Assembly (NCBI GenBank): GCA_037142915.1 | Contig: JBAWZR010000002.1 | Span: 1-41,894 of the forward strand | Length of the DNA stretch: 41,894 nt | Source: Candidatus Moraniibacteriota bacterium | GTDB taxonomy: Bacteria; Patescibacteriota; Minisyncoccia; Moranbacterales; UBA1568 | Direction of reading: 5' to 3' | Part shown: one piece after another, positions 1-41,894 of the stretch | How positions within the stretch are numbered: position 1 is the stretch's first letter | How the letters are laid out: each line of letters begins with the position of its first letter | Position numbers and translations under genes: made by a program | The notes under the pieces: generated by a model | Told to the model about the DNA's origin: nothing | What the model saw: the letters and a program-made list of their open reading frames with translations, nothing else | Database searches by the model: none

Positions 1-137
1 TCGAGAAGTTGAATGCGGACAAGAAGACACTCGATAAATTTACGGTCACGACCGGTCTGCGCGGCGATGACTCACAGGTGGAGATCAAGCAGGGCGTGAA
101 CGAAGGCGATACAGCCGTGATCGGATTAGCGCAGTAA
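1..137 (+). CDS. Efflux periplasmic adaptor subunit (HlyD/MacA family), 3' end only
   Basis: Reading from nt 3 gives EKLNADKKTLDKFTVTTGLRGDDSQVEIKQGVNEGDTAVIGLAQ*, with TAA at 135-137. The tail pattern TG..D..VEI..G..EGD.V is typical of MacA-type adaptors. It ends 5 nt before a MacB-type ATPase start codon. Confidence 0.6.
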   Translation, partial: EKLNADKKTLDKFTVTTGLRGDDSQVEIKQGVNEGDTAVIGLAQ

Positions 138-142
138 GCTCT

Positions 143-256
143 ATGCCATTTATCGATGTGCGAAAATTGACCAAAGTGTATGCCAACGAGGGTGCGGCGA
201 CCACTGCTTTGCGCGAGGTGGTTTCCGGTCGGCTAGACTTGACGTTTCAAGATTAG
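143..256 (+). pseudogene. 5' fragment (about 30 codons) of a MacB/LolD-type ABC ATPase gene, truncated
   Basis: The 37-codon ORF reads [37 protein letters not shown]. Its first 76 nt match the start of the intact ATPase gene at 1645 with 6 substitutions, 5 of them synonymous. Homology then decays and no Walker A motif is present. Confidence 0.7.
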
Positions 257-326
257 CGTAATCCTATTGTAATATTTCGCCATATATATTATACTAGTAA
301 TATAATATCGTAAGTATTCTCATTTT

Positions 327-1640
327 ATGGCTTTGAATAAGGATATTCTGAAACAGGTGATAGCGACTCAGAGACCAGCCTTTCTTGTCATCGAAGGGTC
401 AATTGATCGTGATGTATTGAAGCGACCGGATTTTGATATACTCTGTGATATCCGTGAGGCGGTAGTGATCACGGGAGTACGACGTTCCGGCAAGTCGTAT
501 CTTATGCGACTCATTTGGCATGCTCTGAGAGTACGTGGCATAGTTGGAGAGAATAATTTTTTGTCGGTGAATTTTGAGGATGAGAAATTGATCGGATTCA
601 AGGCGACGGATTTTGATCCGCTACTGGAGAGTTTTTTCGAACTCTATCCGGTGGATCGGCGTGAGAAGATATATCTTTTCTTTGATGAAATCCAAAATAT
701 TCCCGGATGGGAAAAATTTATCCGTCGTTTGATCGAACAAGGCGGGTACAAGATATTTATCACCGGATCGAACGCGACTTTGCTCTCCAAAGAGTTGGCA
801 ACATCATTAACTGGGAGAAGTTTTCCGTTGGTGTTGTATCCCTTTTCTTTTGGAGAGTTTGTCAGATGGAAATGGGGGCGTGAGCTGAAGAAGGAAGATT
901 ACTACCAGGATGATCGGCGGGTCGAACTGATGCAATTGTTCAGTGAGTATTGTGACCAAGGCGGGTTTCCAGAGGTTATGTTACAAGGTTTTCGTCCGAT
1001 TCTTCAGGAATACTGGAAGGATATCGTGTATCGGGATATTGTGGTGCGTTATCGAATCCGTCACGAGGCTGGTTTGAGGGAATTGGCGGCGTTTATGATT
1101 GCGAATATCGGGGTGGCTATGAGTTTGGAGCGGATTGCCAAGATGACCCGGATGAAGAGCATCATGACAGTGAAGAATTATCTTTCCCATCTGCAAAATA
1201 CCTACCTTCTTTTCTTTCTTCCGAAATATAGTCACTCGGTGAAACGGCAGATATACAATCCGGACAAAGCTTATGTAGTGGACACGGGGCTGTATAATGA
1301 AGTGGCATTCACGACGAGTGCGAATGAAGGGCGGGTATTGGAAAATATAGTATGTACCGAGTTATTGCGGCGTAATTGGTCGGTTTTCTATTGGTCGAAC
1401 GGAAAGTCGGAGTGCGATTTTGTCGTACAAAAGAAAAGCATGCCTTTGCAAATGATTCAGGTGACGAAATTCTTGGATCAGACGAATGAAGATCGGGAAT
1501 TGAATGGATTACTCGGCGCGATGAACGAATACAATCTGAATGAAGGCCTGATACTGACAGCTGATCGAAGTGATATGTTTGAGAAAGAGGGGAAGCAAAT
1601 TATTATCAAGCCAGTGTGGCAGTGGTTACTTGAAGAATAA
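327..1640 (+). CDS. AAA+ ATPase of the AAA_14/DUF4143 type with a C-terminal PD-(D/E)xK-like module
   Basis: 437-aa ORF. Walker A is GVRRSGKS and Walker B is LFFDEIQNIPGW. The C-terminal SECDFVV...IQVTK resembles the nuclease-fold end of DUF4143 proteins. An AT-rich upstream region lies at 257-326. Confidence 0.85.
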   Translation: MALNKDILKQVIATQRPAFLVIEGSIDRDVLKRPDFDILCDIREAVVITGVRRSGKSYLMRLIWHALRVRGIVGENNFLSVNFEDEKLIGFKATDFDPLLESFFELYPVDRREKIYLFFDEIQNIPGWEKFIRRLIEQGGYKIFITGSNATLLSKELATSLTGRSFPLVLYPFSFGEFVRWKWGRELKKEDYYQDDRRVELMQLFSEYCDQGGFPEVMLQGFRPILQEYWKDIVYRDIVVRYRIRHEAGLRELAAFMIANIGVAMSLERIAKMTRMKSIMTVKNYLSHLQNTYLLFFLPKYSHSVKRQIYNPDKAYVVDTGLYNEVAFTTSANEGRVLENIVCTELLRRNWSVFYWSNGKSECDFVVQKKSMPLQMIQVTKFLDQTNEDRELNGLLGAMNEYNLNEGLILTADRSDMFEKEGKQIIIKPVWQWLLEE

Positions 1641-1644
1641 AATT

Positions 1645-2457
1645 ATGCCATTTATCGATGTGCGACAATTGACGAAAGTGTATGCCAACGAGGGCGCGGC
1701 GACGACCGCTTTGCGTGAGGCGAGTTTTGGTATCGAGAAGGGGGAATTCGTGGCGCTGATGGGGCCCTCTGGCTCGGGCAAGTCGACTTTGATGCATATT
1801 CTTGGATTGCTCGACCAGCCGACGAGCGGGGAGTATTGGTTCGACGGGATGAACACGGCGCAGATGGAGTCTGATCAATTGGCGGAATTGCGCAATCAAA
1901 AAATCGGTTTTATTTTTCAGTCGTTCAATTTGTTGCCACGGACGACGGCTTTTGAAAATGTCGAATTACCACTGCTCTATGATGTGTACGGATTGAGCCA
2001 GCGGGGTTTGAATATGCAGGGCGGGCAATGGAATCCGGCAAATATTTGGCAGGGTGTGCAGCGATCGTGGCAAGGGATGAGCAAGAGCGTGCATACGGAG
2101 AAGGTGATGCGGGCATTGGATGCGGTCGGGATGGCACATCGGGCGGAGTACGGATCCAACCAGCTCTCAGGTGGTGAGATGCAGCGGGTGGCGATCGCGC
2201 GCGCGTTGGTCAATGAGCCAGATATTATTTTTGCCGATGAGCCGACGGGCAATCTCGATTCGAAATCCGGATTGCAAGTGATGGCTATTTTGCAGGCGCT
2301 CAATGATGCTGGACACACGGTGATTCTCGTGACGCACGAGACCTCGACCGCTCAGCATGCCAAGCGGATGCTCTACCTCAAAGACGGTGTCATCATCGCC
2401 GACGACCCGATCACCAATAGGCGTATAGCCAAGAACGAAGTCGACCTGGCGAAGTAG
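1645..2457 (+). CDS. ABC transporter ATP-binding protein, MacB/LolD type
   Basis: Walker [11 protein letters not shown]-loop FQSFNLL, signature LSGGEMQRV, Walker B IIFADEPT and H-loop VTHE are all present. I chose the start at ATG 1645 (MPFIDV...) rather than the track start 1570, because it matches the duplicated fragment at 143 and sits 4 nt after the previous stop. Confidence 0.9.
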
Positions 2458-2469
2458 TCTCACCGTGTC

Positions 2470-2490
2470 ATCCCGCACTTGATGCGGGAT
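2470..2490 (+). terminator. 8-bp perfect hairpin (ATCCCGCA-cttga-TGCGGGAT) just after the ATPase stop; palindromic element or terminator
   Basis: The stem is 2470-2477/2483-2490 with a 5-nt loop. A TTTT run follows at 2497-2500. The opposite strand would read WIPHQVRDD, a peptide-like signature I associate with a widespread hairpin repeat class. Confidence 0.5.
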
Positions 2491-2526
2491 CCAGAGTTTT
2501 GAGAGAAGTTTCAAATTATGTTCACC

Positions 2527-2563
2527 TATAGGTTAGTATAATTTGGAATTATAGTAACCTATA
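2527..2563. promoter_or_regulatory. 16-bp inverted repeat (TATAGGTTAGTATAAT-ttgga-ATTATAGTAACCTATA) in the AT-rich region upstream of the DHH gene; candidate operator/promoter
   Basis: The arms at 2527-2542 and 2548-2563 are reverse complements with 1 mismatch. Each arm contains a TATAAT-like hexamer. A second perfect 14-nt palindrome, TAAACTATAGTTTA, lies at 2587-2600. Confidence 0.35.
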
Positions 2564-2628
2564 CATTACGATAATAATTATTCTAGTAAACTATAGTTTA
2601 TTATAATAATTGATAAGAGGTTCATATT

Positions 2629-3576
2629 ATGGAGAATTTATTGGAAAATAGAATCGTTATTACTTCGGGTTTTCGGTTTATTGATATAGACGCTTTTGCT
2701 TGTATTTACGCATATCAGGAATTGTTGCGTTTACAAGGTAAGCTAGCGCAGGCGGTCATTACCGCGCCACTCAATGTGAGTATCACCAAAAAGTATCGAG
2801 CACTGAATTTTTACGCGAAGGAATTTGTTGCGTCTGATGTGGACCAATTTGTTGTCGTTGATGTTTCTGACCCGGAGCAGATCGAGGGGTTTGTTTCAGC
2901 AGAGAAAACAGTATATATTTTTGACCATCATCCCGGATTCGAATCCTTTTGGTTTGACCGGATCGGTAGCGACGCTATTATAGAGCCGATTGGCGCGGCC
3001 GCGACACTCGTTGTCCGAGAATATCACAAGGCGAATTTCTTTTCGAAAATCTCTCCTCTGGCGGCCGAGCTTTTGGCGGTGGCGATACTTTCGAACACGC
3101 TCTTTTTTCAAGCGAAGATTTCTACTAATGAAGATAGGGAAGCCTATGATGAACTCAAAAAAATATTTCACGCTCCCAACGACTTCGAACATCGGTATTT
3201 TTCCGAAGTTCAGAGAGGTATTGAGTCGGAATTTCAATCGGCACTGCGGGATGATTCCAAACGCTTTGACGTGAACGGACACTCTCTGTTTATCGCTCAG
3301 CTCGAAGTCTGGAACGAACTCCCGATTATCAATGACCGACTGAAAGACGTGCGAACTTTTCTTGAGAATACGACTGATAAATGTGCTTTTCTGAATCTTA
3401 TAGGGCTTGAAATTGGAAGTAATGTACTTGTTTTTCGCGATGCCGAATCACTCGTATGGGTGAGGCAATGTTTCCCTGAATTTGAGTATGACTTGGAAAA
3501 TAATACCGCGAAGACGCCGCATGTTATGCTTCGGAAGGAAATTATCCCGCGTCTCCTGAGCGGTCCTATTGAGTAA
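2629..3576 (+). CDS. DHH-family phosphoesterase
   Basis: 315-aa ORF with the ordered DHH motifs: FIDIDAF (DxD), VVVDVSD and IFDHHPG (DHH). I recognised no GGGH/DHHA1 motif. Confidence 0.75.
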   Translation: MENLLENRIVITSGFRFIDIDAFACIYAYQELLRLQGKLAQAVITAPLNVSITKKYRALNFYAKEFVASDVDQFVVVDVSDPEQIEGFVSAEKTVYIFDHHPGFESFWFDRIGSDAIIEPIGAAATLVVREYHKANFFSKISPLAAELLAVAILSNTLFFQAKISTNEDREAYDELKKIFHAPNDFEHRYFSEVQRGIESEFQSALRDDSKRFDVNGHSLFIAQLEVWNELPIINDRLKDVRTFLENTTDKCAFLNLIGLEIGSNVLVFRDAESLVWVRQCFPEFEYDLENNTAKTPHVMLRKEIIPRLLSGPIE

Positions 3577-3588
3577 TCAGTACGAAAT

Positions 3589-4827
3589 ATGTTTTTCCTT
3601 TTCAGGTTGGTACAAATGGCGTGGAAGAATTTGTTGGCGGCCAAGACGCGGACTTTTTTGACCATCCTCGGTATCGTGATCGGTATCGCTTCGGTGCAGA
3701 TCGTGCTTTCGATAGGCGAGTCGGCACAGCAGCTTATCCTTGGAGAAATCCGCAATGTCGGTTCAAACTTGATTGGTGTTTTACCTGGTGCGTCGGACGA
3801 AAAAGGTCCGCCTGCATCGGTGTTTGGTGTGGTGACGACGACGCTCAAAGCGAGTGATATGGAACGAGTGGCGCGCGAAACTCCATCAGTTGCGGAGTGG
3901 AGTGGTTATGTGAGCGGTTCGGCCACGGCTAAATTTGAAAGTCAGTCTTATAATGTGAGCTATCAGGGTGTATCGGCAGAGATGGCGAGTGTTGAGAATA
4001 TCACTGTAGCCAAGGGACGCTTCTTCACCTCTGAAGAAAATCAGGGTCTGGCCAAGGTGATCGTGTTGGGTTCGGAACGAGCGAAGGATCTTTTTGGTGG
4101 TAATAATCCGATCGGTGAGCGGTTGAGTTTCGGCAAGATTACCGTGGTCGTGATCGGTGTGATGGCATCGCGTGGGGCAGGTGGCTTCTCTAATTCTGAT
4201 CAGATGGTGTTCATACCACTTTTGACAGCACAGAAATTGTTGCTGGGAATCGATTATCTTAATTTTGCGCGTCTCAAAGTGGATCAGGAAAAAAGTATCC
4301 CTGCTACCGTTGAGAATATTCGGCGGATCATCAGGGAGGAGCACAATATCAAATCGAACCAGTCGGACGATTTCTCGGTGCGCAATACGGCCGATGCTCT
4401 GAAAATTCTCACGCAGGTGACGGATGCGGTGCGGTACTTCCTCGTGTTCGTAGCATCGATCTCGTTGTTCGTGGGTGGGATCGGGATTATGAACATTATG
4501 CTCATCGCGCTCAAGCAGCGGATACGCGAGGTGGGACTCCGCAAAGCGTTGGGCGCGCGCGATGGTGATATTCAGTTTCAATTCATCGTGGAAGCGGTAT
4601 TCCTCTCGTTGTCGGGTGGCGTGATGGGTATTATCCTTGGCGTGATATTGACTTTCATCGCGGCGCTCATCATTCAGGGGATGGGGTATGATTGGCAATT
4701 TTTGTTGACTTTTTCTTCCGTGTTCGAGGCGTGTGCTGTGGCGGTGATTATCGGGATTATTTTTGGTACCTATCCGGCTCGCCAAGCCGCTAAAGTAAGC
4801 CCAATGGAGGCTCTACGCTACGAGTAG
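3589..4827 (+). CDS. ABC transporter permease, MacB/FtsX family
   Basis: 412-aa ORF. The N-terminal TM is AWKNLLAAKTRTFLTILGIVIGIASV. A large periplasmic loop follows, then a C-terminal FtsX-type 3-TM bundle (REVGLRKALGAR ... FGTYPARQAAKVSPMEALRYE). Confidence 0.9.
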   Translation: MFFLFRLVQMAWKNLLAAKTRTFLTILGIVIGIASVQIVLSIGESAQQLILGEIRNVGSNLIGVLPGASDEKGPPASVFGVVTTTLKASDMERVARETPSVAEWSGYVSGSATAKFESQSYNVSYQGVSAEMASVENITVAKGRFFTSEENQGLAKVIVLGSERAKDLFGGNNPIGERLSFGKITVVVIGVMASRGAGGFSNSDQMVFIPLLTAQKLLLGIDYLNFARLKVDQEKSIPATVENIRRIIREEHNIKSNQSDDFSVRNTADALKILTQVTDAVRYFLVFVASISLFVGGIGIMNIMLIALKQRIREVGLRKALGARDGDIQFQFIVEAVFLSLSGGVMGIILGVILTFIAALIIQGMGYDWQFLLTFSSVFEACAVAVIIGIIFGTYPARQAAKVSPMEALRYE

Positions 4828-4829
4828 AC

Positions 4830-4858
4830 TTGACTTTTCCAATGAAGTGTGCTATATT
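4830..4858 (+). promoter_or_regulatory. Sigma70-type promoter for the Gly/Tyr-rich gene
   Basis: The -35 is TTGACT (4830-4835), the spacer is 17 nt, and the extended -10 is TGcTATATT (-10 at 4853-4858). It lies about 60 nt upstream of ATG 4920, which has a GGAGAGAG Shine-Dalgarno sequence. Confidence 0.55.
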
Positions 4859-4919
4859 TAAAGAGTTTTCAAAATAGTAAAGAATTTTTAGTTTTCTCGT
4901 TTTTTGTTAGGAGAGAGTC

Positions 4920-5291
4920 ATGAAAAAGTTTAGTTTTATTAAAAAAGGGCAAAGTGGCTTTATGAGTGGTTCAGTCATCTTGCTTGTTCTGGCATTAGCT
5001 ATAATAATGCTTGTAACAACAAGCTGCGCGGTGCCCTATGGCGGATACCGTGGCGGCTATGGCAACTATGGTGGTGGATACGGAGGTGGCAGGTATGCGC
5101 CATACTCCCAAGGTGGCTACTATGGTAACTATGGCGGTAACAACTACCGTGGTGGTGGCTATTATGGTGGCAACAACTATGGTGGTGGTGGCTATTATGG
5201 TGGCAACAACTATGGTGGACACCATGATGGTGGTTACCATGGCGGTTATGGCGGATACCATGACGGTGGCCGTGGAGGATGGCATCGCTAG
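4920..5291 (+). CDS. Small secreted or membrane-anchored Gly/Tyr/Asn-rich low-complexity protein
   Basis: 123-aa ORF with a good SD. The N-terminal hydrophobic segment SVILLVLALAIIMLVTTSC is followed by about 85 aa made almost only of G, Y, N, H and R (GGYYGGNNYGG repeats). Confidence 0.7.
   Translation: MKKFSFIKKGQSGFMSGSVILLVLALAIIMLVTTSCAVPYGGYRGGYGNYGGGYGGGRYAPYSQGGYYGNYGGNNYRGGGYYGGNNYGGGGYYGGNNYGGHHDGGYHGGYGGYHDGGRGGWHR
5157..5218 (+). repeat. Tandem direct repeat, 33-nt unit x about 1.9, inside the Gly/Tyr-rich CDS
   Basis: GGCTATTATGGTGGCAACAACTATGGTGGTGGT at 5157-5189 is repeated at 5190-5218. Confidence 0.8.
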
Positions 5292-5337
5292 AAAGTCAAA
5301 AAAAAGGACAACTCGCGCAGGGATGCGCAAAAAAAGA

Positions 5338-5372
5338 ACGGCGACACAAAACAAATGTGTATGCCGTTTTTT
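5338..5372. terminator. Bidirectional intrinsic terminator between convergent genes
   Basis: The stem ACGGC-g-ACACA / TGTGT-at-GCCGT spans 5338-5348 and 5356-5367, with loop AAACAAA. A T-run lies at 5367-5372 on the + strand. An A-run at 5329-5335 provides the T-run on the - strand. Confidence 0.6.
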
Positions 5373-5384
5373 ATTTTGTCTTGG

Positions 5385-5807
5385 TTACTTTTTCTCAGGC
5401 GAGAGGTATTCTCTCCAGATGAGCCAGAGAATGATGAATACAAGTAAAAAGATACTGATCTTCGACAAGAGCGAAAGTCCAAGAAGGCTGAGCAGGAGTA
5501 TGGCAATGAACCAGACGAGTCCGATAATCGTGATGATACGGTTCCAGATCGGGGTCGGCGGGAATTGAAGGTGGAAATATTTGGTCGTCCAGGCTAGCCC
5601 GAGGAAGAGAATGACTTGAATGATGATGGGATAGGCGAGATTGAAACGCGGTGAGATCATCGACGGGATGAGTGTTTCGAGTGAGAAGAGTGCGGCGACA
5701 CCGAGCGTGACCCAGACGAGGGTGTCGCGGAGAATGGCAAAAAGCAGGAATCCGAAGGAAGGTTCTCGTAGGAGTAGTTGAAATCGGGAGGAGAGATTAT
5801 TGTACAT
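5385..5807 (-). CDS. Small multi-pass membrane protein, unknown function
   Basis: The ORF is open to 5891. I prefer the ATG at 5807 (MYNNLSSRF...) because it overlaps the upstream stop by only 11 nt, whereas the 5891 start would overlap by 95 nt. About 4 hydrophobic helices are present. Confidence 0.5.
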   Translation of the reverse strand: MYNNLSSRFQLLLREPSFGFLLFAILRDTLVWVTLGVAALFSLETLIPSMISPRFNLAYPIIIQVILFLGLAWTTKYFHLQFPPTPIWNRIITIIGLVWFIAILLLSLLGLSLLSKISIFLLVFIILWLIWREYLSPEKK

Positions 5808-7161
5808 AGCGCTTGAGAATTTGTTGTTTGATAATCGAGAGCGTATCGCGAAGATTGCTATATTGAAGTGCGGTCGAGAAGTCGGCTTCAAGCATATTGA
5901 GAGTGGTGCCAGTGCTGGATGTGCGCACGGTTAATTCGTAGGCATTGCCTGGAAGCGAGGCAAAGCGTTCGAGATCGGCATCGCAGCTGTATGTCCGGTT
6001 GAAAAAGAAACCATGCGGTTGGACAGTGCACGAGGTGAATCGTCCGGCGGCCTGGGAAGAAGTGATGATAGGTGTGGTGTGACGAGCGAGCAGCGTGCGC
6101 AGGGTTTTGGTTGGAATACGTTGGAGTTGTTGCTCCGCCGAGATGACGAAAGCATCATCGGTATCGCGGTCAACGAAAATCGCTCCGACTGGTTGAGGGC
6201 TGCTGGCTTGCACGAGCTTTCCTTGTGCGTAGATGCCGAGGTCTTCTTCGGAGGCGGGGACGACTTTGTTCCAATCGAAACCGAGTGAGGTAAATGAAGC
6301 GGGATCGCTGATCGGGTGGAGCGTGCCATTGTCAATGACGAAAACTCCATCGGCGAATCCGAGCAATGTGTCACTCGCAAAGCCAAGCCACGGGCTATCG
6401 GTAGAAAAATCTTTCAAGAAATCAGCGGTTTTTCGGATAGCTTGATTTTTTTCATAGAAGGAAAGAAAGGCGTTTTCGCTTACGAACCGGACGAGCTTGG
6501 GCATGGTATCGGTGTTGGAAGTATCCTGGAGTTGGTAGTAAGCATCGTCGATGGTAAATACTGTACCAGCCGGATACCCGGAAATATTTTTCCAGACAGT
6601 GGACTGAGGAATGCTCGTGAATTCTTCGCCGGGAAGAGAGATAAATGCGGTCGGGTCGTAGCCGAGGGTCTTGACAGTTTTGATCGAGTCGAAGTCGATG
6701 CGTTGACCGACGGTGTCGATGAGAGCATAGCGGTTGTCAGAGACGAGCAGTGTGCCGAAGGGAAAACGAGCGGGTTCTGAGGCGATGGGGAGGAAAAAAC
6801 TAATATAAGAACGGCGGAGTGTGGCAGTAGTGCCAGTGAGAGGGGTACTTTTTTTACTCGGCGTGAATGAAATATGCGCGTTGGAAAAGTCTCCTGAATG
6901 GCTCATTGTGGTGATGAGGGTTTGTGTGTTTCCAAGTTGCCCGTTGGCGAGACTGATACCAGTGTCAGTGCGAGGCGTGGTGAAGGTGTTGGTGGGACTC
7001 GTCGGTTTGTTGAAATTGAACACTATTGCTGAGATCGGAAAGAGGAGACGAATGATGCCCCAAACCGCAATAGCAAGGCCAGCGAAAAAAATCACTGTCC
7101 GCGCAACGAAAATACGGCGACGCCAGGGTTTAGAAAGAGTTATAGATGAAGGATTATTCAT
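5797..7161 (-). CDS. Hypothetical protein with one N-terminal TM anchor and a large extracytoplasmic domain
   Basis: 454-aa ORF. The sequence RRRIFVARTVIFFAGLAIAVWGIIRLLF is followed by a Thr/Ser/Pro-rich linker. I recognised no family motif. It appears co-oriented and tightly packed with 7182-9044. Confidence 0.7.
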   Translation of the reverse strand: MNNPSSITLSKPWRRRIFVARTVIFFAGLAIAVWGIIRLLFPISAIVFNFNKPTSPTNTFTTPRTDTGISLANGQLGNTQTLITTMSHSGDFSNAHISFTPSKKSTPLTGTTATLRRSYISFFLPIASEPARFPFGTLLVSDNRYALIDTVGQRIDFDSIKTVKTLGYDPTAFISLPGEEFTSIPQSTVWKNISGYPAGTVFTIDDAYYQLQDTSNTDTMPKLVRFVSENAFLSFYEKNQAIRKTADFLKDFSTDSPWLGFASDTLLGFADGVFVIDNGTLHPISDPASFTSLGFDWNKVVPASEEDLGIYAQGKLVQASSPQPVGAIFVDRDTDDAFVISAEQQLQRIPTKTLRTLLARHTTPIITSSQAAGRFTSCTVQPHGFFFNRTYSCDADLERFASLPGNAYELTVRTSSTGTTLNMLEADFSTALQYSNLRDTLSIIKQQILKRYVQ

Positions 7162-7181
7162 AAGTATTGAGGCTGGAAAAT

Positions 7182-9044
7182 TTAAAGTGATGGAGCATGA
7201 TATTCAAAGAGAATACCACTGACGAGAGCTGATTGGAAAGAAGGGAAGGCGAAAGGCGTCGTGTCCTGTGAAAATGTGGCGGTTTCGAGAGAATATGAAT
7301 TCACTGGTGTGAGCGAATCTTTGAAAAAATCAGTGTACCGGGTGGCTTGCTCAGTACCAGCAAGAATATAAATATGATCAAAGGCGCGTGTATCGAGCCG
7401 AAGCAGGTCGGACGGATTGAAAAAATAGACCGCCTGGATGCCGTAGATGCTGTGGAGCGGACCAGCGAGGATGGCGTAGGGGTTGCCTGAAGCGAGTCGA
7501 TCGACAAGGATGAGGTCTCGATCGGTAAACTGTGAAGCAAGGGGAGCTGTGCCTGTCAGGAGAGATGGGTTTTCAGTGGCGGGGAGGAAATAGAGAGTGA
7601 CCGTAAGAAAAGAAAGTGTGAGTATGCTGAGGATGAACGGAGCGAAGAGGCGCGAGAAATGGCGGTGTGGATGATGGCGTTGAAAAAACGAGTGTAACTC
7701 CGCGATACCGAGCAGTGTGAGAAAAAGAAACACCGGCCAGAGTGTGAAAACGAATCGGCGTAACATCCACGGATGGTCATCAGAAATATGCGGGTTGAAA
7801 AGATATATCAGAGTGGGAAGTGCGAGAAGCAAAGGCACGAGAGTGATCCAAGCGCGTTTTTTGATGAGAAGGAGGACGCTCAAGTCACCCATAACGAATA
7901 CCGGGACGAGTTGATAGAGCCAGAGTGTTTGCCAGAGTGCCTGGAGCGATGGGAAAAACGATGATGAGGAGGATAGTGCTGCTGTTGTTGGTTCGTTCCA
8001 TTGGTGCCAGAGCGTGCTGGCTATCGAGCGGAAGAACGGAAGATTGAGCATGATATCCCACAGAATGACGAGGGTGATAAAGGTGACCGTAAGCGTGACG
8101 GTTGGTCGTGAGAATTTCTCGGTGAACCAGTGACGAACGGAAGGGGTGAATGCAAAAAGAAGAAGGAGCATCGCGAATATCGCCCAGCCTTCGATGCGAG
8201 TGATGGCCAGGGTGAGTGCGGTGAGGAGTGCAAGTGTGCATTGTATTCGTGATGGCCGAGCGAGAAACTGGATGGCTTGGAGGCACAGGAAGAGGAAGAG
8301 TGGGAGCGCAAAGGTTTCACTGAGGGTGAATCGTCCGAACCAGAGGAGCGGGAAAGAGATGAGGAACAACCCTGCGCCGAAGACACTCCAGCGAAATGGT
8401 AGAAAAAGTTTGAGGAGGAAAAAGAAAAAGAGAATAGAGAGGGTGGCACTTACGACATTGGCGATATACAGACCAGCCAAGCCAAATAGAGATACGAATC
8501 CGGCGTACCACACGATCGTACCGAGCGGGAATTGAGGCACCAGACTGCCGGCGGCATCATAGGCGAATCCTGGGAAATTAAGTGCCTTGCCGACGCCGTT
8601 GAGATGGAAGAACGCTTGGATAGAATGTGAATCGAAGGGGATTTTCCCTGTGTGGGCGAGTTGGATGGCGGCGAGACTGTAGGAGCCCTGATCGCGTCCG
8701 GAGAAGACAGTAGGACTCGCGAGGAGTGGTGAGAGTACGCAGATGAGAAAGGCGAGTGTGCCAGCGAAGAGCAGGATGGTAACCCAGAGAGTTTTTTTTG
8801 AAATGAGATGCAGCGCGAGATGCCGCTTGTGAATGAAACGAAGGCCGATGTAACTGCTCGTGCCGAGTGCAATGAGTAGGGAGAGCAAGACGAGGGACGA
8901 TGAGAAGTGTCCGACACTGGCGAGGACAAAGAGAAGCCACCACCAAATCAACCACCCGCCGGCGAGGCTGGTGACGAAAATTGAAAACAAGGAAGATTCG
9001 TTTTTTCCGGAAACTGAATGTGGAGACAAACGCGTAAGGCTCAA
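7182..9044 (-). CDS. Large polytopic membrane protein, candidate GT-C-fold (ArnT/PMT/GT39-like) glycosyltransferase
   Basis: 620-aa ORF with more than 10 hydrophobic segments. A first-loop acidic motif (SGRDQGSYSLAAIQLAHTG) sits where the DE/DxD loop of GT39/ArnT-like enzymes lies. Only a TTG start (9044) is available in frame. Confidence 0.5.
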   Translation of the reverse strand: MSLTRLSPHSVSGKNESSLFSIFVTSLAGGWLIWWWLLFVLASVGHFSSSLVLLSLLIALGTSSYIGLRFIHKRHLALHLISKKTLWVTILLFAGTLAFLICVLSPLLASPTVFSGRDQGSYSLAAIQLAHTGKIPFDSHSIQAFFHLNGVGKALNFPGFAYDAAGSLVPQFPLGTIVWYAGFVSLFGLAGLYIANVVSATLSILFFFFLLKLFLPFRWSVFGAGLFLISFPLLWFGRFTLSETFALPLFLFLCLQAIQFLARPSRIQCTLALLTALTLAITRIEGWAIFAMLLLLFAFTPSVRHWFTEKFSRPTVTLTVTFITLVILWDIMLNLPFFRSIASTLWHQWNEPTTAALSSSSSFFPSLQALWQTLWLYQLVPVFVMGDLSVLLLIKKRAWITLVPLLLALPTLIYLFNPHISDDHPWMLRRFVFTLWPVFLFLTLLGIAELHSFFQRHHPHRHFSRLFAPFILSILTLSFLTVTLYFLPATENPSLLTGTAPLASQFTDRDLILVDRLASGNPYAILAGPLHSIYGIQAVYFFNPSDLLRLDTRAFDHIYILAGTEQATRYTDFFKDSLTPVNSYSLETATFSQDTTPFAFPSFQSALVSGILFEYHAPSL

Positions 9045-9061
9045 AGTATTACGGGCATTGC

Positions 9062-9074
9062 TTTCAGTATACCA
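9062..9074 (-). promoter_or_regulatory. Extended -10 promoter (TGgTATACTGAAA on the minus strand) for the 9044-5385 operon
   Basis: The minus strand reads TTTTTTTGGTATACTGAAAGC. This is the same TGnTATACTG(A/G)AA block seen at 22171, 29728 and 32739. Confidence 0.45.
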
Positions 9075-9122
9075 AAAAAAGAGATAGTCGTCATTGCGCT
9101 GTTAGTATGATAAAATACCCGC

Positions 9123-9151
9123 TTCACGGGGAGTTTTTGGCGTGGTAGAAT
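9123..9151 (+). promoter_or_regulatory. Promoter for the GT4 gene
   Basis: The -35 is TTCACG (9123-9128), the spacer is 17 nt, and the extended -10 is TGgTAGAAT (-10 at 9146-9151). Confidence 0.4.
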
Positions 9152-9196
9152 GAAAGAAGACAGAGTGGGGAGGGAAAGCCGCCATAAATTGAAACC

Positions 9197-10384
9197 ATGA
9201 AAATACTTGTTGTCGCACCGACCCCGTTTTTTTCTGATCGGGGAACGCATATCCGAATACTCGAGGAGGCTTTGGCTTTGGAGCGATTGGGACATACTCT
9301 TATCATAGGCACTTACCATATCGGGCGTGATATCCCGCCGCAGGTGCACACGGATATTGATGTTCGCCGGATTCGCCGGTGGGTGTTTTGGTACAAAAAA
9401 CTCGAAGCCGGCCCTGACTGGCAGAAGATCATCCTTGATATTATGTTGATCCGCAAGGTGTTTTTCCTCGCGCGAACAGAACACCCCGATATCATTCACG
9501 CTCACCTGCACGAGGGTGCGCTGATTGGGTGGATCGTGCAGAAGGCATTGTTTTGGCGTAAGATGAAACTCGTGACGGATATGCATGGGAGTTTGACCAA
9601 GGAGATGGTATCGCATGCGTATCTGCGAGGGAATTGGCTGCGGGCGATATTCAATCGGCTCGAATGGTGGCTCGACAATCGTGGCGATATCGCGGTGACG
9701 AGCTCATGGGAGAACACACTCGAAGTGAGCGCTCATCGGCCGTCAGCCACGACGGAGACGATTCTCGATGGGGTGAATCTCGCCTATTATCGGAGTTTGC
9801 CGATGAAGGGCGAGGCGCGGAAACGCTTCAATATTCCACGGGAGAAAGTCATCGTCGCGTATACCGGCGCGTTCATCCCCAACAAGGGCATCCAACATAT
9901 GGTAGATGCTTTTTCGCGGGTATATGAAGCCTGCCCTGAAGTCCATTTCGTCATCGCGGGATTTCCGTTGGATATGATTCGATCACTCCTTGACGCGCAG
10001 GTGTGGAAACAATCCTCAACGATTATCAGTCCTTTGTTGTATTTCAATTTGCCGACACTCTTGTGGGCGAGTGATATCGGCGTTGATCCCAAGGACACCG
10101 GGACACATCAGGCGAGTGGCAAGACGCTACAATATATGGGCGCCGGGTTGCCGATTGTATGCTTCGAGACGACGAACAATCGGGAATATCTGGCAGGTGG
10201 TGCGGAGTACGCGAGCGAAGTGACGGCCGAGAGTTTGGCAGATGCGATCATCCGATTGGTGCGCGACCCAAAAGCACGGGAGGAGAAGGGGCTGATCAAT
10301 CACCGGCGCGCCGAACTGTTCAGTTGGGATGCCTCGGCAAAAAAACTGGAGGGGATTTATAAACAAGTGTTGAAGAGAAAATAA
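9197..10384 (+). CDS. Glycosyltransferase, GT4 family (GT-B fold)
   Basis: 395-aa ORF. The N-terminus MKILVVAPTPFFSDRGTHIRILE and the C-terminal E-x7-E-like region (KTLQYMGAGLPIVC...) are typical of group-1 glycosyltransferases. Confidence 0.9.
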   Translation: MKILVVAPTPFFSDRGTHIRILEEALALERLGHTLIIGTYHIGRDIPPQVHTDIDVRRIRRWVFWYKKLEAGPDWQKIILDIMLIRKVFFLARTEHPDIIHAHLHEGALIGWIVQKALFWRKMKLVTDMHGSLTKEMVSHAYLRGNWLRAIFNRLEWWLDNRGDIAVTSSWENTLEVSAHRPSATTETILDGVNLAYYRSLPMKGEARKRFNIPREKVIVAYTGAFIPNKGIQHMVDAFSRVYEACPEVHFVIAGFPLDMIRSLLDAQVWKQSSTIISPLLYFNLPTLLWASDIGVDPKDTGTHQASGKTLQYMGAGLPIVCFETTNNREYLAGGAEYASEVTAESLADAIIRLVRDPKAREEKGLINHRRAELFSWDASAKKLEGIYKQVLKRK

Positions 10385-10394
10385 ATAAAATAGT

Positions 10395-12350
10395 ATGGAT
10401 TTTGAAAAACCTGCATCGCCCACACCAGAACAAATGAAAACTGAAAGACAGACCCCGCTTCGTTCGCAGGAAGATATTCATCTGGAATCTCCGGTCGAGC
10501 AGCCGACACCAGCGGTTGATTATGAGGCATTGGAGGCCGAGTATGATTCAACTGTTACCGAGATGGAGGCGAAACTTGGACCATTGAGTGATGAGGTCAA
10601 GCAGGAACTGCATCAGAGTATAGTCGGTGATGCGCCGAGGGTGAATGAAATGGAAGATGCGAAAGAATTCAGCAAGACTTATTCTCCCCGAGAGCGGTCG
10701 CTGCTTGCCGAGAAGATTCAAGGTATGCGGGTGAAATATTTTAAGCAGGAGAATACGGCGAAGCAAATAAATGAAGAACGGCAACCAAAAAGGGAGGAAG
10801 CGGAAGCAAAACTCGAGGTTCTTAGGGTTGAGGCTGCGGAGGTTCATGAGAAATTAGACGAGCTTGATGCAGTGATGAGTAGGCGGAAGTTCGAGGTTTT
10901 CGGAAAGGTTCTTGATTTCACTTCACAAAAAACGAAAAAGGAATGGGAGACCTACGATGCATTGCGTCAACAGGTGAATGAAGAGATGGCAAAAGAAAAG
11001 CAGATACTGGCGTCAGCGGAGGAAGTCGTTGTTGAAGATACGCTGTTGCGGGAATCACGGAGTGAATTGACAAGTTTTTATAAGGAGCAGGAAGAAATAA
11101 AAAATATCTACGAGAGTGAGGATGACTTGCGAGATGTAGAAAAAGTTTCCCGCGAAAGGAATCTCGTGTTTTTCCATGCTATGTCCTTTGAAGGTTATAG
11201 AGCTCTTGGCGTTTTTGAGAATAATCAAATGGTAGACGCTGATCGTTTGGATAATGAGACGAGGATGAAGCTGCTTATAGGACTTGACCCAACTATTTCT
11301 GTTTCTACCAAGCGATTGGATTCTTCAAAACCGGAGGAAAGCGGGACACTATACCCTGCAGGTGTCCTATTGAAGGGTGGCCGTATTATGAGCGCCTATA
11401 GTGGAGATGGGATGACACAAGTTCAGAATGTCTTTGCCAAGCAGGCGGAATATGACCAAACACTCAAATCGAGCGTGGTACATGAGAATTTTGGGAAGCG
11501 TTTGGATGCGGCAATCACTCGGACTACATCAGAGGAAGAATATGGAATAAATGAAGAAGCTCCTTACAATGAGCTTATTGTGGAAAATCCGGAAATCGCC
11601 GCGTTAGCAATCAATCTTGATCATGAGGCGTTGAAGATATCTCCCGAGCGTATCGCCTCTATCGGCGCAGAGCTAGAGAGACTGTCGATTGAATTCGGTA
11701 TCCCAGTGTATGGTATAAGAGAGGGAAAGATTTTGGATATGAAAAATGGTGGGCAGGAAGTCTCTCTCGATAGTGTATTGGATTTTGGAATACAAAAGAG
11801 TGCTGAGGAACGGCTGGGGATGGTTCGGGAGGCAGTGGAACAAGGCGTGCTGGCTACTAGAGGAGTTCGAGAATATTTGGAGGCGTATTCTGTTGGGGTT
11901 AATGTTATGAACCCCGATACTTTTTCAGCACTCAATTATTCTTTGCATGATTTGATTGGGAATGAACGGAATTTTGAAAAAATTATCGAAAGGGTTCGAG
12001 GAAAAATTGATTATTTGGAGCAATCTATTCGACTCAATGAACAGCAGGAATCTTCAGAATCTGATGATACAAAGAACCAAACGGAAAAATATAAAAAACT
12101 TTTAAAGGAAGCAACTTTTCTTTTATACGGTCTTTCCGAAACATCTGAAGTTAAAAACAATACCGCGCTGTCTGGTGATATGACAGCAGTCATTGATCAA
12201 TCTTTCGGAGTGGAACAATGTCGTAATTTCATAGAAACTCACCGTCAGAATGATAAGAAATTGTGTCTTATATTAAAGGATTTCCCTCCCGATATTCAAA
12301 AACGGATGAGGGCGCTTGGTGCGAAGGAGGAAGATACCTTTGATTTTTAA
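10395..12350 (+). CDS. Hypothetical 651-aa protein: acidic disordered N-terminus, coiled coil, unknown globular core
   Basis: A long uninterrupted ORF begins 10 nt after the GT4 stop. It has no TM segment or signal peptide. Residues about 100-250 are E/K-rich heptad-like sequence. The core carries H..Y..E-like motifs (see findings). Confidence 0.8.
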   Translation: MDFEKPASPTPEQMKTERQTPLRSQEDIHLESPVEQPTPAVDYEALEAEYDSTVTEMEAKLGPLSDEVKQELHQSIVGDAPRVNEMEDAKEFSKTYSPRERSLLAEKIQGMRVKYFKQENTAKQINEERQPKREEAEAKLEVLRVEAAEVHEKLDELDAVMSRRKFEVFGKVLDFTSQKTKKEWETYDALRQQVNEEMAKEKQILASAEEVVVEDTLLRESRSELTSFYKEQEEIKNIYESEDDLRDVEKVSRERNLVFFHAMSFEGYRALGVFENNQMVDADRLDNETRMKLLIGLDPTISVSTKRLDSSKPEESGTLYPAGVLLKGGRIMSAYSGDGMTQVQNVFAKQAEYDQTLKSSVVHENFGKRLDAAITRTTSEEEYGINEEAPYNELIVENPEIAALAINLDHEALKISPERIASIGAELERLSIEFGIPVYGIREGKILDMKNGGQEVSLDSVLDFGIQKSAEERLGMVREAVEQGVLATRGVREYLEAYSVGVNVMNPDTFSALNYSLHDLIGNERNFEKIIERVRGKIDYLEQSIRLNEQQESSESDDTKNQTEKYKKLLKEATFLLYGLSETSEVKNNTALSGDMTAVIDQSFGVEQCRNFIETHRQNDKKLCLILKDFPPDIQKRMRALGAKEEDTFDF

Positions 12351-12369
12351 AAGAATGATATTTTAACCT

Positions 12370-13635
12370 ATGGATCTGTGGCTCATAAAACTTGGTAAGG
12401 CATGGTCAGCTCTCAAGGAGGAGGGTTTGTGGCGGGGTGGGACGCGTATCACGAAATCGTTTTTTAATTTGTTTCACCATGTCGGTTCGGGCGATGTACT
12501 CTTCATCACGGGCGGACTGGGTGACAGCGCGCGGTATCGCTCCTGGCATGTGGTAGAGGAGCTGCGATTGCAGGCGGGTTTGCGGTGCTCGATCACCGTG
12601 CAGGATAACCCGTTCCTCTCAGGGTACGCGGACAAGTTTTCGATATTTATTTTTCATCGGGTGATGTATACGCCGAGCGTCGCCAAACTCATAGAAAAAA
12701 TCAAAGCGCAACACAAGACGATTATTTTTGAAACAGACGATTTGGTATTTGACGCGAAATATCAGAAGGATATGGATCACTTCCGCAAGATGAATACCTT
12801 TGAACGTAAGCAGTATGCCGGAGGTGTCGGCGCGGAAATCCTCGCCGATCCGTATGTGGAAGTGGCCACGACGAGTACGGATTTTCTCGCTGAGAAATTA
12901 CGAGAACAGAATAAAACAGTTTTCGTCGTGCCAAATAAATTGTCGCAAGAAGATGTGCAGACGATGGATGAGATTTTGGCTGCAACCAAGGGTGCGGCGG
13001 GTAGAGACGCAAGATCTTGCATCTCTACAGAATCGGAAAACGATGTGATCATCGGTTACTTCAGTGGTGCCAAGGGGCATGATAAAGACTTTGCCGTAGT
13101 GACGGACGTGTTATTGGAGCTGTTTCAAAAATACCCGCAGTTGCGATTGTTCGTCGCCGGGCCACTGGTGCTGGATGAGCGTTTACTGGCATTAAACAAA
13201 AGTGTATCAGGAGTAGAGACGCAAGATCTTGCGTCTCAAGAGAAGAGAATAATTCAAGTTGCCTATGTCCCTCGAGCAGAACACTTCGCCAATGTCGCGC
13301 ATATCGATATCAATGTCGCGCCGCTCGAAGTCGGCAATCCCTTTTGCGAGTCGAAGTCGGAGTTGAAGTTTTTTGAAGCCGGATACCTCGGCGTGCCGAC
13401 GGTGGCCAGTGCGACCGATCCGTTCCGACGGGCGATCGAGGATGGGGTGGATGGTTTTGTCGCTATGAAGAGCGACGAATGGAAAGAGAAACTCTCGCGT
13501 TTAATAGAAGACAAAAATTTACGATCGCAAATGGGTGAACGGGCGCACGAAAAAGCTGTGACCAAATACACTACCACTAACGCTCACAACGAGGAATACT
13601 ATGCTTTTTTGAAAAGCAAGATTATTTCTGCTTGA
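12370..13635 (+). CDS. Glycosyltransferase (GT-B fold, group-1-like) carrying two in-frame palindromic insertions
   Basis: 421-aa ORF. The C-domain shows IIGYFSGAKGHDKDF...LFVAGP...FFEAGYLGVPTVAS...DGVDGF. Confidence 0.85.
   Translation: MDLWLIKLGKAWSALKEEGLWRGGTRITKSFFNLFHHVGSGDVLFITGGLGDSARYRSWHVVEELRLQAGLRCSITVQDNPFLSGYADKFSIFIFHRVMYTPSVAKLIEKIKAQHKTIIFETDDLVFDAKYQKDMDHFRKMNTFERKQYAGGVGAEILADPYVEVATTSTDFLAEKLREQNKTVFVVPNKLSQEDVQTMDEILAATKGAAGRDARSCISTESENDVIIGYFSGAKGHDKDFAVVTDVLLELFQKYPQLRLFVAGPLVLDERLLALNKSVSGVETQDLASQEKRIIQVAYVPRAEHFANVAHIDINVAPLEVGNPFCESKSELKFFEAGYLGVPTVASATDPFRRAIEDGVDGFVAMKSDEWKEKLSRLIEDKNLRSQMGERAHEKAVTKYTTTNAHNEEYYAFLKSKIISA
13001..13028. repeat. Palindromic repeat copy 1 (GTAGAGACGCAAGATCTTGCATCTCTAC), inside a CDS
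   Basis: 28-nt palindrome with one mismatch, translated as GRDARSCIST. Confidence 0.85.
13213..13237. repeat. Palindromic repeat copy 2 (GTA-GAGACGCAAGATCTTGCGTCTC), inside a CDS
   Basis: The 22-nt core (13216-13237) is a perfect palindrome. It is translated in the other frame as VETQDLASQ. Confidence 0.85.
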
Positions 13636-14422
13636 GAGCGAAAACTCCTGCGAAAATCGCTAGCATAATGAGGACGATGGTACCGCCGGTGGAGAGATTG
13701 AAGTAGAACGAGGCGAAGATGCCCGAGACGACAGAGAAGAGTGAAACGATTTCCGCGTAAATGATGGTTTGCAAGAAATTCTTTTTGAGTTGAAGCGCCG
13801 TGATGACCGGGATGACGATGAGCGCTGCGATGAGGAGTACGCCGACGATGGGGATGGCGAGGGCGACGGTGAGTGCGGTGAGCACGATGAGGATGGTATT
13901 GACGAGTCGAGTCGAGACACCGCTGACTGTGGCCGCTTCTTCGTCGAAGGAGATATACACGAGTTGTTTGTAAAAAAATGCTACTATCAGCGCTACGATA
14001 ATGGCTAAAATTGAAATAATACGCACATCACTGGCCGTCACGGTCACGATGCTGCCGAAGAGATAATTGAAGAGGTTTGAGTTGAATCCGTGAGCGAGGC
14101 TGAGGATGACCACAGCGAGCGCGAGGCTGCCGGAGAGGAAGAGCGCCAAGGCTGATTCGCCGTAGACTCGTTTGGAGGTGCGGAGTCGTTCGATGCCGAG
14201 TGACGCGAGCACCGCCGTGACGAGTGCCGTCAATACGGGATTGATTCCAAGGAAGAGGCCAATCGCAATCCCTGCCAGCGATACATGGGCGAGCGTATCC
14301 GCGATGAGCGAATAGCGTCTCAGCACGAGGAAGATGCCGATGAGCGGTGCGATGAGGGCGATCACGATGCCGGCCTCCAGCCCTCGTATGATGAAACCGT
14401 ATTGGAAGATATTTTCGAGCAT
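13622..14422 (-). CDS. Metal (Zn/Mn-type) ABC transporter permease, ABC-3 family
   Basis: 266-aa polytopic ORF. FQYGFIIRGLEAGIVIALIAPLIGIFLVLRRYSLIADTLAHVSLAG is characteristic of ZnuB/MntB/TroC-type permeases. Confidence 0.9.
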   Translation of the reverse strand: MLENIFQYGFIIRGLEAGIVIALIAPLIGIFLVLRRYSLIADTLAHVSLAGIAIGLFLGINPVLTALVTAVLASLGIERLRTSKRVYGESALALFLSGSLALAVVILSLAHGFNSNLFNYLFGSIVTVTASDVRIISILAIIVALIVAFFYKQLVYISFDEEAATVSGVSTRLVNTILIVLTALTVALAIPIVGVLLIAALIVIPVITALQLKKNFLQTIIYAEIVSLFSVVSGIFASFYFNLSTGGTIVLIMLAIFAGVFALKQK

Positions 14423-15196
14423 TTATTTGTGATAATGATGATGGAGGATGTGGACATCTTTGCCACGAACATTGGAGGGTGTGCTCTCCGCGAGATAATC
14501 CTCGGGCGAAGTGTGGCAGACGAGGGTTATATTGACACAGACGATATGCATCACTTCTCGGACTACCCGTTCGATATCGTGGGACACGAGCACGAGTGTG
14601 AGATCTAATTCTTCATTGAGCTTTCGGAGGAGTGTATAAAACTCGTTTTGAGTTTCTTGATCTACACCGGTTGTCGGTTCATCCAAAAAGATGATTTCCG
14701 GTTGGTTGACCAGTGCTCGAGCGATGAAAACTCGTTGTTGTTGCCCGCCGGAGAGATCACCGATGAGTCGGTCTTTCTGTTTCCATAACCCGACTTTTTC
14801 GAGCGCGTCCCGTACTGCTTCCTTATCATCTCGTGTGGTTCGTTGGAAAAGTTTTTGATTTGAGTAGCGACCCATCAGTACGACTTCGAAGACACTGGCG
14901 GGAAAGTTGGCATCAAAATGGACGGCTTTTTGGGGGACATAGCCTATTTTTTGCCAATCCTTGAATTCTCGAAGATCCTGCTCAAATAATTTTACGCTGC
15001 CGGTTTTTGGCGTGAGGAGATTGAGCATTATTTTGAGTAGGGTCGTTTTGCCCGCTCCATTTGGGCCGATGAGTCCGATATAATCGCCCTGATGGATTGC
15101 GAGCGTTATGTCTTTCAAGACATCTCCGTTGTCATTGTACGAGAAGGAGACATTTTCGATCTCGATGATGTTTTGTGTGTGGTCTATTTGGCGCAT
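14423..15196 (-). CDS. Metal ABC transporter ATP-binding protein (ZnuC/MntA-like)
   Basis: Walker A GPNGAGKTT, signature LSGGQQQRV and Walker B IIFLDEPT are present. The His-rich C-terminal tail reads HILHHHYHK. Confidence 0.9.
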   Translation of the reverse strand: MRQIDHTQNIIEIENVSFSYNDNGDVLKDITLAIHQGDYIGLIGPNGAGKTTLLKIMLNLLTPKTGSVKLFEQDLREFKDWQKIGYVPQKAVHFDANFPASVFEVVLMGRYSNQKLFQRTTRDDKEAVRDALEKVGLWKQKDRLIGDLSGGQQQRVFIARALVNQPEIIFLDEPTTGVDQETQNEFYTLLRKLNEELDLTLVLVSHDIERVVREVMHIVCVNITLVCHTSPEDYLAESTPSNVRGKDVHILHHHYHK

Positions 15197-16122
15197 TGTA
15201 GTGCTGTTTGTAAATTAGAGAGGTTGTTTTGCATGACGGTCAGATAATTTTCCCCTTGGGCGAGTTCGGTATCGCTGAGTCCTTCGAGCGGATTGAGTAC
15301 GAGTGTTTGTGCGCCAATTTCAGTCGCGATCGTTTGGGCGAGCTTGGGGCTGGCGAGGCTCTCGAAGAAGATATATTTCACCGAGTTGGCTTTGGCGAAT
15401 TGTACGATGCCGGCCAGTTGCTGCGGTGATGGTTCGGCATCGGGGGAGAGTCCGGCGATGGCGACCTGATTTAATCCGTAAGTTGTGGCGAGGTAGCTAA
15501 ATGCCATGTGCGAAGTAATGATGTTTTTTTCTTTACAATTACTCAACCCTTGTTTATAGGCTCTATCTAAATCATTTAGTTTTGATTTTAGAATATCGGC
15601 GTTCGTCTGATAATACACTGCATTAGCGGGGTCAGCTTGTTCAAATCCCTGCACGAGCTTCGCGACGATTTTCTCTGCCAATGGTGGGGCGAGCCAGATA
15701 TGGGGGTCGATGCCGGTCTGACCGTTTTCTGTTACCTGTTGAGTAGCGAGGCCGTCGCTCACAGTGATGATGGTTGTTTTTCCGGGGTCGATATTTTGTT
15801 TGATAGTGTCGCCCCAACCCTCGAGGTTGCTCCCATTGAGGATGATGAGTTGGCTATTTTCCATCGTGGCCATATCCTGCGCGGTTGGTTCGTAGTCGTG
15901 CGGTTCGGCACCGGCTGGCACTATATTGGTCACATGTGCTTTATCGCCACCGATTTGCTGAGCGAAGAAGGAGAGTGGATACAAGCTGGCCACTACTTGG
16001 ATTTTCCCTGAGTTGAGAATTTGAGAGGACGGTTTTGTTTGTCTTAACAAAACAAAAACTGCCAGACTAATGAGAAGTAGCCCGAGAACAAAAATGATGG
16101 TAATGACAGTATTTTTCGACAT
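15184..16122 (-). CDS. Metal ABC transporter substrate-binding protein (ZnuA/TroA family)
   Basis: 312-aa ORF with an N-terminal TM/signal segment. GAEPHDYEPT and DPHIWL metal-ligand motifs are present. It overlaps the ATPase gene by 13 nt. Confidence 0.9.
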   Translation of the reverse strand: MSKNTVITIIFVLGLLLISLAVFVLLRQTKPSSQILNSGKIQVVASLYPLSFFAQQIGGDKAHVTNIVPAGAEPHDYEPTAQDMATMENSQLIILNGSNLEGWGDTIKQNIDPGKTTIITVSDGLATQQVTENGQTGIDPHIWLAPPLAEKIVAKLVQGFEQADPANAVYYQTNADILKSKLNDLDRAYKQGLSNCKEKNIITSHMAFSYLATTYGLNQVAIAGLSPDAEPSPQQLAGIVQFAKANSVKYIFFESLASPKLAQTIATEIGAQTLVLNPLEGLSDTELAQGENYLTVMQNNLSNLQTALQCAK

Positions 16123-16217
16123 ATTCTTGATAACAGTATAGCGTGTTTTTTGGTCTAAAGCTAGTTCTGTCGAAAAAGTTTTCTGATGTATAAAAACGTG
16201 CGGAAAATGTGGAATTT

Positions 16218-16226
16218 TGTTATGAT
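16218..16226 (+). promoter_or_regulatory. Extended -10 element TGtTATGAT upstream of tsaC
   Basis: It lies 30 nt upstream of ATG 16257, with an AAGAGG SD in between. Confidence 0.35.
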
Positions 16227-16256
16227 TAAGAGGAAATTTTAAAGAGACGAAGAAAT

Positions 16257-16832
16257 ATGTTTGGAAGTATGTTTACACAAGAACATGTCGATGCCGTGCG
16301 GGCAGGGGAAATCGGCGTGATGCCGACGGATACGATTTACGGTTTGGCCGCCTCGGTGGACTTTCCGGAGAGTATCGAGCGGCTCTACCGGTTGCGCGGT
16401 CGAGATACCGGCAAACCGTTCATCATTCTCATTGCTGATGCGTCTGACTTGGAGCGATTTGAGATTACTCTGACACTATGGCAAGAGGAACAACTCGCAC
16501 GACTCTGGCCGGGGCGGGTGAGTGTGGTATTGCCGTGCGCTTCGGAGCGCCTGGCCTATCTGCATCGAGGGAAACAGTCTTTGGCTTTCCGGGTGCCGGA
16601 CGATGCGGCAGTGCGGGAATTTCTCCATGCGACCGGGCCGGTCGTATCGTCGAGTGTCAATCCAGAGGGGTTGCCGCCAGCCGCGACGATTACTGATGCC
16701 TTCAACTATTTTGGTGATGATGTGGACTTTGTGGTTGATGCCGGGCGACTGGAGAGTAAACCCTCGACCGTGGTATCATTGGAGGGTGACGAAGTGCGAG
16801 TCTTGCGTCAAGGTGCGGTAAAAATTGAATAA
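16257..16832 (+). CDS. tsaC: L-threonylcarbamoyladenylate synthase (YrdC/TsaC family)
   Basis: 191-aa ORF. MPTDTIYGLAA, RGRDTGKPFIIL and SSSVNPEG are YrdC-domain hallmarks. Confidence 0.85.
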   Translation: MFGSMFTQEHVDAVRAGEIGVMPTDTIYGLAASVDFPESIERLYRLRGRDTGKPFIILIADASDLERFEITLTLWQEEQLARLWPGRVSVVLPCASERLAYLHRGKQSLAFRVPDDAAVREFLHATGPVVSSSVNPEGLPPAATITDAFNYFGDDVDFVVDAGRLESKPSTVVSLEGDEVRVLRQGAVKIE

Positions 16833-16838
16833 ACTCAT

Positions 16839-17792
16839 ATGAAAATCTTAGTGACGGGTGGTGCGGGTTTCATCGGGTCGGCACTCACGAAGCAATTGAT
16901 CGATCGGGGTGACGAGGTAGTGATTGTCGATAATTTCAATGATTACTATGATCCACAGCTGAAGCGTGATCGGGTAGCAATGCTGTTGAAGGGGTATGCT
17001 CCCAAAGTAGTTGAAGCAGATATTCGGGACGAGAGCGCGATGGCGAAATTGTTTGCCGAGGAACAGTTCGACAAAGTGGTGCACCTCGCCGCGATGGCTG
17101 GTGTACGCAATTCGCTCAAGGATCCCTTGCTGTACGAAGAGGTGAATGTCCGTGGCACGATGATCTTGCTCGATCAGGCGGTGAAGCACTCCATCAAAAA
17201 TTTTGTCTACGCTTCGTCATCGTCTGTTTACGGAAATAATACTAAGTTGCCGTTTGCTGAAAGTGACTCGGTCGATACGCCGATCTCGCCCTATGCCGCG
17301 ACCAAGAAGTGTTGTGAACTCATCGCGCATACGTACAGCCATATCTATCAGTTGCCGACGACTGGGTTGCGATTTTTCACCGTGTATGGTCCGTGGGGGC
17401 GACCCGATATGGCTCTCTTTGGATTCACGCAAAAAATCGTTGCCGGAGAGCCAATCGAGGTGTATAATTATGGCAAGATGACGCGGAATTTCACGTATAT
17501 TGACGATATCGTTTCGGGTATTCTCACAACCTTGGATGCGAACTTACCTTACGCAGTGATGAATATCGGTGGTGATCGCGAGGAGACACTTACGCGTTTT
17601 ATCGATGTGATCGAAGAAAAAATCGGGAAAAAATCGGAGCGCAAGTTGATGCCGATTCAGCCGGGTGATGTGCCGAGTACCGTGGCGGATATCAGTCACT
17701 TGCGAGCGATGGGTTGGGAGCCACACACCCGCATCGATGAGGGCATAGCCAATTTTATCGCGTGGTATCGGGAGTACTATAAGATACAATAA
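16839..17792 (+). CDS. NAD-dependent nucleotide-sugar epimerase (UDP-glucuronate 4-epimerase-like SDR)
   Basis: The Rossmann motif is MKILVTGGAGFIGS, the catalytic motif is YAATK, and DNFNDYYDP is typical of the GalE/Cap1J-like group. Confidence 0.88.
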   Translation: MKILVTGGAGFIGSALTKQLIDRGDEVVIVDNFNDYYDPQLKRDRVAMLLKGYAPKVVEADIRDESAMAKLFAEEQFDKVVHLAAMAGVRNSLKDPLLYEEVNVRGTMILLDQAVKHSIKNFVYASSSSVYGNNTKLPFAESDSVDTPISPYAATKKCCELIAHTYSHIYQLPTTGLRFFTVYGPWGRPDMALFGFTQKIVAGEPIEVYNYGKMTRNFTYIDDIVSGILTTLDANLPYAVMNIGGDREETLTRFIDVIEEKIGKKSERKLMPIQPGDVPSTVADISHLRAMGWEPHTRIDEGIANFIAWYREYYKIQ

Positions 17793-17800
17793 ATCAAGAT

Positions 17801-18580
17801 ATGCGGAAGCATGAGAATTATCGGGAATTAGTGTGGATGCTGGCCAAGACGGATTTCAAACTCCGGTATCAGGGGTCCGTGCTGGGATATGTGTGGGCTT
17901 TGCTTAAGCCTCTACTTATGTTTCTCGTGCTCAATTTCGTGTTCTCGAGCATCTTCAATCCGCGCAATATTCCCGGCGCTGAATACTATTCGCTCCAACT
18001 CCTCACAGCGATCATGATGTTCAACTTCTTCGCGGAGGGGACGAACGCAGGGATGTCATCACTCCTCTCCAAATCGCAGCTCGTGACGAAGATCTATGTA
18101 CCACGGTGGACGATCATCCTTGCCTCGACGCTCAACTCTGCCCTCATCTACTCGATGAACTTGCTTATTATCATCGGATTTTTCATCTATAAGGGTTTCA
18201 TTCCGAGTGCGCCTTCTATTCTTCTTTTCTTCGTTTTCTCGATCATCATCTATATTCTCGTCGTGTCTTTCGCTTTCCTGACCGCGCCTCTGTATGTGAA
18301 GTTTCGTGATCTCGCGATGATCTGGGAAGTGTTGGTGCAGATCCTCTTTTATGCGACGCCGATCGTGTATCCGCTGCAGATGATGCCTGCCAATGTGCAA
18401 CAGCTTCTCCTTATCAACCCGATGGCGTTTATTATCCACTTCACCAAGGAGGCGCTCATCAACAATCACTTCGCCGATCCCTGGAAGACGACGGTGTTTC
18501 TGTTGACGGTGGGAGGTGCTTTTATTGTGAGTATGTTTTCATATCGCAAATTCATTCCGCGTGTCGCCGAGGATATTTAA
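17801..18580 (+). CDS. ABC-2 type polysaccharide/teichoic-acid export permease (Wzm/TagG-like)
   Basis: 259-aa ORF with 6 TM segments. The N-terminal LAKTDFKLRYQGSVLGYVWALLKPLLMF is the ABC-2 signature. Confidence 0.85.
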   Translation: MRKHENYRELVWMLAKTDFKLRYQGSVLGYVWALLKPLLMFLVLNFVFSSIFNPRNIPGAEYYSLQLLTAIMMFNFFAEGTNAGMSSLLSKSQLVTKIYVPRWTIILASTLNSALIYSMNLLIIIGFFIYKGFIPSAPSILLFFVFSIIIYILVVSFAFLTAPLYVKFRDLAMIWEVLVQILFYATPIVYPLQMMPANVQQLLLINPMAFIIHFTKEALINNHFADPWKTTVFLLTVGGAFIVSMFSYRKFIPRVAEDI

Positions 18581-18589
18581 TTTTTTTGT

Positions 18590-19519
18590 ATGATTACATT
18601 CGAAGAGAACATTTTATTGGCACCGTTCACTTCGTTTCATATCGGTGGACCAGCGCGATATTTCGTCCGAGTGAAGTCCATCGAGGAGGCGATCGAAGCG
18701 CTCACTTTTGCGAAAACCGAAAATCTTCCCGTTTTTATTTTGGGTGGCGGCAGTAATATTTTGGTCGCGGATACCGGTTTCAAGGGTGTTGTGATCAAAG
18801 TGGAAAATGAAGATGTGACAGGTGATGGGCAAATGATTGCTGTGGGCGCCGGAGCGACGTTGCTTTCGGTCGTAGCATTTGCCGTGAGTCGCGGATTGAA
18901 GGGGCTAGAAAATCTGGCGGGTATTCCTGGCTTGATTGGCGGTGCGGTGCGGGGCAATGCGGGAGCCTTCGGGACAGACATTGGTACGCATATAATAAGT
19001 GTGATGGCATTTAATCGGGATACATTTGAAACCAAAGTTTTTACGCATCAGGAATGTCAATTTTCCTATCGGGATAGTTTTTTTAAACAGCATCCCGAGT
19101 GGGCAATCTTTGGTGTAGGTATCGGTTTGGAATTGGGTGATGCAGAGGAATTGCAAAAAATCACTGATGAGACGATCGCTAAGCGGGAAGCGAAACATCC
19201 GCAGAACGCCTGGAGCGCTGGGTCGTTCTTTGTGAATCCGGTCGTGACTGACGCGGTACTCCGTAAGGAATTCGAAACCGATACAGGCATCAAGTTGCGC
19301 GATGATAAGGTGCCGGCCGGCTGGCTGATCGACCAGGTCGGATTGCGTGGCAAAAAAATCAGCGGTGCGATGGTGAGCGAAATCCATCCCAACTATATCG
19401 TCAATACCGGTGCTGCCACAGCGGAAGATATCATTATCCTTTCGAGCCTCATCAAACAGAAAGTCCGCACCCAGCTCAATGTCCAACTGAAAGAGGAGGC
19501 ACAACTCGTGGGGTTTTGA
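18590..19519 (+). CDS. murB: UDP-N-acetylenolpyruvoylglucosamine reductase
   Basis: 309-aa ORF with FTSFHIGGPARYF, ILGGGSNILV, a FAD-binding fold and the C-terminal AGWLIDQVGLRGKKISGAMVSEIHPNYIVN. Confidence 0.9.
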   Translation: MITFEENILLAPFTSFHIGGPARYFVRVKSIEEAIEALTFAKTENLPVFILGGGSNILVADTGFKGVVIKVENEDVTGDGQMIAVGAGATLLSVVAFAVSRGLKGLENLAGIPGLIGGAVRGNAGAFGTDIGTHIISVMAFNRDTFETKVFTHQECQFSYRDSFFKQHPEWAIFGVGIGLELGDAEELQKITDETIAKREAKHPQNAWSAGSFFVNPVVTDAVLRKEFETDTGIKLRDDKVPAGWLIDQVGLRGKKISGAMVSEIHPNYIVNTGAATAEDIIILSSLIKQKVRTQLNVQLKEEAQLVGF

Positions 19520-19581
19520 AAACCGAGCTCCGGGTGTATAGTGGAGGTATTCCTTTAGATAATTTTTTTAGCTCACTTCGT

Positions 19582-19995
19582 ATGGAAAAAGAAAAATTGA
19601 TGACGGCTTCTCTTGCAACGATGGCGGTTCTCATAGTCTTTCTGTTAATCGGGATCGCTTTCTTCTTAGGAAGGGAGAGTGTGCAGTTTAATGGAAATAG
19701 TGGCGATGATACTATTCTTGGGCCAACACCATTACTACCAGATCAAATAATGTGTACAAAAGAAGCAAAACTTTGTCCTGATGGTTCGTATGTGGGTCGC
19801 TCTGGACCAAATTGCGAGTTTACTCCTTGCTCGGGAAGTGACCCTGGACTGATACCGGAACCTCTGCCGGATGGTCCTTATACCGAACCCAGCGGAAGAA
19901 TGTGCACGCAGGAAATGAAGCAGTGTCCGAATGGCGGTGCCGTCGCTCGAACTGGACCAAATTGCGAGTTTGCGCCCTGCCCGACAAAAAAATAA
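19582..19995 (+). CDS. Small membrane-anchored protein with two Cys-motif repeats
   Basis: I chose the start at ATG 19582 (MEKEKLM...); the track start 19516 is a TTG overlapping murB. The TM segment is LATMAVLIVFLLIGIAFFL. Then come two copies of MCT.E.K.CP.G..V.R.GPNCEF.PC. A 20-nt identical block, TGGACCAAATTGCGAGTTT, occurs in both repeats. Confidence 0.7.
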   Translation: MEKEKLMTASLATMAVLIVFLLIGIAFFLGRESVQFNGNSGDDTILGPTPLLPDQIMCTKEAKLCPDGSYVGRSGPNCEFTPCSGSDPGLIPEPLPDGPYTEPSGRMCTQEMKQCPNGGAVARTGPNCEFAPCPTKK

Positions 19996-20020
19996 CACTA
20001 AAATAGAGCTATTTTTCAAA

Positions 20021-20046
20021 AACCTCGCCTTTAAAAGCAGGTTTTT
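20021..20046 (+). terminator. Possible intrinsic terminator
   Basis: AACCT(c)GC-ctttaaaa-GCAGGTT is followed by TTTTTGTTT. The stem is short and has a bulge. Confidence 0.4.
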
Positions 20047-20063
20047 GTTTGGATGGGTGTATT

Positions 20064-20091
20064 TTGAAAAATTTCAAAAAAGTGATATGCT
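20064..20091 (+). promoter_or_regulatory. Promoter for hpf
   Basis: The -35 is TTGAAA (20064-20069), the spacer is 16 nt, and the extended -10 is TGaTATGCT (-10 at 20086-20091). Confidence 0.4.
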
Positions 20092-20122
20092 GGAAGTGAA
20101 ATAATCCGATAAAACCAAGCCT

Positions 20123-20473
20123 ATGAATATGAATTTTTTGGCCAAGGGGATGGAATTAACCAGTGTTTCACGGGCGTATATTGAGAAGCGGTTGGGTCGC
20201 TTGGAAAAGTTGGTGAGTGAAACCGCACTTTTTGAAATCGAAGTCGATCAAGACAAGAAAGGTTTGTATCGCGTGGAAGTGATGATTGATGTCGAGGGAA
20301 AATTGTATCGAGCTGATGAGGTATCGGAGAGCGTGGAGGGTTCGGCGGATTTGGTGGTTGATGAATTGGAACGACAACTGACCCATGAGAAGGATCGCCT
20401 GACGACACTCGAACGCCGCGGTGCCCGGAGTATCAAGAAGAAATTGGTAATCGATGAGGATGCACGATTTTAA
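20123..20473 (+). CDS. hpf: Ribosome hibernation promoting factor / RaiA family (short form)
   Basis: 116-aa ORF. NFLAKGMELTSVSRAYIEKRLGRLEKL...FEIEV...YRVEVMIDVEGKLYRADE matches the S30AE/HPF beta-alpha-beta-beta-beta-alpha pattern. Confidence 0.85.
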   Translation: MNMNFLAKGMELTSVSRAYIEKRLGRLEKLVSETALFEIEVDQDKKGLYRVEVMIDVEGKLYRADEVSESVEGSADLVVDELERQLTHEKDRLTTLERRGARSIKKKLVIDEDARF

Positions 20474-20480
20474 TAACTGT

Positions 20481-20610
20481 AAGACTTAAGCGTTTCGTTT
20501 AAACCGGTTTTTGAAAAATATTCCCTTTTTGCCTGTGGTAAGCATCATCAACGGCTGCAAAGGAAACATTCTTCAAAAACCGGTGTGAATTTTTTAAACG
20601 CATAAGTCTT
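20481..20610 (+). other. 130-nt imperfect inverted repeat / candidate structured RNA between hpf and serS
   Basis: The outer helix pairs 20481-20495 with 20596-20610 (15 positions, 1 mismatch). The inner helix pairs 20504-20515 with 20572-20583 (12/12). Further partial pairing occurs in the 56-nt interior. A T-run lies at 20615-20620. Confidence 0.5.
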
Positions 20611-20622
20611 GAATAATTTTTT

Positions 20623-21945
20623 ATGCTGGACATTCAATATATTAGAAAACATACTGCTGAAGTGAAACAAGCCGTCATCAACAAACGACTCGTTGTTGAT
20701 ATCGATCAATTACTTTCGATCGATAAGGAGCGGGTGAAACTCTTGCAAGAGATCGAGGAATTGCAGTCGCTCAAGAATGATCTGAATGCGATGGTGAGTA
20801 GCGCCAAGGATGCCGCCGAGCGTGCGGAATATATCGCCAAGGGCAAGGAGATCAAGTCAGCGTTGGAAGTGAAGGAGCCGGAATATGCCGGGATTAAAAA
20901 GGAATATGATCGGTTGATGGTCTTGGTGCCGACGGTGCCGAGCGCGGACACTCCGGTCGGGAAAAGCGAGGATGAAAATGTTGAGGTGACCAAATGGGGT
21001 ACGATTCCGAAGTTTGATTTCACGCCCAAGACGCATATCGAACTCGGCAAGGATCTGGACATTCTCGACCTCGAGCGCGGCGCCAAAGTAGCTGGGTATC
21101 GTGGGTATTATCTCAAGAACGAAGGTGTGTTGTTGGCGATGGGATTGATGCAGTACGGTTTGAAAAAAATGATCGAGAAGGGGTATATGCCGATGATCCC
21201 ACCGACGATGATCCGCGGATTCGCTTTGTTTGGCAGTGGATATTTTCAGGGTGAGGAGTACAACAGCGGCGTGGATAATATTTATCAAGTAGCCTCGAGC
21301 GATGAAGAAGCGGACGGGGGATTGAGTCGCGAGAAAAAGTTCCTCGTAGGGACAGCCGAGCCGTCACTCCTCGCCTACTATTCGGGTGAGACACTCGAAG
21401 GCAAACAATTACCACTCAAGATGTGTGGTTTCAGTCAGTGTTACCGGAGCGAGATTGGTACCTATGGCAAAGACACGAAGGGGATGTATCGTGTGCACGA
21501 GTTTATGAAGATCGAACAAGTGGTATTGGCGGAAGCAGATACGGATGTATCGACCCAGCTCCAAGAAGAAATGAAAGCCATCTCGGCTGAGATGCACCAG
21601 GAACTCGGATTGCCTTATCGTCAGATACAGATCTGCACGGGCGATATGTCGGCGGGGAAGTATCGTGCCTTCGATATCGAAGCCTGGCTCCCGGGATTGA
21701 ACCGTTGGGGCGAGACCGGATCGGCTTCGAACTTCCTCGATTGGCAGTCGCGCCGATTGAATGTGAAGTATACCGATGCAAAAACCAGCAAACGGGAATT
21801 CGTGTATATGCTCAACAATACGGCACTTCCAACACCCCGCATCCTCATCGCCATCCTCGAAAATTACCAGCAAGCCGACGGCAGCGTGATAGTCCCCGAA
21901 GTCCTGCGGCCTTATGTCGGGAAGGATGTCTTGGTGCGAAAATAA
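20623..21945 (+). CDS. serS: Seryl-tRNA synthetase
   Basis: 440-aa ORF with an N-terminal coiled-coil arm (MLDIQYIRKH...) and class II motifs (FRSE-type CYRSEIGTYGKDTKGMYRVHEF and GSASNFLDWQSRRL). Confidence 0.95.
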   Translation: MLDIQYIRKHTAEVKQAVINKRLVVDIDQLLSIDKERVKLLQEIEELQSLKNDLNAMVSSAKDAAERAEYIAKGKEIKSALEVKEPEYAGIKKEYDRLMVLVPTVPSADTPVGKSEDENVEVTKWGTIPKFDFTPKTHIELGKDLDILDLERGAKVAGYRGYYLKNEGVLLAMGLMQYGLKKMIEKGYMPMIPPTMIRGFALFGSGYFQGEEYNSGVDNIYQVASSDEEADGGLSREKKFLVGTAEPSLLAYYSGETLEGKQLPLKMCGFSQCYRSEIGTYGKDTKGMYRVHEFMKIEQVVLAEADTDVSTQLQEEMKAISAEMHQELGLPYRQIQICTGDMSAGKYRAFDIEAWLPGLNRWGETGSASNFLDWQSRRLNVKYTDAKTSKREFVYMLNNTALPTPRILIAILENYQQADGSVIVPEVLRPYVGKDVLVRK

Positions 21946-21964
21946 GAGTCGGATCAGTTCTGAT

Positions 21965-21992
21965 TTGACGATTGCCTGGTATATGGTACACT
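21965..21992 (+). promoter_or_regulatory. Possible promoter for tRNA-Lys
   Basis: The -35 is TTGACG (21965-21970), the spacer is 16 nt, and the extended -10 is TGgTACACT (-10 at 21987-21992). Confidence 0.35.
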
Positions 21993-22041
21993 GTTTCTAT
22001 GCGGAAAAGTATAGTTTTCTGTTTTTGTTTGGGTATTTTTT

Positions 22042-22114
22042 GGGTCGTTAGCTCAGTCGGTAGAGCAGTTGCCTTTTAAGCAAACGGTCACTGGTTCGAA
22101 TCCAGTACGACCCA
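22042..22114 (+). tRNA. tRNA-Lys (anticodon UUU)
   Basis: The 73-nt sequence folds by hand into a cloverleaf. The acceptor stem is GGGTCGT/ACGACCC, the D stem GCTC/GAGC, the anticodon loop CTTTTAA, the T arm ACTGG-TTCGAAT-CCAGT, and the discriminator A. CCA is not encoded. Confidence 0.95.
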
Positions 22115-22126
22115 CACAACTTATAC

Positions 22127-22158
22127 AAAAAAACACCTTTGAGAAATGGTGTTTTTTT
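22127..22158. terminator. Intrinsic terminator after the tRNA (A-run/T-run flanked, potentially bidirectional)
   Basis: AAAAAAACACC-tttgagaaat-GGTGTTTTTTT. Confidence 0.75.
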
Positions 22159-22170
22159 GTACATTGCGTG

Positions 22171-22183
22171 TGCTATACTGAAG
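22171..22183 (+). promoter_or_regulatory. Extended -10 promoter TGcTATACTGAAG for the GT4 gene
   Basis: It belongs to the same block family as 9062(-), 29728 and 32739. A GAGGAG SD lies 8 nt before ATG 22209. Confidence 0.45.
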
Positions 22184-22208
22184 ATATTATTCTTGAGGAG
22201 CGTGCTTT

Positions 22209-23360
22209 ATGCGGATTGGTATCAATGGAGCTTTTTTGCGCCGACCCGGAGTTGGGGTTGGTCAGGTATCGGAGCATGTCCTCCGTCATTTGCTGGTGCG
22301 CCCAGGTGATGAATATATTATCTATACCGAAGAGGCCTTTCAGGGGCATTTTTCGTGGTTGAGTCGGGCGGATATTACCGTAAAACCCATGCTTCCACAT
22401 TGGCGACGGGATGACCTCATCCGCAAGGTGTGGTGGGAGAAATATCTCTTGCCGAGAGTGGTTGAACAGGATCAGTGTGATGCGTTTATTAGTCTCTATC
22501 AATCCACTACGATACTCCCACCTTCGATCCACCACACGATGATCGTGCACGATATTATCCCAAAACTCTTTCCCGAATATCTCAATAATGCTCGCAAAAA
22601 ATTGACATGGTGGCTCACTGAGCGAGCTATAAGAAAAGCGACGAACATCGTGACGGTATCGGAGTGCAGTCGGCAAGATGTCATACGCTCTGTCGGTGTC
22701 AATGCTGAGAAAGTGAAGAGTAGTCTGATTGCCGTGGATGATATTTTTCGTGTTATCCCAAGCGCAGCGGAACAGCAACAAATACTGCATAACTATGATT
22801 TGCAGTCGGGATATATTTATCATGGAGGAGGATTCGAAGTCCGCAAGAATACTGAAACACTTTTGCATGCATATAAACAATTGAAAGATCAGTATATATT
22901 GGCAGGGAAGTCAGTCGACTTGCCAAAGCTGGTGCTTTCGGGTCGACCTCAACCACAGTTAGCGCCACTCGTAATCGATATCGAACGGCGTATTCGAGAA
23001 TTGGATGTAGAACAGGAAGTAAGACTACTTGGGTTCGTGTCACAGGCTGATTTGCCAGCAATCTATTCGAGCGCGGTATTGTTCGTGTATCCCTCTTTGT
23101 ATGAAGGGTTTGGGATGCCGGTGCTCGAAGCGATGTGCCAGCGGACGGCGGTAGTGTGTTCGAGTGCTGCGTCCTTGCCGGAAGTCGGAGGAGACACTGT
23201 GCGGTATTGTGATCCGAACGATAGCAATGATATCGCCCAGCAGATCGATTGGCTGCTCTCACATCCGGAGGAGAGGGTGGCATTGGCGGAGCGGGGATTG
23301 GAGCGTTCGCAGCAATTTTCATGGGCATCATTCGTGCAAGATATTTTTTCTACTTTATGA
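22209..23360 (+). CDS. Glycosyltransferase, GT4 family
   Basis: 383-aa ORF. It shows MRIGINGAFL..., the C-domain LVLSGRP...LLGFVSQADLPAIYSSAVLFVYPSLYEGFGMPVLEAM. Confidence 0.9.
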   Translation: MRIGINGAFLRRPGVGVGQVSEHVLRHLLVRPGDEYIIYTEEAFQGHFSWLSRADITVKPMLPHWRRDDLIRKVWWEKYLLPRVVEQDQCDAFISLYQSTTILPPSIHHTMIVHDIIPKLFPEYLNNARKKLTWWLTERAIRKATNIVTVSECSRQDVIRSVGVNAEKVKSSLIAVDDIFRVIPSAAEQQQILHNYDLQSGYIYHGGGFEVRKNTETLLHAYKQLKDQYILAGKSVDLPKLVLSGRPQPQLAPLVIDIERRIRELDVEQEVRLLGFVSQADLPAIYSSAVLFVYPSLYEGFGMPVLEAMCQRTAVVCSSAASLPEVGGDTVRYCDPNDSNDIAQQIDWLLSHPEERVALAERGLERSQQFSWASFVQDIFSTL

Positions 23361-24988
23361 AAAAGCAAGATTGGTTTTTGGGCATTGGCGGGATGACACT
23401 TTTCGTAGTGGCACTGCTTTTCAAATATTCAGGAGTTTTGCCGTCAATGAATATCGCAGAGAGTGGTTTCCTCATAGTGGTAATCTTTTTGTTCGCGTTG
23501 TATCGACCGGTATGGGCATTTGTGATGTTATTGATTTTACTCCCATTGGAAACATTTTCACTCTTGCCGGAGAGTTTCGGTGTGCGCTTGCGACCATATC
23601 AGGTTTTGACCGGGTGTTTGTATGGCGCTTTGTTTGTTCGTTGGTTATCGGGTCGGTTACCAGTGGGATGGTTTCGTTTGGTCTGGGCTGATTGGTTGAT
23701 GATCGTATTTGGACTGGGTTCAATCGTGAGCGCCTTCACATCTGTAACATTATCGGCAAGTTTGAAACAGGTATTTATCGTGTGGTCGTTTTTATTACTT
23801 TACTTTTTGACGCGGTATTTTCTTCGGAGCGAGCGGGATATTTGTCGGATTGTGCCTTTTACATTTTTGTCGGCGCTCGGTGTCTCTGGTTTCGCTTTGT
23901 GGCAGAGTGTTCGCGGTCTCTTGGGGATGGAGAATTTTACGGCTATGGCGGGGCGACCGAATAGCACCTTGACCGAAGCAGATTGGTTGGGATTATTTGG
24001 GGTGGTGATATTGACCGCGGTGCTCGTGGTGATCGGCAAAAAATCAGCCAAGAAGTTTACTGATGGAAATTTTCAGTACCAGATGATTCTCGGATGGTTC
24101 GGCTGGTGGTTGGCGTTGATCGGGGCAGTTATCCTCTTGACCGTGACCGTGACGCGGAGTGCTTGGGTGGCGTCTCTCGTGGTGGCGATTCTCTTCACGA
24201 TGTGGATCGTGGCGCGGTGTTATCGTGCGCAGGAAACTTGGGTGACTGGGATTTCGAAACTGTGCGGTGTATTGCTGACGATGGTTATAAGTATCGCGAT
24301 CGGTTCCCAGTTGACAGCGTTCTCTTTGGGACAGCGGGCGGTGTCCACTGGTGGGTGGCAGTCTATTACGATAGCGTGTGAAATGCCAAATGCCATACTT
24401 CCGCCACCGAGAATTCAGAGCGCGGATGAATTGATGCAGTATTCGTGTCGTCATATTAATCTTGAGGACATTGATGCTGAGAAAGCCGCCGGTAATTTTG
24501 TGATGTCAGTTGAGCGTCCTGATCCCAATGTAGCGACACGATCGAATATTTATTCACAAGTGCGTGGAGTATTACAAACTCATCCGATATTCGGTATCGG
24601 CTGGGGGAGTATCGGTGACATTCTCGGGCGTGATGCCAGTGGCAATGCGCTCAACGCGAGCAATATATTTCTCGAAGTCTGGTTGGGTGCGGGGATACTT
24701 GGCGCATTGGCGTTCGGGTTGGTGTGGTTTGGTATCGGGATCTTGGCGATGTGGAATGTCTGGCAGGATATTTTTAGCGGAAAATTTTTGAATATCCCAC
24801 CAGCTCTTCTGCGTCCATTTCCGATTGCGACGGTATTATCATCGATACTTTCAGTCTTCATTCTTTTCTCATGGTTTGGTATCACGGTTTTTAATCTTTT
24901 CAATTCCGGTATCCTACTTGGTTTCATCTGGGTTTGGCTCGCCGTCGCCGTGAGCGTGGTGACCAGGAAGAGTGAAACAGTAAACTAA
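23357..24988 (+). CDS. O-antigen ligase/polymerase-family (Wzy_C) polytopic membrane protein
   Basis: The start ATG 23357 overlaps the previous stop (ATGA); the track start 23249 would overlap by 112 nt. The ORF has more than 10 TM segments, the TRSAWVASLVVAILF motif and a large external loop. Confidence 0.8.
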   Translation: MKKQDWFLGIGGMTLFVVALLFKYSGVLPSMNIAESGFLIVVIFLFALYRPVWAFVMLLILLPLETFSLLPESFGVRLRPYQVLTGCLYGALFVRWLSGRLPVGWFRLVWADWLMIVFGLGSIVSAFTSVTLSASLKQVFIVWSFLLLYFLTRYFLRSERDICRIVPFTFLSALGVSGFALWQSVRGLLGMENFTAMAGRPNSTLTEADWLGLFGVVILTAVLVVIGKKSAKKFTDGNFQYQMILGWFGWWLALIGAVILLTVTVTRSAWVASLVVAILFTMWIVARCYRAQETWVTGISKLCGVLLTMVISIAIGSQLTAFSLGQRAVSTGGWQSITIACEMPNAILPPPRIQSADELMQYSCRHINLEDIDAEKAAGNFVMSVERPDPNVATRSNIYSQVRGVLQTHPIFGIGWGSIGDILGRDASGNALNASNIFLEVWLGAGILGALAFGLVWFGIGILAMWNVWQDIFSGKFLNIPPALLRPFPIATVLSSILSVFILFSWFGITVFNLFNSGILLGFIWVWLAVAVSVVTRKSETVN

Positions 24989-24997
24989 GATTTTATT

Positions 24998-26152
24998 ATG
25001 CGTATAGGAATAGACTTGAGGAATGTCGGGAAACAACGAACGGGAGATGAGGCTGTGTTTTTTCACCTGACTCGGGGTTTGGCGCGACTCAATCCGACCG
25101 AGCATGAGTTTCGGTTGTTCGTCGATAATCGTACTGAGGAAGAACTCCAGATATTGAGAGCGCGATTGGAAATTGTCGGTAAGGAAAATTGGTCTTTTGT
25201 GAATCTAGAGACGAGCGGACGGTTTCATTGGAATGCTATCGCTTTGCCTCGGGCGTTGCGGGCAGAGCATCTCGATGTGTACCACACACAATATATTACG
25301 CCGTTTTTCGTGCCGAAGGAGATAGCGATTGTAACGCATATCCACGATGTGTCGTTCGCCCTCTATCCGGAGCATATCCAGTGGAAGGATCGTTTATTTC
25401 TCTCTTTGTTGATTCCTCGGAGTCTGCGGGCGGCTCGCAAGATTATCGCCGTGTCGGAATTTACCAAACGGGAAATTGTGGAGTGTTACGGTATCGCGGA
25501 GGAGAAGATTGCCGTGGTATACAATGCGGTGGGGGATGATTTCTTATCACTGAATACTAATACCGAGGACTTGGAGCGGGTGCGAACGAAATATCATCTG
25601 CCAGCGCAATTCGCGGTCTGTGTTGGGACACTGCAACCACGCAAAAACATTCCGGCTTTTTTGCGAGCCTTCGCGCGACTGCGGGAGCGATTGCCCAATG
25701 CGAAGGTGGTGCTGGTTGGCAGTCGTACCGCACATAATGTCGATACGGAGATTGATCAGGTGATCACTGAAGAGCACCTCGAACAAACAGTGATTTTTCC
25801 TGGCTTCATAGAGCAAGTTGATCTACCGAGTGTGATCGGGCTGTCCGAGATGCTCGTCTTTCCATCCTTGTATGAGGGGTTCGGCATCCCGGTGCTCGAG
25901 GCGATGAGTCAGGGCGTTTCGGTCGTTTCGGCGGATATTCCCAGCCTGAACGAAGTGGCTGGCGGGGCTTCGATACGGGTTAACACTGCTGATACGGAAG
26001 CATTTACACATATACTGCAACGAGTCTTTACGGATGAACCGCTTCGTGATACTCTACGAGAGAAAGGTTTTTCCCAGATACAAGAATTTTCGTGGGAAAA
26101 AAATGCTCGGCAATTACTTGCTGTGTATGAGTCTTGTTTGCTTATACAATAA
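24998..26152 (+). CDS. Glycosyltransferase, GT4 family
   Basis: 384-aa paralogue-like of 22209-23360 (MRIGIDLRNV..., FPSLYEGFGIPVLEAM). Confidence 0.9.
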   Translation: MRIGIDLRNVGKQRTGDEAVFFHLTRGLARLNPTEHEFRLFVDNRTEEELQILRARLEIVGKENWSFVNLETSGRFHWNAIALPRALRAEHLDVYHTQYITPFFVPKEIAIVTHIHDVSFALYPEHIQWKDRLFLSLLIPRSLRAARKIIAVSEFTKREIVECYGIAEEKIAVVYNAVGDDFLSLNTNTEDLERVRTKYHLPAQFAVCVGTLQPRKNIPAFLRAFARLRERLPNAKVVLVGSRTAHNVDTEIDQVITEEHLEQTVIFPGFIEQVDLPSVIGLSEMLVFPSLYEGFGIPVLEAMSQGVSVVSADIPSLNEVAGGASIRVNTADTEAFTHILQRVFTDEPLRDTLREKGFSQIQEFSWEKNARQLLAVYESCLLIQ

Positions 26153-26185
26153 AGTATTCCCAGTTAATATTTGAATATTCAATAT

Positions 26186-27424
26186 ATGTTGCAAGAATTG
26201 CCACCCTCACTTTCTTCTATGGGACGCTCGCGTTTAACTGGTTCTGGTGCGCCTCAGAATAAAAAACCGTCACCGAAAAAATTTAGTCGCGGGAAAAAGA
26301 TAGCTTTGGGAATAGTCACCGTGCTCCTTATTGTGGGCGGGCTTGCGTTTTGGAAAGCGGATTCAGTCATCAAAAAGATCTCCCCGAATGGTGGTTTGTT
26401 TTCCAGCTTGGTTCATTCGTTACCGGGTGTGAGCTCGACGCTCCAAGGTGAATCCGATGGTCGGATCAATATCCTCTTGTTGGCGATGCGCGGTGAAGGC
26501 GTGGAGGGTGGAGGCACGCTGGCCGATACGATCGAGGTACTTAGCTTGCATATCGCCAAAGATTCCAATGACACGAGTCGGGCATCGTTAGTTTCGATTC
26601 CGCGTGACTTGTATGTCAGTGTCCCAGGGAAAGACGAAAAGAGGAAGATCAATGCGGTGTATGCTTTGGGGAATGAGCGCGATGCCAAGCGCGGTGGTAT
26701 GGACGATATGAGGAAGGTCGTCGGTGATGTGACTGGTCTGCCAATCCAGTATGCCGTAGTGATTAACTATCAAGGATTTACCGATCTTGTGAATGCTTTG
26801 GGCGGGATCAATGTGCATCTTGATGCCGCGTTTGATGAGAATGTGCAATTCCAGCAGGCGCAGGTCTGCGACCCGTATGTTTTTACTGTTCCGACGAACC
26901 CGGTTCAGTATGAGACGAAGTACGGTACTCGTCCGAGTGGTCGGAAGTATATTTCTAAACAATATCCGCTTTGTTACAATAAAGATGAGGAATGCGGAGG
27001 AAACTTTGCCTTGCCGGCCGGAGACAATCACTTGGATGGTATCGGTGCACTCTGTTTTGCTCGGGCACGATACACCACGACTGACTTCGATCGGGCGCGT
27101 CGACAGCAGGAAGTGATCCAATCAGTGCGGCAAAAAGCGACGAGTCTTGGGACGCTTACCGATATTTCGACAGTTAACAAAATGCTGGGTGCTTTGGGAA
27201 ATAACCTGAAGACGGATCTCGAACCGTGGGAGATGGAACGATTTTTCGAGCTATACAAGAACAAGTTCTCAGCAGTCACTCCGAAAACTGCAGTGATTGA
27301 TGATTCGAGTTCACCTACCGGATTTCTGTATGCGCCTGCAATGACTCCGGAAACCGGTTATATTCTGCTTCCGAAGGGTGATACTTATGATCAGATCAAA
27401 GCGTATTTCCAAAAGATACCGTAA
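26186..27424 (+). CDS. LytR-CpsA-Psr (LCP) family glycopolymer transferase
   Basis: I prefer the ATG at 26186 to the TTG at 26171. The ORF has a TM anchor, then INILLLAMRGEG...TLADTIEVLSL...VSIPRDLYV...KINAVYALG...GGINV, the ordered LCP motifs. Confidence 0.85.
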   Translation: MLQELPPSLSSMGRSRLTGSGAPQNKKPSPKKFSRGKKIALGIVTVLLIVGGLAFWKADSVIKKISPNGGLFSSLVHSLPGVSSTLQGESDGRINILLLAMRGEGVEGGGTLADTIEVLSLHIAKDSNDTSRASLVSIPRDLYVSVPGKDEKRKINAVYALGNERDAKRGGMDDMRKVVGDVTGLPIQYAVVINYQGFTDLVNALGGINVHLDAAFDENVQFQQAQVCDPYVFTVPTNPVQYETKYGTRPSGRKYISKQYPLCYNKDEECGGNFALPAGDNHLDGIGALCFARARYTTTDFDRARRQQEVIQSVRQKATSLGTLTDISTVNKMLGALGNNLKTDLEPWEMERFFELYKNKFSAVTPKTAVIDDSSSPTGFLYAPAMTPETGYILLPKGDTYDQIKAYFQKIP

Positions 27425-27432
27425 GGGTTTTT

Positions 27433-27457
27433 GTAGAGACGCAAGATTTTGCGTCTC
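27433..27457. repeat. Palindromic repeat copy 3 (GTA-GAGACGCAAGATTTTGCGTCTC); probable terminator hairpin
   Basis: The stem is 9 bp (GAGACGCAA/TTGCGTCTC) with loop GATT. It lies 9 nt after the LCP stop, followed by a T-rich tract. Confidence 0.8.
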
Positions 27458-27478
27458 ATGATGGTTTTCTTTCAACAC

Positions 27479-27505
27479 AGAGACGCAAGATTTTGCGTCT
27501 CTACC
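27479..27505. repeat. Palindromic repeat copy 4 (AGAGACGCAAGATTTTGCGTCTCT-AC)
   Basis: This second tandem copy lies 21 nt after copy 3 and immediately upstream of the GT2 start. Confidence 0.8.
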
Positions 27506-27522
27506 CGATACAAGAATATTCT

Positions 27523-28359
27523 ATGTCTTCATCCGAAAAGTTACCCGAAATTTCTTTGATCGTTGCCTCGTATAAGCATCCTGAGACACTTCGATTGTGT
27601 TTGAATTCCTTGCGGGCAAGTTTGGTGAACGCAGCGTTCAATTATGAGATTCTTGTTGCTGACAGTGCTACAGAGATACCAACCAAGGATATGATGGCCA
27701 AGGATTTTCCTGAGATCTCGTTTTTCCCTTTTGAAAACAATGTCGGATTTCAGCGTATCGTCCGAGAGGGTTTGGAACACGCCCGAGGAGAATATCTGTT
27801 CGTGCTCAATTATGATATCGTTGCGCCGAATGATTCGATTGAAAAACTGCTCGCTTACCTCAAGTCGCATCCTGACGTAGGTATAGTCGGACCGAAGTTA
27901 CTTAATTTTAACGGGTCGATGCAACCGTCGGCATTCCGTTTTTATCGTCCATGGACGATACTCTATCGCCGTACATTTTTCGGTAAGTTTCCCTTCGCCA
28001 AAAAACATCTGAGCTGGTTTTTGATGGAAGATTTCGATCATGAGCATCCACAGGAAGTCGATTGGATTATGGGATCGGCGCTCTTGGTGCGGCGTGAGGC
28101 ATATGCAAAAGTTGGACCGATGGATACCCGATTCTTCATGTATATGGAGGATGTTGATTGGTGTCGGCGGTTTTGGGAGGCGGGATACAAGGTGGTATAT
28201 TACCCACAAGCGACACTGTTTCACTACCATGGCAAGGGGAGTGCCAAGGGGGGATTTCTCCGGTCGCTTTTGTTCAATCGTCTCACGTGGTATCACATCG
28301 CCAGTGCGTGGAAATATTTTTGGAAATACGCCGGTAAAAAAGTTCCCGAACATCAATAA
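27523..28359 (+). CDS. Glycosyltransferase, GT2 family (rhamnosyltransferase/WbbL-like)
   Basis: I chose the start at ATG 27523; the track TTG at 27493 lies inside repeat copy 4. The ORF shows ISLIVASYKHPETL, LVADSATE, DWIMGSALLVRREA and FFMYMEDVDWCRR. Confidence 0.85.
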   Translation: MSSSEKLPEISLIVASYKHPETLRLCLNSLRASLVNAAFNYEILVADSATEIPTKDMMAKDFPEISFFPFENNVGFQRIVREGLEHARGEYLFVLNYDIVAPNDSIEKLLAYLKSHPDVGIVGPKLLNFNGSMQPSAFRFYRPWTILYRRTFFGKFPFAKKHLSWFLMEDFDHEHPQEVDWIMGSALLVRREAYAKVGPMDTRFFMYMEDVDWCRRFWEAGYKVVYYPQATLFHYHGKGSAKGGFLRSLLFNRLTWYHIASAWKYFWKYAGKKVPEHQ

Positions 28360-28367
28360 CAAATACT

Positions 28368-29681
28368 ATGGAAACAATCGAGACGCAAGAGCCTGTTCAA
28401 GAAGTATCTGTATCGCCAGCGAAAAAAAAATCTTTTTGGGAAGTTTTGTCAGTGACGCATTGGGTGTTTATCCTCGTTCTTGCAACGGGAATGTTCGGTC
28501 TGGGATGGCAACAGGCGAATCATTCCTCCTCGCGTGGTACTGTGACGGAGGCCCCGATCCCACTTCAAAAAGCAATCATCCAAAACACACAGACGCCTCA
28601 GGATGTGACGGTCGATTTTGGGCTTTTTTGGAAGGTTTGGAATCTGGTGCGAGAAAAGCATATCAATCGCGTTGATCTCGATGCAAATAAAATGCTCTAT
28701 GGAGCGATAAATGGTATGTTGGCTGCATCTGGCGATCCCTATACGAATTTTTTTGATCCGGAAGAGAATAAACAATTTACGGAAATGATAGACCAAACTT
28801 TTGATGGAATTGGCGCGGAAATGGGTATGAAGGAGAGAGTTCTCATTATCGTCGCACCTCTGGATGATTCGCCAGCTCAAAAAGCAGGGCTTATGGCTGG
28901 CGATGCCGTGCTTAAGATTGACGGTACGGATACGAGTTCGTTGACGCTTGATGAAGATGTGGCGAAAATCCGTGGCGCGAAGGGAACCGATGTCAAGTTG
29001 ACGATTTTTCGAGCTGGTGACAATGAGACCAAGGATATTGTCGTAAAACGCGATAAAATCCAAGTTAAAAGCGTGAAGTTTGAAATGAAATCCGATGGTA
29101 TTGCCTGGATTCGTATCAGTCAATTCGGTGAACAGACAACGACAGAATTTGCCGCTGCTGCCAAACAGGCGATGAACCAAAACGCAAAGGCAGTTATCGT
29201 CGATGTGCGCAATGATCCGGGGGGGTTGCTCATTTCAGCCGTCGATATCGCGGGATATTTTTTGCCCAACAAAAGCCCGGTCGTCATCGAGGAGAATTCT
29301 GCTGGAAAACGCGATACGCTCAATTCGTCAGGTAATCCGCCATTTGGTTCTCTGCCGGTCGTCGTCCTAATCGATGGTGGTAGTGCGAGTGCGTCGGAAA
29401 TCCTCGCCGGAGCACTTAAAGATGATGCGAGCGATCGTGTGACATTGGTTGGAATGAAGTCCTTCGGAAAGGGTTCGGTACAGGAGCGAATTCCCGTCAC
29501 GAGTGATACCTCGGTCAAGATCACCGTGGCGCATTGGCTCACACCTTCCGGAAAACAGATCAATAAACTCGGCATTACGCCTGATGTCGAAGTACCGATC
29601 ACTTCCGACGACATAACCAACAAAAAAGATCCTCAACTTGCCAAAGCCATCGAAATCCTCACAGGGAAAATTGGAAAGTAA
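28368..29681 (+). CDS. ctpA: S41 family C-terminal processing peptidase with PDZ domain
   Basis: The ORF has a TM anchor and a PDZ domain (GIGAEM...PLDDSPAQKAGLMAGDAVLKIDG). The catalytic region reads DVRNDPGGLL...IDGGSASASEILAGALKD...GKGSVQ. Confidence 0.9.
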   Translation: METIETQEPVQEVSVSPAKKKSFWEVLSVTHWVFILVLATGMFGLGWQQANHSSSRGTVTEAPIPLQKAIIQNTQTPQDVTVDFGLFWKVWNLVREKHINRVDLDANKMLYGAINGMLAASGDPYTNFFDPEENKQFTEMIDQTFDGIGAEMGMKERVLIIVAPLDDSPAQKAGLMAGDAVLKIDGTDTSSLTLDEDVAKIRGAKGTDVKLTIFRAGDNETKDIVVKRDKIQVKSVKFEMKSDGIAWIRISQFGEQTTTEFAAAAKQAMNQNAKAVIVDVRNDPGGLLISAVDIAGYFLPNKSPVVIEENSAGKRDTLNSSGNPPFGSLPVVVLIDGGSASASEILAGALKDDASDRVTLVGMKSFGKGSVQERIPVTSDTSVKITVAHWLTPSGKQINKLGITPDVEVPITSDDITNKKDPQLAKAIEILTGKIGK

Positions 29682-29709
29682 AAGATACGGTCTCCTGATA
29701 GATTTTTTT

Positions 29710-29740
29710 TCAAAAAGAGTTTTTTCATGCTATACTGAAA
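29710..29740 (+). promoter_or_regulatory. Conserved 31-nt promoter block TCAAAAAGAGTTTTTTCATGCTATACTGAAA
   Basis: The extended -10 is TGcTATACT (-10 at 29731-29736). The block is 28/31 identical to 32721-32751. Confidence 0.5.
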
Positions 29741-29790
29741 TCAGTAGGGGAATTGGTTTTATATAAAAATAAATATTAAAAATAATCGTT

Positions 29791-29853
29791 ATGCAATACT
29801 TGCGGATCGTTGGCGGATTCTCGTTGAGCTTTTTGAGTATTTTTTTGTACTGA
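29791..29853 (+). other. 20-codon ORF encoding an orphan Sec-type signal-peptide start, out of frame with the downstream 931-aa ORF
   Basis: MQYLRIVGGFSLSFLSIFLY* ends just after a T7 run (29840-29846). One additional T would fuse it to the long ORF. Confidence 0.6.
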
Positions 29854-29861
29854 CTTCTCCG

Positions 29862-32657
29862 GTGTCGGCAGCTGCCACGACGGATACATCTGCACCGGTT
29901 CCTGCGTCCAATCAATCTGTTCCTCTAGCCGGTACTGTCAATTGTTTTGACTATTACCATTTCGGTTCCGCTCAAGCCGATATCAGTACCAATTTGGCCT
30001 CGACCGTTTCGGGTGCGACATTGGGATTTACTGGGACGCTTTCCAATGACAACTCCTATCCGTTGGTGGACACTTCGGTCTATGTGAAGATTTTCCGCAA
30101 ACAGACGAATGAAACCGTATGGCATCAGAACGGGCATATTTTAGTCGATCAATTTTTCGCAGCAGAGCATATCGATCTGTCGGCCAAGGGGCAGAAGCCG
30201 TTCACTTTCACTTGGAAAGTTCCATCCTATGCCCTCTCCGGAGATTACTTCGCCACCACGTATGTAGTGACACAGAAGAAATTCAATTTCTTGGGACTTA
30301 CCTTCACCAATGATGTTAACGGTAATGTTGCTAATTTTAGTGTAATTGGCGAACAGACGACGAGTGTGTCAATCGACCCAAATACCCTCATGGTCGGCAA
30401 CGAGAAGAGTAGTCCAGTTCAGCCTGCAGTTTCGACGGATGCTACAACACCTGTTATTTTGGGAGCGAATGTTATTAACACTACTACTCAGGTACAGATA
30501 GTACCAGTTACTTGGACCGTGTATCATTGGGATGGTGTGGGTGAGGGTAATCAGATCGATCAGCGTACTGAGAAGATCTCTCTTAACCCCAAAGAAACGA
30601 AGCATGTCACCTACACTGTGGCTGATACCAAATACCCAGTCTATTTTTCTACACTTAAGGTTGTTTACCAGGATACTTCATCTATCGTTTCATTGCGCTT
30701 TGCACGCGATGGTATCGATCGGACCCGGATCAATTTCCCAGCTGTTACTAGCTATCCATTGGAAGCTGGTAAAACCGCCACCCTATTCTCTTGTCTACAC
30801 AATACATCGAATAGCGCCTCTGTTCAGAATGGTAAACTTAACCTCACAGTTACGGACAGCTCGGGAACAGTAATCGACTCATATGAATATACGGGTGATG
30901 TGACTGGGGCGATGATGGGAGTCAAACATGACTTCACGCCGAAGGAAACACTCGGTACATTTGATGTGAATGCTAAGCTATATCAAGATGGAAAGCTCGT
31001 AGATGAGTCGACGATGCACTATGACTGCACCACCCTAGGAGGAGTGTGTCCTCCAGCCAGTGCGACAACATTTCTCAAGACAATATCATCCAAGACCTTA
31101 CTTCTGACACTTTTATTGCTAACCATTATGTTGGGACTGATTTGGCGGATAGTACGGTCCAAGAAGTCTTCACAGCGATTGAGAGTTTGGTTTCTCGCTC
31201 TCCTGGTCGGCGTGGCGTGGCTCGTGACCGGCACCGGTGTACAGGCGGCCAGTGTGGTAGTGAAGGGAAGTGATATTCGTGATTCTGTAGATATCGACGG
31301 ATCTGGCGGGTATTGCAGTGCCAGTAGAACCTTGATCACCGCTACTTCCTCCGTTACCTACACGGCTAATGCCACGATTAACAATAGTCCGGCACCAGCT
31401 GTGTTCCCCGTCGGCACCACGGTTGTTTTTACACCGAAGTTGGGTGATATTTCTTGGTTTGCCAGTGGCAATAACTTCGATAGCCCCTATGGATTTTGGA
31501 AAGCAAATGCAGGAATGCTTCGTTTTCAGCAGTCGGTTATGCTATGGGTAGGCTGTAGCGGCGGTCAGAATTCTGGAACTTTAACGGGTTTACTCAGTGT
31601 TAATCCAGCTACTTTTACCTTTACACATACGGGAAGTACAGCGAGTCTCGATTGTTCGGTGGCCAAGGGTAAAGAAACCTGTACGATAACATCGGCGGGG
31701 AGTGTAATGACCCAAGTACATTTTAGTAATACCTATGGCAAGCTGTATACTTTCAATAGACGTTCAGAAACGCCAACCACTCCACCTTCTCTGAATACTG
31801 TTTACTCTGCTGCTGAAATAGGCCTCTCTTTTATTGCTAGTAATCCAAATAACCCTCCAGTGGCACCAGTCGTTACTGATACCAATACGATTGATAGCCA
31901 ACATGGACAGGGATCCATAAATGATCCGTTTACTATAAGTGCCGTTTCGACTGATCCGGAAGAGGATATGCTGCGGTATGGTTTTGACTGGAATATAGAT
32001 GGTGCGGTGGATGAATGGGTACCTGTGTCAGGCTATGTCGCCTCCGGTAGGAGCAGTTCGCTCAGTCACACTTGGACTACGGAGGGTACGAAACTATTCC
32101 AGGTTTTAGCACAGGATAAAAATGGGGGCTCATCGGGTTTCACTCAACATACGATTACTATCGCCCAGAAAATTAAGATCTGCCAAAATGCTTGCAATAG
32201 TGGTTTCGCTCCGGTCATACCTGTCGGACAGACGACAGGTACCATCTCGAATCTGACTAGCCCAGTCAAACTCGTTGCCTGCGCGAATAGTGATGCAGCT
32301 TGTGGAAATAGCGCCAATACTCTGACGAATAGCACGGTCACTTGGTCAGTCATCAATAACCCTTCCGGTAAAGTCACCGTTAATCCGACCAATTCGGTAA
32401 GTACGACTGTCTCTCAGAATACCGGAGGGAAAGCGGATAGCGCCACGGTTCATATTGCTTTCCCGTCCACTACCTATGCGCCGCGAGATATTAATGCGGT
32501 AGTGCCGTGTACGCCCAATTGCAAGTTCGACAGTGATCCCAGTACGAAATGTCAAGATGTGGTCATCCATGGTACGGATTTGAATCATTGCGGTGGATCA
32601 TGTCAGGCAACTGGCACCAAGGCCTGCGATTCCAATTGGAATGAGGTAGCGCCGTAA
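29862..32657 (+). CDS. Large envelope protein with two extracytoplasmic domains joined by a TM hairpin; PKD-like and Cys-rich C-terminal regions
   Basis: 931-codon ORF as tracked, with a GTG start. The central segments LLLTLLLLTIMLGLIWRIV-RSKKSSQRLR-VWFLALLVGVAWLVTG form a hairpin. DPEEDMLRYGFDWNIDGAVDEW...HTWTTEGTKLFQVLAQDKNGG resembles a PKD domain. The true N-terminus is probably at 29791 via a frameshift. Confidence 0.8.
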   Translation: MSAAATTDTSAPVPASNQSVPLAGTVNCFDYYHFGSAQADISTNLASTVSGATLGFTGTLSNDNSYPLVDTSVYVKIFRKQTNETVWHQNGHILVDQFFAAEHIDLSAKGQKPFTFTWKVPSYALSGDYFATTYVVTQKKFNFLGLTFTNDVNGNVANFSVIGEQTTSVSIDPNTLMVGNEKSSPVQPAVSTDATTPVILGANVINTTTQVQIVPVTWTVYHWDGVGEGNQIDQRTEKISLNPKETKHVTYTVADTKYPVYFSTLKVVYQDTSSIVSLRFARDGIDRTRINFPAVTSYPLEAGKTATLFSCLHNTSNSASVQNGKLNLTVTDSSGTVIDSYEYTGDVTGAMMGVKHDFTPKETLGTFDVNAKLYQDGKLVDESTMHYDCTTLGGVCPPASATTFLKTISSKTLLLTLLLLTIMLGLIWRIVRSKKSSQRLRVWFLALLVGVAWLVTGTGVQAASVVVKGSDIRDSVDIDGSGGYCSASRTLITATSSVTYTANATINNSPAPAVFPVGTTVVFTPKLGDISWFASGNNFDSPYGFWKANAGMLRFQQSVMLWVGCSGGQNSGTLTGLLSVNPATFTFTHTGSTASLDCSVAKGKETCTITSAGSVMTQVHFSNTYGKLYTFNRRSETPTTPPSLNTVYSAAEIGLSFIASNPNNPPVAPVVTDTNTIDSQHGQGSINDPFTISAVSTDPEEDMLRYGFDWNIDGAVDEWVPVSGYVASGRSSSLSHTWTTEGTKLFQVLAQDKNGGSSGFTQHTITIAQKIKICQNACNSGFAPVIPVGQTTGTISNLTSPVKLVACANSDAACGNSANTLTNSTVTWSVINNPSGKVTVNPTNSVSTTVSQNTGGKADSATVHIAFPSTTYAPRDINAVVPCTPNCKFDSDPSTKCQDVVIHGTDLNHCGGSCQATGTKACDSNWNEVAP

Positions 32658-32674
32658 GCTCGCCAAAATCGAAG

Positions 32675-32703
32675 AAACCGAGTCTTACGAACTCGGTTTT
32701 TTT
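32675..32703 (+). terminator. Intrinsic terminator
   Basis: AAACCGAGT-cttacga-ACTCGGTTT has a 9-bp perfect stem and is followed by TTTTT. Confidence 0.8.
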
Positions 32704-32720
32704 GTGGGAATGAAATTTTC

Positions 32721-32751
32721 TCAAAAAGAGTTTTTTCGTGGTATACTGGAA
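32721..32751 (+). promoter_or_regulatory. Conserved 31-nt promoter block TCAAAAAGAGTTTTTTCGTGGTATACTGGAA
   Basis: The extended -10 is TGgTATACT (-10 at 32742-32747). It is paralogous to 29710-29740, and a shared CAGTAG(G/T)GG follows both. Confidence 0.5.
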
Positions 32752-32810
32752 GGGACAGTAGTGGTCTTTAGGGTTTCAAAAAAAATACACAAGTTGAGAA
32801 TATTTTTCCT

Positions 32811-35339
32811 GTGAATCAACCACCTCGTCATTTCCCGAAAAGAGTCCTTTCGGATATTCGTCCGCGTGTTTTTGTTGCGCCGCAACAGCCATCTTCTCAG
32901 GTTTTCCCTGAACGATTCAGTGAAATAAAAAGCGATCAAGAAGAAAGTTTTTTTGAGAGCGAGCCATCAAAGAATATATTGCAAGAAGAGAGTTGGCTCG
33001 GAGCGGAGACTTTTGGTGGAGGCGTGACTAACCCGGAGCGAGTGTCGATTGATGAGGATGCGACCTCACCACAAAAAAAATCGGTAATCGAGGAATCGGT
33101 GTTCTCGTCCGTACCGACTATTCCTATCGTGATGGGCGTCAAGCATTCCTTCAATGGCCGGATTTATCATGGTCATCGTATTACATCGCCTCCTCCCCCC
33201 GTCGAAGAGCCAGAGCAAATAGCTTTGCCTATCGAAGGCGAAGAAGAGTTTATTTCAGCTGTTGTATTTTCAGAAAAATTTTTCAAATTTACAGACCGAC
33301 TGAAAGAAGAATGGGGGATACTTCAAGAATCATCCGGTTTAGTTGGGCACACTCTTTTGAGGCAGTTGACCATGACCGCTCTGCTGCGACCAAAGCGGTT
33401 GGCGTTGGTTGCGAGTGTCGTGGCCGTAGTGTGGGGCGGTGCATTGGTGCATCGCGGTTTGGATTTGCGTGGTCAGGTTTTGGGTGTGTCGCAAACAGGA
33501 GTGAATCAACTCCAATCAGCGGTCGGGGATCTGAAGAATAAAAATTTTGATGGCTCACAACAGAGTTTTGAAAGTGCCGCTCAAGCATTCGGGGATGCAT
33601 CCCAACAATTGAATGATTGGAATAGTACTTTGGTGGAAATTTCACAGTTTATCCCAGGAGCTTCACAGCTCGCTTCGGGCAAATACGCGCTTGATGCCGG
33701 ACAGCATTTCGCGTTGGCGGGCGCAGCGATGAATCCTGTGATCAAGGATTCCCTCGATGCGTCTAAACAGGGATTGAATGGATTGCCACTGCTCGACCTC
33801 CTCCAAAAGAGTCAGGACGCGACCAAAACGGCACTTCAAGAACTCTCTCAGGCGCAGGAGGATCTCGCTAAGGTGAAAATCGATGATTTACCGGCAAACA
33901 AGCAAGCGCAATTTTTGCAGATACGACAAAATCTTCCGACCATCACGAATTCGATGCAGATTTTTCTCGATCAAAGTGCTCTTTTGGCTGATGTGTTCGG
34001 AGTCAATGGTCCTCGGAAGTATCTTTTCTTGCTTCAAAATAATCAGGAGGCTCGTGCTACTGGGGGTTTTATCGGCACCTATGCGTTGTTGGATATCAAT
34101 AATGGTCGCGTGCGGAAATTTTTCGTCGACGGAATTTTCAATCCCGACGGTCAATTGACACAGAATATCGTGCCACCATCGCCGCTTCAAAAAGTGAGTG
34201 GGGTGTGGAGTCTGCATGATAGCAACTGGTTTCCTGATTTTCCTCTGTCCGCGCAGAAGGCCATTTCGTTTTACGAAAAAACCGGTGGTCCGACCATGGA
34301 TGGTGTCATCACGCTTACGCCGACCGTTATCCAAAAACTTCTTACGCTCACGGGGCCAATCACACTCGATGAATATGGTGTCACTTTGGATTCCGATAAT
34401 TTTATGGCGCTGGTGCAGGATCAGGTCGAGTTTCATTATGACAAGGATGAGAACAAACCGAAAAAAATCCTTGCCGATCTCGTGCCATTACTCCTCGATC
34501 GTTTGGCGGGTATGCAGAGCATCGGTCAGGTGAAGGCGGCTCTTGCGATGATGGAAGCATCCCTCAATGAAAAACATATCTTGCTGTATTCGAGTCGGGA
34601 TACCATCGAGCAGAAAATCAAGGAAACCGGTTGGTCGGGTGAGGTGATCGATACGAAGCGGGATTATCTGAGTGTGATCAATACGAATATCAGTGGGTAT
34701 AAGACCGATGGCGTGATCGATCAGAGTATCCGACATCAAGCCGCTATTGCCGATGATGGTTCGATTGTCGATACGGTGACTATCACTCGACACCACACGG
34801 GTGGCAACACCCCGTATGATTTTTGGAACCGGGTGAATGCGGATTATATGCGCGTATTTGTTCCCGAGGGCTCGACTCTGCTCGACGCGAGTGGCTTTAC
34901 CCGGGAGACGGTGCAGTCACCACTGGATTACAAGGCGTTGAATTTTTCTACTGATCCGGATGTGGTTGCGGAGGAGAGTGGCACGACGGTGGATGAGAAA
35001 ACCGGCACTCGGATGTATGCACAGTCCGGTAAGACAGTGTTTGCCAACTGGGTGTATGTCAGTCCCGGTGAGACGGCCACGGTTTCGTATAAATATAAGT
35101 TACCGTTTCGTGTCGAGTCAGCGAATGATTCCGTTCGCGGTTCTTACAGTGTACTTTTTCAAAAACAATCGGGGTCGCTGGGGAGTAAACTCATCTCCGA
35201 AACAATATTTCCTCAATCGTGGAAGGTGTTGTGGAATACGGCAGATGAGGCTATCCATATTTCCGATACGGCATTAGGTTTTGACAAAGACTTGCAAACA
35301 GATCGGTTTTATGGGATAGTATTCGGGTATCCGAATTAG
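32811..35339 (+). CDS. DUF4012-domain envelope protein with a long N-terminal cytoplasmic region and one TM
   Basis: 842-codon ORF; only a GTG start (32811) is available. The TM is LALVASVVAVVWGGALV. PRKYLFLLQNNQEARATGGFIGTYALLDINNGRV...FVDGIFNPDG is the pattern I associate with DUF4012. Confidence 0.78.
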   Translation: MNQPPRHFPKRVLSDIRPRVFVAPQQPSSQVFPERFSEIKSDQEESFFESEPSKNILQEESWLGAETFGGGVTNPERVSIDEDATSPQKKSVIEESVFSSVPTIPIVMGVKHSFNGRIYHGHRITSPPPPVEEPEQIALPIEGEEEFISAVVFSEKFFKFTDRLKEEWGILQESSGLVGHTLLRQLTMTALLRPKRLALVASVVAVVWGGALVHRGLDLRGQVLGVSQTGVNQLQSAVGDLKNKNFDGSQQSFESAAQAFGDASQQLNDWNSTLVEISQFIPGASQLASGKYALDAGQHFALAGAAMNPVIKDSLDASKQGLNGLPLLDLLQKSQDATKTALQELSQAQEDLAKVKIDDLPANKQAQFLQIRQNLPTITNSMQIFLDQSALLADVFGVNGPRKYLFLLQNNQEARATGGFIGTYALLDINNGRVRKFFVDGIFNPDGQLTQNIVPPSPLQKVSGVWSLHDSNWFPDFPLSAQKAISFYEKTGGPTMDGVITLTPTVIQKLLTLTGPITLDEYGVTLDSDNFMALVQDQVEFHYDKDENKPKKILADLVPLLLDRLAGMQSIGQVKAALAMMEASLNEKHILLYSSRDTIEQKIKETGWSGEVIDTKRDYLSVINTNISGYKTDGVIDQSIRHQAAIADDGSIVDTVTITRHHTGGNTPYDFWNRVNADYMRVFVPEGSTLLDASGFTRETVQSPLDYKALNFSTDPDVVAEESGTTVDEKTGTRMYAQSGKTVFANWVYVSPGETATVSYKYKLPFRVESANDSVRGSYSVLFQKQSGSLGSKLISETIFPQSWKVLWNTADEAIHISDTALGFDKDLQTDRFYGIVFGYPN

Positions 35340-35365
35340 GGAGTTATGCGCTTGTTTTTCGAATT

Positions 35366-37003
35366 ATGCAACGATGGAAGCTTTTCGTGGAGCGATGTTA
35401 CCAGCCGATCCAGTCCGTGATGTTCTCGGCGGCAGTCATCGGGGTGGCGGGGATTTTGAGCCGATTACTCGGCTTATTTCGTGACCGATTATTGGCCTCG
35501 TCGTTTGGTGCGGGCGATACTTTGGACGCGTATTATGCCGCCTTCCGCATTCCTGATACGATTTATGGTCTCCTGATTGCGGGCGCTCTTTCGGCTGCCC
35601 TGGTGCCGGTATTCATCCAGACGCGGACGGAGAAGGGGGAATCTGCCTCATGGCGGTTGGTCTCGGACTTCCTTACGATATTAGTCGAGAGTATCTTCGT
35701 CATCACTCTTTTGGCGTTTCTTTTTTCGCCGGTGATTTTGAATTATCTTGTACCAGGATTTGTCGGTGAGAAGCGAGAGTTGACACTCGAACTCACGAGA
35801 ATTATGCTCTTGTCGCCATTAATTTTTGGTATGAGCGCCGTGTTCGGTGGTGTGCTCATCGCGCAGAAACAATTTTTCGTCTATTCGTTGGCGCCGCTCC
35901 TGTATAATGTCGGGATTATTTTCGGCATCCTCTTTGGTATTCCGTTGTTCGGAGTTTCGGCCTTGGGGTATGGTGTGCTTTTGGGTTCGTCTCTTCACTT
36001 TCTGTTGCAATGGCGGGCTGCGGCGCGATTGGGATATCATTTTCAAAGTCGGATTTTCTCCGCGTGGAAGGATAAGCTCGTGCGCCAGGTTATATGGTTG
36101 ATGATTCCGCGTTCGTTGGGGATGGCGATGAGTCAGGTCAGCCTTTTGTTGATCGCGTATTTTGCTTCTAGTCTTCCATCAGGGAGTTTGGCGGAGTTTT
36201 CGTTGGCGATCAATTTGCAGGCGGTGCCACTTGGATTGTTCGGGGTAGCTTTTTCATTGGCGGTATTTCCGACGCTCTCCCGCTATGCTGCCGAACAGGA
36301 TCTGACAGATTTTTTCTCTTTGCTGGCGAGTACGACCCGCCGTATTCTTTTTTTCGTTCTGCCGATGACCGTCCTCTTTATCGTTTTGCGGGCACAGATC
36401 GTCCGTATTGTTTTGGGTGGCGGTTATTTTAATTGGGAGGATACGATTCTGACATACAAGGTTTTGGGAATTCTCTCGCTCAGTCTATTTGCGCAGAGTC
36501 TCGTCCAACTTTTTTCGCGGGCTTTTTTCGCCCTGCACAATACGCGTACGCCATTGTTCGTTGCGGTCGTCAGTGAAGTGGTGCAGATTATTCTCCTCAT
36601 TACGCTGGTTCCGCGATTGGGGCTGCTCGCTCTGGCGGCGGCGTTTGCGATATCGAGTGTGGTTAATTGCGTGTTGCTTTACTGGTTGCTGCGCCGGCGA
36701 TTGTCGAGCGTGTGGCAGGAGCGATTGGTACTCGTGCCGACCGCCAAAATTCTCATTGCGTCATTGGGAGCGGGGATTGTTGCACAACTCACCAAGACAT
36801 GGTTCGGTCTCAATCTCAGTCCGCTCGACACCTTCGTGAGCGTGTTTTTCCAGGCGAGCATCACCACGCTGACCGCGCTCAGCATCTTCCTTATTCTGAG
36901 TCAGCTGATGCATATCGAAGAATTCGAATATCTCAAAAAGTTCATCCAAAAGAAAGTGCTCAACCAACCAACCACCCTTATGCCCGACGAAACCCACGGG
37001 TAA
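35366..37003 (+). CDS. murJ: Lipid II flippase MurJ (MviN family)
   Basis: The ORF shows LSRLLGLFRDRLLASSFGAGDTLDAYYAAFRIPDTIY and about 14 TM segments. An alternative start at ATG 35420 (MFSAAVIG...) would give a more typical N-terminus. Confidence 0.9.
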   Translation: MQRWKLFVERCYQPIQSVMFSAAVIGVAGILSRLLGLFRDRLLASSFGAGDTLDAYYAAFRIPDTIYGLLIAGALSAALVPVFIQTRTEKGESASWRLVSDFLTILVESIFVITLLAFLFSPVILNYLVPGFVGEKRELTLELTRIMLLSPLIFGMSAVFGGVLIAQKQFFVYSLAPLLYNVGIIFGILFGIPLFGVSALGYGVLLGSSLHFLLQWRAAARLGYHFQSRIFSAWKDKLVRQVIWLMIPRSLGMAMSQVSLLLIAYFASSLPSGSLAEFSLAINLQAVPLGLFGVAFSLAVFPTLSRYAAEQDLTDFFSLLASTTRRILFFVLPMTVLFIVLRAQIVRIVLGGGYFNWEDTILTYKVLGILSLSLFAQSLVQLFSRAFFALHNTRTPLFVAVVSEVVQIILLITLVPRLGLLALAAAFAISSVVNCVLLYWLLRRRLSSVWQERLVLVPTAKILIASLGAGIVAQLTKTWFGLNLSPLDTFVSVFFQASITTLTALSIFLILSQLMHIEEFEYLKKFIQKKVLNQPTTLMPDETHG

Positions 37004-37027
37004 TTTCAATGAGGATTATTTTTTTGT

Positions 37028-37056
37028 TTGTGTGTTTCGGAAAAACTCCTTATAAT
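37028..37056 (+). promoter_or_regulatory. Possible promoter for lysS
   Basis: The -35 is TTGTGT (37028-37033), the spacer is 17 nt, and the -10 is TATAAT (37051-37056). Confidence 0.35.
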
Positions 37057-37094
37057 AGGGGATAGAAGAGCGATATATTTTTCTTTTTTTCTTT

Positions 37095-38645
37095 ATGACT
37101 TCACCATCCATCCCGCAGGAAACGACTAATATTAACGATGAACGCGCCGTACGTTTGGATAAGCTGCGCCAGATCGAAGCGCTTGGTATTCACTCACATC
37201 CTGATCAGTTTGAAAAAACGCATACGGTCAGCGATATTCTCCAACATGGCGAGCAGGAGACTGTTCGATCTAATGAGGAAGTGCAGGCAAATCCTCAACC
37301 AGCTTTCCGTACTGCTGGACGTATCATCGGTCTCCGCCGTCACGGAAAAATGTTTTTTGCTGATATCCAAGATGAGACGGGTGTTTTGCAATTGTGTTTA
37401 TTCCAGAATGTTGTGGGTGAGAAAATCTATCAACAACTTTTCGATTTCTTGGATTTGGGTGATTTTATCGGTGTCTATGGTGAGTTGGCCACGACGCGAC
37501 AGGGGAAACTCGCCCTCGTGACGACGGAGGCGACCCTGCTCGGTAAGGCGCTGCGACCATTGGCCGGGAAATTTCACGGTCTCGAAGACACGGAGAAGAA
37601 GTATCGCCAGCGGTATTTGGATACCTTGGCCGATCGCGAATCATTCCATCGGTTCGTCGTTCGGAGTCGGCTCGTGCAATCCATCCGCACACGACTTCTT
37701 GGCAAGCACTTCACCGAAATTATGACCCGCACACTCCAACCGCAGGCTGGTGGCGCCGTGGCCAAACCGTTCCTCACGCACCACAATGCCCTCGATCAGG
37801 ATTTCGCATTGCGTATTTCGCCCGAGCTCGACCTCAAGACGGCTATCATCGCCGGGTTTGATCGAGTGTTCGAGTTCGCGACGAATTTTCGCAATGAGGG
37901 TATCGACCCGAGCCATTTACAGGAATTTCAGATGCTCGAGTGGTACTGCGCGTATGAAAACTTCGAGCGTGGCATCGAATGGACGACGGAAATTATGCGC
38001 GAATGCATACCCGAAGCCTTGGGCGCGAACACCTTCACCGTCTACGATCGACAGGGGACTGCTTGCGAAATCGATATCGCCGCTCCGTTTCGTCGTGTCA
38101 CCTTTGGCGAACTCCTTGCCGAACAGGGCGTGGACATATTCGCCTCGAAAGAAGAGTTGGCAGTTGTTGCGAGACAGAATGGTTTACTGGAAGAAGAGAT
38201 TCGTACCCGTTCGCGCGGTAACCTGCTCGATGAGATTTATAAGAAACTGGTGCGACCGAATATTATCCAGCCGACATTCATCACACATCACCCGGCCGAC
38301 CTGCTGCCTCTGGCACGGCAGAATGATGCCGACCCGCGGCTCGCAGATAGCTATCAACTGTTGATCGCTTCGTGGGAAGTGGTGAAGGGGTATAGCGAGC
38401 TCGTCGACTCGACTCGTCAGCGCGCGATGCTCGAGGAGCAATCCCGAGAGAAAGCCAGTGGCGATGAAGAAGCAATGTCTGTCAATGAGGAATACCTCGC
38501 CGCGATGGAGCACGGTATGCCGCCGATCACCGGTTGCGGTATCGGTATCGATCGCCTCGCCACCCTCATCACCGGGCAAAAAAACCTCCGCGATTGCGTC
38601 CTTTTCCCCTTGATGAAGCCTGATGACGGGTATGAATCTATCTGA
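37095..38645 (+). CDS. lysS: Lysyl-tRNA synthetase, class II
   Basis: 516-aa ORF with an OB-fold N-domain (GRIIGLRRHGKMFFADIQDETG) and class II motifs (FRNEGIDPSHLQEFQMLEWY and GCGIGIDRL). Confidence 0.95.
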   Translation: MTSPSIPQETTNINDERAVRLDKLRQIEALGIHSHPDQFEKTHTVSDILQHGEQETVRSNEEVQANPQPAFRTAGRIIGLRRHGKMFFADIQDETGVLQLCLFQNVVGEKIYQQLFDFLDLGDFIGVYGELATTRQGKLALVTTEATLLGKALRPLAGKFHGLEDTEKKYRQRYLDTLADRESFHRFVVRSRLVQSIRTRLLGKHFTEIMTRTLQPQAGGAVAKPFLTHHNALDQDFALRISPELDLKTAIIAGFDRVFEFATNFRNEGIDPSHLQEFQMLEWYCAYENFERGIEWTTEIMRECIPEALGANTFTVYDRQGTACEIDIAAPFRRVTFGELLAEQGVDIFASKEELAVVARQNGLLEEEIRTRSRGNLLDEIYKKLVRPNIIQPTFITHHPADLLPLARQNDADPRLADSYQLLIASWEVVKGYSELVDSTRQRAMLEEQSREKASGDEEAMSVNEEYLAAMEHGMPPITGCGIGIDRLATLITGQKNLRDCVLFPLMKPDDGYESI

Positions 38646-38648
38646 GGC

Positions 38649-38677
38649 TTGACAAATTTACTGAGAGATGCTAAAAA
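38649..38677 (+). promoter_or_regulatory. Canonical sigma70 promoter
   Basis: The -35 is TTGACA (38649-38654), the spacer is 17 nt, and the extended -10 is TGcTAAAAA(T). Confidence 0.6.
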
Positions 38678-38765
38678 TGGAGTACATTCCCTGGAGAAAA
38701 TTCTTGGGAATAAAAGTATTCATTAACAATATAACTGTAGTAAAAAAGCTCGGGAGGGCTTTGTC

Positions 38766-39674
38766 ATGAAAAAAATAGCTTTAAAAGTAATAATGATGGT
38801 TTGTGGACTGCTTGGCGCGGGGATTGCTCTGGCTGATAGCCCATTCATGATTGTGTACAAATATCAGGCATATACACAGGTGCCTAATCCGTACCGATCC
38901 GAGCTTGTGTTTACTCCAGGGTCGACAGCCTTGGGGACACAGTTCGTAACTGATGCGGTATCGCCGTATCCGAACGCAACCCTCAATGATCTTGGAGAGT
39001 CTCTTGATTTCTCGAAAATTAGACAGGCTTGTTTTGGGGATAACACGAACAACTGGACATGTCCTGCTAGTACGCCACTCAACAGGTGGGCGCACGGCGA
39101 GTACACCATCTTCACCTTGGGGAATACGCCCGAGGGGATGGTGAGCGCTACCACGGGTGGAAATGTCTATCTACTCTACCAATCTGATCAGCATGGTTTG
39201 CTCACCTTGTGGGCCAAGGGTGGGGATGGCATACTTCCAATGAACAGTATTCCAGCTCCGTGGCAAGCGACTTGGGAAAGTATTCCGTGGAGTCGAACGG
39301 CTGAGGGTAATATTAGTTTTGGCACGCCGATGCCTTCCTCGGTCGTATTCATAGCCAAAGAAGGAAGGCTAGTTGCCACCTTCGGTAGTAATGTTTTGGG
39401 GAGTAAGTTTTCTCGGACGGTATCGCTTGGAGCACGAGAGCTGGGAGTCGTGTGGAATGGTGTCGTCGCGGGCTGGAATGATCCTGTGAAAGGGTCGTTC
39501 AGTGTCGATGCGAACGGTAATGCGATTTTGACTATTGTAGGGCTTACGCCGAGTGATTGCGGGAACATTTCCGTGCCGTTATCGGTTGATAGGCCTTATC
39601 TGGTGCTCGATAAGTTTGACTCAATCGTAGGTGCTGGGAAGGGCAGTCAGGACATATGTCTTGACGGCAAATAG
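38766..39674 (+). CDS. Secreted hypothetical protein
   Basis: 302-aa ORF with a GGGAGGG SD. The signal peptide is MKKIALKVIMMVCGLLGAGIALA-DS. I recognised no family. Confidence 0.75.
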   Translation: MKKIALKVIMMVCGLLGAGIALADSPFMIVYKYQAYTQVPNPYRSELVFTPGSTALGTQFVTDAVSPYPNATLNDLGESLDFSKIRQACFGDNTNNWTCPASTPLNRWAHGEYTIFTLGNTPEGMVSATTGGNVYLLYQSDQHGLLTLWAKGGDGILPMNSIPAPWQATWESIPWSRTAEGNISFGTPMPSSVVFIAKEGRLVATFGSNVLGSKFSRTVSLGARELGVVWNGVVAGWNDPVKGSFSVDANGNAILTIVGLTPSDCGNISVPLSVDRPYLVLDKFDSIVGAGKGSQDICLDGK

Positions 39675-39721
39675 AAAGCTTAATGGTTGAAAAAACAACC
39701 AGATAGGCATAATGTAGTATG

Positions 39722-39762
39722 AGCGGGAAGAATTCTTACAAAAGAATTCGACCCGCTTTTTT
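39722..39762 (+). terminator. Intrinsic terminator
   Basis: AGCGGG-aa-GAATTCTT-acaa-AAGAATTC-ga-CCCGCT is followed by TTTTTT. Confidence 0.8.
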
Positions 39763-39790
39763 AATGGGAATGTTAAATTCAAAACGCCTA

Positions 39791-39818
39791 TTGACAGCGA
39801 GAGAAGAAGTGCTAAGAT
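39791..39818 (+). promoter_or_regulatory. Canonical sigma70 promoter driving a short transcript
   Basis: The -35 is TTGACA (39791-39796), the spacer is 16 nt, and the extended -10 is TGcTAAGAT (-10 at 39813-39818). Confidence 0.6.
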
Positions 39819-39824
39819 AGTCGT

Positions 39825-39905
39825 ATGAGTCACATCGCACACACAAATTTCTGGTTTAGTTTTTACTTTACGGAACTCCCTCGGGAGACTTGTGGTGTTG
39901 CGTGA
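39825..39905 (+). other. Candidate leaderless 26-codon sORF (MSHIAHTNFWFSFYFTELPRETCGVA) or small RNA
   Basis: The ATG lies 7 nt after the -10 hexamer, so the predicted TSS is about at the ATG. The TGA stop (39903-39905) abuts a T6 run. The 5' and 3' parts of the ORF can pair (39828-39846 with 39888-39905). Confidence 0.3.
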
Positions 39906-39929
39906 TTTTTTCTGAATCAAGCAATACAG

Positions 39930-39956
39930 ACGGGTCCCTCGCGGGATCTGTTTTTT
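39930..39956 (+). terminator. Intrinsic terminator (second in tandem)
   Basis: ACGGGTCCC-tcgc-GGGATCTGT has a 9-bp stem including 2 G-U pairs and is followed by TTTTTT. Confidence 0.7.
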
Positions 39957-40015
39957 GTTTGGTTGGAAATCAATGAACAGTTCGTTTACAATTTTACAAT
40001 TAGGGTAGGTGGGTT

Positions 40016-40381
40016 ATGAAAACGCGAGAATATTCTGCAGTGGACAGAATAAAAAATCCATGGGATGCGGTCGACCGTTTGGTAGTGGTCAAAGGTCAGA
40101 CTGTGGGATGGGAGGCTGTGCCCATTGAAGCACAACAAGGACAAGATTTGGTAATGGTAGAAGTTAAGACCGTGCAGGAGGTTATACCGGCGGGAAGTGC
40201 AGGGTATAATCCTGGGTTGCTCGTACACAAACGGCATTTAGACGCCTTCCCCGAGAGAGAGTATTATTTCTACCTAGAAGGGAAAATAATAAGTGAAGAG
40301 AATCCATATCAAAATGGGCAGCCAGTCAGGTTTTGTGTTATTCCGGATTCATGTCTCTATGTTATTTGTGAGGGGAACTAA
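40016..40381 (+). CDS. Hypothetical 121-aa cytoplasmic protein
   Basis: The ORF has an AGGTGG SD 4 nt upstream and a strong terminator downstream. I recognised no motif. Confidence 0.7.
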   Translation: MKTREYSAVDRIKNPWDAVDRLVVVKGQTVGWEAVPIEAQQGQDLVMVEVKTVQEVIPAGSAGYNPGLLVHKRHLDAFPEREYYFYLEGKIISEENPYQNGQPVRFCVIPDSCLYVICEGN

Positions 40382-40396
40382 ATATGTTCTCCTTCC

Positions 40397-40427
40397 GGCT
40401 CGTCGAAAACTATCGACGAGCCTTTTT
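40397..40427 (+). terminator. Intrinsic terminator
   Basis: GGCTCGTCGA-aaacta-TCGACGAGCC has a 10-bp perfect stem and is followed by TTTTT. Confidence 0.85.
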
Positions 40428-40465
40428 CTTTGGGCTATTTTTCGTTTTTGGGCTATGATGAAGGT

Positions 40466-41275
40466 ATGAAAAAGCAAACGAAAGTAAACATATGGGTGGG
40501 GGGAGTTTGTCTGATACTAGCAGTGTCGGGTTGGTTGTGGTTTGTTTACTTCGTAAAGACGGGTAAGAATATTCCTGTAGTGGAAAATACGGAGGTTATT
40601 GAAAAAAAGATAAATCTTCCAACTAAAGAAGAACCGCCTCCGGTGATAAATATCCCAGAACAAGTATCGTCCGCAAAAACAGTTGTCATGGATACTGAGA
40701 AAATGCAGTCTGTACCGTTTACCTCGCAGGCGCCACGTGGTCAGTGGAGTACCGCGATGTTTCAGGATGCGTGCGAGGAAGCGAGTGTGTTGATGGCGTA
40801 TGCGTGGACACAAGGGCAGACAAAATTGACAGCTCATGAAGTGGATCGGGATATTCGGGCGATGTCGGCGTGGGAGATTAAGCGTTTTGGCCAGGATGTC
40901 GACCTCTCGCCCGAGGATACGGCGGTGTTGATGCGGGAGTATTGGAAATGGCAGAATGTTTCGGTGCAGGATGGTATTTCGAAACAGGATATCATCAATG
41001 TTTTGTATGATGGTGCTGTGGTGATCGTGCCGACGAATGGCAAGGCCTTGAAGAATCCATTCTTCACAGATGGTGGTCCGGCTGAACATATGCTCGTAAT
41101 CATCGGGTACGACCCGAAGCAAAAACAATTTATCACGAATGATCCGGGGACGAAGTATGGTGCGGGCTATCGGTACGATGAGAATGTGCTTTATGGGGCT
41201 ATTCGTGCCTATCCGACGGGGGATCACTTGCCGATAGTCGGTGTGCGGAAAGCGATGATCGTGGTGACGAAATAA
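40466..41275 (+). CDS. Membrane-anchored C39-like (Peptidase_C39_2 / YvpB-like) cysteine peptidase-fold protein
   Basis: I chose the start at ATG 40466 (MKKQTKVNIWVGGVCLILAV...); the track start 40430 is a TTG inside the terminator tail. VPFTSQAPRGQWSTAMFQDACEEASVLMAYAW and a later HMLVIIGYD...FITNDPG fit the Cys...His arrangement of C39-like domains. Confidence 0.6.
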   Translation: MKKQTKVNIWVGGVCLILAVSGWLWFVYFVKTGKNIPVVENTEVIEKKINLPTKEEPPPVINIPEQVSSAKTVVMDTEKMQSVPFTSQAPRGQWSTAMFQDACEEASVLMAYAWTQGQTKLTAHEVDRDIRAMSAWEIKRFGQDVDLSPEDTAVLMREYWKWQNVSVQDGISKQDIINVLYDGAVVIVPTNGKALKNPFFTDGGPAEHMLVIIGYDPKQKQFITNDPGTKYGAGYRYDENVLYGAIRAYPTGDHLPIVGVRKAMIVVTK

Positions 41276-41303
41276 GGCTGATAGAATGAGTGATCTTGAG
41301 GTC

Positions 41304-41333
41304 TTGACAAAGTACCAATAAGTATGCTATAGT
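41304..41333 (+). promoter_or_regulatory. Canonical sigma70 promoter
   Basis: The -35 is TTGACA (41304-41309), the spacer is 18 nt, and the extended -10 is TGcTATAGT (-10 at 41328-41333). Confidence 0.6.
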
Positions 41334-41388
41334 TTTGAGGTTATTTATCAACAACTACATCAACACAAACAACAAAAACCAGGAGAAG

Positions 41389-41721
41389 ATGATGAGCACA
41401 GAAGATAAAAGAAACATCAGCGTAAGTTGGATGGATGGAAAGGAATGGCTGAATCTCGCGATTGAGGAGAAAGCAGCTGGTCAGCTAAGAGAGATGGCGA
41501 AATTTTTGGATAACGAAAGCTCAGAGGAAAAAATATCGACTCTGGGGGCTGCCGCCAATAATAAGAAAAAAGCTGTAGAATTAGCGTTTGAAATTGGTTC
41601 AAAGGCGGTACTTCTCAAGGCTTTGCGGGAGGCGGTGAAGAATACTGATGATGTTATCACTATTTATTTAGTTGCAGAAAACCAAAGTGGGAAAAGATTG
41701 CAGGGAGTAAAAGTTTTATAG
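41389..41721 (+). CDS. Hypothetical 110-aa protein
   Basis: The ATG at 41389 has an AGGAG SD at 41381-41385; the track start 41335 is a TTG lying immediately downstream of the promoter -10 (41328-41333). The protein is helical and charged. I recognised no motif. Confidence 0.7.
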   Translation: MMSTEDKRNISVSWMDGKEWLNLAIEEKAAGQLREMAKFLDNESSEEKISTLGAAANNKKKAVELAFEIGSKAVLLKALREAVKNTDDVITIYLVAENQSGKRLQGVKVL

Positions 41722-41750
41722 GATTTCTGGCTAGTAGTTTTTCTGTCTCG

Positions 41751-41781
41751 ACCCGTTGGCAAATTTTGTCGGCGGGTTTTT
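41751..41781 (+). terminator. Intrinsic terminator
   Basis: ACCCGTTGGC-aaatttt-GTCGGCGGGT has a 10-bp stem including G-U pairs and is followed by TTTT. Confidence 0.65.
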
Positions 41782-41894
41782 ATATAGGGAAAAATTAAGT
41801 GTTTAGGCGTGGGTGAAAAGCGGGATTATGCTACAATGTACTAGTAAGAAAGATACTAACTTTACTCTTTTTCTCTTGATCTATGGATATTTTT

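Follow-up and report, generated by a model that had tools for sequence, protein, structure and literature searches.

GTAG-tagged REP elements lie in frame within a Moranbacteria glycosyltransferase gene

In an uncultivated member of the Moranbacteria (Patescibacteria/CPR), a gene for a glycosyltransferase carries two copies of a short palindrome without a break in its reading frame. REPs are short mobile DNAs that are palindromic and not autonomous, and TnpA_REP (RAYT) is an HUH/Y1 single-strand DNA transposase. We consider it probable (roughly 80%) that the palindromes are GTAG-tagged REPs of the TnpA_REP (RAYT) subclass 2.4 class that were copied into the gene and survived in permissive loops of the protein. 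In-frame REPs, even two in a single gene, have already been published, both as GTAG REPs (Di Nocera et al. 2013, PMC3733652) and as the RPEs of Rickettsia. Thus, the case described here is a new host and not a new phenomenon.

Four copies of one palindrome

The palindrome GAGACGCAAGATCTTGCGTCTC has four matches in the window, by which we mean the whole 41,894-nt stretch of DNA that was analyzed; in 100 shuffles that preserved dinucleotides, the mean number of matches was 0.00. The match at 13216-13237 is exact, and the match at 13004-13025 has one mismatch (GCaTCTC). The other two, at 27436-27457 and 27480-27501, are intergenic and have the loop GATT instead of GATC. A looser search of the window gave no copies beyond these four. 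The units are 25 to 28 nt long, with stems of 9 to 12 bp and a loop of 4 nt, and so are within the 20 to 40 bp expected of short palindromes. GTAG or CTAC stands at one or both ends of all four copies, in agreement with the GT[AG]G foot of REPs. When the window was searched with Rfam at the gathering threshold, only a tRNA was found, and the hairpins were covered by no family.

Copy 1 (13001-13028; inverted repeat I7) is a "double-foot" unit, GTAG-AGACGCAAGATCTTGCaTCT-CTAC, with one mismatch in its stem. Copy 2 (13213-13237) has a single foot, GTAG-AGACGCAAGATCTTGCGTCT-C, and a perfect stem. Copy 1 is the only complete GTA...TAC unit in the window, copy 2 having just the 5' GTAG, and 184 nt (13029-13212) separate the two units. 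The computed RNA hairpins have free energies of -15.6 kcal/mol (z, -2.6) for copy 1 and -14.3 kcal/mol (z, -3.4) for copy 2. An earlier reading of this DNA, made from sequence only, had noted mRNA stems of 9 to 12 bp within the ORF.

The same reading had recognized the element in an intergenic hairpin, which proved to be a head-out, REPIN-like dimer at 27433-27504 (GTAG-REP, 22-nt spacer, REP-CTAC). This doublet begins 8 nt 3' of the stop codon of a LytR_cpsA_psr gene (26171-27424) and ends 18 nt 5' of the ATG of a GT2 gene (27523). The GTAG foot of each unit is on the outer side only. Taken as inverted repeat I3, the doublet has 25-nt arms that are 92% complementary, and both units are paired in its minimum-free-energy RNA structure (-44.6 kcal/mol; z, -9.8). 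It is the only place in the window where two inverted REPs and a spacer form one long hairpin, as in a REPIN. Its arrangement is that of inverted HH/TT dimers with a spacing of 20 to 100 bp, and a like architecture was found at L014, L015, L018, L027, L063, L099, and L120.

For this organism, the REP count is four units at three loci in ~52 kb, made up of the 41.9-kb window and 9.7 kb of adjoining sequence. The adjoining contig (L402, upstream of the window) had no extra copies, and another contig, L406, held no sequence beyond the window. Other REP contexts and doublets are present in the same metagenomes; these are not assignable to this organism.

The glycosyltransferase gene and its inserts

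The host gene (12370-13635, forward strand) is an uninterrupted ORF encoding a GT-B (GT4-like) glycosyltransferase of 421 aa, an assignment based on Pfam, ortholog alignment, AlphaFold, and Foldseek. Its Pfam matches are Glycos_transf_1, Glyco_trans_1_4, and Glyco_trans_1_2 (PF00534, PF13692, and PF13524). The AlphaFold model has a mean pLDDT of 85.6 and a pTM of 0.86, and its best Foldseek matches are PimA, HepE, BshA, and MshA (E, ~1e-12), indicating a GT-B/GT4 fold. The two Rossmann-like domains and the GT1/GT4 C-terminal domain signature are present, and all columns that are invariant across 34 aligned orthologs are kept. A search of run listings for RNA-seq runs containing the gene found none.

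Copy 1 lies in a hypervariable interdomain linker (12958-13044, forward strand) that extends from the N-domain block ..NKLSQED to the first beta strand of the C-domain, IIGYFSG. The length of this linker varies in all orthologs (alignment columns ~235 to 310); with the anchors mapped by tblastn, it is 87 nt in the window versus a median of 57 nt. Copy 1 is read in frame 3 as GRDARSCIST (G211-T220), which precedes the C-domain strand E226-231 of the AlphaFold model. Copy 2 is read in frame 1 as VETQDLASQ (V282-Q290), in the C-domain loop that connects helix H270-278 to strand E294-297. The corresponding blocks have mean pLDDT values of 48 and 43 and are the sole internal 10-residue blocks below 50, and residues 282 to 290 are the sole run of three or more residues with pLDDT values <50. 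The model thus places both inserts in loops, and the 9- to 10-residue peptides are most likely passive, disordered loops on the protein surface. The sequence-only reading had given the same translations, the same 184-nt gap without a break in frame, and the same kind of location, surface linkers.

It had also singled out the use of two different reading frames. This is true but unremarkable, because frame 2 of the unit reads *RRKILRLY, which contains TAG, and the other two frames are free of stops; only these two can survive in genes. Accordingly, 13 in-frame copies in other genomes use the VETQ frame 6 times and the RDA frame 7 times, and none uses the third frame.

Protein and codon alignments gave a region at 13183-13245 (forward strand; boundaries approximate) that is longer by a net 45 nt (15 codons) than in any ortholog. 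This gain, which comes with copy 2, is absent from 33 of the 33 aligned orthologs, and the REP makes up 25 of the 45 extra nt. Copy 1 is common only to the ~79%-identical ortholog P0002/L121 and is absent from P0003/L122, which is ~80% identical. In the codon alignment, the orthologous copy 1 of L121 is GTAGAGACGCAAAATCTTACGTCTCTAC and is in the same frame. These alignments identify both intragenic elements as insertions and not native sequence, as had been claimed. We propose that copy 1 is an old insertion common to a related lineage and that copy 2 is lineage specific.

The earlier reading had allowed that the gene either tolerates or exploits the hairpins. If the intragenic REPs have been exapted, their mRNA hairpins might slow ribosomes between the Rossmann-like domains or modulate the stability of the mRNA, or the loops might have a role in the protein. 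Such exaptation is unlikely in our judgment, although several observations speak for it. Copy 1 is identical at 25 of 28 positions in the window and L121, versus 55% of third codon positions; the probability of this conservation is ~1e-4 against the third-position rate and 0.06 against the gene average, and pure neutral tolerance does not account for it fully. As RNA, the hairpins have stable computed folds, and other strong palindromes, unrelated to these, occur in the same linker of Moranbacteria orthologs L143, L197, L172, and L188. However, pairing has not been strictly maintained: the window and L121 each have a different stem-breaking G>A in copy 1, resulting in an A.C mismatch in the mRNA strand. 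Furthermore, most orthologs have neither insert, the peptides are predicted to be disordered, and a hypervariable linker would be expected to be a hotspot from relaxed constraint alone. Of the two options, tolerance is the simpler one and the one that stood.

We regard as doubtful the related idea that the intragenic REPs are actively maintained and that, throughout the Moranbacteria, unrelated palindromes land in the linker again and again, with functional consequence. Possible consequences would be co-translational pausing between the Rossmann-like domains or binding by TnpA_REP or by a factor of the host.

The repeat family in other genomes

Among the matches listed, the core GAGACGCAA-N4-TTGCGTCTC is present in more than 10 phyla, a lower bound, mostly with the GTAG foot. 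Also among the matches listed, GTA is immediately 5' of the core in 94 of 152 copies and TAC is immediately 3' in 95 of 152, versus a chance expectation of ~1/64. A metagenome-wide scan for the exact loop variant gave at least 119 loci; outside the repeat, the matches listed had no resemblance to the window. In-frame copies of the same REP are present in genes for AcrB (twice), PurL, a peptidase U32, an MmeI-like enzyme, an AIR-synthase-like protein, and HlyD. The sequence-only reading had mentioned peptides of the forms RDA..C.ST and VETQ..ASL in other genomes of uncultivated bacteria; indeed, RDA..CVST and VETQ..ASL are found inside real genes of other phyla, including those of two candidate-phyla (CPR) genomes. 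A full-text search of the literature for RDAKFCVST, VETQNFASL, and other such signatures found no mention of them.

The REP flanks or sits inside RAYT-like ORFs at nine loci (L008, L078, L104, L108, L326, L332, L340, L379, and L398). These ORFs have the motifs PNH[IF]H, WQ, and YIxNNP, and their hits to the NCBIfam model REP_Tyr_transpos are significant (E values of 1e-13 to 1e-17) but score under the 80-bit equivalog cutoff. In the reciprocal test, GTAG hairpins were present at 71 of 80 loci of the RAYT family, with a total of 232 hairpins versus 7 in shuffled sequence. The window type of core, with the loop AATT, occurs at RAYT loci L222, L232, and L264, which are among the cases in other genomes in which a RAYT gene is flanked by REPs of the same type, the arrangement of a REPtron. 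At L078, L108, L177, L222, and others, a REP is in frame inside the tnpA_REP gene itself; the subclass 2.4 gene of L222, which carries the REP of the window, is from Marivirga lumbricoides. By sequence, then, the elements belong to a REP family whose members accompany RAYT genes in other genomes. Of the earlier label "REP/MITE-like," the first half holds, more exactly as a GTAG-tagged REP of the subclass 2.4 type, and the second half fails, there being no terminal inverted repeats.

An hmmsearch of the window with the family profile gave no RAYT gene, and the adjoining contig of ~9.7 kb had none either. The related Moranbacteria locus L177 does encode a RAYT (97-657), with a different REP. In 1.27 Mb from 80 other Moranbacteria, there were 29 GTAG hairpins, which is approximately the chance level and no enrichment. 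RAYT proteins that share a REP 10-mer show only weak clustering (46.7% identity within versus 41.5% between types), too small a difference to support an argument for co-evolution or horizontal transfer.

The lack of a RAYT gene in ~52 kb of this organism would be expected if the repeats were something else, such as a MITE of a DDE transposase or a relic of a CRISPR or an intrinsic terminator, with the GTAG foot a coincidence. The position of the doublet between codirectional genes, where terminators occur, is also in keeping with this idea. We nevertheless judge it very unlikely. MITEs are 70 to 300 bp long with terminal inverted repeats and a target-site duplication, but the singletons here are 25- to 28-nt units without terminal inverted repeats around an internal segment, and inspection of the three loci revealed neither a shared target motif nor a flanking direct duplication. 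A CRISPR array has at least three direct repeats at regular spacing and unique spacers of ~30 nt, but here only two units are adjacent, with a 22-nt spacer and no array, and the other copies are dispersed. An intrinsic terminator is a GC-rich hairpin followed by a T-run, but there is no T-run 3' of any copy (the doublet is followed by CCGATACAAGAATATTC). Finally, a coincidental GTAG foot would be expected in 1.6% of copies, but among the matches listed it is present in ~62% of 152, and the reciprocal test tied GTAG hairpins strongly to RAYT genes.

The inserts can hardly be artefacts of assembly or chimerism, nor the gene a decaying pseudogene: although assemblers often break or misjoin at repeats, Logan contigs from three independent lake-water runs cover both inserts together with ~600 nt of surrounding sequence (12871-13500 in X1 and X2; 12797-13365 in X3), free of gaps and with 0 differences, and the ORF is open, keeps the residues that are invariant in the family, and has a confidently predicted fold. 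What speaks for an artefact is that one contig of run X4 ends at 12992, just 5' of copy 1, and that additional short contigs pile up over the two intragenic REPs.

We infer that a RAYT mobilized the REPs in this genome and that the intragenic copies have no function. As REPs of the subclass 2.4 class, single units or head-out dimers such as that at 27433-27504 would reach new sites by being copied in the form of folded single-stranded hairpins. A copy that entered a gene would in most cases be lethal to that gene and so be lost. The two inserts would have survived because they are in permissive GT-B loops, have a net length that is a multiple of three, and are read in a stop-free frame. The "double-foot" form of copy 1 is what would be expected after a central deletion of a dimer.

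Significance and comparison with known systems

The finding alone reveals no new mechanism. It extends GTAG REPs, and their "decoration" of proteins, to Patescibacteria/CPR; our search of the literature found no description of GTAG-REP elements in this group. For annotators, it means that the recurring RDA..CVST and VETQ..ASL peptides in many phyla are translated REPs. For metagenome assembly, the end of the X4 contig just before copy 1 suggests that the REP breaks contigs. For protein engineering, it identifies two loop positions of a GT-B enzyme that accept 9 to 15 extra residues.

GTAG REPs were described as palindromes of 20 to 40 bp with terminal GTAG that occur as singletons and as HH (head-out) dimers 20 to 100 bp apart (Di Nocera, De Gregorio & Rocco 2013, PMC3733652). 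That survey covered eight phyla with an emphasis on DNA repair genes. Some of the elements were wholly inside ORFs and read through, two sites in one gene were reported for uvrA and uvrB (Opitutus terrae, Thioalkalivibrio, and R. conorii), and mobilization by RAYTs was proposed (PMC3733652). The elements in the window are like these in size, GTAG foot, head-out dimer, and two intragenic sites per gene; they differ in their Patescibacteria/CPR host and in being in a glycosyltransferase gene, and their 9- to 12-bp stems are at the long end of the published range. The stem sequence of the window was not found in the text of that paper, the family consensus sequences of which stand in its Figure 1.

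Rickettsia RPEs, as reported in the same paper, are also palindromic repeats that are in frame in functional genes and add surface peptides, in a host-dependent bacterium with a small genome (Ogata et al. 2000, 2002, via PMC3733652). There, RPE-1 is given as 100 to 150 bp, encoding 30 to 50 residues, and RPE-4 and RPE-6 as tagged with CGTC and not GTAG. In-frame insertion is the point of likeness, but as far as that account goes, the sequences are unrelated, the phylum is different, and the unit here is much shorter. With a GTAG-tagged unit of 28 nt in a Moranbacteria host, we rejected membership in the RPEs.

There is also a likeness to the REPtrons of subclass 2.4 TnpA_REP, which is RAYT group 4 (Quentin et al. 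2018, PMC6006769; Bertels et al. 2017, PMC5581495). Their REPs have long perfect stems and include "double-foot" GT[AG]G...C[TC]AC units (PMC6006769), a form that copy 1 has. They are scattered over many phyla, and some are in frame in protein linkers or loops, the tnpA_REP gene itself being the notable case (PMC6006769 and PMC5581495). The difference is that the ~52 kb of this organism yielded no subclass 2.4 gene. An assay for cleavage and strand transfer by TnpA_REP in vitro has been published (PMC8266576). In its methods section, the subclass 2.4 REPtron paper calls REPs species specific (Quentin et al. 2018, PMC6006769), whereas the same 22-nt core is here found in more than 10 phyla among the matches listed. 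If this spread, CPR included, were read as transfer, a reading that we likewise regard as doubtful, subclass 2.4 REPtrons would have moved horizontally into ultra-small genomes, against the prevailing view of REPs and RAYTs as species specific and vertically inherited. REPINs, according to their description, reach hundreds per genome and are passed on vertically, together with one RAYT, in Pseudomonas and enterobacteria (Bertels & Rainey 2011, PMC3116915). The doublet at 27433-27504 is like a REPIN in that two inverted REPs with a short spacer make one long hairpin, whereas the intragenic copies are singletons.

REP copies and their reading frames

The 22-nt palindrome GAGACGCAAGATCTTGCGTCTC occurred exactly at 13216-13237 and with one mismatch at 13004-13025, and a variant with the loop GATT was found at 27436-27457 and 27480-27501. 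These four matches compare with 0.00 expected from 100 dinucleotide-preserving shuffles; looser searches gave no additional copies in the window. The full unit with its flanks is GTAG-AGACGCAA-GATY-TTGCGTCT-CTAC. Copy 1 (13001-13028) carries a foot at each end, with a single mismatch in the stem, and is read as G211-RDARSCIST-220; copy 2 (13213-13237), separated from it by 184 nt, has the 5' GTAG foot only and is read as V282-ETQDLASQ-290. Both lie within a 421-codon open reading frame (ORF; 12370-13635) that stays open, as the sequence-only reading had claimed along with the spacing and the two peptides. It had also placed the same element in an intergenic hairpin at 27433-27505, where there is indeed a loop-variant doublet (27433-27504, inverted repeat I3) with GTAG on the outer sides only and a 22-nt spacer. 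This doublet has the dimer form, folds as a single hairpin (-44.6 kcal/mol), and is REPIN-like, i.e., resembles an inverted REP pair.

The REP unit is its own reverse complement, and translation in the three frames gives VETQDLASL, *RRKILRLY, and RDARSCVS. The GTAG foot puts a TAG stop in frame 2, and therefore only frames 1 and 3 can persist inside genes, in either orientation. The two different frames used by the two copies are these two, the only ones free of a stop. Among 13 internal in-frame copies in other genomes, 6 were in the VETQ frame, 7 in the RDA frame, and none in frame 2.

The same REP was read through, with Pfam matches intact on both sides, in two AcrB-family pumps (loci L034 and L090), an MmeI-like restriction-methylase (L119), an AIR-synthase-like protein from a Parcubacteria genome (L052), and an HlyD protein (L086). 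Matches were likewise intact around an in-frame doublet in PurL (GRDAIFCVS...EDAKYCVST; L099:1509-4634) and two separate sites in a peptidase U32 (L037:5375-7339). Two large secreted proteins (L013:80-4006 and L020:3-3566) have a REP near the C terminus, followed directly by a stretch that we take to resemble a C-terminal sorting domain.

The host gene and the insertion sites

The ORF matches Pfam Glycos_transf_1, Glyco_trans_1_4, and Glyco_trans_1_2, and its named homologues are from Candidatus Moranbacteria/Moraniibacteriota (Patescibacteria/CPR). An AlphaFold2 model (34 orthologues as input; mean pLDDT, 85.6; pTM, 0.86) had as its best PDB Foldseek matches the GT-B/GT4 enzymes PimA, HepE, BshA, and MshA (E about 1e-12). 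The surroundings are a cell-envelope glycan cluster (GT4, GT2, Wzy_C, and LytR_cpsA_psr). A 651-amino-acid ORF without a Pfam match (10395-12350) lies between a GT4 gene (9197-10384) and the glycosyltransferase gene; these two genes adjoin in L121 and L122, the loci of orthologues P0002 and P0003, and thus the ORF is a lineage-specific addition. A minus-strand cassette of three genes (13622-16122), encoding an ABC-3 permease (by Pfam), an ABC ATPase (recognized by the Walker motif in translation), and a third ORF, separates the glycosyltransferase from the genes that follow it in L121 and L122; the 3' end of the permease gene overlaps the glycosyltransferase stop by 14 nt. Elsewhere in the window, nested AT-rich inverted repeats (I1, I2, I5, and I6), with no relation to REP, cluster at 2509-2611 between ORFs 1570-2457 and 2629-3576, and a tRNA gene (22042-22114) is directly followed by an inverted repeat (22113-22172; 28-nt arms, A/T runs) that looks like a terminator.

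In an alignment of 34 orthologous proteins, the window protein included, copy 2 lies in a 15-residue gain that is found in the window protein only; even P0002 and P0003, with ∼79 to 80% identity, lack it. The corresponding DNA is longer by 45 nt, and the REP accounts for 25 of these. Copy 1 lies within an interdomain linker whose length and sequence differ from orthologue to orthologue. The L121 orthologue has GTAGAGACGCAAAATCTTACGTCTCTAC there, at the equal position and in the equal frame with homologous flanks, and the L122 orthologue has no trace of it. Site 1 is therefore older and shared, and site 2 is lineage specific; this distribution shows both copies to be insertions and not native sequence. 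The window protein retains every family-invariant column.

The proposed placement in surface linkers also agreed with the model, in which both peptides are in loops, copy 1 ahead of C-domain strand E226-231 and copy 2 between helix H270-278 and strand E294-297. Residues 211-220 and 281-290 (mean pLDDT, 48 and 43) are the sole internal 10-residue blocks below 50, and the sole run of at least 3 residues below 50 coincides exactly with the peptide that the REP encodes (residues 282-290).

The inserts are not assembly artefacts, because contigs from three independent metagenome runs on lake water extend across both copies without differences. In runs X1-X4, short-read assembly breaks off or piles up contigs at the REPs (12992-13031 and 13213-13239), with one X4 contig terminating at 12992, and k-mer depth in REP bins is about 2 to 12 times that of the flanks. 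Other contigs of these runs contain REP doublets with 21-nt spacers. In the public MAG GCA_964476385.1, two contigs with genes from the window measure no more than about 2.3 and 2.5 kb.

The element family and an associated transposase

With one genome per species, GAGACGCAA-N4-TTGCGTCTC was found at at least 120 loci, the matches listed including Bacteroidota, Chloroflexota, Planctomycetota, Myxococcota, Ignavibacteria, Desulfobacterota, Gracilibacteria, Parcubacteria, and others; the exact loop variant was present at at least 119 metagenome loci. Among 152 copies listed, 94 have GTA immediately 5', 95 have TAC immediately 3', and 56 have both; loops vary (AATT, TGCA, GATT, and more), and head-out doublets with complementary inner spacers are common. 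By its GTAG feet and head-out doublets, the REP/MITE-like hairpin of the sequence-only reading is a GTAG-tagged REP, matching the definition published for such REPs and their HH dimers (PMC3733652).

Screening by motif identified ORFs with PNH[IF]H...WQ.R[FY]...YIxxNP adjoining or surrounding REPs. These RAYT-like ORFs (RAYT being the REP transposase, TnpA_REP) matched the NCBIfam REP-associated tyrosine transposase at E values of 1e-13 to 1e-17, under the 80-bit equivalog cutoff, and one additionally matched Pfam Y1_Tnp. Among the REP-selected loci listed, a RAYT family profile detected such genes at 5 of 120 from genomes and at 6 of 119 from metagenomes, and in all of these REPs flank or sit within the RAYT gene. 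Reciprocally, 71 of 80 loci fetched by RAYT alignment contain GTAG hairpins (232 hairpins; shuffled sequence had 7, and 1.27 Mb of control DNA from Moranbacteria had 29), and the window-type core (loop AATT) occurs in L222, L232, and L264. Many RAYT-like genes carry an in-frame REP just past the HUH motif; in roughly 40 of the 80 loci (L203-L282), a GTAG hairpin lies about 225 to 350 nt into the gene.

The family is encoded in CPR genomes of Moranbacteria (L177), Magasanikbacteria (L215), and Parcubacteria (L265); no member was found in the window or in 9.7 kb of adjoining contig. The Moranbacteria gene (L177:97-657) encodes a subclass 2.4-type RAYT-like protein and holds two in-frame copies (377-397 and 495-515) of a different hairpin, GAACAGGGCAnTGCCCTGTTC. 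Tandem overlapping RAYT-like ORFs or fragments on a metagenome contig (L348:1600-4800), with a window-type REP every ∼448 nt in part (1993, 2441, and 2889) and then at 3833 and 4395, look like an amplified REPtron array.

Origin of the inserts and known systems

TnpA_REP processes REPs, which are non-autonomous, as folded single-stranded DNA (PMC8266576, PMC6006769). We consider it about 80% probable that REPs were copied into the gene and that selection then kept tolerable in-frame loop insertions. REP units or dimers would have been copied into the glycosyltransferase gene, presumably mobilized by a RAYT within the source genome, and the survivors would be insertions in permissive loops, with a gain that is a multiple of three nt and a stop-free frame. 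The two intragenic copies are tolerated in-frame insertions, probably without function; the first observation is confirmed and its interpretation supported.

The conservation of copy 1 does not fit this explanation neatly. Window and L121 copies differ at 3 of 28 positions, whereas the genes are 75.4% identical overall and 54.9% at third codon positions (P = 0.06 versus the gene average and 1e-4 versus the third-position rate). That, and the recurrence of unrelated strong palindromes in the same linker, would favor a structured linker with a functional role, which we nevertheless consider unlikely: window and L121 have different stem-breaking G>A changes in copy 1, and therefore pairing is not strictly kept.

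The linker palindromes of the Moranbacteria orthologues are perfect, in frame, GTAG-less, and unrelated to REP, with stems of 10 to 24 bp (L143:10602-10651, 24-bp stem, z = -11; L197:10605-10640, z = -8; L172:10602-10624; L188:10587-10612; L126:5987-6008); the first four fold strongly, and that of L172 is repeated 1.5 kb upstream (9062-9086). Six perfect hairpins of at least 10 bp were found in 82 orthologous genes, and four or five of them are at residues 196-229. Different hairpin elements have repeatedly landed in this linker, a pattern most simply explained by relaxed constraint. Long linkers in L123, L127, and L133 contain the peptides CHSELVEES...SLDYARDDN, CHSDRSGGISRSLGDARDD, and CHSERSEES..., which resemble translated imperfect palindromes (RNA fold z, -3 to -4.4) and are probably repeats of other families that are common in CPR genomes.

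In-frame REP insertion has close precedents. Di Nocera et al. (2013) described intragenic GTAG and CGTC REPs, with some genes hit twice, and identified some Rickettsia RPEs as CGTC REPs (PMC3733652); copy 1 has the double-foot form published for subclass 2.4 REPs (PMC6006769). The RAYT-like ORFs share NH[IFV]H, WQ, YIxNNP, and a length of ∼190 amino acids with subclass 2.4 (RAYT group 4) as tabulated, and a REP inside the tnpA_REP gene is a published hallmark ("remarkable and unique feature") of that subclass (PMC6006769). No connection of REPs with CPR turned up in a literature search. The kind of event is already known from GTAG REPs (PMC3733652), subclass 2.4 REPs (PMC6006769), and Rickettsia RPEs; new are the CPR host and a glycosyltransferase as the target gene.

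Follow-up and report, generated by a model that had tools for sequence, protein, structure and literature searches.

The uncharacterized gene that occupies positions 29862 to 32657 (+ strand) of the window, the 41,894-nt stretch of contig JBAWZR010000002.1 from Candidatus Moraniibacteriota bacterium, is probably a stable T8-to-T7 frameshift allele, in which case the gene is off or strongly knocked down. On the best reading, this is a mutation of an ordinary kind, neither a sequencing error nor a case of programmed decoding. The hydrophobic core of the signal peptide would once have been encoded with a T8 run (Ile-Phe-Phe-Val), from which one T was lost via slipped-strand mispairing; T7 is the consensus allele in all the populations sampled of this Moraniibacteriota-like bacterium. 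A promoter-like element near 29707-29737 probably drives transcription, and ribosomes would initiate at ATG 29791, translate 20 codons and halt at TGA 29851. The remainder of the gene, predicted to encode an extracellular multi-beta-sandwich envelope protein, would be left in the -1 frame without a credible start or export signal, hence the expected loss of expression. An exportable full-length precursor would be rare, arising through reversion of the DNA to T8 or through unprogrammed slips of the RNA polymerase or the ribosome on U7. The GTG-started product is presumably without function, and the level of slippage is presumably low.

Reading frames and transcription of the gene

The initial annotation held that the signal peptide of this protein is encoded out of frame behind a T7 tract, and all its statements on the sequence check out. 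The ATG at 29791-29793 opens a 20-codon ORF (29791..29853, + strand) that encodes MQYLRIVGGFSLSFLSIFLY and terminates with the TGA at 29851-29853; read in this frame, the ORF specifies the n- and h-regions of a displaced Sec signal peptide. The long ORF is in the -1 frame relative to this ATG: it is open from 29787, ends at 32657 and comprises 931 codons counted from GTG 29862, which is the earliest ATG, GTG or TTG of the long frame and lies 8 nt past the TGA of the short ORF. Start contexts in the window are AT-rich and largely devoid of Shine-Dalgarno sequences; that of ATG 29791 is typical in both respects, whereas the context of GTG 29862 is GC-rich and atypical. Near-cognate starts (ATA, ATT, CTG) upstream of the GTG in the long frame were considered and rejected, as the N-termini that they would produce contain D, E or R and, by inspection, have an inadequate hydrophobic core.

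The upstream ORF and the long ORF are parted by a one-base change in the length of a T run that consists of exactly 7 bases (29840..29846, + strand). Addition of one T, as originally proposed, gives a 955-aa precursor that begins with MQYLRIVGGFSLSFLSIFFVLTSPVSA followed by AATTD, with the cleavage context SPVSA/AATTD; the tract is then read as ATT TTT TTT GTA (I-F-F-V), which fuses the signal peptide to the mature protein. R5 is the sole basic residue of the restored N-terminus, whose hydrophobic core spans about 17 residues and which has V and A at positions -3 and -1. The restored h-region is IVGGFSLSFLSIFFVLT, with Kyte-Doolittle values of 1.6-1.9 in 19-residue windows, and, by inspection, R5, this core and the VSA/A site together have the features of a Sec-type signal cleaved by signal peptidase I. 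The end of the h-region and the c-region (VLTSPVSA; 29847..29870, + strand) are encoded in the long-ORF frame, and the putative cut, placed by inspection under the -3/-1 rule, falls at 29870/29871 (VSA/AA). A peptide that spans the junction, as suggested in the initial annotation for metaproteomes, would thus belong to the part that is cleaved off and would hardly be observed. Insertion of one T in the adjoining T5 run (29830-29834) also restores the frame but brings Glu into the h-region, so that T8 is the likelier ancestral state.

The promoter-like element (29707..29737, + strand) consists of TTTTCA, an 18-nt spacer and a TG-extended TATACT, and forms part of a 28-nt motif, TCAAAAAGAGTTTTTTCRTGSTATACTG, of which a second copy lies at 32721-32748, before the next gene. 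As the window contains two matches to this motif where 0 would be expected, transcription of the gene probably starts at a site of its own near 29744, which would give a leader of about 46 nt. The stop codon is directly followed by a terminator-like hairpin and a T run (32675..32703, + strand; T7 tail). The scan called this hairpin on the - strand with the tail CTTCGATTTT, the + strand reading, AAACCGAGTCTTACGAACTCGGTTTTTTT, having been made by inspection.

The protein family and its signal peptides

The 931-codon ORF (29862..32657, + strand) encodes the mature part of an envelope protein. The family to which this protein belongs consists of extracellular beta-sandwich proteins, occurs throughout the Patescibacteria and has no name and no Pfam or NCBIfam model; searches of both collections with the protein produce no match above noise. 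The family scan recovered 178 relatives among genomes of about 186,000 species. The 80 loci that were kept all come from uncultured MAGs, most of them labelled as Patescibacteria lineages, with disagreement among some of the deposited labels. All 29 family-invariant columns are retained in the 931-codon ORF. Its N-domain is modelled as beta-sandwiches, with a pLDDT of about 90 or higher, in 10-residue blocks, over most of residues 50-390. A structure search yields only generic multi-beta-sandwich matches (alpha-2-macroglobulin, complement, CD109) with TM values of 0.1-0.18, too weak for a functional assignment. In the model, the N-domain array resembles macroglobulin- or Ig-like extracellular domains, and this likeness is counted as support for a need of export.

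The central TM hairpin (31095..31247, + strand) is composed of TM1 (31095-31154), a loop with the sequence RSKKSSQRLR (31155-31184) and TM2 (31185-31247), which ends with VQA/A. The earlier observation that restoration of the signal peptide brings this hairpin into line with the positive-inside rule is supported, inasmuch as members of the family are normally exported and have their basic loop in the cytoplasm. The TM2 of the relatives has a conserved AEA/KSV end, similar to an internal signal peptide.

The comparison with orthologues that the initial annotation had called for included 102 relatives, of which 101 are complete and the remaining one is cut by a contig end. An in-frame signal peptide is present in 101 of the 101 complete relatives, 26-122 residues upstream of the conserved NCFDYYxFGS motif, and in the restored protein this distance is 51 residues. 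Because of this complete conservation and the matching spacing, the likeness of the upstream ORF to a signal peptide is not a chance resemblance. The presence of the signal peptide in every complete relative shows that it is needed across the family. A homopolymer of at least 7 nt is found within the first 105 nt in 23 of the 102 relatives, and in 5 of these it is an in-frame T8 encoding Phe-Phe; none of the 23 has a frameshift at the signal-peptide tract. The two-frame arrangement is found in 0 of the 101 complete relatives, the closest available one of which is about 48% identical, and a scan of JGI metagenome contigs with the single protein identifies only relatives of 29-46% identity and no sister species by which to polarise or date the indel. 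The in-frame T8 is the putative ancestral state in this lineage.

The T7 tract across assemblies and competing explanations

Apart from the window, the comparison covered two ENA k141 (MEGAHIT-style) assemblies, ERZ27300140 and ERZ27300155, one NCBI MAG, GCA_964476385.1, and two Logan per-run assemblies, of SRR7053514 and SRR7053317. The sample accessions do not turn up in the literature searched. The T7 run is identical in the window and the five further assemblies, which display six different flanking SNP patterns and thus are not copies of each other. All 10 homopolymers of at least 7 nt in the shared 8.8 kb, including intergenic T8, A8 and T7 runs, have the same length in all haplotypes, with zero gaps. 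The stretch 29016-34462 is free of SNPs in all six sequences, whereas the flanks are variable. The JGI call is the same 931-aa product, and the 90% protein cluster contains two entries only, both of 931 aa. A collection of about 15 billion proteins contains no near-identical match to the 955-aa in-frame allele, and look-ups via both neighbouring genes, which are independent of the frame state, retrieve solely contigs with the 931-aa call. Thus, no ON allele is present in any assembly found; given that assemblies display the majority allele only, a minority T8 subpopulation would be invisible. A search of genome_contigs and metagenome_contigs for the pattern TTGAGCTTTTTGAGTA-N{4,12}-GTACTGACTTCTCC, which allows any tract length, returned no match, so that other tract lengths are not sampled thereby. 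Together, the concordant assemblies show that T7 is real and stable.

The possibility that the true genome has T8 and an intact gene, raised in the initial annotation as a homopolymer error of the assembly, is therefore extremely unlikely. In its favour, indel errors classically occur at homopolymers, a perfect signal peptide results from the restored sequence, and the assemblies may be less than fully independent, as the ENA assemblies and the MAG may come from overlapping projects. Against this stand the concordance of six assemblies made with differing assemblers and read sets, contig names (k141; Logan) that indicate short-read assemblers, and the differing flank SNPs together with the constant length of the other homopolymers of the region, as described above. 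A scan of the window for pairs of long ORFs with a frame break at a run of at least 6 nt, which is blind to a break of the focal type this near a start codon, finds gene junctions only. One candidate for a second frame break, at 5298-5335, was discarded: the + strand ORF 4920-5291 reads simply as a secreted protein rich in Gly and Tyr, with the other ORFs being shadows. Programmed recoding, also suggested initially, would imply that the ribosome slips by -1 on U_UUU_UUG, or that RNA polymerase adds a U on T7, yielding a 20-aa hydrophobic peptide together with a set amount of the exported protein. The upstream frame does contain a zero-frame X_XXY_YYZ heptamer (T_TTT_TTG, 29841-29847), as pointed out before, with a zero-frame stop two codons on; the -1 product is the same as the product of adding one T, and the allele is stable in all populations compared. 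These features are shared with programmed -1 frameshifting of the type seen in dnaX (A_AAA_AAG) and in the IS3 and IS1 transposases (Sharma et al. 2014, PMC4066793), but here the arrangement is not conserved, and the shift would merely make the normal protein rather than an alternative product. Moreover, the recoding signals are absent. The downstream fold (29848-29930) has an MFE of -15.6 kcal/mol, compared with an average of -18.3 for shuffled sequences (z = +0.9), and the fold of the 216-nt context has z = -0.37, so that no stimulatory structure better than shuffled sequence is present downstream. No Shine-Dalgarno-like stimulator is seen upstream of T7, in a genome that largely lacks such elements; an Rfam search of 29400-30200 gives no match at E <= 1, and no terminator-like hairpin was found ahead of the T run. 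The motif U_UU.U_UU.G is not among the efficient E. coli frameshift motifs (PMC4066793) and is of a class that is weak in bacteria; the ribosomes and polymerases of Patescibacteria may behave differently. Productive transcriptional slippage usually requires a run of about 9 nt (PMC1088944), 8 in some organisms, and T7 is shorter. A/T runs of at least 7 nt are not avoided in the coding sequence of the window, with 26 observed against 17.6 +/- 3.1 expected under synonymous shuffling, and are common and tolerated in its genes. In-frame T7 runs, for example, also lie at 28748-28754 and 32948-32954. Programmed frameshifting or slippage is accordingly judged highly unlikely. Synthesis of a 931-aa protein without an N-terminal signal, from GTG 29862 and possibly by termination-reinitiation beyond the TGA, would entail a new topology in which, e.g., the C-terminal half alone is exported through the signal-like TM2. 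The proximity of the GTG to the stop of the short ORF, the intact ORF, and the similarity of TM2, with its preceding basic loop and VQA/A end, to an internal signal peptide are compatible with this scenario. However, the N-domain appears to be exported by an N-terminal signal peptide in every relative, the GC-rich context of the GTG contrasts with the AT-rich starts of the window, and a 400-aa beta-sandwich domain with conserved cysteines is not expected to be functional in the cytoplasm, all of which makes this scenario very unlikely.

A less improbable, although still doubtful, alternative is reversible phase variation, i.e., replication slippage between T8 (ON, exported) and T7 (OFF), with the sampled populations being dominated by the OFF state, e.g., under pressure of phages, a host or predators on the envelope protein. 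Of the slipped-strand switching that had been proposed originally, the part that stands is that the length of the T run toggles the frame and, with it, the fusion of the signal peptide to the mature protein; the part that does not is the expected variation, as T7 is found in each of the six assembled haplotypes and in the JGI call, the ON allele is found neither in the assemblies nor in the protein collection, and T7 is not unusually long. At its 5' end, this surface-protein gene carries a tract in which one base toggles the frame; this, the intact gene body with all invariant residues kept, and the surrounding SNP-free stretch are all in agreement with such a switch. The closest precedent is the adhesin gene vaa of Mycoplasma hominis (Zhang & Wise 1997, as reviewed in PMC524362), in which a 5' poly-A tract is ON at A8 and OFF at A7 or A9. 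Both systems combine a very small genome with a surface-protein gene whose 5' coding region contains an A/T homopolymer of 8 vs 7 bases, at which a single base toggles the frame, so that, by analogy, the T8/T7 tract could tentatively be viewed as a working ON/OFF switch. By contrast, both states of vaa and its switching rate of 1e-3 to 1e-4 were measured, whereas here only the OFF length is seen, the nearby homopolymers are length-stable (10 of 10 in the shared 8.8 kb), and dozens of other runs in the window are as long as this tract or longer, T7 runs being ordinary in its coding sequence. The lack of out-of-frame tracts among the 23 relatives with a run in the signal-peptide region also speaks against a switch. 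In Neisseria, too, the ON/OFF state of exported proteins depends on indels in an in-frame repeat. The repeats of pilC and opa are located in the signal-peptide coding region. These tracts (G9-20 in pilC, 7-21 copies of CTTCT in opa) are long, over-represented and polymorphic among strains, and phasome screens apply thresholds of G >= 9 and T >= 11 (PMC5953494), unlike the T7 tract, which falls below this cut-off and shows no polymorphism. For CPR bacteria, the literature searched contains no account of phase variation at homopolymers.

The frameshift allele remains the preferred reading: the signal peptide is parted from the mature protein in this gene, and all the relatives are intact. An otherwise intact ORF is broken by the indel of a single base in an A/T run, as in ordinary homopolymer frameshifts (Baranov et al. 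2005, PMC1088944; Atkins et al. 2016, PMC5009743), and low-level restoration through slippage is conceivable; the documented cases of such rescue mostly involve runs of 8-9 nt or more, compared with 7 here. Further decay, in the form of extra stops or loss of conserved residues, is not detected across the 931 open codons and 29 of 29 invariant columns. Along with the SNP-free stretch, this intact body means that the gene shows no visible decay, as would be the case with a lesion that is very recent or one that is still used and reversible; a dead gene would imply a recent lesion. The same two observations, and the vaa A8/A7 switch, a proven mechanism in another bacterium with a tiny genome (PMC524362), count against a null allele.

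Under the frameshift reading, the GTG-started protein of 931 aa listed in the databases very probably does not exist as a product; its locus should carry a frameshift flag, and the natural protein would be the 955-aa secreted precursor. A natural population of an uncultivated ultrasmall bacterium would then carry a widespread envelope protein in the off state, which suggests that this protein is dispensable, or selected against, under the sampled conditions. If the tract is instead a true switch, no phase-variable surface protein based on a simple sequence would have been described in CPR/Patescibacteria before, and the envelope protein under its control, abundant and family-wide, may mediate host contact or phage exposure; should a T8 minority exist, CPR bacteria would join mycoplasmas in the use of short A/T tracts as surface switches. 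The unnamed family merits its own description; its members share an unusual layout that consists of a signal, a domain, a TM, a signal-like TM and another domain.

Frame structure and expression signals

The frameshift in the gene for the 931-aa envelope protein (plus strand) is real, and on re-reading of the window the initial annotation's description of the sequence is exact to the base. A short ORF, MQYLRIVGGFSLSFLSIFLY, runs from ATG 29791 to TGA 29851-29853 across a run of seven T (T7, 29840-29846). The long ORF, in the -1 frame relative to ATG 29791, is open from 29787 and ends at 32657, with GTG 29862 as its first ATG, GTG or TTG codon. Addition of one T (T8), or equivalently a -1 slip, yields a 955-aa translation product that begins with MQYLRIVGGFSLSFLSIFFVLTSPVSA and continues as AATTD; its N-terminus combines a basic residue, a hydrophobic core some 17 residues long and V/A at the -3/-1 positions. 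The central transmembrane (TM) hairpin described in that annotation is present as well (TM1, 31095-31154; TM2, 31185-31247, both on the plus strand), with the loop RSKKSSQRLR between the two helices.

The gene looks like a transcription unit of its own. Upstream is a promoter-like element (29707-29737, plus strand) that includes a TG-extended TATACT, and a hairpin with a T run 3' of the stop codon (32675-32703), called on the minus strand by the scan, reads as a plus-strand terminator by inspection. A 28-nt motif, TCAAAAAGAGTTTTTTCRTGSTATACTG, which holds the TG-extended -10 box, occurs at 29710-29737 and 32721-32748 (two matches in the window against none expected), directly upstream of this gene and of the next one, DUF4012, which suggests a promoter or regulatory site common to the two envelope genes. 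The start regions of 28 ORFs in the window mostly show AT-rich DNA before the ATG and no Shine-Dalgarno sequence; judging from these regions, translation initiation in the source organism appears largely Shine-Dalgarno-independent. ATG 29791 matches this pattern whereas GTG 29862 (cttctccgGTG) does not, and a product started at this GTG without a signal peptide (SP) is quite improbable.

The protein family and its signal peptides

No Pfam or NCBIfam model matches the protein, and the family is unnamed. A protein-database search identifies 30 more distant homologues (P0002-P0031, 31-47 % identity), and a scan of genome contigs yielded 178 relatives; the 80 loci retained all come from uncultured MAGs. 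Most of these are labeled Moraniibacteriota, Paceibacterota, Kaiserbacteria, Saccharibacteria or other Patescibacteria lineages; the deposited label conflicts in a minority of cases (e.g., uncultured Bdellovibrionales); JGI metagenome contigs contribute 22 further relatives. The AlphaFold model predicts successive beta-sandwich domains in residues 25-390 (10-residue blocks mostly reach a pLDDT of about 90 or more within 50-390), followed by a two-helix membrane hairpin and additional beta domains, among them a PKD-like TDPxxDxxRYxxDW module. The only similarity that Foldseek detects is generic, to macroglobulin/Ig-like extracellular proteins with several domains (TM 0.1-0.18). The predicted architecture is that of an exported envelope protein.

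The family layout is unusual: the SP is followed by an N-domain of roughly 400 aa built of beta-sandwiches (NCFDYYxFGS ... YDC), then by TM1, a short basic loop, a second TM and a C-domain with the PKD-like TDPDGDxxRYxxDW module. The second TM has the look of an internal SP, and its cleavage-like site between AEA and KSV is conserved. A short C-terminal motif (WKEVAP, WREVSP, NEF, REF or VEF), possibly a sorting signal, is common to many members. At ten relatives' loci (L036, L044, L050, L055, L063, L065, L071, L075, L034 and L054), the tblastn match begins some 1.3-2.5 kb before the N-terminal motif of the gene, which suggests tandem paralogues, and some genomes (e.g., JALHPE01, CAYOHS01, CAZUCU01) have two family copies on different contigs.

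The initial annotation had proposed a comparison of orthologues. Each of the 102 loci (80 from genome contigs, 22 from JGI) was followed upstream in frame, with the conserved NCFDYYxFGS region as anchor. A start codon and a typical SP are in frame in 101 of them, i.e., in every complete relative, the remaining locus being cut by a contig end; an out-of-frame SP was found in none of the 102. Homopolymers of at least 7 nt occur within the first 105 nt in 23 relatives, and five (L015, L017, L024, L083, L101) have an in-frame T8 coding Phe-Phe in the SP hydrophobic core, so that T8 is a natural, compositional spelling of Phe-Phe in the SPs of these genomes. From this comparison, the T7 of the window is best read as T8 minus one base.

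Origin of the T7 allele

The most economical explanation, which we consider probable, is that the window carries a true T8-to-T7 frameshift allele present throughout the population: loss of one base from T8 in the SP-coding region would cut the SP off from the mature protein, and the envelope protein would thus be silenced or nearly so. Such an allele is a fresh instance of a well-known type of event, and the GTG-started database protein is to be treated as a frameshifted gene.

The initial annotation had allowed for a homopolymer or assembly error, which is very unlikely. An exact-match query with the 931-aa product retrieves five other contigs (two ENA k141 assemblies, one NCBI MAG and two Logan per-run assemblies), with identical DNA across 29681-29900 and the whole gene; these are not mutual copies, given six flanking-SNP combinations including the window. 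Their alignments to the window are gap-free over up to 8.8 kb, spanning 10 homopolymers of at least 7 nt, among them the intergenic T8 (29703), A8 (32778) and T7 (32697). Frame-independent look-ups via the upstream S41 and downstream DUF4012 genes return only contigs with the 931-aa call, JGI holds the same protein with the first residue written V, the 90 % cluster lacks a 955-aa member, and no near-identical longer protein came out of the homology search. Elsewhere in the window, a search for breaks in frame between long ORFs at runs of at least 6 nt detects only gene junctions; because it called for 240 nt or more of open upstream frame, a break as start-proximal as this one is undetectable by it.

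Transcriptional or translational slippage, also proposed initially, fares little better: nothing indicates a programmed frameshift at T7, and recoding is highly improbable. Neither the 83 nt downstream (z = +0.9) nor the 216-nt context (z = -0.37) folds better than shuffled sequence, and the region matches no Rfam family and lacks an upstream Shine-Dalgarno-like sequence as well as a GC-rich hairpin before the T run. Efficient U-type heptamers in E. coli are H_HH.U_UU.Y, U_UU.U_UU.G being listed as efficient in a eukaryotic system only (PMC4066793), and the two-frame arrangement is conserved in no relative. Many bacteria show selection against slippage-prone A/T runs from about 9 nt, and some from 8 nt (PMC1088944). 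In the window, coding A/T runs of at least 7 nt are if anything enriched (26 against 17.6 +/- 3.1 upon synonymous shuffling), which is not expected were polymerase slipping appreciably on them.

Reversible T8/T7 switching is a doubtful but less remote possibility. A close precedent is Mycoplasma hominis vaa, where a 5'-end poly-A is ON as A8 and OFF as A7 or A9, switching at 1e-3 to 1e-4 (PMC524362); the focal tract likewise would toggle between 8 and 7 near the 5' end. The ORF is fully intact, with 29 of 29 family-invariant residues kept, and 29016-34462 (5.4 kb centred on the gene) is SNP-free among the window and the five contigs despite variable flanks. However, in vaa both states and the switching rate were measured, whereas here the OFF length is the only one ever assembled. 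Regional homopolymers, including intergenic ones, keep their length across haplotypes, none of the 23 relatives with comparable tracts is OFF, a T7 run is ordinary in the source genome, and Neisseria screens demand at least 11 T (PMC5953494). Literature searches on CPR bacteria turned up no account of phase variation by homopolymers.

Neighbourhood and haplotypes

The neighbouring genes belong to envelope biogenesis (Wzy_C, glycosyltransferases, LytR-CpsA-Psr, S41 peptidase, DUF4012, MurJ). The longest homopolymer of the window, A9 at 28422-28430, is in frame within the S41/PDZ peptidase gene, where it helps to encode the Lys-rich N-terminus, and has the same length in every assembly covering it. 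At 4920-5291 (plus strand), a small protein without a Pfam match combines an N-terminal signal or anchor with an extended low-complexity region rich in Gly and Tyr (YGGYRGGYGNYGGGYGGG...); it is overlapped on both strands by several long shadow ORFs.

The SNP-free segment could reflect chance or a recent sweep. The flanking SNPs are clustered (27759/27765/27771, 28586-28595, 34463-35276) and resemble recombination tracts. Between DUF4012 and MurJ, one of the ENA assemblies, ERZ27300155, has a different, longer stretch (8498-8633, against 35359-35372 in the window). The MurJ calls differ in length, at 545 aa on one contig and 538 aa on others, so this junction carries a strain-level indel.
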